From Octopus sinensis (taxonomy: Eukaryota), in assembly GCF_006345805.1 (NCBI RefSeq), contig NC_043005.1, forward strand, positions 69,626,001 through 69,690,000: DNA of 64,000 nucleotides. Reading direction: 5' to 3'. A program made the position numbers and the translations under genes. Below, piece by piece: positions 1 through 64,000 of this stretch. The notes under the pieces are model-generated. The model ran no database searches, was not told where the DNA came from, and saw only the letters and a list, made by a program, of their open reading frames with translations. Positions within the stretch are counted from its first letter, which is position 1, and every line of letters begins with the position of its first letter.

Positions 1-526
1 AACAAAATCGGACAGCGAAATAGTAATAATACACTACCATGAATGACATCAGAATGAACGTTAACACAAAAAATAGTAGTGAATGTACCAGCAAATGCAA
101 TGACAACTGGTGTTAAGAAAAACACATAGAAATAGCAATATTCACAGCAACTATAAGGAAAAAACTGTAAAAACCGTTGCAAATGAGAGGGGAATATAAA
201 TTATTTAACTGTGGCATCAACATATCTAGGAATATGTCCAACATGCCACCAACGTCAGCAAAATCATTGACAGTAAAACTTTAACAAAGAGTCGACCTAT
301 ACAGGCAATCGTACTGGGACTAGTTCCACTGAAGTGGTTCGGACATGATAAACTATTTTTTCTTATTTTTCTTAGAACTGAAAAATGCTAAATATTTTGC
401 AAGCTGATTTGGCTGTTATGCATCTTTAAACAAATTGCAAAAGTTTCTGAACAAAGTAAATGAATGATTGTTAGACAGAGTCCAGGTACCTAGAGAAGCA
501 GAAGAAGCGACTCACTATTAAATTCA

Positions 527-761
527 AGGTGGCGATCTGGTAGAAACGTTAGCACACCGAGCGAAATACTTATTAGTAATTCGTCTGCCATTATGTTCTA
601 TGTTCAAATTCCGTCGAGGTCGACTTTGCCTTTAATCCTTTCGGGGTCTATAAATTAAGTACCAGTTACGCACTGGGATCGATGGTATCGAGTTAATTCC
701 ATTTGTCTGTCCTTGTTTGTCCCCTCTATGTTTAGCTCCTCATGAACAATAAAAAATAAGA
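527..761 (+). mobile_element. tRNA-head SINE with Nin/Deu-like domain (family A, tail type 1), full length, 12-bp TSD
   Basis: Head AAGGTGGCGATCTGGTAGAAACGTTAGC with box-B-like GTTCAAATTCC. Central GAGGTCGACTTTGCCTTTAATCCTTTCGGGGTC..AAATTAAGTACCAG. Tail TGTCCTTGTTTGTCCCCTCTATGTTTAG..AATAAA. Direct repeat ATTAAATTCAAG at 517-528 and 762-773. More than 10 similar copies in the window. Confidence 0.9.
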
Positions 762-1509
762 ATTAAATTCAAGACCTCAAAAACCAATCTGCGTCTCCAG
801 AATATATACAACACTAGTGTGAAAAAGATTCGGCTCAATGGAAGTAAGATTACCGATCGAAGAGGGGGCAAAAGCTCACTGTATATTACTCATGTAGTAT
901 AAGTTTAGTATAAGTTTTAATTCGAAATTTTCCAGTAGATTTATTTGTTGTGGCTATATCGTCAAGAAAACTAAATTACTGCAGCATTATTTCTTCCACT
1001 TTGGCATATTCACTTTCGTCGAGTTGATACATATAAACACCATCTTTCAGTAACAAGTATTTTACGTTTGCAATTGCATTAGCCACATACGTGATATGAA
1101 ACAGCTTCAATCGGAAATCGAACGCGGCTGGTGCTCGCCATAATTTATTTAAATTTATACGCAGACTAATGGTGAGTTATAAATATGCATTAGTCTTTTC
1201 GATTTTCCGTGAAATTGAATTATATCAAATACAGTAGGTGAAATATGTTCTGAATTCGAGCGAAAGTGATATGACTGTGTATTTCCTCACATATTTTTGG
1301 AGCGAAATAGAGATTATCGATCACCTTGCAGTGAAACGTCATATTGATTAACGTCGTTAGTTTCAATTCATAATTAATACCTATAGATACAAATTAATAA
1401 TATCAACATCTACTTAAATTTATTCTACTGTATTAAGGAAGAGCTTAGAACTTACGGATGTTTTGACATTAAAATGTGAAAAGTTTATGTATATATTAGT
1501 AGTATTCGT

Positions 1510-1640
1510 TTTAAGTTTTGGCACTAGGTCAGCAATTTCGAGGCAGGAGAAGTACGAATATATCGAGCTCAGGACTGAAGGCAAAGTCAACGTCTGTGGA
1601 ATTTCAACTCAAAACGCAAAGACGGATGAAACGTGGCTAT
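1510..1640 (-). mobile_element. degenerate SINE family A fragment (tail type 2)
   Basis: GAAGGCAAAGTCAACGTCTGTGGAATTTCAACTCA is the reverse complement of the family A core; TTTTGGCAC is a tail-2 remnant. Confidence 0.65.
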
Positions 1641-1664
1641 GCTATTTGCTCGATGACCTGACAC

Positions 1665-1900
1665 TTCTTATTTCATTATTGCCCACAAGGGGCTAAACAT
1701 AGAGAGGACAAACAAGGACATGCAAAGGGATTATGTCGATTACATCGACCCCAGTGCGTAACTGGTACTTTATATATCGACCCGAAAGTATGAACGGCAA
1801 AGTCGACCTCGGCGGAATTTGAACTCACAACGTAAGGGCAGACAAAATACCGCTAAGCATTTGGCCCGGCTTGCTAACGATTCTGCCAGCTCGCCGCCTT
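1665..1900 (-). mobile_element. SINE family A, tail type 1, full length
   Basis: Reverse complement of the 527-761 copy; ends GCCAGCTCGCCGCCTT. Confidence 0.9.
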
Positions 1901-1917
1901 AGACGTTGGTCACAATA

Positions 1918-2096
1918 GTTTCAAATTTTGGCACAAGGCCATCACTTTTGGGGTATGGGTAGCTGATTTTATCGGCCTCGAAACGATGAAAGACAAAGTC
2001 GACTTCAGCGAAATTTGAACGCTGAACGTAAAGACGGTTGATATGCTGCTAAGCATTTTGCTCGTCGTGCTCATGCTTCTACCGCTCACTGCTTTA
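1918..2096 (-). mobile_element. SINE family A, tail type 2
   Basis: TTTCAAATTTTGGCACAAGGCC tail, GATGAAAGACAAAGTCGACTTC core and a degenerate head. Confidence 0.8.
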
Positions 2097-3822
2097 AAGT
2101 TTCATAGTATTCCGATGGGTGAATGCACACCATATTGCTGAATCATTAGGATATCTTTCTTTTTTCTCTTTGAAGCGGTGAATAAGAACTTCCATGAACT
2201 GGATATCTCACTGGGTACAATAAATTATTTATAAATCATGTTGTTATGTTGTTGCGTTTCTCCTTCGAAACAACATATGTTTATTTGCAGCCCAAATATT
2301 ATTGTATAAACTGTAACATTATTGTAATAAATGTCCGCTCTAAAAACATGAAATATTCATGACAGGATGCCGATAAGACCAACATAAAAAATAAACATTT
2401 GCCCACTAGTCAACTCAACAATATCTCCTCTTTTTAAATTTTTATCTGGTACGGTATTTATGAAATGTATTCAAAATTTTTAAGATCATTTTCTCATTGA
2501 GACAATGTTACAAATGTGAGAAGGGCAACCAATATATTGTATCTATGCTGTTCTTAACGCAGCTTAAGCTGTTTCCTCCTCGTTCTCATTTTAATTCTGA
2601 TTACAGCTAATTAATAGTCTATGAAACCTAATTAACAGTCTTGATCAACATGTCAAATTTTATATCAAATATTGCATTTTCGATAATATATTGCATATGA
2701 CTAATATCGTATGGAAAGGTGGATCAGTCTATGGATCGATCTTCACTCATTCTGGCATATACAATGTGTAGATTCCCATTAGCTCATGAAATTGTTACTT
2801 TGGTTGACAAGGTTCAAATATGGATTACAATTTCAGTTCTAAACCTACTGAATACAAGAAATTCTCTTATATAGCAGACAAAGACATCTTTATTTCCACG
2901 AAGATCTCGTACATTGATTATATATTTACATTATTCCTACTTTCCTCTCGTAAAGATATAATACCTACATAGGTACAAAGTGGTGAGATGAGTGGTGTAA
3001 CGTTCCTGGGTTCGACGCTTTGAATTGGAATCATATAGGTATTTCAAAACCCTGGATGAGTAAAACAAGATATACATAGATTCTGTGACTTGTCGAAACC
3101 TATTGGTGTGGATATATCTATTCGGCACTTATGACACTAATTACCCGACCAAAGAACCAAGACTATAATACGATATTTTAGTAAGTAGACAAAAAGAAAA
3201 TGGTGATATGTTGTCTCTAAAAACAACAAACAATACAATGAAGGACAGTAAAAGCAAATCTTCCTCAACAACATTAGCGTATACGAGTATTGAAAATGCG
3301 ATGAATAAGCTTCAGCAGCCAACAAAATTTACCGACAGTAATTGCAACTTAATATATCAAGAATTTCTTCCCTGTATCCATTACCATTTGACATTGCATA
3401 CGATAATATTAGACAAGCGTACGCCTGTACAAATTTAAACTCATTTCTCAATTTAATACAATTCCACGAGCAAAATTATATATGTATACATATATTTATA
3501 CACATACAAACACGTTTGTTCATATATAAATGGATATAAATGATTGAGCTATAGTAATATACAGACTACTGAAACTACAACTAAAGTATTACTATAATAT
3601 CTTTGAGCGGAGCGCAAAATAAATAAAAAACGGTTACACCGAAGCTCTCTTACCAAGCGTGTCAGTGCCATATACAATACAAATATTCATCCGGAAGTAC
3701 ATAAAATAAGATAAAGCATGATATACTTTTAATGTGCCAAACCAAATTCGTATTGTGCGTGATATTTATCTTATATACCAAAGAATACATGCATATAAAA
3801 ATATATGCATTCATACATTCGT

Positions 3823-3890
3823 ACATACATACATACATACATACATACATACATACATACATACATACATACATACATACATACATACAT
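3823..3890. repeat. (TACA)n microsatellite
   Basis: Perfect tetranucleotide run. Confidence 0.95.
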
Positions 3891-5086
3891 GCATACATAG
3901 AAATAGAAAGCGAGGGAAAATATAATGTGTATATGTGTGTATATAGGTATATGTATATAAATTTATTGCAGAAAATAAAATCGCCTCGTCCTCCCTTGTT
4001 CTCTACTACATTTCATTGTTTTATTGCATTTCATCTTGTTTAATTTAATTTTATTTTATTTCATCCACATCTTTCATCTTCCCGACTTTTCCCACTAACA
4101 AGCATTATTCTGTTTTCTTAGTATACATACGTGCAAATACACACACACATACACACACACACACACCACACACACACACAAGCAGCGTTATACACAAATT
4201 TATAGACAGATAGCGAGTGAGAAAGAGAGCCGGAGATACAGATTTGCTGACAACCCTCCCTGTTCTTGCTTAAACAGTGACTGAATCAAAATCGAAAGCA
4301 GTATGCAACCGGCACGATCATTCGCCTAAAATTATCTTGAATGGAGTTCGACGAATGGCACGCATATAGATATTCATTAATGGTTGTTTGTGTCTGTGTG
4401 GCTACTTGACATCTCAATGTAAATCTATGCAGACATTGAAGAAATAGTTTAAACATAAATACGCATCACTCTTTCTATATGCTGAACAGAAAAATAAACA
4501 ATATGTTAATCCCACGTCAGTATTAAGTCGATTATAAACTAAAATACGTCAAATAAATGTATTTTATGGTGTTTCTTCCTTCTGTCATAAATCTCATGTA
4601 AAATGTCATCTAATGTCAGTAATACGTTACCAGTGTCATAGAACATGTACTGCACTTCTAGATTCTTCATAAACATCTTGCAGACACTGCAATTTTTTTC
4701 AGTACAAATAATCTCGGCATTGTGTGATACGCAATTACAAAATACAAAAGATACAGTCATACTTACACTCGAGTGTATAATATACATAAACGCACACAGA
4801 AACGCAAACACAAACACAAAGACACACAAACAAATACACATACACATACAGACACACATATATATAGCTATCTTTGCATGCTTCTAAATGCAAATACATA
4901 ACGTATTTAATGCATAAGTGGTTATATGTATGGATATGTGTGTTTATATGTATATACATGTATATATACATATGTATATGCATATCATTATCATATATTA
5001 TATGAAATTCGTTCTGCCTGTCTCTGTGTGTGTCTCCTAGGATCTCTGGTTTCATCCATCCGATTACGTTCAAATTTGATATAGAG

Positions 5087-5324
5087 ATACCTATTTCTTT
5101 ACTACCCACAAGGGACTAAACACAGAAAGAACAAACAAGGACGGATAAACGGATCAAATCGATTATATTGACCCCAGTGCGTAACTGGTACTTATTTAAT
5201 CGACCCCGTTAGAATGAAAGGCAGAGTCAGCCTCGGCGGAATTTGAACTCAGAACTTAGCGGCAGACGAAATACGGCTACGCATTTCGCCAGGCGTGCTA
5301 ACGTTTCTGCCTGCTCGCCGCCTT
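5087..5324 (-). mobile_element. SINE family A, tail type 1, full length
   Basis: GACCCCAGTGCGTAACTGGTACTTATTTAATCGACCCC..GGAATTTGAACTCAGAAC..GCTCGCCGCC. Confidence 0.9.
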
Positions 5325-5665
5325 TTATATGATATTTATATTTGATATGTAGATACCGATGGTATCAGGGCGTGTATAATTCTTTTTAAAAATTACAAAA
5401 ATCAATACCAAGTGAAAATGCGAACGATAAAGCGGTGGTAACGTGCATTTGTACTCGCAAGTATATCAGTCGAAATCCGTCTTTTGTTGGTGTCTCAAAT
5501 TCAGGTTAAATCAGTGTTTCTCAAAGGAGAGGCCTAAGGGACGATCGGACAAGTTGTTTTCAGAAAATTTGGTTTAAATGTTTGCCAACTTAGTTCCGTC
5601 CATTGGACGAGGGGCGTGTTGCTCGTATATATATATATATATATAATTGCTTACCGTCCACATCA

Positions 5666-5830
5666 TCCTTGTGAGTGGATTTGGTATGCGGAAACTGAAA
5701 GGAAACTGTTGTATATATAACTACGTGTGTGTGTGTGTGTATGTGTCTGAGTGTGTATTTGTGTCTGTGTCTGTCTTTCAACTCCGCTTGACAATTGATT
5801 TTGATGTTTAGGTAACCGTAACGTAGCAGT
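5666..5830 (+). mobile_element. SINE family B internal fragment (carries a (TA)/(TG) tract)
   Basis: CCTTGTGAGTGGATTTGGTATGCGGAAACTGAAAG matches the reverse complement of about 43010-43047. Confidence 0.7.
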
Positions 5831-6876
5831 TCGTCATGTTAACTGAAACTAGAATTTATTGGAAGTAATCTAGAACAGATTGCAGAAATTGACAACAAAA
5901 TTAAAGCATACTACTTCTAGAGAAAATTAGTGTACTGGTGAGATTGTTTAATTACCAGATTTTGTATTTACTATTATACACCAAATGCTGAAAATGTGTT
6001 TCTTCAGGTGAACTTTTATCAGCAGATGTGTGAGGTCCGTCTGAAGCTTTAGTGGATTCTATGTGCACCAGTTCTTAGGTCTTTGTCTGGGCAGTCATAT
6101 TCTGGTACACCATCTAGAAAATAAGGGAGAATTGTGAGGCAAGTTTTCAGTACTTGTTAGGCAATTCTAGGCATTAAGGGTCATGCAGTTGAAACCTTTA
6201 GGAAACTGAATCTCGCGCCATAACGTTAACAATCCATAAGTTTGTGCAAAGAGACTTCGGAACATTGGTTCATTTTTTTTATTAGTGACAATTAATGTAC
6301 CTAGCTAACTTATGATTCTTCGTATCCCTAGCATATAACATTCGGTATCTCACACTGATCACTATCGTATTATACGCAGGAAGTTTTTTTATACACCGGA
6401 ATATACGGTTTCTCTCTAAACGTGCTGATTACTGCAGTTGACATGAAGCGCAGAATAACAAATTAATTTAATATTCGATATTCGCAAACTCATTGTACCG
6501 TTTTTAATTAATTGTAGCTTTCTATTCCTGTTCGGAAGTGACCTTTGTTTGCGAATCATTGAATAAATATTGTTTTCATATTTGTAATTTGAAATGATTC
6601 TTTTCTAAATAAAATTTCTATTTTTAAGTGCTTTGTTTAATTCCACAACAACGGTCATGCGAAACCTATGGCAAAACATGCAAGTGAGGTTATTGCTAAA
6701 ACCTTATCGTCATTTTGAAACTCATTAAAAAGCGATACTTTTATTTATTGCAAAAGCAATTACGATCATCATGCGTTCACACACACACACACACACACAC
6801 ATACACATGCCCACACCCATGCACACACGTTTGGTCGCATATATATATATACACACATACGTTCGTATGCATATAA

Positions 6877-6882
<6 letters not shown>

Positions 6883-6943
<61 letters not shown>
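6883..6943. repeat. (TA)n microsatellite
   Basis: Perfect dinucleotide run. Confidence 0.95.
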
Positions 6944-6947
<4 letters not shown>

Positions 6948-7114
6948 GATATTATTGTACTTTGATAATATCAGTGGGTCAGCATGCGTAAAAATCTATG
7001 ACGGTAAAAAAAAAATATCAATTACTAATTAAGGTTCGAAACGTGTGGTTTGGTCATCTTCACTGCTATATCTTTCATGGTGGTCCTGCTTGTTAGTACT
7101 CTCAATTATTAACT

Positions 7115-7147
<33 letters not shown>

Positions 7148-9805
7148 CACATATTTCACAAGCGGACGGTCCGTCAGAAGATATTTTTCGTAGATTTCTT
7201 TCTAATATTTCTGAGACTAAATTTTGCTTCATGTTTCTCTGTGAGCTAAAGCACGCTGAACAAAATTTTTAGCTGCATATCGTCCATTTTTACTTAGTGA
7301 AATACTAAAAAAATATACCCCTTAACGTTCAACAAAGTAAAGAGTAAAAAAGAATCATTTGATAATGTTTTAAAAACGAACAAATGATAAAACTGTTTCA
7401 CGGTGGAATTGATTTTCTTATCAATTTGAGTTGTCACGAGGGATTGAAGTCTAAATAAGAAACTGATTATAAGATTTTTGAACTTCCGTAAAAAGAAACA
7501 ATAATTACGGTTTGTATAGTATTGCAACAGAATTCAGATTAAGTTGCAGTCCGTTCCATAGTATTCGTAGTTGAGGATAAATATATTCATAATTTTGCCT
7601 GTTATTAACTTACATATTTATCTGAATGTATCTGTTGCAGCTCAATGAATAATGGATTCCTTACGTGTGTGAGTAGACATGCATTTTTATTAGGTGCAAA
7701 TAACGTAGAGTTGAGGAAATTATACCGGAGAAGACATTACAAACACAGAAACAAATATAAGTATCCAGCATTTATAAGTGAAAACAAGCATCTGTGTTTC
7801 AATCTGTAATCTAATCGTGACCGAATGAAACTCTTGTGGTGATATATAAATGAAATAACACGTTGCTCTACACACCGCCATATATTACACATGTTCGAAC
7901 ACCATTCATAGTGTTTCTGTTATTAAGACAAAAGACAATGTCTCTAACAATCATTTCATAGCTGAACAGGAGTTTTAAAAAAATGAATCGGTGCTACATC
8001 ATTAGCAAATCTATCTTAGTTAAATGAAATATATAATAAATAACATTTCTAGAAATATATATAAGTATATACAGATCATATATAAATAGCATGTAAAGCA
8101 AATACACAAATGTAATAAATATATACTGTAAAATACATCTGCTGTATATGATAGATTCTTAATTTGTGTTTCAAGATTCATACACACGCACCATACATGC
8201 TCATACATATATTTCCATACATCGGGATAGGGAACAGCTTCTTTTGTAACCTTCATAACGACTCCATGATGTTTATCTGCACGCTTATTTGGTATCGGCG
8301 GCAATTTTTGAAAAAAATGAATTCATCAAATACAATATAAAATTATTTTGGACACATGTGGTGACGTAAATGTATCATAGAAAATTTTGATTATATAATC
8401 ATGACCCTAAATTGAACTGTCTAGCATTTTCAAATTTCTAGTTACAATTATTCTATATTCAATTAATATATACTCATTACCTATGAAATAAAATTGTGGT
8501 GCGAGCATACACACTCACACACATACATACATATATGTGTACACAGTCACTTATATGTATTAATCAGTATATGAATTCACAGAGTTAGTAACAATTTGGT
8601 AGAATTATTAATCGTTAGACCATTAAGACCAAATAATATCGATATATTTCGCACATCATGAAAAATCGCGGTGACGTATTATATTGTGTTTGTCCTAAAT
8701 TTCTAAATCCTACATGCTTATGTACGAATTCCTTTAGATTCATAACCTGAAAGAGAAATTTGAACTATTGGAAGACTTAATTATTGTTAATTGTGAGAAA
8801 CAAAATGTAGCTGGATGGTCCTGGTCAATTGCATATTGGTTTAGAAATAATGCTTAAGGAATGGAATAAAGATGGAATGTTCGATCGAGCTCATTGGCTT
8901 TCTCGGAAGCTTTAGAGGCATGTTCCGCATTTCATGCAATTTCTGGTTTATTTGTAGATTATGCCCGGAATTGCTTCTTTTATTTGAGATTGCCCTACAT
9001 TCAGTTGCATATAAGTTACGCAATCGCGTATAAATTCTGTTCTTTTAACTAACTATCAATTTTGCGATATGTTTATCATCGGCGTCCCAAAAAGAATTAA
9101 GATTTCAGTAGATTCATAATGAACTTCTTGTTTTCGCTCTGCTTCTGAAATATACATTGTAGTTACTAATAACAAAAGTTACACATAACAAAAGAGTATT
9201 TAACATGAGCTACTTCAAAATTAATTACAGCTGTACCCATAAAAGAAAAAGCATTATTAGCACACGGGCTAAGGGAACTAACAAAAACTAGCAGCATGGA
9301 GTAAAGTGACATCACCTGACCATTTAGAAATATATGCAATAAAAAATTATCGCTATCTAAAAACTAAACACAACTCAACCTCCAAATAGATAGTGTAGAA
9401 TAAAATTGTCGATTCACACCTGATGTTTAAACGATGTACAACGGTGAATCGAATATTTATTGGAACAATATTCAGGGAAATAAAGTATAGGAAAATGATT
9501 CAAACGGACAGCCGTAAAGATGCTAATCTTGATTAACGAGAATAATTCTCAATCTTTTCTAAATATAGCTTTATGCTCGGAAGTGTGTATGTATGTATCT
9601 ATATATGTACCCATATCCACACCATATGCCACACACATATACGTACACACATGCACACACACACACTCACACACACTCAAATACACATGCTCTTTCTCTG
9701 ACACACACACACATGCACACGTATATATCATACTTTCTCTCTCTCTCACTCTCTTTATATATTATATATATATATATATAATATATATATATATAATATA
9801 TATAT

Positions 9806-10267
9806 AAAACATTATTGGTGAATTGAAGAAATGGAGCTGAACGCAGATTGAACAGAAATCGTTTTATTTCATTCTACACGTGTTTCGAAAGGCACAAATT
9901 ACCAAAATCCGATTGAATAATGGGACCATATTGTGTCTTTCTCTTCAGGAAGAAAAAAGGAAATCCGTTGGAAAAACAAAAACAGAACAGAGGCGGAGCA
10001 AAAAACAAATCGAACTGTGCTCCTAAGAGCCCATGTCGAAACACGTGTAGAATGAAATAAAACGATTTCTGTTCAATCTGCGTTCAGCTCCATTTCTTCA
10101 ATTCACCAATAATGTTTTAATTTCAATTATCCGCACCAACGCACGGTTGCAACGCCAGATGGTTGTACCTCCAACCGTGCTGTTTACTGCTGTGATTTTT
10201 GCTACTAAGGTATCGGTTAAACTGTTGATTAATCTACTACAAGATTATTCATCTTTCTATTTCACAT

Positions 10268-10268
<1 letters not shown>
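9806..10268. mobile_element. mini fold-back Penelope-like pseudo-LTR unit inserted in (TA)n
   Basis: Perfect 83-bp inverted repeat (9806-9888 vs 10036-10118), a ~150-nt unpaired tail to 10268, an HHR in the left part, and (TA)n on both sides. Confidence 0.8.
9867..9955 (-). ncRNA. type I hammerhead ribozyme (canonical core, palindromic stem III)
   Basis: Minus strand: TTCTTC-CTGAAGA-GAAAGACACAA..TTGTGCCTTTC-GAAA-CACGTG-TA-GAATGAAA. Stem II pairs 10/11 bp, stem III is the palindrome ACACGTGT, cleavage triplet GUA. Confidence 0.8.
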
Positions 10269-10301
<33 letters not shown>

Positions 10302-10808
10302 ATATTATATATATATATGTAACTCACTCTTACATACAAGCGATTTGTATTTGTAGGAGAGTCTGTGCACCATAATTTACATTGCTATGTTTAGCATAGA
10401 TTATATAGATACAAAGACATAAACGGCTATCTCATGAAATTCATTAGCTTACATCTGTTTCTGCTATACAATGCAGTTGAATCACAGCTCAGCGTTGAAG
10501 TAGCCTTTATCAGAGCCTCAAAATTGACATGCAATTTATTTCGGAAAATAATTACAGTTCTGTTTATATATAGAAAAAAGTATTATCCAAGAGAAAGTAA
10601 ACGCAAATCGGGGCGATGAAAACCAAGGGATCCTCCCATAAATGGAATAAGATTAATTTTAAGATGTGAATAAAGTTGGGTTTATGAAGAGTTATAGAAA
10701 GTTTGCTTAGATCTAACAGTATAACAGTAAATGTACACACAAACATATATACACATATACATATATAATCCATACCAATAGCAGCACATGTACTGACAGA
10801 TAACACAT

Positions 10809-10811
<3 letters not shown>

Positions 10812-10865
<54 letters not shown>
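10812..10865. repeat. (CA)n microsatellite
   Basis: Perfect run. Confidence 0.95.
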
Positions 10866-10869
<4 letters not shown>

Positions 10870-11345
10870 ATACACAGCTTTTAGGGTTTTGTAAAAACTC
10901 ATGTAGTCGCTAGTGTCAGTGCTAAGTTGAGTCCTTGTTGGCAAGTCCTTCCGGCTCTCACTTCGGATCTCACGAGCTTTGCACTCTATATTGCACAAAT
11001 AAGCTAGACGGATGCATTCTTTCCAGGGCAATACGGGTCCGTAAGATGAGTCCGGTGTGCACGTAGTTTCTGGAACTCTTGTTTATTTTCATCGAAGCAG
11101 ATCTTGTGTTTTCGTAAAGAAACCGAATACCTCCTCCAAGGTTTCCTATGATAGCTGTTTACATGTGTTCCCGGAGCACTTCAGTGGGAAGTGGGGCGGT
11201 TGTGGGGAAACTGGTCTCTTCGAACTTTAACTGGATGTTTTCCCGGAAAATAGTTTTCAGTTCACATGACAGCAGTATCTCACCTTTTGACGCCACTTCC
11301 CCCACATTTGTGCTCCATTACTCTCGGCCCTGTGTTTGAAGTCGG
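10866..11345 (-). mobile_element. RTE-BovB-like LINE fragment (EN-RT linker), inverted relative to 11346-11940
   Basis: Minus-strand translation FDENKQE..KAREIRSE..DLPTRTQLSTDTSDYMSFYKTLKAVY resembles the RTE-BovB linker WFDEN..LREM..W..Q..AD..D...FY.ALKAVYGP. Confidence 0.7.
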
Positions 11346-11940
11346 TTAACGAAAATAAACTCCCTCTATCAAGCTACACATCAACAAGAATACCACCCAA
11401 CAACACCGTTAATGAGGAGACTGAACTAAAGACAGTTCACTTATCTAAAATGCATAATCTCATCCGATGCCAAAATCGGCAAAGAAGTTATAAATGAATA
11501 GCTAAGTTAAACAGTATATTCGGGAGATGTTAGGAAACAGTCTTGACTATTAAACATTTCAAGAAAGGGAATAAGGTTAGTGTATACAGAGCTGTCGTTC
11601 GGACCACCCACTTGCAGCCTCAGAGTCGTGGGTCGTCCTTTTGGCACTCCCTGTAGCCTTTATAGGGGTGAGACTTCGAATTATTTTCTACAACAACTAA
11701 GATTCCTTGGGTGACACCATCAATAATGCCTCCGAAAAGTCCTCAGCATCCACTGGACCTGTAGATCAGATGATGTTCACCAGCATTAAAGCATCTCTGG
11801 AGAAGACACAGCAAAACTGGGCAGGAGACATTGCTAAGATGGGGTATCATTGATTTCTGAAAATCACTCTATATGACGAGAACGTCTTTGGTAACCGTAA
11901 ATGAGAAAAACCAAATAAGAGGAACCTTCGACACTCAAAA
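11346..11940 (+). mobile_element. RTE-BovB-like LINE 3' fragment, decayed
   Basis: Broken frames give ETELKTV..FTYLKCIISSDAKIGKEV..IAKLNSIFGR..KVSVYRAVV.TT..ESWV and a WAGDI (WAGHV-like) motif. Confidence 0.75.
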
Positions 11941-11984
11941 CTTTTATATGTTGTCTGTATAATCCTTTCTAGTAAATACTCATG

Positions 11985-12178
11985 GTCTGCAATTTTGTGG
12001 GAAAGGAGGAACTGATTACATCAACTCCAATGCTTCACTGGTACTTAATTAATCGACCCAGAAAGGATGAAAGGCAAAGTCGACCTCGGCAGTATTTGAA
12101 ATCAGAACGTACTGATTGACAAAATGCTGCTAAGTATTCTGCCTGGCTTACTTAACGATTCTACAGGCTCGCCGCTTT
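11985..12178 (-). mobile_element. SINE family A, tail type 2
   Basis: CTGGTACTTAATTAATCGACCCAGAAAGGATGAAAGGCAAAGTCGACCTCGGC..GCTCGCCGC. Confidence 0.85.
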
Positions 12179-12632
12179 ATATTTGTATAATGATGCATCA
12201 TACTCTCTAATCATCACACTTCGGCAATGTTGTGACATAAACAGGTTGCTTACCACGATGGCATTATGATTATAAGTCTACATAACATTTAACAATGTAT
12301 TGTGAACGTATCCAGGGTATATTATATGTGCGTGTTATAAATGCGTATATATATATATATATATTTGTACATGAAAATTAAAATATACTTCGTACAGAAA
12401 CTTGTTTAAATGAACCACATTAAGTGTAGGGAAATTCTAAATGAAAGTTTGTATTGTGATAAGTATGTAAGAACCTACGTTGGAGATTTTACCGTTATAT
12501 TTCTTGGCGTATGGACTATGTTGTACATTGATTAGTAATAAACTATACTCATATATTCCTGCTGGGAAACAAAAATTGACCATAACAGAAATTGGCGTAC
12601 TTTGAACACAGGGTGTGTGTATGTGTACGTGT

Positions 12633-15600
12633 ATATATATATATATACATATACAAACATACATACATATGTATGTGTGTGTATGTGCGTGTGTACGTGT
12701 ATGTATATATGATGTACTATATCTATATGTATCATCAATGATTTATTACCTTTCACCAATATTATTTGAATGCAGCATTTTGCAAACACACATATGTACG
12801 AAGATCACTACGTAGACAGAAGTGCGTGTGCTTCCGTGTGCGCATGTGTTCGTGTGTAAACACACACACATACAAAGACAGAGTTACATACATTTAGACA
12901 AACACTTATATAGACGTATTCACACAAATTCATACGTATAATAAATATACATATACTTTCACATATGCCCGTATATAGATAGATATGCATTTATATATAA
13001 CCTATTTATATACATATGCATATACATATATATATACGTATATATATATATATATTCATATGAGACAGGGAGTGAATGAGAAAAAGGAGAAAGAAAGAGA
13101 AAGTATGAAGGAGGTGAGAGTTAAAGTGAGATAGAAAACCGATGGTCTTCTTCGTGGACATGGTCTTCTAATTTTCACTTCCAAATTATTAATCAACTGG
13201 AGGTGACAACATAATTCTCTTGTGCAGTGGGGTGGAAATCAGCACCAAGTAAATCAAACAATAAATATTTGTCTAAACATTTCATTAACCAAACATATAC
13301 ACATCTAGAAGAATATCGACTCATTAGATCTGTAGTATCAAATTGAAATTTAATATTGCCAGATATATTTCAACTGCCTTCGAGTTTCTACCCTAACAGG
13401 ACCCATTGTGTGTCACTAAAAGACAACTGGAACACAGCAATCGGGATGCCAATGAGCTTGAAGAAGTGAACCGTGTTCCTTCAAGTGTTACCGGTAATAT
13501 CTCTCCGAATAGACAAGTCCTTACTTTTAAGCGTGCAAAACAATTATCAGAGTCGGCTTTTCAGAGCCCTAATTAGACAAAGTCATCTTACCCATCAAAG
13601 AAAGCGAAATGTCAATACTTGTTTGACGAGCCCATTGACAAGGTATGTCACGCAATCTCACTGTGTATTGAAGCCAGTTGCTGTGGTTTGCAACTAGCTC
13701 GTTGCTATAATGATCTCAAGGTAGCAGAACGGCGCGGAGCCTGTAAATGTATACGCAGAGAAGAAGAAGCAATTTGAAGGTGGCTGTGCTTGACAAGGCG
13801 CGCAGGCAAAAAATAATTAAGTCCTATTCTGACTATGAAATTCTTGCTGATGATGCAGAATACTTAATCACTGCTGAATTCTTTTTTTTCACTGTTGCTT
13901 TATTCTGGCTTGGCGTATTGATTGAAGATATGCTATGTATTTGAGTTTTATAATAATACATCATCAGTTTCTACTGAAGATTTATTTAGTTAGCAATGGT
14001 GAAACTTCGAGATATAGAGATACCTGATCATTTTTTACTTTTTCCCAATAGTCTTGCCTGCATGCATTCAACGTGCAATAAATGAGAATGTATTTTTCGT
14101 GGTTTGGGGATTTGATACCTCCTTTCAGCATGCAAGAAACCACGTTGTGGTTCTCCTCTTAGTGTGTAATTTATACACACTTATACATATATAAAAATGT
14201 TTTATGGTCTACGGAGAAGTTTTACGCATGCTGGTCACTGGTAAATTATTTTCAAAGATTTCCCGCATTTATATATGTATATATATATATAATATATATA
14301 TATATACATATACAAACATACATACATATGTATGTGTGTGTATGTGCGTGTGTACGTGTATGTATATATGATGTACTATATCTATATGTATCATCAATGA
14401 TTTATTACCTTTCACCAATATTATTTGAATGCAGCATTTTGCAAACACACATATGTACGAAGATCACTACGTAGACAGAAGTGCGTGTGCTTCCGTGTGC
14501 GCATGTGTTCGTGTGTAAACACACACACATACAAAGGCACAGTTACATACATTTAGACAAACACTTATATAGACGTATTCACACAAATTCATACGTATAA
14601 TAAATATACATATACTTTCACATATGCCCGTATATAGATAGATATGCATTTATATATAATCTATTTATATACATATGCATATACATATATATATATACGT
14701 ATATATATATATTCATATGAGACAGGGAGTGAATGAGAAAAAGGAGAAAGAAAGAGAAAGTATGAAGGAGGTGAGAGTTAAAGTGAGATAGAAAACCGAT
14801 GGTCTTCTTCGTGGACATGGTCTTCTAATTTTCACTTCCAAATTATTAATCAACTGGAGGTGACAACATAATTCTCTTGTGCAGTGGGGTAGAAATCAGC
14901 ACCAAGTAAATCAAACAATAAATATTTGTCTAAACATTTCATTAACAAAACATATACACATCTAGAAGAATATCGACTCATTAGATCTGTAGTATCAAAT
15001 TGAAATTTAATATTGCCAGATATATTTCAACTGCCTTCGAGTTTCTACCCTAACAGGACCGATTGTGTGTCACTAAAAGACAACTGGAACACAGCAATCG
15101 GGATGCCAATGAGCTTGAAGAAGTGAACCGTGTTCCTTCAAGTGTTACCGGTAATATCTCTCCGAATAGACAAGTCCTTACTTTTAAGCGTGCAAAACAA
15201 TTATCAGAGTCGGCTTTTCAGAGCCCTAATTAGACAAAGTCATCTTACCCATCAAAGAAAGCGAAATGTCAATACTTGTTTGACGAGCCCATTGACAAGG
15301 TATGTCACGCAATCTCATTGTGTATTGAAGCCAGTTGCTGTGGTTTGCAACTAGCTCGTTGCTATAATGATCTCAAGGTAGCAGAACGGCGCGGAGCCTG
15401 TAAATGTATACGCAGAGAAGATGAAGCAATTTGAAGGTGGCTGTGCTTGACAAGGCGCGCAGGCAAAAAATAATTAAGTCCTATTCTGACTATGAAATTC
15501 TTGCTGATGATGCAGAATACTTAATCACTGCTGAATTCTTTTTTTTCACTGTTGCTTTATTCTGGCTTGGCGTATTGATTGAAGATATGCTATGTATTTG

Positions 15601-15932
15601 AGTTTTATAATAATACATCATCAGTTTCTACTGAAGATTTATTTAGTTAGCAATGGTGAAACTTCGAGATATAGAGATACCTGATCATTTTTTACTTTTT
15701 CCCAATAGTCTTGCCTGCATGCATTCAACGTGCAATAAATGAGAATGTATTTTTCGTGGTTTGGGGATTTGATACCTCCTTTCAGCATGCAAGGAAACCA
15801 CGTTGTGGTTCTCCTCTTAGTGTGTAAATTATACACACTTATACATATATAAAAATGTTTTATGGTCTACGGAGAAGTTTTACGCATGCTGGTCACTGGT
15901 AAATTGTTATTTTCAAAGATTTCCCGCATTTA

Positions 15933-15970
<38 letters not shown>
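12633..15970 (+). repeat. near-identical tandem duplication, unit ~1657 bp, junctions in (TA)n
   Basis: Identical ORFs at 13473/15130 (offset 1657) and near-identical ORFs at 12808/14467. Copies differ by a few SNPs and 1-3 bp indels. Confidence 0.95.
13400..13880 (+). pseudogene. decayed coding-like segment, possibly the N-terminus of an Academ-type DNA transposase (second copy ~15057-15540)
   Basis: A ~125-codon frame with one internal TAG (DPLCVTKRQL..LTFKRAKQ..KCQYLFDEP..CIEASCCGLQLARCYND), then EILADDAEYL in another frame. Loosely resembles the CFFCDE..DL.A.EAKYH..C..YN pattern; recognised by eye only. Confidence 0.25.
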
Positions 15971-15975
<5 letters not shown>

Positions 15976-16194
15976 ATATCCAACACGTAAATACTGAACA
16001 GTATACATAAAGGATAATATCCTTTTAAGTGCAGAAAATTTCATATATAGTGTCCAGTGTTTACGTGTTGAAAACAAATTCATCTTTTTATTTGATCTAC
16101 AATACATTTCAACGCTTCAAAAACAAACTTATGCGCATTTACATATAACACAATCTGGATCACTTTATAACTTCTAAAATTGCAGCAAAAATTT

Positions 16195-16282
16195 CCGGCT
16201 GGCAGTTTGGCTTAAAGTGTAGGGCTCTCCAACTGGATAGGCGAGTGGCGTGAGTTCGATCCCCGTGGCTGGCAGCCGGCAA
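16195..16282 (+). mobile_element. tRNA-derived SINE head or tRNA-like remnant
   Basis: Box-A-like TGGCTTAAAGTG, box B GAGTTCGATCC, closing stem CCGGCTG/CAGCCGG; no anticodon stem. Confidence 0.5.
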
Positions 16283-16415
16283 ATGTTTCTGCTCTTAAAA
16301 TGATTTTATCATTTACATTTATTGTTGAGTGTTGGAAAAAAATAATTTTTCTACTTGTCCTACAATATATTTCATTCCTTCAAAAACTTACTTATGTTTG
16401 TCTACATGTTACGTA

Positions 16416-16447
<32 letters not shown>

Positions 16448-16679
16448 GTATATGTACATATGTATATGTGTGTGAAAGACTGTGACAGAGTGTGTGTGTG
16501 TGTGTGTATTTGTGTGCCTGTGTTATCCACAGTGTTCTGCCGTCATGCCCTGTATTTTTGGTAAATCCTTTATGCTTAAGCGATGCATTTTATGCTCTAT
16601 TAAATCCTAACTAGCATTATATTTTCTCTGTTTTAAATATCGACCGTACTGTGATTAGAGGAATTTATAAATGCTTTAC

Positions 16680-17500
16680 GCAAAGAGGCGCAATGATTAT
16701 TTGGACGGAAGTTGCGATAACATTTAAATTTCAGTTATTTAAAAAAACTCTATCTCCTTCGAAGTACGTTCTTTTGATTTCGTAGCACTCAACCCATTTG
16801 TGAAGGTCACATAGAAAAGTCCTCTTGAATGAAGGTGTCCTGGACCCCTGTCGCAGACTCCTTCATCACAATATCTACAAATGGACTTCCACTGTGGTTA
16901 TCTTTCAGCAGGGAGGAATAATCGAAATCACAGGCGGCAAGATCTGGTCTGAAGGTTGCTTCCATTGGGCACTCTGTCTTTTGGTTGGTGGGTCATAGCA
17001 GCAGATTTGATCTGAAAACCTTGGGCATGAACTTTACACATATTTCGCTCATGTTCAGGTCTTCATATATAATTATGTGCAGAGTTTTCACACCAACTCC
17101 AAAATATAATCTTATTGATTTTATAACCGCACAACGATTTTCATCCAGAAAATTACAAATATTCTCAACTGGTTTTGATGTTCTGACGTTGTTCACCCTC
17201 CCACACATCACATCACGCCTCACCTCTTCTCTACCGTTCCATAATCATTGTGGTACATTTCATGTTTTTGTAGATGTTTAGTACAACTCTTTATTGTATA
17301 GAGAGCTACCAAATCTACACATTTTAACGGTATTCTGCAAACAAGTCAGCTGGTATGAAATGTATGTCAAACTTGAATGAAGATTATTGGCAGGTAAGCT
17401 TAGTAGATGTATATTTATCATTTACTAAAATAACAATAATCTAGGACACATAACTTCTCCTCTTAAAAATGTTTAATAATTTCTGGAATGCACCTCTTGA
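16680..17500 (-). mobile_element. decayed, internally deleted mariner transposon
   Basis: ORF 16993-17223 (GRVNNVRT..FLDENR..TLHIIIYEDLNMSEICVKFMPKVF) is the mariner HTH/WVP region. C-terminal KWVEC..TYFEGD lies near 16750-16800. Confidence 0.75.
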
Positions 17501-18747
17501 TAGAAGAAATCTATTTATTCCTAAGTGTAGACTAATAATAAACTATATAATTTCATCCTTGAGAGAACAGTTTAGAAGAACAGTTTAATTTTCTACTCAT
17601 ATTTGATGTGATGAATTTAATGGCAAAAGAATGTTCTTGGTTACACATAGTCAATGAATGTTTACTTTTCGACTGCGAAAAATAATCAGTATTTTCAGAA
17701 AGTATACATATGTTGTCATGCTATTCAAAATGCCCCAATGAATAATAATATTGAAAATAATTTGAACTTTTTGTGCGCAACTTGGAACTAGTTAACGTGA
17801 TTAACGCTTAAATTCTTGTTTGTCATTCTAGCAATTTATTTTTAACGACAATCAATTCCAAATATATTATTGATATTCATTATCCTATGAAGGATAAACA
17901 ATTATCTCACTGCGCAAGGATTCAACACCGAATGCACTGTAACGAGGATATGGTGCCCAGTCTCTCTAATACTTTCATTAAATAATTACCTCTGGCTGCC
18001 CAGATGTAAAGAACAGATCTTACTTATTTCTATTGACCACTTATATTTCAGCTAATTGTATCATTTCCAGAGAGAGACATCGCAAAGTCTGGCACACTTA
18101 AGAATTAAACTTCAGTACGTAAAACCTTATACTGCATCCTGTTTGACAGAGCGTTACTGTTCCAAAAATATTATTATATTGGTAGTGAGAAAACGGAGTT
18201 TCATATAATTTTGTAGGATAAATTGTTTTCTCTTGAAAATTACTTTTAAAAGAGACTAATAATTACAAATTATAATTTCAATTAATTAATGTGAGAATAC
18301 ACATGTGCCTGTGAGCATGTGTGTGTCTGTGTGCGTGCGCCTGCGTGGGTACAAACATGCAAGCTGGGATGATTGTGTGTCTTAGCTCATCGTCTGTTGC
18401 AACATAACCTGTTTTGACTTTTGATGCTACAAGTTCGGTTAAAACATAAGTGATAAAACGGAATGCTGCAATGTTAATTTTAACATGATAAAATGTCATC
18501 CGGTTTTTATGGTATCACTTTGTTAGCGCTTATTAAATTTCTAATTAAGACAAATTAACGCGATACGCTACACATTTTAAAAACATCATCTATCCGTTTT
18601 TTTAAAAATATTCTACATTGAATACGCTTCTATTATGAAAGACAATATCGCAATTTTTTTCATTATATTTGCATTTATTGCTGCTTTATTTTACACACCT
18701 CTGTCAAAAACAAATAAGCCAATCGTTAAACATTATTTTCTTTCAAT

Positions 18748-18962
18748 AAGGCGGCGAGCTGGCACAATGGTTAGCACGCCAGGCGTAATGCTTAGCGTCA
18801 TTTCGTCTGCCGCTACGTTCTGAGTTCAAATTCCACCAGGTCGACTTTTCTTCTCATATTTTCGGGATTGATAAATTAAGTACCAGTGGAACCACGGGTG
18901 ATTGTAATCGAAACGTCTCTTACCCCAACTTTCAGCTCTCGTGCCTTTGGTAGAAACGATTA
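18748..18962 (+). mobile_element. SINE family A, tail type 2
   Basis: AAGGCGGCGAGCTGGCACAATGGTTAGCACGCC..GAGTTCAAATTCC..GATAAATTAAGTACCAG. The flank ATTATTTTCTTT is duplicated at 18732 and 18959. Confidence 0.9.
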
Positions 18963-18974
18963 TTTTCTTTTAGT

Positions 18975-19185
18975 AAGGCGGTGAGCAAGTAGAATAATTA
19001 ATACGCACGACATGACGATTGGTGAGATTTCATCCGTCTTTACGATGTGAGTTCAAATTGCACAGAGGTCGACTTTGACTTTTATCATTTCGGAGTCGAT
19101 GAAAAAAGTACAAGTTGAACCCCGGAGTAGATGTAATCGGATATCCCTTTCCCCAAAAATTACAGGCTTTGTGCCTAAAATAGAT
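18975..19185 (+). mobile_element. SINE family A, tail type 2 (older, tandem to the previous copy)
   Basis: AAGGCGGTGAGC..GAGTTCAAATTG..GAGGTCGACTTTGAC..CCCCAAAAATTACAGGCTTTGTGCC. Confidence 0.8.
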
Positions 19186-19656
19186 GGATTTTCTTTTTCT
19201 TTTTATGCCTTATTTACATATCCCAGTGCATATTGAAACGAATTTTTTATTTTGCCTCTACAGAAAACAGTTGAAGGAAAAGTCAGCACTGGCTACATCT
19301 GCAAACCAAAATATATGTAGATATTGAAACTGAACAAATATTGTTTATAAGGGGCATATTGACAAGGCAATATTGCATTGAATATGCAGTATTTCAAATT
19401 TAGCCTAACGGCAGAAAATGCTCCGTTACTTGTCACAGACACCATTTTAAACATCGGTTACTAACAATCAATGCCATCGCCCCATGACCTGAAAAATTCA
19501 CATCTATTGCAATAGACAATCGATTGATTCAGTCGAGGTCGAGTTGACTTCCTTAATTTCGAGCCATCATTGATGTGGATATGAAAATTATTCGTTTGTA
19601 CAGACTTTATTTTAATTCATAAAAAATTGTATTTAATATATTGGAATTGGTAAACT

Positions 19657-19795
19657 GCGGTGAGCTGGCAGAACAGTTAGTGCGCCGGGCAAAATGCTTT
19701 GCAGCATTTCTTTCATCTTTCCTTTCTGAGTTCAAATTACCCTGAGGTAGTATTTTCATTTCATCATTTCCGACCGTATGCTAAAATTTGAAATC
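19657..19795 (+). mobile_element. SINE family A, internally deleted
   Basis: GCGGTGAGCTGGCAGAACAGTTAG..CTGAGTTCAAATTAC..AAAATTTGAAA. Confidence 0.75.
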
Positions 19796-21211
19796 GATTT
19801 GTAATTATTAAAGAACAAAATAAGGTCAAAGGAAAATAAACGCCGGTCAGGTCTACATTCCGCATGTAAGGATATAGAGCCAAAGAGATTAAATTAAATG
19901 TCCTAATATTTAGTCACTGAATCTCATTTTGTTCCTTAATAACAATGATTTTTCTGTGTCATGCCACAAAAAGGAAACGAATGGAAAATCATTTCAGTGC
20001 AATACTGTCTGAGTCACCTGTGCAGTATTCTTCGAAAGTTATTAATTCTTTGTTACACATTATGAAATGATTTGTTTGATCAAGTGGTGTCAATGAAATT
20101 TTATATATCTATGTCTAATCTGTCTGCAATGCCTTTATGGTGTGACGTCTTTGACAATCATATTTGCATTTTTCTCAGCGAAATAAACATTCTAATTGAC
20201 ATTAATAAAATTGAATCACGTGGTCTATTTTCAGCATAATCATTGTTCTATTACAATAACTTATATTTCTAACGGCAAAATATAGTCGAATACATTTAAT
20301 CCCCTATATGTCTTTGCTAGCAGAAACGTATGGATCCCATAATTGAGAAAATATTTAGGCATTACGGAACCAAACATCTGTAAATTCTGAGTTTTCAAAC
20401 GAATTGATCTGCAAAATTAGAATACGTACCAGTTTCACATGCGATCTTGTCGATAATTTACGTGTGTTATTCGAATAAAGAAAAAGTGACATCGACTAAA
20501 TTGATTAAAATACGTTACTGGTATATATGTTATCAAAGCTATTTTATCAAAACGAGAGTTGGATAAATAGGTTTTTATCTCAGATATCAAAGACCTTAAG
20601 TATTATAACATATAACTAATAAATAGTTCTGTGCTCAAGTCTACTACCACAGGAAATATAGTGATGTATTTCAATAACGGCTAAGCGTATCTTTTAGAGA
20701 TATGTATATATCGAGCCTTAAATTTAGGGTAATATTTTTGAGCATTACTTTAATTTGCCTGTTCCTAAAGTACGTGTGATCTGAATGGAGATGTATTACT
20801 GAACCATCTTGAAACTGTGTGGACAAAACAGAAGTTTGAACTACAGATACAACAGTTGGAAAAAAATACAAATTGAGCAAATGAAGAATCAACATTTGTA
20901 ATAGAGTGGAACAATCTTTTACTAATGCAATATGATGAAATACAAAACTCACAACGGCATCATATAAATGTAGGCTGAAGTAAACCGGCATGAATACTGA
21001 GAAACATTCTATTCAACTCTCTGTTTAAGATGTCAATATGCCAGAATCCACTTGTAGTGAATAGAATTCAAGAATTAGTATTGTCATATATTCCCAAGAA
21101 GGCAACAGTTTACAAATACCATGATGGACAAAATCGTGACATTTGTTGTGAATTCCTTTAATATATGTATATTTATATGTATATCCTTCGTTCAAATTAA
21201 TATTATATATC

Positions 21212-21290
21212 AGGTAATTTCTTGCTTCCGAACCACATGGCTCCGGTTTGAGTCCCACTGCGTGGCACCATTAGCAAGTGTCTTCTTAAA
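21212..21290 (+). mobile_element. SINE family B head fragment
   Basis: AACCACATGGCTCCGGTTTGAGTCCCACTGCGTGGCACCATTAGCAAGTGTCTTCT matches the reverse complement of 43073-43130. Confidence 0.75.
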
Positions 21291-21299
21291 CACTTAACT

Positions 21300-22797
21300 T
21301 AAACGTAAGTGGGTTATAAAAATTCAGAAGTCTAATCAAAAGATACGGAACACATTTCACATTGACACCTCGCATTTTGCGTAGAACTCTAATCTACAAA
21401 GCGCTAATTTTTAAAGAAAAAAGATTCAAAGGGGAGTAAAAGAACATTGAAAAACAAGGACAGCAGCGGAGAAAGTAGCTGAAACAGCAACAGCTACAGG
21501 GGCAGCAGCACTATCTTCAGTGGAAGATGGTGGATACTCCACGCAGCAATAACACTGGATGCGGAAAAATCAGCTGGTGATAGTACAGTAAACATGACAA
21601 CAACAACACCAAATGAAAAAGACACCAACCTAACAGATTTAACCCTTCTCAAGTCCCACTCTGAAACCGGCAATGCAAAGAAGAGTAGAGAGAAGTCTTT
21701 AAAAGGGGAAAAAGGAAAAAGGAAGCAACTCCGGTACCTTCCCACAACACAGAAATGTCTACACAACCATCATACCACGACACATGTATTACCAACAACG
21801 CCGATACCACTGCCAGGACCACACACAAAACAAAAGCGACCAACCAGAGGCTTGCAAAATTTCACGGCAATAAACACAGATAATACATATGCAATCACAC
21901 AGACAGCAATTCAAGCATTCTTTTCTTGCGCACTACCCAACGTACGCCTATACATACGGATCCTCAGAATTTCGAACATTACTTACATTAAATTAAAAGT
22001 GAACTATCCCAACGCGTTAGGCATTAAAAAACAAACGTAAACACAAAGCTATATAGAAATCTGATCGTGGGAACAGCGACAGCCAGAAAATGATGACAAA
22101 TAAAGCACTCACACTCCCTCAGCCAAAACCGTAAGTTTTCCCCTTTCTCCAGTTTTCATCCATCATGGTTTTGCTCAAGTTAGGCAGTTTAAATGTACGT
22201 GGCCTGAGATCGCATTGGGTGCAGGGACGCTTTTCCAATGACCTCAGGGCACTGAATTTGGACGTCATAGTCAAAAGCGAAACCAGACTGACTGGGCCAC
22301 AAGCTTTCATCTACGCGTCTCCTTGCCAGGCAAGACGGAATGGGTCACTGTTCCAGAAAGGTCTGGTCTCTGTCTAGTGACTTTTGCAAAAGAGGTTGTA
22401 TGGTTGTCGCTTGTGAAAGGTTTGAGAACAGGGTCTTTTCACTCCAGCAGTGATCTCACTAACTATTTCAGGTTCCACTTGAAAGAAAGTGAGACTGGAA
22501 AGGGAGGTGTTGCCTTCCTGTAAATTTGCGGAAAGGGGTAAATGTTGCAAGAATGTTTGAGTGAATGTGCCTGATTGAGCATTAATTTCTTGGGGATTGT
22601 GCCCTAGCTATTAGGTTGTTTTGTTGCTTGTGGTGTTTCCGCCACCAACCCAGCAAACCTACTACTTTTCGAAACCACTGTTGTTTCATTAATTTGTATG
22701 TTAATTTTATTTACACGCTTTTATGAATGACCTCCACCCTTTTTTGTCCTGTATCGTCCCTCTCTGTGAAGCCCTTAGTGGCTAATAAAGAAAATAT
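21300..22797 (+). mobile_element. internally deleted Tx1/L1-like LINE (ORF1 remnant, APE endonuclease start, ORF2 C-terminus, 3' tail)
   Basis: ORF 22165 MVLLKLGSLNVRGLR..LRALNLDVIVKSETRL has APE motifs I-II. A Lys/Thr-rich ORF1-like region spans 21480-21850. C-terminal YFRFHLK..VRLEREVLP..FAER is near 22460-22540. The 3' end is AATAAAGAAAA. Confidence 0.7.
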
Positions 22798-22849
22798 TTT
22801 TTTGCCGAACAACTACACAAAATATTTGTTAATAATGCACAAATGTCTG

Positions 22850-23040
22850 TGTACACATAAGCTCAGTCCCATCATTAATTCGACATTACCTGTAGAGGGA
22901 CACCATGTGCCACATGCCATGTAATGACCACAGAGCAACATCAAGTGAAGTGCTTTGATCAAGAACAGAAGGCAACGACCGGTCTGAGAATCGAACACAC
23001 GACCTCGCAATCATAATTACAGCACATTAATCGCTAAAAC
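22850..23040 (-). mobile_element. degenerate tRNA-head SINE (another family)
   Basis: Minus strand GAGGTCGTGTGTTCGATTCTCAGACC (box B) followed by TTCTTGATCAAAGCACTTCACTTGATGTTGCTC. Confidence 0.55.
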
Positions 23041-23805
23041 ATACATACTTACATACATACATACAAGCACACACTTGCCCACACACATATATGCTTACAC
23101 ATGCATTCATAGAAACCCGTACACACAGAAGTGACACAAATATATGCGATCCTGTGTGTAAGTGTATGTCTATGTGTATGTATTATATTTAGTCGAAATA
23201 ATCGATCCCTCCGTCTCATCTTTATGTTCTTAGATTTATTCTTTCCTTTCAACAACTCAAATGTAATACTTTTTTAAGAGACCGGACGGTGATATCGTAC
23301 TTATCGGTTTTCATCGATCGGGTTTGTTTGTGCGATATTGATTATAGTTAACACTCTACAAATAACAATATCCTCTGTATACGGCGTCTTCATATATGCA
23401 TTAATGTGTTTCTTTTCGTACCCATAGAAAAATGTCTGACGAAGGTTTAAAAATAAATATGAACTAAGATCTCAATTCTATTGTTCAGTGTTATTAACAT
23501 GCTTAATCTCATTCATGGCGATTGAAATAATGCAAATATATTAATAAAATGTAAGCGAAAAAATAATTCACAATACGTGTGTTGGTAAATATCAGTTTCA
23601 AATGGATATACAGTGTAACACATATGTTGTATAGCTGTTTCTAAATGTAATATTTGGTGTAAATCTGATAAAAAGAAACAGGACAGCTGTTGAAGTGTTT
23701 GCCCGGATTGATAATCCCTCACTGTTAGTTCTGTATGTGTGTGTGGGGTATATATATATATATATATAATATATATATATATATTATATATATATATAAA
23801 TATAT

Positions 23806-24092
23806 ATTACGGAGATGTATTTTCATAGCAAGTGACCTGATCTCAGATCGTGTGCTGGAACGAAAACAATTCCAGCGTTGTAGGTGTTTATAAGCCATTT
23901 AATTTGTCAAAATATTTTCGTCGCTTTGAGACCGCGACCTGTTCACTGACAAAAGTCCGTGCTGCAAACATGTCGCGGTCTCAAAGCGACGAAAATATCT
24001 TGATAAATTAAATTTAAATGTTGAAGTGAATCTAATGGCTTTTGTGTGTTTCTCGAATGGCTTATAAACACCTTCCACGTTGCAATTGTTAT
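23806..24092. mobile_element. mini fold-back Penelope-like pseudo-LTR unit in (TA)n
   Basis: Nested inverted repeats: 23865-23899 vs 24056-24090, and 23901-23943 vs 23967-24009. Unpaired tail at 23806-23864. TA-rich flanks. Confidence 0.75.
23903..23953 (-). ncRNA. type I hammerhead-like motif with compensatory G3:C8 core
   Basis: Minus strand: TTTGTCA-GTGAACA-G-GTCGC-GGTCTCAAA-GCGAC-GAAA-ATAT-TT-TGACAAA. Stem I 7 bp perfect, stem II 5 bp perfect, palindromic stem III AATATT. Confidence 0.7.
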
Positions 24093-24794
24093 ATATACAT
24101 ACATATATATTTACATACATATATACATACATATATACATACATGTATACAAGCATACATATAGCTAATACTGAGGGATTATCAATCCAGGCAAAATGCT
24201 TCATAAGCTGTCTGTCGGCACACCAGGCTAACAATAATGTTTACATAAGGGAAGAGCTCCAAGCATTCATATGGCACGGTACAAGGTAATGATTCATCAT
24301 AATTCCGTATTGTAAATCCTTGGTTGGGTTCCAGACAAACTAGTTTTACTCAGGGTATATGTAAGACAAGGAATGCATAATGGTCATTACATGCTTCTCC
24401 TTTATTGGAGCAAATTTGGCTTACAGTTGTTTCCAGTAGCCATTATAGGTACATTCTTGATATGTTTACTCAATTGGTCTATTCATCAATTGAAAAAAAT
24501 TGAGCGACCTAAAAAAAAATCAATGCTGCTTTAGTCAGACCCATTTTAAAACAGAACATCAACAGAGTGGTACGTTTATGGGGGAGGGAAGCAAAGATTC
24601 AAAAGGGTAAGTAGTATAGAGAAAAAGTGGAAGCCAGGTTACAACGGGGTAATATGGAGGAGGGAAAGGAAAGAGGACCTGACCACTTAATAGAAGGATG
24701 GAAAAAAGATGACTAAAATTTGGGAGAAGAATATCGTAAAATATTAGTTTTTATAGTCAGGTGAAACACACAGGTCGTGGGTGAGAATGTACAT

Positions 24795-25250
24795 ATTAAA
24801 TAAAATAAGATAACAAGGCCAAGGCAATGTGTTATTTCCGAGACTTTTATAAAAAGAAAGGTGGCTTCCAGGGAAATAAATGATATCCCATCCTCAGAGA
24901 TGATTTAAAGTTCATTTTATAAGAAGTTATTTTGGAAATAGAGAGATATGCCAAAAATTAGAAGTAATGCAGAAAGTAAAAGGAAAATATGAAAATAAAT
25001 GCATTTGTATTTGAATTTTCATATCTTCTTTAATACTTTCTGCATTAGATCTAAGTTCATGTATATATCTCCCTTTCTAAAACAAGTACTTATAAAAAAA
25101 ATGAACTCCAATTCCCTCTATTGAAGCTCTTTTAACTCGTCTCTGATGATGGGATACCATTTATTTCCCTGAAACAGCTGTAAAACCACCTCTCTATAAA
25201 TGTCCTAGAAATATCACATTGCTATGACTTTGTTATCTTATTTCACTTAA
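24795..25250. mobile_element. older fold-back Penelope-like pseudo-LTR pair
   Basis: Diverged inverted repeat, ~24795-24950 vs ~25065-25250. Each arm has HHR sequence (ATCCCATCCTCAGAG vs CTCTGATGATGGGAT). Confidence 0.65.
25139..25186 (+). ncRNA. type I hammerhead motif (U.U at 10.1/11.1; one stem I mismatch)
   Basis: GTCT-CTGATGA-T-GGGA..TCCC-T-GAAA-CAGCTG-TA-AAAC; palindromic stem III ACAGCTGT. Confidence 0.65.
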
Positions 25251-25252
25251 TA

Positions 25253-25263
25253 TAATAATAATG

Positions 25264-25296
<33 letters not shown>

Positions 25297-25405
25297 GTAA
25301 TAATAATAATAATAACAACAACAACAACAACAATAATAATAATTGTTTATTATTAACATATTTTATTACACATATATGTGTGTGTGTACATATATGTATG
25401 TATAA

Positions 25406-25449
<44 letters not shown>

Positions 25450-25500
25450 TTATCTATCCATTCATCTATCTATCTGTCTGTCCGTCCTACTGTCTGTCTG

Positions 25501-25570
<70 letters not shown>
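25253..25570. repeat. compound microsatellite (TAA/CAA, TA, TG, CT)
   Basis: Direct inspection. Confidence 0.9.
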
Positions 25571-25572
<2 letters not shown>

Positions 25573-27119
25573 TATGCAAATGTGGGTGTTTACAGTGTGG
25601 GCTGGAGATATTGTGAGGAAAGTGACAACATTCTAGCTGAAATATTGAATACATCTTGGAAGTGTGTAGTATAACATCCCTTGTAATTGCTTATTAGAAT
25701 CTCACAATTTAATCAACGGAATTCACCACAGGGAACGTCATTTGAATTGGATGTAAACTTACTCTGCACGTTTATGATAACTAATTACTTTTCGAAATTT
25801 TCGTAGAGATTTTGTTAAGATAAATTTCATATTTCAAATATCAAAATAATTGCAAACACGCACATTCAGCTGAAGACGCAGAAGATTAGCTGATATAAAT
25901 ATCTATTTTTGCTTTTCCTTCAAATCCCTGTAAAATATGTCGGAAATGACAAAGCATTGATTTATATTAAGAATCAGTATATTCAGTTCAAAATATATTG
26001 AATTGCTCTAACATCTACAACAAGCGAAAGAAAAATCATTACTGCCATCTCCATTGAAATACCTAAATCCTGGTTTAATGGCAAACAAATATTCAGAAGC
26101 ACGTTTCCCTTTTCAATTGTGCTTTGACTGATGTAAATAGTCGAAAAACAAAAACTAAAAAAACGCAACTACGAATTTATAACAGATTTATCGGACATAA
26201 AATGTCATTGCTCTCCATCACCTACATTTAGCTGTTGCTAAGCAACTGTACCAGTTTGCTTATCTTATGACAGCCAATAATGTTTCTTTTTTTAAATACA
26301 TATGTACACAGCGATGTGTGTGTGTGCATGTGTGTGCTACCCTATCAATTTAACGTTACTGAGAACTTCATCCTATAATGTAGCAAGTATATCTGTTTAT
26401 ACAGGTCACATCAAAAATTCTACAAATTTTATAAAAGTGATCTTCATAAAATCAGGAATTTTAGGTTGCTAATTGCTCTTCGTTCTGGAAACAGTTATGA
26501 GTTCTTCCGCCATATTTCGTAAGATATTTCAGATATTTTTTTTTTATGAGCACAGCATAGTTAATTCTTTAGTATGAGATTTGTGTGCTCCAATGAAATA
26601 TATATTTTTTTTCCACGTTGAAACATTAAAATTAAATGTTGAAAAAATCGTTCCTAGCAATGTATTTTTCTCTTAATCTGCTTCAGTAGCAGTTTATTAT
26701 AAAGATGTCATCAGGAGAATAAACTAGTTTATCCTAAAAATAAGGAAAACTGTCTTGCTTATATAATGCTGAAGGATCTAGGATGGGACATTAGATGATT
26801 TAATTTATGAATACGTTTCAGCGAATAACATTCCATTTGACTACAGGCCTTAAATTCACAAAGGCCTCTGGCACCAACAATGTTATTTAGACTGATAAAA
26901 AAGAAGAAATATATGCCATATTTACGTCTATACTTGTGACTACCAGGAGTAAGATGAAAGTAACTTGTGCTCATTACGTCCTACAGGCTCTTTCAGAGAG
27001 ATAGAAAGAGAGAGAGGGGGGGCAGAAAAAGAGAGAGAGCGAAAGAGAGAGACATACAGACAGATTACTGGAGAAGCGAAGAATAGTAGGAAGAAGAGAA
27101 AGCATGAAATATTGCTTCA

Positions 27120-27310
27120 GAATTTTGAAGCGCCAGCAATTCCGAGGGAAGAGGTGAGTTGATTAGATGGACCTGAGTGCTCAACTGGTACTTCGAAAGG
27201 ATGAAATCCAATGTCCACCTCGGCCGAATTTTAATTCAGAACGAAAAGATGGACGGAATGTCGCTAAATATGTTCCATGCGTGCTAACGATTCTCGCAGG
27301 TCGCGGCCCT
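27120..27310 (-). mobile_element. degenerate SINE family A, tail type 2
   Basis: AACTGGTACTTCGAAAGGATGAAA..CCTCGGCCGAATTTTAATTCAGAACG..GTGCTAACGATTCT. Confidence 0.7.
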
Positions 27311-27892
27311 GAATGCATCAAATATGAAAATATTATAACTATAAATCTGATTGACAAATCATTAAGTACATATATCCACCAGTCTGTCTCTGATTCATTT
27401 GCATAGTACCTGTTTCCGTTGGAGATCTCATTTTTACTTCCCATGTTTGTCCGGTAGCACAACTTTGTTCTTACTTCAAGAATGCTGGGACGAATATGAT
27501 GCCAACATCTGTTTGTGCGAATCTACACCCTCCAATTATAAATTGAATACGTACATTAGTACTAAGGCAAGGATGGTACAGAACCTTTTGGTTCTTATTA
27601 ACAAAAACCATGACGTTTTCATTTAATTTGTCCACTAATTTACTCAGCCATGAACCATCTCTAGATGGCTCTCATACCCGTCCATCTAACTACAGTTTGT
27701 GAGAAGACGACACATATTTTTGTAAACATGTGGCTTCTTTCCTTTTATATGTAAGATTTAAGATGACATGAACATGACGGGGATTTGATGTCTAGCTAGC
27801 GTTGCACGCATGAGATTCATTTAGGGATACAAATAACAACGAGTAAGCAAACCCGGTTGGATCTGAGCTCAGAAGGTAAAGTCGTAAATTCT

Positions 27893-28120
27893 TATTTCTT
27901 TATTGCACAGAAGGGGCTAAACATAGACGGGACAAACGAAGACAGACAAAGGGATTAAGTCCGTTACATCACTCCCAGTGCGTAACTGGTACTTAATTCA
28001 TCGTCCCCGAAACGATGAAAGGCAAAGTCAACCACGGTGGAATTTGAACTCAGAGCGTAGCAGCAGACGACATACAGCTAAGCATTTCGCCCGGCGTGCT
28101 AACGTTTCTGCCAGCTCGCC
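27893..28120 (-). mobile_element. SINE family A, tail type 1, 16-bp TSD, nested in an older family A copy
   Basis: TAAAGTCGTAAATTCT at 27877-27892 and 28121-28136. The flanks join into an older SINE head remnant (~27855-28185). Confidence 0.9.
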
Positions 28121-29699
28121 TAAAGTCGTAAATTCTGCTAAACATTTTGTCGAACACACTAACGCTTCTGTCAGTTCATCACCTTGTCACTATTGAAGAC
28201 AGTGCAACTAATTGACAAACACCGAGGAGAGGAAAAGGAATACTAATGAAATATTTTCATTATATGCAATATGGAAAAGAAAATATTTTTAAGTATATCT
28301 CTGGTCTCACATCACTGACCTATGAGTAAACATTATATTCTATATATTATAACTACAAATATCAACACTCTGTCTATCAAATCCTCTCTATCATACATTA
28401 AAATAGAAACAACTTGGCACAGCATAAACCTAGATAACAAGAAGTACACTTGATGGTCTCACATTTGATTATACGTCTCCGTTTGTGCTGACAAATGGTT
28501 TAAAGCAAAAACAAAAATTAATGCCGCTTCTATTGCTTGGAATTTCCATTGTCACAACTTGATAACATTTCATCATTATAACCGTAACGGCCATCATCAA
28601 ACACATCTCCACGCAATTACTATTGGCATCACTATGACTACTGCCGGCTCATTATTATCAGATATAGCAACTATCGAGATCATTCTCACTGTAACAACCA
28701 ACGCCACCGTCGGCATCACTAACACTGCCGCGAACATCGCAGCGACAGCGATGACGATGACTTTCACCACATGCATCACCACAACGACTACCACCACCTC
28801 AGTATCCTGTGAAACTTGCAGTTTTAGCTTTGTAACATAGCAGCACCTTATCAATTTTACAAAGCATTCTAGTTAATTGAAATCCAATAAGTCGGAGGAG
28901 AGACATTCTCATTTTGTTTCTGATTCCATGTGAGGAAGAAATGCATATTGATCTAGTTTTTCCAATGAGATCAGAAAATTTTCGAAAAGCTATTAAACCA
29001 TGTTATCTTTTTCTCCGATTCTATTGCTGCCAACAATTATTTCTATAAATTTCTTTGATGTTGTTTGTTTATTTCAAAATTCTTCAGAAATATAAATTGA
29101 TTTTGCTTTCTCTTCACCGCCAGCTCTAACAACAGCCATTTTCGTTTTCTTTTTACTTTTCTTTTTGGTCTCTGGAACAATATTTGTTTATATTGATTGC
29201 GCACAAATACCCTATATTTTACGGGGGAGGTAAATGAGATGTTGTGACATGCAAGACTATTGCTTGCATATAAAACCTGTATACAGAATGAATTGAGAAT
29301 CAAATCTCGTCAGTATTCTCGACCCGTCGCTGTCTTACCGCATGCATTATGTTTATTGATATAGCTGTGGCTGATCTGTCATAAAATGTCAGTTCTCATC
29401 GAGATCGAGCAAACAAGCAACTAGTGATGTTCCAGCCATGAATACCTCCCTATTATCCTAGAGAGTTTCTAAAGGATACCTTTAAATAAAAAGCCGTTCA
29501 ATTAATTATTTCTAATTTTTATTAATTGATGCTCTGCTCCAACAAAAAAAATGAAAAAGAAGTATCATTATCTTATATAAACCTCTGTCCTCTATATACT
29601 GGAAATTTTGATTGGTTAATTATGTTACATGCTGTTGCTAGAAGATTGTAATCACTTATTCAATGAAAAGCTCACTCTGTTAAAGATACAGGTTTCTCG

Positions 29700-30530
29700 C
29701 TCACAGCAGTGTTTTATCAATAATAATCAAGCTTGTTGTCATAGTAGCGAAGCTATAGCACTCAGAGTAAAGCCGTTTAGCACTTATTAAACTTGGGTTC
29801 TACTGCTGCTGCGCACGAACATTTACCGTTCTAGCTCCCATCTGCAGTTTACAGCAGTGCTTGGAAAGAAAGTGTCTAGGGTGTGATCGTCGCATTGTGC
29901 ATGAGAAAGAATGTTGTCATGGTGACGCCTACTCAGAGGCCTAAGCAAAGTTGCAGAAAATTATGGAGTTGAGTGTATGAGCCGCCCACAAGTAGACGAG
30001 TGGTGCAAACGTTTCCACCATGGCCGCAAAAAAGCCGATACTGACAAGCGTTCTGGGAGACCAACAACCAGAAGAACTGAGAAAAACATTGCAGATGCGC
30101 GTGAAGCTGTGAAGGGAAATCGTCGAATCACCATCCGTGTGTTATCACAGGATGTGCAGATTACATACGGTTCATTTCAGTCTATTATCACTGAAGATTT
30201 GGGTATGAGACGCATGTCTGCCAAGTTTGTGCCAAAATTACATTCAGTTGCACAAGATCTCCTTCATTGTGTCGAGAAAAATTTTGAAACATTTGCGTAG
30301 GCCTCTGAGCACATGTCGCCAAGACTTTCGCAAAATTTGATATAGATTCTCTGCTCAATTTTCTTTCATGTTCAATGCGACCATCACTAGCTACACACGC
30401 TCCTTCTAAATGTCGCTGTAAATAGTGGAAGCGTTCTACAACGTTAAAATGCAGTGTGCATGCTTTACACTAAGTGTTTTAGCTTCGTTATTATGACAAC
30501 TGTCCGGATAGTTATTCATCACACCACGAA
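29700..30530 (+). mobile_element. mariner derivative with two 5' ends (fold-back)
   Basis: ORF 29977-30300 (MSRPQVDEWCKRF..RSGRP..NRRITIR..EDLGMRRMSAKFVPKL) is the mariner HTH region. 30290-30530 is an inverted copy of the 5' end, including MKEKIEQRIYIKFC. Confidence 0.85.
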
Positions 30531-33000
30531 TATGCATTTGTAGTTAACAACAAAAATTTTTAATATTTTGTGGAATTAGTTGGGGAGCAGGTATATAGAA
30601 TTTCTTGTGCTATTTGATTCAGACGCTTCAAGTTAGGAATTCAAATTGTCAACATATCTTTGTTGCTTCTAAACAACCGGATCAACATAATATAAAAATC
30701 AAGTACTATGTTAAGGTTAATCCGATATACATATTCATAAATTGTGGGATTATATGACTATATCTGAAATCAATTCAAGTAAAAGGATCAAAATTGATGT
30801 TGCCAATAAAATTCAAACTTTGGAGACTTGCATAATTCGATGTGTCCGAAATTGTGTTCTTTTGTAGATAAAATAGATTACCGGTCTGCTTATGCAGACG
30901 ACTTAATGATATTTTTTTATTGAATTAATGTTAATTATCTTCTCAATGACATATACAAAAATACTAATATTAAAGTAAATTGTACATGATTACAGATTTA
31001 GGTGTAAAGAAGAAAACAATTTATATGAGCATGGGTGCGTATTAGAACAATTCAACTTCATTCGAAATCGCCAAGCTATGTAACAATGTTAATACGCATT
31101 TTGTTGATCAAACGATTTATGTTCGCTAAGTTTATTACGATTGAAACATATGTGCCCTGTCACTTGTTATGAATTCTCAGAGATCAAGAAACCCAAAATA
31201 AAGCAACCTACTTCAGTTGGATTTTATTACCCATGTAACCGTTGTCAGGATGGCTAGAATATAAAACTGGGAACTCCTGTTTGTAAACTAATAATTCTGA
31301 GTTTGATGGTAATTTTTTTAGTTACAGCTCTCAGAACACAAAATACCAATTAGTTTGTTATTCAACCACACGCATGTATTGCCAACGGGTACAATACAGA
31401 CCATGTCTCATTAATTTTTTAAATTTTGGCCTATAATCCACACACATTGTACACGAAGAACAGAGTAAGTGAACGTTTATCGTTGAACATTTATCCTGTA
31501 TTTATTACTTATTCGGTAAACTGAGTGGGTGATGCGAGGAGTGAGCACCGAGGGATTTTCAAATTGTTGGCGTGTAATAATTTGTACTATGCTTAATGAT
31601 ATGATGTTAGATATTCAATCTGCTTCACAAGTTTGTGTCTATACTACAAAATGTAATGAAGAAAAATGTGAAGCAATTTATGCATTGCATAACTGACAAG
31701 TATTTCCTTAGCTAGTGTTCAACGGAAAATATTTTTCGATCATTTAAAATGAAAGCAAAATTGAATTACCTCATCACTTTAATAAAGGGTTTTATATAAC
31801 AAAAGTGATAATTTCAAAGCTTTCTAAGCGGTGGGAATTATAATTTTGTAAAGAGTGGCAAGAGATTTAATCGAACAATCGAATGTGTTTAATTTGATTT
31901 TGTGTTTATAATTTACCACTTAAATTATTATATATTTTAGCGTGTATTTAAAGAATGTCTGCCGTTTGTAACAAAATTGCTTTGAGCTATCTAAGTATCA
32001 ATTTTATATTTCGAGAGCAATTTGTACTCCATAAAATACGTATAAGTATCATTCGGCTCCAAACACTCATGTAATTACATCAGTAAATATATTAGTAGGA
32101 ACAATGCAAACCATATCTTAGCAAACAATTTCATTATATGCAATATGGAAAAGAAAATATTTATAAAATTCGCACTACGCAATTGCATCCAGACGTACAC
32201 ATGTATACACATACTTACGTACAGTAAGTATCAATTAATGAATACGCACAAAGAAGTGTATATATAATTATATAGGTATACGTAAGTCTTTACATTCATA
32301 CATACATACATACATATTTAAGTCTTTATGTATTCATACACAACTACATAAGTCGACACACTATTGGGCGCGTCGGGACGTTTGAGTAAGCATCTTATGT
32401 AATAAATCCCTGTCGTTGGTATACGCATTTCGTATATCGCAGATAATTGTGTTGCCGCTGGAAATTTTAACCTTTTGAAAAAAAATAATGCGAAGAAATA
32501 AAAGACGAAAAATCAGATACGAAAACCTGTTCACGGAAAATTATGTTTGCAAACGTTTGTTCTAATATAGTCTACTAGATATTTGCAACTTCAAGTTGTC
32601 GCAAAGTTACGTGAAGCCAGAGGTTTCGGGGTCTTGGTAGAGAAAGGGCTTATTTAGCAATATCTAAAACACATTCACACATATGTATCAGTGCGCTTTC
32701 ATGTCTATATACGCACAATTTAACATGCACTTTCTTCCAATTTGGTACATAAACAACCGCACGCGCTCGCACATTCATATATACATACACACAATATATT
32801 TATATAACATATATTTGTATATTTATATACATACATATATGCAAATATAAAATATTCATAGACATAAGTATACATGTGTGCCCGTTTATATAGATATGTT
32901 TATAAACATATATAATATACAGGCATAAATACACATTTGTGTGTAAAAATATTATATATATATATATATATAGATATATATATATATATATAACACAAGC

Positions 33001-33039
<39 letters not shown>

Positions 33040-33245
33040 AATGTGACTGCGTGCGTACCGTTGGCAATTGCTTTCCTCTGTCTTCCCTTCTCTGGATCTT
33101 TCCTTCTCCTATGATTCCGACGAAGAGCTCCGCTCGAAACGTTAAGCCTTCATTCTTTACTTCTTTCCTGAGCGTCCAATAATACTATATTTGTTCCACG
33201 TCCTCGCGTTGTTGTGTTTTTTTGTGCTTTCTTGTTTGGATTAAC
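33040..33245 (+). mobile_element. solo Penelope-like pseudo-LTR fragment in (TA)n (second copy ~34447-34653)
   Basis: Contains a minimal HHR motif and a pyrimidine-rich tail, with TA tracts on both sides. Confidence 0.6.
33115..33145 (+). ncRNA. minimal hammerhead motif with U4C (identical copy 34522-34552)
   Basis: TT-CCGACGA-A-GAGC-TCC-GCTC-GAAA-CG-TT-AA; palindromic AACGTT; stem I only 2 bp. Confidence 0.5.
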
Positions 33246-33276
33246 TATATATATAATATATATATATATATATATT

Positions 33277-34306
33277 CTAGCATTATGACCCGTCGTTGCC
33301 GGGTCATAGTGCTAGTGCATGTATATATGTGTATATATATGTGTACATATTACATGTACATCTATATATATATATATATTCATATACATATATATATATA
33401 TATACATCTACACATAAAATACAAATTGCAAAGTTATATCTTGATATCGCTAGTGTTAACAATACTCAAAATATATAACAGACTGGAATTGTAAGCCCGT
33501 CTCTTGCAATTTCGATCAATTATATCTTGTCCTCCCTCTTGTATAGAAGTGTCGCTGCAATCCAGCCTACCTCTATTGCTAGGTAGGGTGACATTTCAAT
33601 TTTTTCCCGTACGTCCTACGTCCCAGATATAACGGTAAAAATTAAATATTTCCACTTTGCAAGTTCGAGTCGAGTACTCCCTTGCATGTTCCATTGACTC
33701 GAACCTTGTTTCTATTGTGGCGAATTTACCACTTCTGGTTAGATATCTTTCAAAGTCGCACCAAGACACTTTTCGATGGTGCTTTCCTTCAGGTGTTCAA
33801 ATCTTTTTTCTCTACATTGTATGCTTTATAGACAAGAGTCTTTTATTTTAATTTAATTTTTTATTATCCATCTGGACTATCTATTTCTGCACGCTAATTT
33901 TATTTTAATTTATGTGAAACCACTTATTCAAGTTCAAGTCATTGATGCAATGTTATACCAATTGCTATTTCTACTTTTGTATGTTACGATTATATTATAC
34001 TTTAGTTTGATTTTCATTATTACTTACTACATATAATTCGATTGTTATTATTTTTTATTGTTAAAGTGAAAGTATCTGACATAAAATAGAAAAATGTTTG
34101 TTTTTTTTTCACTTTTAACACATAATACTGAAATAGTGGAGAAGATATGGTATTGCTATGGGCTCGCTCTTGGCAAGAAGTTGAAAATTTTTTTGTCCAT
34201 GAAACTACATGGACCCTAAGTAAGGCATGTGTAAAATTTTAATGAAATTGGGTGTGTAGTTCTCAAGTTTTAGGGAAACACACAGGCAGACAGACACACA
34301 TTCTCA

Positions 34307-34320
<14 letters not shown>
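33277..34320 (-). mobile_element. non-autonomous Helitron (second copy 34679-35692)
   Basis: Minus-strand 5' end TATATAAAACTGAGAATGTGTGTCTGTCTG; 3' hairpin GACCCG-GCAACGA-CGGGTC followed by ATAATG-CTAG. The 5' TC is lost in the TA tract. Confidence 0.7.
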
Positions 34321-34403
<83 letters not shown>

Positions 34404-35679
34404 ACACAAGCACACACACACATACATATATACATATATATATATAAATGTGACTGCGTGCGTACCGTTGGCAATTGCTTTCCTCTGTCTTCCCTTCTCT
34501 GGATCTTTCCTTCTCCTATGATTCCGACGAAGAGCTCCGCTCGAAACGTTAAGCCTTCATTCTTTACTTCTTTCCTGAGCGTCCAATAATACTATATTTG
34601 TTCCACGTCCTCGCGTTGTTGTGTTTTTTTGTGCTTTCTTGTTTGGATTAACTATATATATAAATATATATATATATTCTAGCATTATGACCCGTCGTTG
34701 CCGGGTCATAGTGCTAGTGCATGTATATATGTGTATATATATGTGTACATATTACATGTACATCTATATATATATATATACATCTACACATAAAATACAA
34801 ATTGCAAAGTTATATCTTGATATCGCTAGTGTTAACAATACTCAAAATATATAACAGACTGGAATTGTAAGCCCGTCTCTTGCAATTTCGATCAATTATA
34901 TCTTGTCCTCCCTCTTGTATAGAAGTGTCGCTGCAATCCAGCCTACCTCTATTGCTAGGTAGGGTGACATTTCAATTTTTTCCCGTACGTCCTACGTCCC
35001 AGATATAACGGTAAAAATTAAATATTTCCACTTTGCAAGTTCGAGTCGAGTACTCCCTTGCATGTTCCATTGACTCGAACCTTGTTTCTATTGTGGCGAA
35101 TTTACCACTTCTGGTTAGATATCTTTCAAAGTCGCACCAAGACACTTTTCGATGGTGCTTTCCTTCAGGTGTTCAAATCTTTTTTCTCTACATTGTATGC
35201 TTTATAGACAAGAGTCTTTTATTTAATTTAATTTTTTATTATCCATCTGGACTATTCTATTTCTGCACGCTAATTTTATTTTAATTTATGTGAAACCACT
35301 TATTCAAGTTCAAGTCATTGATGCAATGTTATACCAATTGCTATTTCTACTTTTGTATGTTACGATTATATTATACTTTAGTTTGATTTTCATTATTACT
35401 TACTACATATAATTCAATTGTTATTATTTTTTATTGTTAAAGTGAAAGTATCTGACATAAAATAGAAAAATGGTTTTTTTTTCACTTTTAACACATAATA
35501 CTGAAATAGTGGAGAAGATATGGTATTGCTATGGGCTCGCTCTTGGCAAGAAGTTGAAAATTTTTTTGTCCATGAAACTACATGGACCCTAAGTAAGGCA
35601 TGTGTAAAATTTTAATGAAATTGGGTGTGTAGTTCTCAAGTTTTAGGGAAACACACAGGCAGACAGACACACATTCTCA

Positions 35680-35798
<119 letters not shown>

Positions 35799-35800
35799 TC

Positions 35801-35851
<51 letters not shown>

Positions 35852-36288
35852 TAAAAGGAATTCCAACCTTGTCTGATTTTCACGTTTTATTTACAATCTT
35901 ATAATGGTAATAAGATAATATATTATAATTGAATAAAATAAAATGAAATAGTAGAATGTGAAAATATACATACATTCATACACATATATATTGAGTATCA
36001 TGACACCAATTTCTTAAAATGTACTTGTGCAAATTCCCCTAAATATTCGATAATTCGATTATTCGACATTCACTGATGGATTAAGTAATTTTATCGTTTA
36101 TTGAATTAACAGAATTTGTAAATACTATACCCAAGTTATTCCATCGCATTTTTCATAAAACACATTAGTTACCACAGAGAATATCATTAACAGAAAACAT
36201 GAGAATGCTCTAAAGAATATTTTTGGCACACCTCCATAAATGAGTCTTACTGATTATGAAATCTATTCCCAATTGTTGACTTTAATAT

Positions 36289-36514
36289 TTACTCTTTTAC
36301 TTGTTTCAATCATTTTAACGCGACCATGCTGGAGCACTGCCTTTAGTCGACCAAGTCAACTCCCAGGACTTATTCTTTGTAAGCATAGTACTTATTCCAT
36401 CAATCTGAATCACTAATTTACGGGGACGTAAACACACCAGCATCGGTTGTCAAGCGATGTTGGGGGGACAAACACACACACACATATATACATATATATA
36501 TATATATACGACGG
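36289..36514 (-). mobile_element. SINE family B 3' part
   Basis: TTACTCTTTTACTTGTTTCAATCATTT..CCATGCTGGAGCAC..CGGTTGTCAAGCG..(CA)(TA)..ACGACGG; the right end overlaps sequence of the 43005 copy. Confidence 0.7.
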
Positions 36515-36667
36515 TCATATCGCCTAATCGAATTAACCAATCATTTACTCTACAAATGTTTTCTCGTCAATGTTGCACTTTCCCGTAACACATGTTTCAA
36601 CATAACTCTAATACACATTCAAACTATGCTATTTTGATCCCGAGCAACGCTAGGTATCTCTGCTAGT
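36515..36667 (+). mobile_element. Helitron 3' end fragment
   Basis: Imperfect hairpin CCCGAGCAACGCTAGG followed by TATCTCTG-CTAGT. Confidence 0.55.
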
Positions 36668-37100
36668 ATAAACACACACATACACACACACACTTTTATG
36701 AGCATAAATGTGTGTAAATGTATATATATATATATATATATATATCGATAGATAGATTTGTTCCAGATTCACTGGAGTTACTGTCAATACATTTTCCTTG
36801 TTTTAGCTAGGTACCTTAGTATCCTGATTTGCGCTTCCTGCTACCAGGTGGTAGAAGCGTTAAATTAATCATAAAATTAATGCCAGTGAAATAAGCGACT
36901 GAGATCCTAAATGCGGTGAACCATTATGCATGATTTTGATCTCTTGGATCGATAAGCGCATAAAAAAGATCTTTCCAACTTTGTACAGTAATTTTTTAGA
37001 AAATAACACGTTTAAATAGTAGAAACGTTTTACAAAGTAAGCAGTAAAGAAGATTATACGTCTGTGTGTGTTTTTATTTGAATGTGTGTGTGCTTGCGCG

Positions 37101-37107
<7 letters not shown>

Positions 37108-37160
<53 letters not shown>
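37108..37160. repeat. (TG)n microsatellite
   Basis: Perfect run. Confidence 0.95.
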
Positions 37161-37161
<1 letters not shown>

Positions 37162-38745
37162 CGGTGCGTGTTTGTGTGTGTGTATATAATAGAAAATTGC
37201 AAAGATATAAAAACGAAGAGACAAAAATATCGTTATCGTAGATGCTACATAGAGATAGTGAAAGAAAGAGAATAAGAGAAAAAGAGACAGACAGAAAGAT
37301 ATAGGCAGAGAGACGGAGATCAAGAGTAAACGTAAAGAGAAACATACATTGAAGAAAAATTATAATTAACTCAATATAAAAGGGTTGATTGAGAAGCTGG
37401 TGAGAGTTACAACCAAGAAGAAAACTGAGAGATCAAGCAACCGAGAGAATAAAAGTGAGAGGTTTCAAGGAATGGACTTTAAGAGCAATATATGGAAATA
37501 TAAAGAAATGGACATTCATAAACAGAAATAATGGGAAGACGCAGACATAATGGAATGTGGGAAACCAGAAAAAATAAAGCAGGAACAGATAAAGAGATCA
37601 CACGGTGGAAAATGAGCAAAATGATGAAGAGAAGCGTTTTGTTTATGAGAGAGAAATGAGTTGAAAAGAAAATGATTAATTTCTGAGAAAGAAAACAGGA
37701 AATGGTGAATGAAAGCACAAACCGAAGACAGACGTGAAGATAGAAACTGGAAAGGAATGAAACAATAATGGTGTTGAGAAAGTGAGAGTCAGAGAGGTGG
37801 GCACCGCAGCTGGAAAATGACAGAGACAGGCCTTTTGTTTGTGAGAAGAGAATGTTAATAAAGTTTAATAACTAGAATGAAGACGAAGAAAAAATATTAC
37901 AGTCAAATTACACATATTTATATCTTATTTTTATGTATATATTTTATAGTGTTTTCTCTTTTCTATTTTAACACTATTCTTTAATTTTATTTTCAGTTAT
38001 TTTATTTCATGTTTTACACTTTTTGTTTCTTATTTAGCTTCTAGACTTTTATAAAATGTCACGACACTCTAAGCCACTTGTGGCAATGAGAATTAAAATT
38101 TCAGCTTTATTTTGAAATCTAATTTAATTAATCTATTTTAAAATACTCTAACACATACCGCTGAGAGAATAATAAAAATATTAGTAATAATAAGATGAAG
38201 ATGAAGAATTTAACGGAGAAAATAAAAGGAAGTGAAGGTGAAGGAGAAGAGACGAAGAAAAAAATTAAGATGAAAGTTAGTGATGATTAAAATGATGTTG
38301 ATTATTATTTCAAAGAAATAACTGTCATAAGTTGAAAAACATCTGCGTAAGTTAATTTCAATTAACTAGTGAATTACTTGTTTTTTATTATTTTTTTTAG
38401 ATAGTTTGTTTGTGATAACACATTAGATTTTGGTAGAAAAATGTACTGATTGGTTCGCACTACAGAAAGTCAACGAGACTAAAATCTTCATATTTACGCC
38501 CTTAATGTTTCTTTCTTTTTCAAATTTAAATTTCTAATCTCAGTGTATTTAATATTGCCAAACTGGCTTCAATATTAGGGGATAAAAATAGTATTTCAGT
38601 AATGATTTCATCCTTTGTTTATCCTCTTCCCTCATATATATAGCTAGGAAATGTTCTTGTTTTAGATAAAATCATCATATTTGAGGGAGAAAATTCGGAG
38701 TATTTCGGACTAAGTAATGATTTCAATAGAAAACGCCCCAAAACA

Positions 38746-38945
38746 GCGGTGAGCTGGCAGAATCGTTAACACGCCAGTCAAAATGTTTGACGGCAATTCA
38801 TTGATCTTTACGTTCTAATTTCAAATTCCACCGAGGTCAAGTGTGCCTTTCATCCTGTCGTGGTCGATAAATAGGTTCTAGTGGTATACTCACGTCGGTG
38901 TAATCGACTTACTCCTTCCCTTGAAATTGTGCCAACATTTGAAAT
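38746..38945 (+). mobile_element. SINE family A, tail type 2
   Basis: GCGGTGAGCTGGCAGAATCGTTAAC..CCGAGGTCAAGTGTGCCTTTCATCC..GTGCCAACATTTGAAA. Confidence 0.85.
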
Positions 38946-39199
38946 CAACACACTAGGTTAAAGATTGATTTACATTCAAGATTTGATATTGAATCCTATA
39001 TATAATATTTATTAAAATATACCCATTTACTATCCATTTACAATCTCGTGGAGAATGTGAAAACTGTATCTGGTCCTTTTAATGCACAAATAAGACAAAA
39101 AGACAAGTATTAATAAATGAACATTTATTTTATTTTATATTACGCAAACACATTCTCTTAATACTATCATTAATTTATAATTAAATATTGCTGATATTT

Positions 39200-39382
39200 A
39201 TTTCAAAGTGTGACACACGGACAAAAGTTTCGGAGAAGGTGCAAAGTCGATTACATCGATCTCAATGCCAAAAGATGAGAAACAAAGCAACCATGGTCAC
39301 ATTCAAACTCAAACCGTGAAGTCGTACGAAATGGCGCTAAATAAATTGCCCGGAGTGTAAACGATTCTGCCAGCTCGCCGCT
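39200..39382 (-). mobile_element. degenerate SINE family A, tail type 2
   Basis: AGTCGATTACATCGA..ACGATTCTGCCAGCTCGCCG. Confidence 0.7.
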
Positions 39383-40789
39383 AATAACCGAATAATACAA
39401 TACTCCTTTTCTTATACGTAGAATTAGGTATTATCGGCTTATATGCCGTGGTGAAAGCCGTATTGCGTCCTATGGTATTTTCAAACGCTATACTGACATT
39501 ATCTAATCAATGGCAGATCTTACCAATCGGAATATTTTCCAAGTAGATGAAAAACAAAAAGCATCAGGTGTTCGTCATTGGACGTGGGACATACGATCCC
39601 AATCTACAAAAAAAAATGAAACGGTTGCTAATCTGAGAGCTAGAATGAGAATAAAACAATCTAATCTTAAACATGCCGTCATGGCGCGGAAGCATTTTTT
39701 CCAAGAGCAAAATATACAATAATAATAAAACACTTTGAGCAGATTACTATTTTCGCAGATAACCCTTTTTCTATAGCATTTTCTAATGAGTAATTTCAAG
39801 TCAGGTTACTTCAGGTTGATGTGCCCTACGCAGCACAGAAAATTCGGTTATGTATCGGTTACACGATTGATTACTTTTCGTAACATCCTCTGGAAACTAT
39901 CGTATATTGATAAAGCTAAAACCTTAATATCTTAATTATTAAAGATACAGTTGCTATTCCAATCTCTCCAGGTTTACTCATAAAATTAAATTTTCTATTT
40001 ATTATGGTTATATTTTCCATCGTTAGTTATCATTATACATCATACCTGTTGCTTTATATGTATATTTTCCCTGTTATTTGAACGTTAGTAAGACGATGTG
40101 TGTATATATATATAGCTATGTGCGTGAGTAATGTATGAATCTTTCTATATGTGGCAGTAAATGTGCATTGGATCTGCTTCCGGCTGTATTCCATTATAGT
40201 TTTGTTATAATTTGCTAATGAGGATCACTCATTAAAGCTAACATTTTGTGTTTGTTTTTGTGCATATTATTTCATCAGTTTTTTTTACTATACGATTGTA
40301 CGCATGTGAGTCAGCGTATATATTCATTGGTGAACACAAAAGTGTGTGCATTTGACATATGCATGCATACACACACGCATATATATATCTATAAGAGAGA
40401 GGAAGAGAGAGAGAGAGAAATGGAGAAAGAAAGGGAGGGTGTTCTAGAAGAAAATGGAGGGCAACTTATTTTATTGTTTTAATCACCTTTTACAAGCCAC
40501 CCAACCGCTTATTTTTCGATCCATTAAAGTTTCCCATCAGCATTGTGTTAAATTTAGAGAACAAAACAGAAAAGACAAGAAAATAAATAATATAAATCGT
40601 AATGATAATACAAGGCATAAAGTAAAACAAACAAAAAGTAGGAGAAAATCAAATTATTTTGCGTGTACTTTCATCACTTTTTATTCATCTTTCTCTCTTA
40701 AAACATCAACATCGATAATATTATAATCTCCCCTCCACCATTTGCAAAACAACAACAAAGATAATGACGATGATGACGCTAACACAAAT

Positions 40790-40868
40790 AACAAGCATAA
40801 TATTAATGATAATTATAATGATAATAATAACATCTAAAACAACAGCTCTTTTAATAATAATAACAATG

Positions 40869-40902
<34 letters not shown>

Positions 40903-40916
40903 TAATAATAGTAATA

Positions 40917-40947
<31 letters not shown>

Positions 40948-41123
40948 TATTAATAATAATGATAATAATAACAATAATAATAATAATATAATAATAATAA
41001 TATAATAATAATAATAATAATAATCTTCAGCGTTGTTGCCGCAGTCGTTTTCATGAAGATCCGTGCAAGCATAACGTGATCAACATTAACATGATCATAA
41101 TCATCGTCATCATCAACGTCAGC

Positions 41124-41160
<37 letters not shown>

Positions 41161-41253
41161 CCATCACCATCATCACCATCACCATCATCAGCATCATTAA
41201 CCTCGAGCCCATCCTTGAATTTCAATAAATATTTCTTCATATATATATATATA

Positions 41254-41301
<48 letters not shown>

Positions 41302-41475
41302 GTGTGTGTATGGATGCATGTATGTATATATATATATATATATATATCTATATATATATATATAGGTGTGTGTATATATATATATATACATATATATATA
41401 CACACACACATATATATTTACATACATACATTCACACACACACACACACACACGCACACACACACACACACACAC

Positions 41476-41520
<45 letters not shown>

Positions 41521-41525
41521 ATATA
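40790..41525. repeat. compound microsatellite block (TAA, TCA, TA, CA)
   Basis: Direct inspection; source of the poly-I, poly-D and YI ORFs. Confidence 0.9.
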
Positions 41526-42131
41526 GTCGCTATTATTTCCATAGTTGTTTTAGTTTTCTTCGACTTACTTGAATTTTCAGATTGTAATATCAATGAATTT
41601 TTTACATATACGCTTATCATTTTACGGAACCTCTTCCTTTACTGTTCATTCTTGTATAATTTTTTTTCTTTTCCTTTCCTTTTCATATATTCTTATATGA
41701 ATATAAGGATGTATATATAAATAATGAATATAGACATATACATATCGTTGCATATAATGCATGTCTCTGTGTGTGTATTTATATATGTATGCTAGCGCGC
41801 ACACACACACACATATACATGAGTAAGCAAATGCGCTGAGACTCACATACGCATACACACATAAACACACACATGTATGTATATAGATAGCTTTTGTAAA
41901 TTTCTGGAAATAATTGTTTTTACAATTTACAGCATGTTTGCATAATTTCTTTATAATTCAAAATTGATATATTTGCCTCACATGTTAACAGATTGGATTT
42001 ATTAGAAAATTAATGAAAAGCTTGCCTATTATAAACACGCAGGATGCATTTATGCATACATTTACGTACACATACACATACACGTACTCTCCACGCACAT
42101 TTCACCAAGCAACGCCAGATTTATCATTACT

Positions 42132-42175
<44 letters not shown>

Positions 42176-42748
42176 TTGGTAGTGTTTGTGTAGTAGCAAA
42201 ATCAGCTGAGGCAAATCTAGCTGTCACAAATTTAAGAGCAAGTTTGTTTCTAATTTCGATATCGGTTTCAAGTTAAGCGGAATTAAGACTTCGACCATGA
42301 AATCAAGAGAAGTAATCGGTTGTCATCCTTTAATATTTATTTTTATGATTTTGTATTGAATAATTATTCGCGCAATTATATTAAAACAAATATTTTTTTC
42401 TTTCCGATTAAGAGCACTCTGTATAATATGGAATTCAGTTTCGACTTCAATATCAACGATAATTCGATCCCGAGAATCATCATTTTTTGAATAATTCAAC
42501 CTGTAGGTAACAGAAAATCAAGCATGCACGCACTCAGTTGTGCACACATTATGAATGATATTTGCCGTGAGAAACTGGTAAATTTTCTTGAGCTGTTAAT
42601 TTCTTCGACAATATATGAGAATCCAGCTACGTTTTACCTCATTTCCCCCTGAATGTGTCTCTGCATATATATTTTACGTACAGGGGCACATTCGAGAATA
42701 ATATATATATATTATATATATATATATTATATATATATATATGTATAC

Positions 42749-42910
42749 CTGTAAATGTAATATGTGACAATTATTTTGTAGCCATGATAAAACTCCGAGT
42801 TTCGTATGCCGAGGTGGGAATCAACACCGCCGTCTCTTCAGTTATCCAGCCATGGCTACCGAATAATTGTCACAAATTACATTTACAGATAAATTCCTCT
42901 ACTTACATAA
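42749..42910. mobile_element. mini fold-back Penelope-like unit with HHR-like loop
   Basis: Inverted repeat CTGTAAATGTAATATGTGACAATTATTTTGTAGCCATG (42749-42786) vs CATGGCTACCGAATAATTGTCACAAATTACATTTACAG (42851-42888); microsatellite flanks. Confidence 0.7.
42786..42846 (-). ncRNA. hammerhead-like motif (stems I and III good, stem II irregular)
   Basis: Minus strand: GATAA-CTGAAGA-G..C-GAAA-CTCGGAG-TT-TTATC. Confidence 0.55.
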
Positions 42911-43004
42911 TACCGACACACACACACACACAAACACACTCACACACAAACACACACACACACACACACATACACACATATATATATATATATAAATATA
43001 TATA

Positions 43005-43162
43005 CGACAGGCTTCTTTCCCTTTCCGTCTACCAAACCCACTCACAAGGTGTTGCTCGACCCTAAGTTATAGTAGAAGACACTTGCCCAATGTGCCACGC
43101 AGTGGGACCGAATCCAGAACCATGTAGTTGGTTAGCAAGCTACTTACTACATAACCATTCCT
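43005..43162 (-). mobile_element. SINE family B, tRNA-like head and body
   Basis: Minus strand GTAGTAAGTAGCTTGCTAACCAACTACATGGTTCTGGATTCGGTCCCACTGCGTGGCACATTGGGCAAGTGTCTTC. Confidence 0.85.
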
Positions 43163-43779
43163 AGGCATATATATATATATAACATATAAACATACATTGA
43201 CACACTCACGCACACACAATATCACACACACAAATATATATATATATTAACTGTTTGAATGCATGTGTGTGAGTGGAGAGAGAAAGAGTATGAGATAAAA
43301 AACACACACACGCATTGTCAGTATGATGCGTTATATAATATACACACATCTTGAGAGATTAGCAGACATAATTTACGTTAAGTATACAGCCCGCTTTTAC
43401 GAGTGAATATTTCCTCTGAAATTGGTGGTAGTGGGATGCAAGTAATATACCAAAGTACATTTAGACCCCTATGTTCCCAATAACAAACCTTAACATAGTT
43501 ACGGTAATATTTTAAGAAAATTAGTAAAGCATCCAATGAGAAACGAGACAAGCAAACTAAATGTCTTTCCCTTATTACTTTACCTCTTTTTATATAGTTT
43601 CGGATATCATTATGCTTTATTGTCAACGTTATAAGTTTGGTATAAGTTACGATAGCTTTCACGTTGCACATTCTTGCGTTGCGTTTCACAGTTTACATCA
43701 CAGATTCCAGTCACTGTAGCAAAACTGTTTTTAGCTCTTTCCCTTGTATCCCTTCTAGAGAGAGGGAGGGACAGATACA

Positions 43780-43882
<103 letters not shown>

Positions 43883-44390
43883 TATACATACACAGATACA
43901 GATATACGTATGCGTACACACTGAAACACAATCACACACATATGTAGTAATACGCTTATATACAAATATAAAAAGCCATACATGCACACACATTATGCAT
44001 TCGGGTGAAACGGAAGAAAGTAGGCATCGATTAGATTAAAGCAGAGAAAGTTATTTTATTTACAGTACTAGGGACTTTCCTCAAGAGAGAGACATGGAAA
44101 AATCCGACTTACGATCATTAATCTAGAAACTTGCTATTATAAATCAGTTTATATGTTAAGGCATGATTGTAACTGTGTATTATTCATAGAATTATCGAAC
44201 CTATACAAAACCTTAGTAAGTTTTTACTGCCAAATTCATCGAATTGCCGCATGTTTTCATGTGTGGCAGGTAGCGTAGTAGACCTCACATTAAATCTATG
44301 ATATAAATGGGTATTTCATATAGCGATTAACTACGTATGTGAGAGGGTATATCATTGAAATGTGCATTTCAAATGTGTATATACATACAT

Positions 44391-44456
<66 letters not shown>

Positions 44457-44479
44457 TGAATGTAAATATAATATCCAAG

Positions 44480-46910
44480 GATCTAGGACTATAAGGTTAG
44501 GAAGTTTCAGTAGTCTGCTGTAGGTATAACAAACAGCTTTCAGGAACAATAATAGTTTCTTGGCGTAGATGAGTGTACGTTTTTCCCATGTCAATGTTCG
44601 ATTAGGAAATAATCAAATACTTCTTTTAAAACTTTTGCGTTAGCGTTTCCTTCGATTGAAATGTTAAAAGAGCTAACGTCTTCAATGGAAATCTAGATTT
44701 ACAAAAAAAAAAAGCATCCTATCTGTACTGTAAACACAAAGAGAACATTAACTACGTTAACTTTTCTTTAATTCACCCACTTCTTATCTTAAAATCCATC
44801 GTGGACAGCGTTTATCATAGGATATCTTACTTATCCGCAAGAATTGAAATATTCGCGCATTACGCTGAATATTGCAATTGCGCCCTACACCGCGGCAGAT
44901 ATAAAAATCCGATTAAATATCTCCTGGTATGAATGTTCATTTCTCCGCTGAACCTCGCAACACAGATACATTCGCACCTTACCCAATCTTCCAAAATCTT
45001 AACGTAGTAGCAAACAGAGTAATCATTCCTCTCTCCCCGTGATTCTGGATTCCAAATCTGTTGCTGTCCGTCGATATACTTATCAGCACGCCCTTATCAT
45101 GGAATAAGCAGACCAGGTCATGTGACATTAGAACAATAAAGAAATTGGAACCAGCAATTAGCTAACTTTAATCACGTTAGCACAACTCACCTTAACATCC
45201 AACACCCTACCAATAACCGTAGGACATCCTTAAGTCTCCTTATCAACACCGAACTGCACGACAGCAGTCTTAATCCTAATACAATTAAACAACCTAGTGA
45301 TCCGTCTAGGTCCACCACCAGAGATAACGTCATTAATCATGAGAACGACTCATTCACCACTGTAAAACATACCAATCCTAACACCGCGATGAATAACGCA
45401 TATAACACTAGGTTAAACCCAGGTAATCGTAACCCCGCAAGACACCACTTTAATTTGTACTAAAATCCTATGCAGCTGTAGACGCCTCAACTTCTGTCCC
45501 TTGGATAATAGATGTCTCACAAAATATATTGTATTTTGTACGTAGGGATGCATATACATTTTTACATTATTATATTTAATATGAACATTCTAACCTTTAG
45601 GATAATGTAATACATGTTATGCATATTTATTAAACTGTTTGAATATGAGAATTATATTCACGGTGCTAATTAACACGTGAGTTAGTCTTAGCTCTTTATC
45701 GCCTGAATGTTAGCGGTTTTTTGACTTGACTTTTCGTGTACCTATAACACGGAATTTTCTTAGCTACGTGTATATTTACTTGTTTGTCCATTATTACCTT
45801 CACTCAAATTTCTATTTACTTTTATATTGTTCTTATGTAACATCTGTACTAGTTGTCTCCCCTTAATTATAAAAAGTATTTTGTTTGACTGCATGTACCT
45901 ATTTATCTATTTATTCTTTTTTATGTTTTGTCGAGAAGTTTCAGAAGGCTATAAGCGGCCTCGTACCACTTATATCATAGCCTTCTACCCCTCACCCTTT
46001 ATTTACATATTTTTCTTTTTTGTTTTGATTTACATATCCACTTAAATGGTTTTACCTTTTGCCCTTGGTTCAAATATAATAGACCAATTGTTGACATGTA
46101 TAGACTTCGGTCTATTCAATTGCAGACAACAAGCGGTGTTCTCTGTAATGTTTCAGTAAGTAGACTATTATAATTACCTATGGTATCGTTTTGGATAAAT
46201 ATCAGCTAACGATATTCACGATAACATATGTGCTGCTCTCTTTCTAGACTTTTGTAATTGTGTTCTATTATTTTTTGCTAACTTCTTTTCACAATTTTCA
46301 AAATATCTTGGTACCTCCCTTATATGGAAATAACCCGAAAATATTGTTCCCTAGACCATTGCTGGATTACTCTTTTGCCTACTGACTTCGAAGTCCTATG
46401 ATTGAAGATTGTATGATTTGAATATATTTAGGCCTCCAGCCTTCTTCTCTAGGTCGTGTTTTCTTTCCTATTCCCTCTTTCTTTTTGTTTTATTTTCTGG
46501 ACGCTTTTTTATTCACTCTGTTGAAGCTCCATGTTCTGGTTCGAATATCCTTTGAAAATGAAGAATATTATTTTCGCAATTCTTTCGAAGGCACTGACTG
46601 ACATCGGGACCGGAAACGGCTGTAAGAATTGTTATGTCACATAAATGTTATGTCATGTTTTGTACTAAATAATAAGCTACAGATTTGATCCAATTGCTTT
46701 GTTTGTTGAGCTAAATTTTTCTCCAGTTTCTGATTATTTTAATTTGATTCCTGATCGACTTTTGTGTATTCTGATTTTACATATTCTCTACGAGGATAGT
46801 GTGCCTGCATACTCATGTCCAGACATAACACGGGTAATTGATACCGATAGTAAATACGGCTATTTTATCCCTTAGTCGGTTACTATAAACACTAACTCTG
46901 CTTGCTTATA
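44480..46910 (+). mobile_element. old decayed Penelope-like element (RT thumb, long linker, GIY-YIG remnant, pseudo-LTR)
   Basis: 44726-44930 translates YCKHKENINYVNFSLIHPLLILKSIVDSVYHRISYLSARIEIF..YCNCALHRGRYKNPIKY, collinear with YHKPNESLIYIDINSNHPKNILDNLVKSVSIRISSLSATEDIF..YYNEALARSGFKDKITY of the 48358 element. EN-like debris at 46080-46440. Degenerate HHR (ATTCT..GAAACGGCTGTAAGAAT) at 46579-46629. Confidence 0.7.
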
Positions 46911-46927
46911 TATATATACATATATAT

Positions 46928-46992
<65 letters not shown>

Positions 46993-47007
46993 TTATTATA
47001 TAGAAGG

Positions 47008-47058
47008 AGCTTCTACAGGACTAGAACTGTTTCATTCAAGAGAAATCTCCAGGAAGCT
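47008..47058 (-). ncRNA. hammerhead copy in the inverted arm, A6G core mutation (probably inactive)
   Basis: Identical to 51970-52020 except that the core reads CTGGAGA. Confidence 0.7.
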
Positions 47059-47568
47059 AGTTAACAAGAATTGTATTGGCATTTATAAAATTTTAGGCAG
47101 GTTTAAGGGGCTGGTGGTGGGGGACTTTTGTGGGTAGGCATAGCGCAAAATATCATACTTGGGGAGTGGTCAAGGAGTCAGTGGTAAATTAGATAAAGAA
47201 TAAATAAAAAAATAAAAAATATATATAAAAAGAATAGAGTTTTAGGTAAATAAGGAGATTCTCACTTATACCTATACACATATGTATACATATACCACAC
47301 ATACATACATATATACATACACACATACATACACACACACATATACATATATATACACATACACATACATATACATATCTACACATACACATATATATAC
47401 ATACACTCACTCACATGCATACACGTATACACACATGTATATATACACACACGACCACACATACATATACACACAGAAAAATATATACCACACACATACA
47501 CACATGCACACACAGCACTAGTCCCTATATACACATATATACACATACGCACATATATATACATACAC

Positions 47569-47605
<37 letters not shown>

Positions 47606-47978
47606 CATATGTGTACCTATACATACCTAACACATACACACACATATATATATATACATACAAATACAGACCCATTCCCTAATTTAATTTTATTATCTTC
47701 ATTTATTACTTTTTTATCTTTGACCGCTGGTCCCAACGATATTGGCTATGACAGCAAGTCCATTTATCTGTCTACTTGAAAACAAGCACTCATTCACGCA
47801 CGCACACTCATTAGCATGTACACTCACTCATTCGTACACTCATACACATACACGCACGTATATACACATACGTACGCGTACTACAGATTCATGTCTACAC
47901 TCTTAGAAGGCTAGTCTATACAATATACACCAATAAATATATATACACACCATACATATACACCTACATACAATACAT

Positions 47979-48020
<42 letters not shown>

Positions 48021-48357
48021 TACATATATATACACATATATATACATATATATATACACAATATATATACACACATATATATACACACATACCATACATA
48101 CATATACACACATACACATACAAACGTATACATAAATACATACATCCATACATCCATACATACATACATTTATACACATACACACACCCATATATATATA
48201 TACACACACATACATACATATACATACATACATATACAAATATACGCACACACATACATACATACACATATACACATACACGCACATACACATGTACATG
48301 CGTACCCATACACACACACACACGCGCATCCATATATACACACACACACATATACAT

Positions 48358-49447
48358 GACGGCCTTTTCGCCCTCCACAAAATAAACCCCAGGACCACGG
48401 ATGGGTTCCGGAAAAACCTTTACACCTTCTTTAAAAACTTAGGCCTTAGGATTACCTTAGAATCCAACTTAACAAAAGCTAACTTCCTTGATGTCACCCT
48501 CGACTTAAAAACCTCACTTTATTACCCGTACCACAAACCGAATGAATCCCTTATATATATAGATATTAATTCCAACCACCCCAAAAATATATTAGATAAC
48601 CTAGTAAAAAGTGTCTCAATTAGAATTTCTAGCCTGTCCGCCACGGAAGATATCTTTAAGGCCGCAGCCCCCTATTACAACGAGGCCCTGGCACGCAGTG
48701 GCTTTAAAGATAAGATTACCTATACTAGTATAGCCCCACGCCAACCCAGGAAAAATAGACGAAGACACATTAGCTGGTACAACCCCCCCTTCAACCGTGA
48801 GTCGCTACACCTGTAGCTAAAATCTTCTTCACTCTCCTACAGAAACACTTCCCCACCCAACATAAGTACTACACTATCCTAAATAAGAACACTATTAGAC
48901 TCTCCTACTCTACACACGCCCAATCTATCAGGAACTAGCCACACAATGTGAAAAAATTTAACATATCTACTTTTTCCGAGGCCCATCCAACGTCCGATAG
49001 CAATTGCCCACTGCCCTGATAAAACCACCTGCCCCCTCAACAACAACTGCCTACAGAGGGACCTAGTATATACATGCGAGGTAACATCAGGCCCTGACAT
49101 AAAAGTAAATCCTACATCGGATTGACGTCAAACAGCTTTAAGACCCGTTGGTACGCACACACACACTCGTTCCGGCGACAGGATAAATCCAACCAAACTA
49201 CCGTCACCGCCCACATCTGGTACCTTAAAAGGAACTCAATCCCCTTCAAGACCAAGTGGAAACTACTACAGAAGGCGCGCTCGTACATAGGAGGCCATAC
49301 CTGCTGTGACCTCTGCATATCGGAGAGCCTAGAGATCTTGTTCGCCAAAGGCCCTCTCCTTAACAAAATCTGAGAACACTCCCCAAATTGCATGCATAAG
49401 AAGTATGCGAACTACAAGAACTATAGACCTACCCGGCAACCAGATTG
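48358..49447 (+). pseudogene. frameshifted PLE reverse transcriptase C-terminus plus GIY-YIG endonuclease
   Basis: DGL..ANFLDVTLDL..YYPYHKPN..SNHP..WYNPPF / KHFP..LNKNTIRLSYS / CPDKTTCPLNNNC..LVYTCEV / YIGLTSNSFKTRWYAH..HIWYLK..CDLCISE..LLNK..CMH. Several 1-nt frameshifts and one TGA. Confidence 0.92.
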
Positions 49448-50018
49448 ATGACACCCCACCCACAAAACCCCCCCAATCCCACCGTTCCCCTAGCACCCCC
49501 GATTACCTTTTCTCCTAAGACCCTTCACGTATTGTATGTGCACGCTTGTATATGTGTATCGTATATATGTATAGAAATGTATGGGTATAGTAGGAATATA
49601 CGCATGTATTATGTGTGCGTGTGTGTGGATGTATGTAAAAATATATATATATATAGATATATATGTATGTGCGTGTGTATGTGTGTGTGTGTATATATGT
49701 ATATATGTATATATGTATATATGTATATATGTGTGTATGCATATGTATGTGTATATGTATGTGTGTATGTATGTGTATGTATGTATACAATATTATATAA
49801 TTAGGGCTTAGTAAAATAAATTACTTTGCCACATACTGAACTTTCTAGAAATAGCAGCCAAAAAAGTTTTTTAGCCTCTTCCACTACTTAGAGAATATTT
49901 TCCCTCAGACATTGTTTACTCAAAATAATAATGGTCCTTTTACATACAGAATACTTGGTGAAATTGATTAATAACTAATTAACTTTACCCTCAATTTTTG
50001 ATATATGTATGTGTGTGT

Positions 50019-50071
<53 letters not shown>

Positions 50072-50442
50072 TGTATGTATATGTGTATGTATGTATATAT
50101 ATATGTATGTATATATATATATCTATGTATGTGGTGTGTGGTGTGTATATATTATATTATATATATATATATATATGGTGTGTGTATATGTGTATATGTA
50201 TTATTTATATAATATATATATATATATATATGTATATGTATGTGTGTGTGTATATGTATATATGTGTATATATATGAGTATACGCAAGTATGTCGATGTA
50301 TATGTAGGTATGTGAGTTATGTGTATGTGCATGTATGTGTGAGTGTAGATACAAATGTAGATGTGTATATATATATATATTGTGTGTGTATATATACATG
50401 TACATAGGTATATGTATGGTGTGTTATAATATATATATTATA

Positions 50443-50484
<42 letters not shown>

Positions 50485-51969
50485 CGAGTATGTAGAGATA
50501 TAAGTATGTGCATGTGTATATATGTGTGTATATATATGTATAGGTGTGTGTATGTGCATGTATGTATATATATATGTGTGTGTGTATGCATATATGTATG
50601 TATGTATGATGTATATGTGTATGTATATATGTGTGTAAGTGTGTGCATATATGTATATGTAAGGTGTGTGCGTGTATGAGTATGTATGTATGTTGCACAC
50701 ATGTTATGATGTGTGTGTATATATGGATGCGCGCGTGTGTGTGGTGTGGGTACGCGGACATTTGTATGTGCGTGTATGTGTATTGTGTATGTATGTATGT
50801 GTGTGCGTATATTTGTATATGTATGTATGTATGTGTATGTATGTGTGTGTGTATATATACATATGGGTGTGTATGTGTATAAATGTATGTATGTATGGAT
50901 GTATGGATGTATGTATGTATGTATACGTATGTATGTGTATGTGTGTATATGTATGTATGTGTATGTGTGTATATATATGGTGTATATATATTTGTGTATA
51001 TATATATAGGCATATATATGTGTGTAGGTGTATATGTATGTGGGTATATATATATTATTGGTGTATATGTATAGACTAGCCTTCTAAGAGTGTAGACATG
51101 AATCTGTAGGTACGCGTACGTATGTGTATATACGTGAATGTATGTAGATGTATGTATGTATGAATATAACGCGTGCGTGCGTGTATGTGTATGAGTGTAC
51201 GAATGAGTGAGTGTACGTGCTAATGAGTGTGCGTGCGTGAATGAGTGCTTGGTTTCAAGTAGACAGATAAATGGACTTGCTGTCATAGCCAAGATCGTTG
51301 GGACCAGCGGTCAAAGATAACAAAAGTAATAAATGAAGTTAATAAAATTAAAATTAGGGAATGGGTCTGTATTTGTATGTATATATATATATGTGTGTAT
51401 GTGTAGGTATGTATAGGTACACATATGTATATATATATATATATATGTATGTATATGTATGTGTATGTATATATATGTGTGTATGTGTATATATGTGTAT
51501 ATAGGGACTAGTGTGCTGTGTGTGCATGTGTGTATGTGTGTATGTATATATATTTTTCTGTGTGTATATGTATGTGTGGTCGTGTGTGTATACGTGTATG
51601 CATGTGAGTGAGTGTATGTATATATATATATATGTGTATGTGTAGATATGTATATGTATTGTATGTGTATATATATGTATATGTGTGTGTGTATGTATGT
51701 GTGTATGTATATATGTATGTATGTGTGTGTATATATGTATACATATGTGTATAGGTATAAGTGAGAATCTCCTTATTTACCTAAAACTCTATTCTTTTTT
51801 ATATATATTTTTTATTTTTTTATTTATTCTTTTATCTAATTTACCACTGACTCCTTGACCACTCCCCCAAGTATGATATTTTGCGCTATGCCTACCCCCA
51901 AAAAGTCCCCCCACACCACCCCCTTAAACCTGCCTAAATGTATAATTGCCAATACAATTCTTGTTAACT

Positions 51970-52020
51970 AGCTTCCTGAAGATTTCTCTTGAATGAAACA
52001 GTTCTAGTCCTGTAGAAGCT
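51970..52020 (+). ncRNA. type I hammerhead ribozyme in PLE 3' pseudo-LTR
   Basis: AGCTTC-CTGAAGA-T-TTC-TCTT-GAA-T-GAAA-CAG-TTCTAGTC-CTG-TA-GAAGCT. Stem I 6 bp, stem III 4 bp, GUA cleavage predicted after 52014. Confidence 0.8.
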
Positions 52021-52164
52021 CCTTCTATATAATAAATTAATTTAATTGTGCTATGTATTGAGTACCTTATTTACTGTGGTTAACCCCGAATCAACCCGGG
52101 ACCTACATATATATATATATATATATATATATAGATATATATATATATATATAGATATATATAT

Positions 52165-52253
<89 letters not shown>

Positions 52254-54468
52254 TATATACATACACACACATGCACACATACACATATATATATATATAT
52301 ATAGACATTTACATATATACCTATAGACATGAAGAAACGTAAATACATATATGCATGCAAGTATGTATATTTCATTGTGCGATTGGATAACATACATGTG
52401 ATAAATTATAAATTATTAATTAACTATTTGCATCTCGCACGGATATTAATCTTACTTCAATCCACAAGAGAGGCAATCAGACAGTAAGACATGAACTATG
52501 AACTGGCTGTTCAATACGTTCTGAAGGTCTTCGCTCTTTCCCCATAAACCCATTAATTAGATAATTTTAATGATAGTTTTATGATTATATTCAGCTCAGT
52601 TCATATTGTGAGAGTTACACTAAAAACGATTAAAGCTCCTGCTAGTATTGTATCATATAAGTTTGAACCATGCAGCAGCGTTAATACACATCTTACAGCG
52701 TTCGATTACTTTTAGCCTGTTTTTGCCCATTACTCGATAATGAGACTATCATATTATTTCTCTTGAAAAGGATGATAAAATAAAAAGTTGTTGCCATTAT
52801 TAGCTAAAGGGAAATTAATTGGTTTTCTTAGAGAGGAGGTATCAGGAACAAAAAAACAAAAAAAAAAAACAATATAGACAGGAATGAAGAAGTAGAGAAA
52901 TTGTCAAGGGGTGATGTGCTTTATAATCAGTATTAAAGGTACTATCGTTGTCAACATTAACGCAATCATAATCATTCTATACGCCACAGCCGTATCGCCG
53001 TCGACATCGCAGTCACCACCGCTACAAATAAGAGCAGCACCATTAGCAATAATGCTATAAAAACACAATCTCCACCACCATCAGTAATGACTCTAAGATC
53101 ACTTTGAAAATGAAAATCATCATCATAATCGATACCATCATTATCATCCTGAAGTTATTTATCACCAATTGTAGCTAAGCATTTGAATAGCTTTCATCCT
53201 TGCCACAACAACGAAACTGCATTATAGCTATAACGAGGTAACTTCAACCTGCAATTAGTTGCAAGGAAATCTTCACTAAATACTAATCACCAGTTATCGG
53301 AATTGTTTAGCAGGAATCATAAACTAAGTAAGAACAGTAGACGAACCAAATAAGTGATGATTTTTCTGTTTACAAACGGAAATATATTCATTATTTTTTT
53401 TTTACAAGTGCAGCAATGAAAGTAAATGTGTACGCCGCTGGCTTGGTAACACATATATAGGTATATGCCATACAAAAGTTTGGTGATTTACGAACAATAT
53501 CAAGAAACGATGTTCACACATAATGCAGAAACAGACATGAGTTGTTTTAGAGGAAACGTATTATCGATTGCGTTTGAAGTAGGGAAAAAGAGAGAAACGT
53601 TCATGTGTACACATAACTATTGCAGGACGGACAATCGTTTGTTCGAATTCGTCGCTTTCCAACAAAATTTGTCTCCTCAGCAAGTCACATCGTTGAAAAA
53701 ATGCACACACTAATGATGTACTTCAATTGATGAAATCACATGTTCGTGTAGAACGCACGTATGGCAGCGTTTTATTCTGTAAAATTCAGTTTCATCAAAA
53801 TGGTGGAGTAATTTATAATGCATACCAGGAAGAAATTTCAGGAACCAGGGTTGAAAAATGTTAAATATGTCTTGGAAATTTCGGACGCAAAATATTTTGA
53901 AATAAATCTCTTCCGAAGTACTTAATCACTTTCAATATAACATTCAGGTAAACTTATATAAGTTGTTACTATATATGGTGAACACGCAACATTCAAAAGT
54001 CTTTTTTTTACTAAGATGTCTTTAAATCCCAAGGATTACACTAAAGCTATGAATTTGATTGATCAGTCGATGAATCATAAAACTGTCTGTAATGTTCAAT
54101 ACGAAATCATAATATAATCCAACAAAGATTGTCAGCGCAGGTCAAATAAATCAGTACTTAACAACAACTGACATAACATATGATGAAATATCTAGTTACA
54201 TATTAACTCAAACACGTACTGTCGCACATACGCAATAAAGCACAAATACAGATACATAAAGATATACTTGTTCGTTTATTTCCTTTCTATACTTCTGTTT
54301 ACATATTTTCGTATATAAATACTTTATATACAAATGTGAGTAAACATATGTATAGATATATTTGTCTTTATTTGTGTATATTATAGATGTGGTAGCATGT
54401 GCATTATTTATACATACATTCATATATATACATATTTATATATATAAAGACACACATATATATACATG

Positions 54469-54500
<32 letters not shown>

Positions 54501-54665
54501 TTGTCAATCATACATTTATCTATATCATATATATGTATATGTGTGTATATATATATTTATACATATATACAATATATGTATGTATATATATATATATAAC
54601 TACATATACATACTTACATTCGCAGACGCAAACACATGTATATGTATAGACACACACTTACATAT

Positions 54666-54723
<58 letters not shown>

Positions 54724-55316
54724 GTAGGTATGCGCATATGTATGTACGTATGTATTCTCACTTGTATATACACTTTCTATAACATGCGGTTGCTTCGTGT
54801 TTCTGTGTGTGTAAGATAAATGCGTCTATATTGTTTGTTCCTACAAGAATAACATTATACGTAAGGAAAAAAATAGTTATGAAATGCAAGGACAAGAATA
54901 AAAAAAAAGAATCTACAGCTGTAATTTGGGTAGAACTGACTCCAGATGTCTGACATAATGTCTGAGACAGATAAAGAAACATATTTTGTAGGTCACCAGC
55001 TGACAGTGTGTTATTGTTTGTTATATTTGTAAGGAATATCAATATATCATTCTTCTTGAATTATGATGATTCTTTTGATCTCTAGCAACATTTCCAAAGT
55101 ATATTTCATTGCCGTTGTTTGTATTTTGATGTGACCACTTTTATTGATTCTCGTCTCTAGGTTCGATAAAGGAATCTTTTCTCGTTTGTATATTTTTGTA
55201 TAGGTGGCTGGAATTTGCAGTTCAAAGAAAAATGAATATAGACTGTTTTAATATGCTCTCACTAACAAAAACCCACATTTAGGTTGTTGTTCTTATTTTT
55301 ATTAGTGTTATGAACA

Positions 55317-55503
55317 TGGCGGGCTGGCACAATCGTGAGCGCCTCGGGTGAAATGCTTAGAGAACTTTCTTCCGATACTTTACTTTCTGAGCGCCAATTT
55401 CACAGAAGCCGACTGTGCTTTTCATCCTTTCCGGGTCGATCACCTGAATCGAAATGACCCACATACATTCTCTTCCCAATATTACCACATGTGCCAAGTT
55501 TGA
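55317..55503 (+). mobile_element. SINE family A, tail type 2
   Basis: GGCGGGCTGGCACAATCGTGAGC..GCTTTTCATCCTTTCCGGGTCGAT..GTGCCAAGTTTGA. Confidence 0.75.
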
Positions 55504-55516
55504 CATCATCCCCATT

Positions 55517-55708
<192 letters not shown>

Positions 55709-55859
55709 TTAAAAAGGATTGACGTAACTCTTCACAAGCGTAAAGAGTCAAGACGAAAAGCACGATTCGATTGTAATAGATATCTTATTGGTTGAACGAT
55801 ATTTCAAGTTCAAAATAAGAAGTTGTAAATATTCAAAATAATAGAAATTTAAATGTAAA

Positions 55860-57045
55860 GTATGAACGAGAGCAACCAGCGTCCACACGTTGATGAAATT
55901 ACATCATCAGTATTTCAGTTTCAATTTTATAACAGGTGGAAATAAAAAGACAGAAAAACGACAAAAAAAGAGGAAAGAAGAAAGAGAAAAAGAAGAATAT
56001 TTAATCAAACATTTTTCTATAAATTTTATGATATTCTCCTGTCATTTTATTCATTCATCCAAGACATGATATTAAACATATTTCTCCTCAAGCATTCTGA
56101 GAAGTGTAAGTGAAGCAGATTCACAATATTTTCTGAGAATATGCACTTTCAAGTCTTCTTCAAAATTTCAACCAACCGCTTGAAACGATATGTTCAGCAA
56201 GTTCTGTCGTACTACTGTTTTTGATACTGACGTCGAATTTGTGCCCATAAACCTTTTGTTTATTTGTTCTGTTGTAGTACAACCAACATAAATTAAGTTG
56301 TGTTTCGTGCATTCTTTCGCGTACACCAAATGGAAATCTATACATGTCCCACCTTCTGTATAATTCATAGCATTTCTGTTGTGGTTCCAGATGGAATTCA
56401 CTTAACACGTGTTGTTGGACAATGAACAAGGCTTACGTCTCTTGCGGTTGTTTTTAAAGTACAGCATGCAGATATTCTAATGCTCGTTTTCTTGGAGTCA
56501 TTGATAGGTCAATGATTCTGTTATATTCTTATTCCGTGTAAAGGCCACAATAGGCGGCTGAGTAACTATCTGTTTGAAACGAGGATATCTTTTTCGCCAC
56601 ATGCTGGTAACATTCGTGCAACACGAATGCCAGTGAAATTTCCGTGCCAGTTAATCACTTAAGGAATTCTATCATCTATTGTATTGTGTTTGCTAAAATT
56701 ATGCGTGAAGGTTTTACTATCTTTGCTAATTTTAGCATTTTCAGTTGCTATTTCCTATAATTGTGTTTCACTGTAACCGTGTTTGACATAATGATGTACA
56801 AAAACATTTGCATGTTTCCAGTAATCCCCTATGTCAGTACAAATCCGTCTTATTCTCAAAAATTAGGATTTCGGATTTGACCGAATAATATGATATGGAT
56901 GATCGCAGCGGCGGTGGAGATAAATGTGGGATGGCGTGGGCATGCAAAATAACACTGTCACTATTCTGCCTCCAGAAACTTCACATTGTTTTGTCCAAAA
57001 CCTCAACTAGACGTGAATTTTATGTTGGACTTTAAATCATAGTAT
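55860..57045 (-). mobile_element. decayed Neptune-like Penelope element (RT thumb plus GIY-YIG)
   Basis: Minus strand: LFCMPTPSHIYLHRRCDHPYHIIRSNPKS*FLRIRRICTD..KHGYS and GGTC..LVYAKECTKHNLIYVGCT..QINKRFMG. A CTGATGA HHR remnant lies at ~55885-55912. Confidence 0.8.
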
Positions 57046-57099
57046 TTAGCACTGTTTTCTGCAACTTTACTAAACTGAATTGTATGGCTATTTCCTCTC

Positions 57100-57620
57100 T
57101 CGATCTGTTCAGATCTTTAGAAATAGTTCCCAATTCAGCTATAACTACTGGTATACATTATTCCCGCACTTTCCCTAGTCTGTGTTATTCAATAGCTAGG
57201 TCCTGGTACTTTGCTATTCTTTCTAAACTTATATTAATTTTTCATTATTTGGGACTGTAAGGTCAATTATCTTGCACATTCAGGCTTTCTAGCTTCTATT
57301 CTTCTGTCAGTCTGAATGCTAAATTCCCACGACATCTTATATTTCTTACTTTCTGGTACTTTTCTAGGTTCATGTTCATACCATTTATCAGTATGTTCAA
57401 ATCCTAGCTTTCTACAAAGCTTCCAGTGGATTGATCTCCCTAGTTTTTCATGCTGCTTCTTGTATTCTATTTGTGCCAGCATGCTACATTCACTTAATAT
57501 ATGATTAACCACTTTCCTCCTTCCATTCGCATAATCTACGCTGAGAATATACTTGGTTTTTGTCTATTTGGGCTTTTATCCAATTAGTCCTTAATGATTA
57601 TCTTGCGCAGCTGCTAATTG
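57100..57620 (-). mobile_element. R4/Dong-like non-LTR retrotransposon 3' fragment (CCHC knuckle plus RLE)
   Basis: VNHILSECSMLAQIEYKKQHEKLGRSIHWKLC..KWYEHEP..WEFSIQTDRRIEARKP is the RLE-clade signature. Confidence 0.85.
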
Positions 57621-58603
57621 TGATGGTTTCTATAAAAAAATTAGTTCAATAAAGAACATACTATTCAATATCAACACACCACTTTGAATATAGATGAATA
57701 TAAATAAACATAGAAAGGATATAGATATTTATTTCGGAATTATTAGAAAAAAAAAATTCACACACATTACATTTTTATAACTGAATAGGTAAAATACCTA
57801 AATATAGAAGCGACGAAATACTACAATTGCTAAACAGACGCAGAATGAAAATAAAGAGCTAGAATTATAAAGAGAAGGAACTGATCAATCGTTTGAAAGT
57901 TAAAAATGAGAAAATATCTCAAGCATGTATATATTTGGATAAAAGCAAAACTATAACCAAACTACTAGTTTTTAATTAAAAATAATCACGTAGAATGCTA
58001 GTATCACACAATTATAAAGAAACTGTAGCCAGAAATACATATATTTCACACAAAAGATAATCCTGAATGGAATAAAGAAAGATTACATCTGCTTACGGAG
58101 TATGGGACCATAAAATTTCACCGCCAAGGCAAGCTGTACAAAACACTATACTGGACATATTGGGGAAAATTCTCTCAAATGAAAAGGACTGACGGTATAA
58201 CATATTTTCTCTCAATATCTGGGTGTCGTGTTATCTGGGTGATACAAAAACACCAATCAAAGTATAAGACATTCAAATAGACATAGATACATAACGGTTA
58301 TTCTCCAAGTATTTCAGAATTTGGCCAAATCGTGCTTACGAAAACACGAAAATGTTCAGAGACAGAATGCATATGACCACGGATACATATAGAGAAGTGT
58401 CCAGTAGAAGGCTCCGAAGCAAACGTCATAAAATGTGGATAGAGAGTATACGGGCTAATTGTTACATTTGAGGTAAAATACACCTTGGTACCGAATGTAC
58501 CGAAGATCTAGTAAGATAAATCAAACAAAATAAGTACAAAATAATAAAGACTGAGAACTGCCATTTGACCTAGAATTACAATAAGATTGGGAAATCTTGC
58601 AGT

Positions 58604-58691
<88 letters not shown>

Positions 58692-58720
58692 TCACAATTT
58701 AGGTTAGTTGAAATACGTTT

Positions 58721-58760
58721 GGCTCTGATGATGGGATATCAACAATATCCCAGAAACAGG
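58721..58760 (+). ncRNA. truncated hammerhead motif of the 25139 family (U-A at 10.1/11.1) in a pseudo-LTR remnant
   Basis: CT-CTGATGA-TGGGATAT-CAACA-ATATCCCA-GAAACAG; the 3' half of stem III and stem I are missing. Confidence 0.55.
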
Positions 58761-59983
58761 CTTATCTATTTATTTGTCTTTCTCCTCATACATGTCCAGG
58801 AAACACCTCATAGTATTGGCTTTGGTTTCTCATTTTGACTTATATATATAAATGAGTTAACGAAGATGTATTTCTCTCAGATTCGTGTGACATTTTATAA
58901 TTCTTACATTACCTAACTTAAAATTATCTTCGAAATCTCAACGTCCTTGAAGTTGTATTAAGACACGTCGACAGCATGTGTTGGAGTTAGACACTGAAAA
59001 TCGTACTGCATCTGAGCTACAGACATTTCCTCTAACATTTATTTATTTTATATCAGCTAGAGTTTCCCTGCATGCAGTAACTACCTCTTTACCTGTCTTA
59101 TTGTATTGACATATTGGGAGTATTACTTTCGAATTGTAGCTCTTCACTAACTCTACCATCTGAAACGAGTTTTGATAGAATCGTTGTGAGAGATGGAGGC
59201 ACTTACACTGGATGACAGGAAATCATTATTTTCGGTATGCGATCGATAGTATCACTAAAATGTAAGTGTGGCCATAAACTTAAATCACGATGCTATGTTT
59301 AAATAAAAGCTTTAGTCACCTGGCGTGAATTAAGGACCCTATTTGAAGATACTCTTTCTAATAAAAGAGGACGATATGGTTTCCTCGTGTGAGTAAGCTT
59401 AAGGAATATCGTGGGATATACTTTATGATTTATACGTGAAGAGCACTGAAAATTGTTCTCGAACGTGGGATCGGGAACATCTAATAGGCGCATAATATCT
59501 GGACTATACACAGTTTGAAGCTATATTTTCTCTGCAATTATTAAAAGTTAGGTGGACAGTCCATTTGAAAAATGAAAATATTTGCTACTAGTCTTATAAC
59601 AATTTATATGATCTAGCATATGTCTCGTCATTAAATCGCATGAGAATATTAATGTATACTGTAAAAATAGTATATCAACGTTTGAAAAAAGATTTCTACA
59701 GTAAACGGCAAAAGTTGAATAAATTTTAATACTTTATATATGCACACGAATCTAATATCACCATATCCCATATACATGTAAATATTCTATGCATTTATTT
59801 TTACTTCATATTTATATTATATATTTTATATTCATATCGTTCCATTTATTTATTTTGTCGCTTTACTTTAAATATTTTTTAGATACATTTCCCAAAATTT
59901 CCTCATAGCAATGGTCGATTGCGTAGCATATTCGATCAATACGAGAGACTCACACAAAAAAAATCACATCTCCATACACATTC

Positions 59984-59990
<7 letters not shown>

Positions 59991-60054
<64 letters not shown>

Positions 60055-60083
60055 TATATATATATATGTATATATATATATGT

Positions 60084-60119
<36 letters not shown>

Positions 60120-60130
60120 CATACATACAT
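59991..60130. repeat. (TA)n-rich microsatellite (similar tracts at 34309-34402, 35684-35848, 44395-44454, 52108-52250, 54669-54722, 58606-58685, 60900-60963, 61410-61460, 63520-63603)
   Basis: Direct inspection. Confidence 0.95.
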
Positions 60131-60873
60131 ACATATTAATATCATCATATGTATCAGTGGTTATTGCATATGTATGTACACACGAACATACACACAAACT
60201 CATACCCACACTTACACACATTCATATACACACATATGCACATACACATTATCTATGCATATGTGATAGTGAACCAATAAATCGATCGATATTTCAGATT
60301 TTATTCATTTTTATATTTATTTCTATTAGTGCTCCATTTGATCTGATCTTTTATATTTGAGGAAAGGCTACAGATATCGATTGATCTAAAGGAATTTTAT
60401 TAAGTCCAACCGACTCTTCTACTTCTATACAGAATTTGTCTATACTTATTAACATAACCTCATTCTCCAATATACATACACTTCCAGAAATATCTATGAC
60501 GTTGTCGTAGCCCAAGTTGAATGTTATAGATTTTAGTTCTCGCTCATAAATGTACAAATGATTATTTCTATTTTATTTTATATACTCACTGGTTAGTATT
60601 TAACACCAAAAAATCCGTTTGAAAGTGAGAAGAATGTTGATATTTCGTATAATATTTTAAAGTTTCAAATGTACGTCGAATAGCTTAATTTCCTATTGCT
60701 CACATTTTATAATTTTAATCTTTCTCATGCATACCAAACTGTATAAACAACATGAAAAAATCTTTGCATTTTACGTCTTTTAACGTCAAACATTATATAT
60801 ATATATATCACTTTGTTATGCTAAGCAGACTATTAAGTTTAATCACGGTACACACACACAATATATACATACA

Positions 60874-60965
<92 letters not shown>

Positions 60966-61408
60966 CAAAATAAGCAACAAGGATATCCAAAGGTAATGCA
61001 GTACGATCGTTTCATGCGACTTCATTTAATTAGACAAACAAGTATTATATCAGTTTTAAAATATAGAGCAATCTTCAGCTGCATATAAACATAGAATTTT
61101 AGTTAAATTGAGAAGATTCATTTTTATAATTATCCCATTTACCAACATCACAAAGAGGATAAGTAGACAGAGAAACCAGTTTCATTAATAGAAATATGGT
61201 AGTAACTAATATTTATTCATGGAGACACTGCCTATCACTGATTTTACTTTGCTATTTAGATTTAATATTGGGGGAGCGGGTTTAATATTATTCTATTAAG
61301 TCTATTGGAGACAACAGCAATAATCTATCTTTTATAGATAGAGGAAGAAACGGTTTCAGTGGCAGAGCTATAAATCACGTTCTCTTTGAAGAAACTCATT
61401 TGGTACAG

Positions 61409-61459
<51 letters not shown>

Positions 61460-61462
<3 letters not shown>

Positions 61463-62200
61463 TTTACACTTTAACCTTGACGGTATTCTCCATTTAATGG
61501 AATGCGCCGGTCCACACGCGTTTTCCACTGTTCGACGCAGTTCTGTTACCCTTGCGAAGTGAAGCCTTTTACCGCCTCCGTTGTTTTTCGTTGCCTCATA
61601 CACAGTTGCAAATCCCATAGTACAAGATTTCGTCACCAGTGATGAACTTCGAAACAAAGGTCCGGATCAACTTGCAACTGTTCTTTCAGTTCGGGACATG
61701 CATTCATTTGTGATTGCTTTTGACCTTCTGTGAGCAAACGAGGCTCAAGTTTTTCTCCAACTCACTTCATTCGCAATTCCTTACGCAAAATGTGTTGGCA
61801 GGAACCCCAAGCCACCCCAATCATATCAACAAGTTCCACAAATTTTCAGCGACGGTCCTCCACGATCAGTTCATATTTTTTCATGTTTTCATTCGTCCGG
61901 GATGTGAACGGTCGCCCGGGACGATGTTGGTCCTGAAGCATCGAGTGACCATTCCTATTGCGTGGAAAGCATTCGTAAATTTGTGTTTTGCTCATAGCAG
62001 CGTCATTGTAAGCTGTTTCAAGCATGATAGCTGTTTCGGTTGCCATTTTCCCCAGCGGAACACAGAATTTCGTTGCCGTTGGAAGACCGAGCATAACTCA
62101 CCGAAGATGCGATTTGAAATGTTAACTTTCATGCCCAAATGACAATGTAACCTTCATATAATTAAGGTAACTTCAGCCTAATGAGTAGGTAGCCGAGTGT
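61460..62200 (-). mobile_element. decayed, internally deleted mariner
   Basis: KFCVPLGKMATETAIMLETAYNDAAMSKTQIYECF..RPGRPFTSRTNENM (HTH region), ITGDE-like motif near 61630, C-terminal KTRVDRRIPLNGEY near 61485-61525. Confidence 0.85.
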
Positions 62201-62289
62201 CTTTCGTTGAGTAATTAATCCACAAGAGGAAATACTAGGTAGGAATCATATGTAGCATGGGATTCACATGTTCCACTTCCTAAATTTGA

Positions 62290-62358
<69 letters not shown>

Positions 62359-63520
62359 GTGTGTGTGTGTGTGTATGTGTGTGTGTGTGAGTGTGTATTC
62401 ATAATACATGTGCATATATATAAGAATAATTTGAGGAAGCAATATCCACGTAAAAACAATCTCGATTTTTATTTTTTATTAGCTGTTGTAGTCCCGAATT
62501 TAGAAACTGGTGCTTTTAGTGTGCTTCAATGCTTCTCTGGTATTGGTAGTAGTTCGTGTTGTGGTCCGGAATTTGTGAATGTTAGTAATTTTAATGTGTT
62601 TCAATGTGTTGGCGTAAAGTCTATAACATGGATACACACACTCATAGATACAAAATACACGGAGATCACAAGTAGCTCAAATTTTAACCTACGGAATTTG
62701 TCCTGTAGCGCCGTTTTTGACATTCCTAGTATTGATATTAGTTCTTGTGTGTTGTATGGTTTTTGTGCACCTTGTATGTTAAATGCAATATTTTATTCTT
62801 AGAATCGGTAGAGATTTTGGCTTGAATGATTTGATTCATAGATAGCACCAATGCTGTTTATCAAAACTTTATTTCTTCCTAGTATATTTTTTCGTATATT
62901 ACATAACACACGAAGAGTTATTGCTGTCCTTTTGCCACCTCTATTGCATTAATGTATGTGTAAATATGAAAATAGTTTAGTATGTGTGATAGGTAAGTTT
63001 AGCTTACTTTTCAAATGGATTCGATGTTTAAGTAGCATTGTAGCGTTTAATATTAGCTAAATTTTAAACGATACTTGCTAAGCACATAAAATATGCGTCT
63101 TTTAAAGTAAGTTTGTTTACATTTGAAAATATCTAAACTTTGTCGTCAACTAAGTCAAATACGATATTTCGTAACTCAGGACTAAAATTCACTTATTTTT
63201 CTTGAAGAGATCAAACAATATAAGATTATTGCATCTTTGAAGTTATATTTATTGATGAATCTTAAATATTGTTATAGCGAAACATATATTTGTATGAAGA
63301 ATATCTTTTGCAATGTAGAATATCTTTTGGGTTATTTTGTTGGCTGAGGCGGTTACTTTTACAATCTTATACTCTCATGGGTATATTGTTTCATCTTTTA
63401 ATCTCCAATGCTTTTCCAATTGTAATACAGTTAAAACAAACTAAGCATTTAAAAATTGTTTCTTCTCCATTTTCTTTTATTGACATTTTAAGTATATACA
63501 TACATGCACACATACATACC

Positions 63521-63579
<59 letters not shown>

Positions 63580-64000
63580 TATACATATATATATACATAT
63601 ATAAAGAGAGAGAGTTAAAGTGTGGTGGGGTACAGTAATAGATATGCACTATAAGTGCTTAGTTACGTTTACCTCGAAAACTTCCGTGTGAAGAGCAGCC
63701 AAGAAAAAGCACTGTTGAAGCTGCCTATCAAAGATGGTTAGAAGTGATTCGTACTTGAGCAGGAGAATATACATTGAAAACATTTCAATAATTGATATGT
63801 TTTACGACGACTCATCTGAAACATTTGATCATGGGTCTACCAACGAATGTCATCTTATTTTGCGTTCTTTTTAATTCCTTAATCTCTCGTTATACTTGGA
63901 AATAATAGTATCCTGGATTAAGGTTATTCTTCATTTCTCTATTTCTCTCTCTCTCTCTCTTTGTCTGATAATGCAATACCTAGGTAACGTTAAAATCTTT

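Follow-up and report, generated by a model that had tools for sequence, protein, structure and literature searches.

Is a hammerhead-shaped RNA whose core reads GUGAACA instead of CUGANGA, so that the core pair 3:8 is G:C rather than C:G, a functional ribozyme or a decayed look-alike? The question is raised by a repeat in the genome of Octopus sinensis, which we analyzed within a stretch of 64,000 nucleotides (the window; contig NC_043005.1, positions 69,626,001 to 69,690,000). An earlier note on this DNA had claimed a type I hammerhead fold with G3:C8 on the minus strand, and this was confirmed by the predicted fold, a structural descriptor and a shuffle control. The motif occupies positions 23903..23953 (minus strand) and adopts a minimal type I architecture. 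In order, it comprises the first strand of a 7-bp stem I (23953-23947, paired with 23909-23903), the core strand GUGAACA (23940..23946; G3 at 23946, C8 at 23941 and A9 at 23940), a bulged G at 23939, a 5-bp stem II with G10.1:C11.1 and a 9-nt loop II that is the site of the motif's subfamily-level variation (23920..23938), GAA, the palindrome AAUAUU (23911..23916), U17 (23910) and the second strand of stem I, with the predicted cut at 23910 (U17)/23909. The palindrome is predicted to form the 6-bp intermolecular stem III of a dimer, a use suggested by related hammerheads (PMC4209133). The literal CUGANGA core, with C3 and G8, is absent. The 3:8 pair is nevertheless Watson-Crick (G:C), and U4, G5, A6, A9, G12, A13, A14, A15.1:U16.1 and a non-G at position 17 are all present. 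So are the features that characterize minimal type I hammerheads in Penelope-like elements (PLEs), i.e., stems I and II, G10.1:C11.1, an extra nucleotide after A9 and a palindromic stem III. We filed the motif as a hammerhead variant because it lacks the literal CUGANGA feature despite having the same position and fold.

A hammerhead descriptor that permits any Watson-Crick 3:8 pair, applied to both strands of the 64 kb, matched exactly once, at 23903..23953, and 100 dinucleotide shuffles yielded a mean of 0.01 matches with the loose descriptor and 0 with the strict one. Folding of the 51-base motif gave a minimum free energy of -13.8 kcal/mol (z -2.5) with stems I and II formed; stem III was absent from the predicted fold of the monomer. 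The 25 Rfam matches at E<=10 for positions 23860-24030 included no hammerhead family, nor did the best 150 of the 310 matches for the whole window, and the models may miss the whole PLE class. Those Rfam matches were microsatellite and hairpin look-alikes, nothing else. The window motif is thus a real hammerhead-shaped fold carrying G3:C8 in place of C3:G8.

The genomic context places the motif in the pseudo-LTR of a Penelope-like retrotransposon encoding a reverse transcriptase (RT) together with a GIY-YIG endonuclease at the C terminus; the earlier note had not named this host. Upstream of the motif lies about 1 kb of microsatellite-rich sequence, preceded by the endonuclease, and 34 of 60 endonuclease loci, a few of which overlap, carry a same-strand motif inside the 1.5-kb flank. 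At locus L162, an open frame of 1,042 codons, the first ~30 of which are flank, contains YSRYVDD, VYQIKC..C..YIGET, a CX3CxxC linker and CCHH, as judged by eye. Pfam RVT_1 matched the element protein weakly and below the cut-off (E 0.005 and 0.002), Pfam returned no GIY-YIG match, and the PDB gave no clear solved relative. Because Pfam support is weak, the domain call rests on these motifs and on the definitions of Craig 2021 (PMC8557442). The CX2-5CxxC linker with CCHH and the insertion into (TA)n are Neptune features, and we describe the element as Neptune-like; the clade placement is feature-based, the endonuclease tree containing no named Neptune or Nematis references.

Locus L237 is a full-length element. 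Its pseudo-LTRs, at 1547-1748 and 5908-6050, both contain the motif in the same sense, 4.36 kb apart, and the ATG at 1657 lies ~56 nt downstream of the predicted cut; the ORF has one frameshift. The direct repeats thus contain the hammerhead and overlap the ORF start. The full-length element refuted the idea that the motif is a chance resemblance inside a MITE-like foldback element. That reading might have been drawn from the location of the motif within a long inverted repeat and from the lack of an Rfam hammerhead match, but the shuffle control, the linkage to the RT-endonuclease gene and the canonical hammerheads found at the same place in relatives leave it a negligible chance of being correct. 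An optional 3′ tail and, separately, inverted, 5′-truncated repeats occur among copies of this family (family A). The 3′ ends of 199 copies fell at 138-149 in 79/199 and at 195-204 in 91/199, ~58 nt apart; in the anole element, two RT start sites explain such a "tail" (PMC11167929).

Several further observations concern the element. On contig C30, tandem repeat arrays occur at L240:3754-4759 and L241:2850-5528; their head-to-tail pseudo-LTR units, of ~400 and ~190 bp, are retrozyme-like, with ten same-sense motifs in L241. Beside one family A copy, L094:78-858 (-) carries another, distinct Penelope-like ORF, which contains an RWK motif and is Hydra-clade-like by the description in PMC8557442. 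Searches of viral_contigs and genome_contigs yielded no relatives of the element, and a degenerate 3′ UTR pattern gave no match. Pseudo-LTR contigs were present in four sequencing runs guessed to be RNA, contigs that reveal neither ends, strand nor level.

Is the swapped pair a property of the family or of one copy? One loop type of the repeat had 2,008 exact matches in the genome, and a pattern leaving positions 3, 7, 8 and stem-loop II free had 5,287, with 0 for the reversed control. Among the first 100 matches listed, counted by eye, 99 had G3, 96 had C8, 95 had both and none had C3:G8. G3:C8 was likewise present in 139 of the 160 copies that cover both positions, a sample found via similarity and thereby favoring conserved cores. 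The expectation that G3 and C8 would be fixed in the family consensus was thus borne out. So was the prediction that a CUGANGA search would miss the family, as patterns written for C3:G8 matched the genome at control level (3 vs 2; 54 vs 42). The lone C3:G8 copy found in the family, L041, is decayed and corresponds to about what two independent mutations would be expected to produce. Four runs that carry the labels of four other organisms supplied contigs, a similarity-biased sample, in which no alternative letter made up 5% or more at position 3 or position 8. Copies of family A are up to 98-99% identical, which suggests recent activity. The 5′ ends of the copies examined, all of which had been chosen for containing the motif, did not cluster at the predicted cut.

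Variation at the subfamily level affected 0 of 42 structured positions (stems and core) versus 5 of 9 loop II positions. The Fisher values for this concentration, 5e-5, or 0.047 against the whole pseudo-LTR, overstate independence, the loop II differences representing few events. The within-family GUUGC/GCAAC changes were rejected as proof of covariation, as CpG decay yields the same pattern.

Fixation inside one family amounts to a single ancestry. The motif could then be a dead relic, with two chance founder mutations spread by amplification and no selection on the motif, a reading with which the frequency of singly decayed copies (21/160 not G3:C8) and the possible dispensability of cleavage (PMC11167929) would agree. 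We consider it very unlikely. The two subfamilies differ in loop II and not in core or stems, and comparison with related families, below, revealed three lineages in which both positions had changed, each to a Watson-Crick pair, and none in which only one had.

The same genome contains three related families, B, C and D, with 45-54% protein identity and a motif behind the endonuclease in each. Family B has C3:G8 in 17/17 copies, and one of its elements has 1,044 codons in an open frame. Of the 2,119 genome matches of family C, the first 100 listed include 91 with U3:A8 (by eye). Family D, old and decayed, has C3:G8 in 19/28 copies and shares its inner stem I with family A. Metagenome data added eight related loci, four of them with a 3′ flank. 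Three of these four carry the motif, with C3:G8 in L127, C3:G8 with G4 in L124 and U3:A8 in L125; the fourth, L126, had no detectable motif. We compared eight representatives in a structure-anchored table because MAFFT failed to align the metagenome motifs. Stem II is fully paired in 8/8, by six different sequences, and stem III is palindromic in 7/8. Position 17 is U in 8/8, and G5, A6, G12, A13, A14, A15.1:U16.1 and a non-G at 17 are retained throughout. In its catalytically active conformation the hammerhead forms the 3:8 pair. Positions 3 and 8 were altered jointly in three lineages (A, C and L125), while the other nine core positions showed two changes altogether. C9 in family B and G4 in L124 nevertheless indicate that parts of the core can drift within this clade. 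The proposal of the earlier note that the core pair had undergone compensatory change is therefore supported by the relatives, in which 3:8 covaries among C:G, U:A and G:C and stem II covaries too. This repeated Watson-Crick covariation of a pair of the active fold argues that the catalytic conformation is under selection in vivo. The endonuclease tree, built from 24 rows and 173 columns with a midpoint root, showed family A as sister to B+C+D within a 96/96 clade; the tree is unrooted and does not prove the direction of the 3:8 change. From its spread and the general consensus, C3:G8 is probably ancestral.

The sister families have peculiarities of their own. Family B (L164:7364-7411, plus strand, and 16 others) has C9 instead of A9 in 17/17 copies, and its stem III is palindromic in part. 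The large U3:A8 family, C (L242-L244, L167, L168), has a stem I of 3 bp, and family D (L169:2640-2700, L182-L206) combines C3:G8 with A10.1:U11.1 and an 8-nt palindrome. The G at core position 4 in L124:1682 (+) is seen in a single sequence, which may be a decayed copy. At G000:C14:5842382-5842414 (+), a canonical core is combined with the AAUAUU of family A and a stem II resembling that of family B, possibly representing a further family that links both. Close to one copy of family B, L180:3812 (-) shows a hammerhead-like fold that combines C3:G8 with C4 and may be due to chance.

The octopus motif resembles the hammerheads described by Cervera and de la Pena 2014 (PMC4209133) in its pseudo-LTR position, the extra nucleotide between 9 and 10.1, G10.1:C11.1, the palindromic stem III, the dispersed and inverted copies and U17, which is common there. 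It differs from them by its longer stem I (7 bp) and shorter stem II (5 bp), by its bulged base, G in octopus as opposed to a consensus H with G in one row, and by its 3:8 pair: the 56 representatives in Fig. S3 of that paper have C3:G8, U3:A8 (two) or U3:G8 (one), and none has G3:C8. Natural U3:A8 hammerheads (Perreault 2011, PMC3088659; Schistosoma Cercyon, PMC4209133) likewise represent a natural compensatory 3:8 change, and family C and L125 are of this published kind. However, U:A can be reached from C:G by transitions through a U:G wobble, whereas G3:C8 reverses purine and pyrimidine, so that every single-step path would cross a mismatch. The identical swap has been engineered in the same kind of ribozyme, where C3G/G8C partly rescues cleavage in the Poseidon element of Anolis (Frangieh 2024, PMC11167929; PMC8495972). 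That element, too, has its ORF start in the pseudo-LTR, a tail explained by two RT starts and AT-rich targets (PMC11167929). It belongs to another clade, however, and its swap was made in the laboratory, whereas the octopus swap occurs naturally, fixed across thousands of copies; moreover, the predicted cut lies ~56 nt upstream of the ATG in octopus, as against 26 nt downstream in Anolis.

With Neptune and Nematis (Craig 2021, PMC8557442) the octopus element shares the C-terminal GIY-YIG, the CX2-5CxxC linker and CCHH, (TA)n targets, pseudo-LTRs and inverted insertions, and it differs by its microsatellite-rich 3′ UTR of ~1 kb. The short head-to-tail type I arrays of L240 and L241 are reminiscent of animal non-LTR retrozymes (PMC7229834; bioRxiv 10.64898/2026.07.22.740005). 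Unlike these, family A is mostly represented by dispersed or inverted copies, and its arrays consist of portions of an autonomous element. In full-text searches covering part of the literature, G3:C8 was found in laboratory mutants only and not in a natural hammerhead. The motif is a variant of the PLE minimal type I hammerhead, of which natural U3:A8 and laboratory G3:C8 versions have already been published. The octopus elements contribute the copy number, the open ORF, the full-length element and the presence of three pair states among sister families of one genome.

What might the motif do? Taken together, our analyses indicate that the family A motif is probably a pseudo-LTR hammerhead with a fixed G3:C8 pair that self-cleaves, likely slowly, in full-length or tandem transcripts. 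Two motifs would pair via AAUAUU to build stem III; alternatively, the protein of the element might assist folding, as for the Anolis element. With G3:C8, nucleotide 8 and its 2′-OH would stay in the active geometry, and cleavage after U17 would trim the precursor RNA. Most templates would remain uncut at the 3′ motif, because genomic copies carry this motif intact. These steps are modelled on Cervera 2014 (PMC4209133) and Frangieh 2024 (PMC11167929). Calculated energies were -25.4 kcal/mol for the active dimer vs -24.8 for two monomers and -30.6 for an inactive rod dimer; as modelled by nearest-neighbor energies, the active dimer is not favored. Dimer activity of PLE minimal hammerheads is low in vitro (PMC4209133). 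The UUU triplet, which had been suspected of being slow, is not exceptional: it is also found in family C and in a Crassostrea PLE hammerhead (PMC4209133, Fig. S3).

The fold and its 3:8 pair might instead be kept for a non-catalytic task, such as binding of the RT-endonuclease or shaping of the 5′ leader, with negligible cleavage in vivo. In the Anolis element, cleavage requires protein, catalytic mutants were unimpaired for insertion in vitro, and the data reported include no RNA ends at the site (PMC11167929). In vitro, cleavage by PLE minimal hammerheads is poor (PMC4209133), the genomic copies stem from RNA uncut at the 3′ motif, and family B carries C9, all of which would suit such a task. 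Yet the pair under apparent selection belongs to the active conformation, and the core positions retained in all eight representatives exceed the needs of a binding hairpin. We therefore regard a non-catalytic role as unlikely and favor slow self-cleavage.

The function of PLE hammerheads has been called unclear, and they may merely parasitize the elements (Craig 2021, PMC8557442). A bolder interpretation of our data is possible, although we give it somewhat less than an even chance. In it, the motif would be active in vivo, the first hammerhead of this kind with a reversed G3:C8 pair to occur naturally and in high copy in an animal. PLEs would be selected for catalysis and may tune its rate down, leaving enough template uncut; a recently mobile element would have crossed the mismatch valley, and four sister families would sample three Watson-Crick states as well as C9. 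The natural series of G3:C8, C3:G8, U3:A8 and C9, with open ORFs in one genome, provides material for direct tests. At least 7,400 motif copies in the octopus genome (families A and C) escape CUGANGA-based descriptors, and elements reported to be devoid of hammerheads therefore merit a search allowing any 3:8 pair.

The window copy itself is a truncated member of the family. Its long arm (23807..23965, minus strand) is a pseudo-LTR copy that has the ~58-nt tail and, immediately 3′ of the hammerhead, has lost 45 nt between a pair of TTAAAT repeats. The arm includes a remnant of the element ORF, its first ~30 codons (23807..23898, minus strand; ATG at 23898), a frame that runs on into the RT-endonuclease protein in full-length copies. 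It is joined to a short inverted arm (23967..24090, plus strand), a 5′-truncated pseudo-LTR copy without tail that begins at A6 and forms no hammerhead by itself. TA tracts lie on either side, (TA)n at the insertion site (23749..23807) and a further TA-rich tract from 24091. This structure points to a 5′-truncated, inverted insertion into (TA)n. The copy is predicted to be inert because the antisense arm would abolish stems I and II in a read-through transcript: in a transcript spanning both arms their predicted probability is 0, and without the antisense arm it is 0.7-1.0. The earlier note had cited the inverted copy from 23967 as also keeping C8. C8 is indeed kept, but this copy extends to 24090 and belongs, as its second arm, to one and the same insertion; we rejected it as independent support.

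A second inverted repeat, 23698-23744 / 24149-24195 (47 nt, 79%), surrounds the insertion and its TA tracts. It is perhaps an older foldback element, and no further copy was present among loci L001-L206. Elsewhere in the window, positions 29926-30297 (+) hold a mariner/Tc1 transposase-like fragment, as judged by eye.
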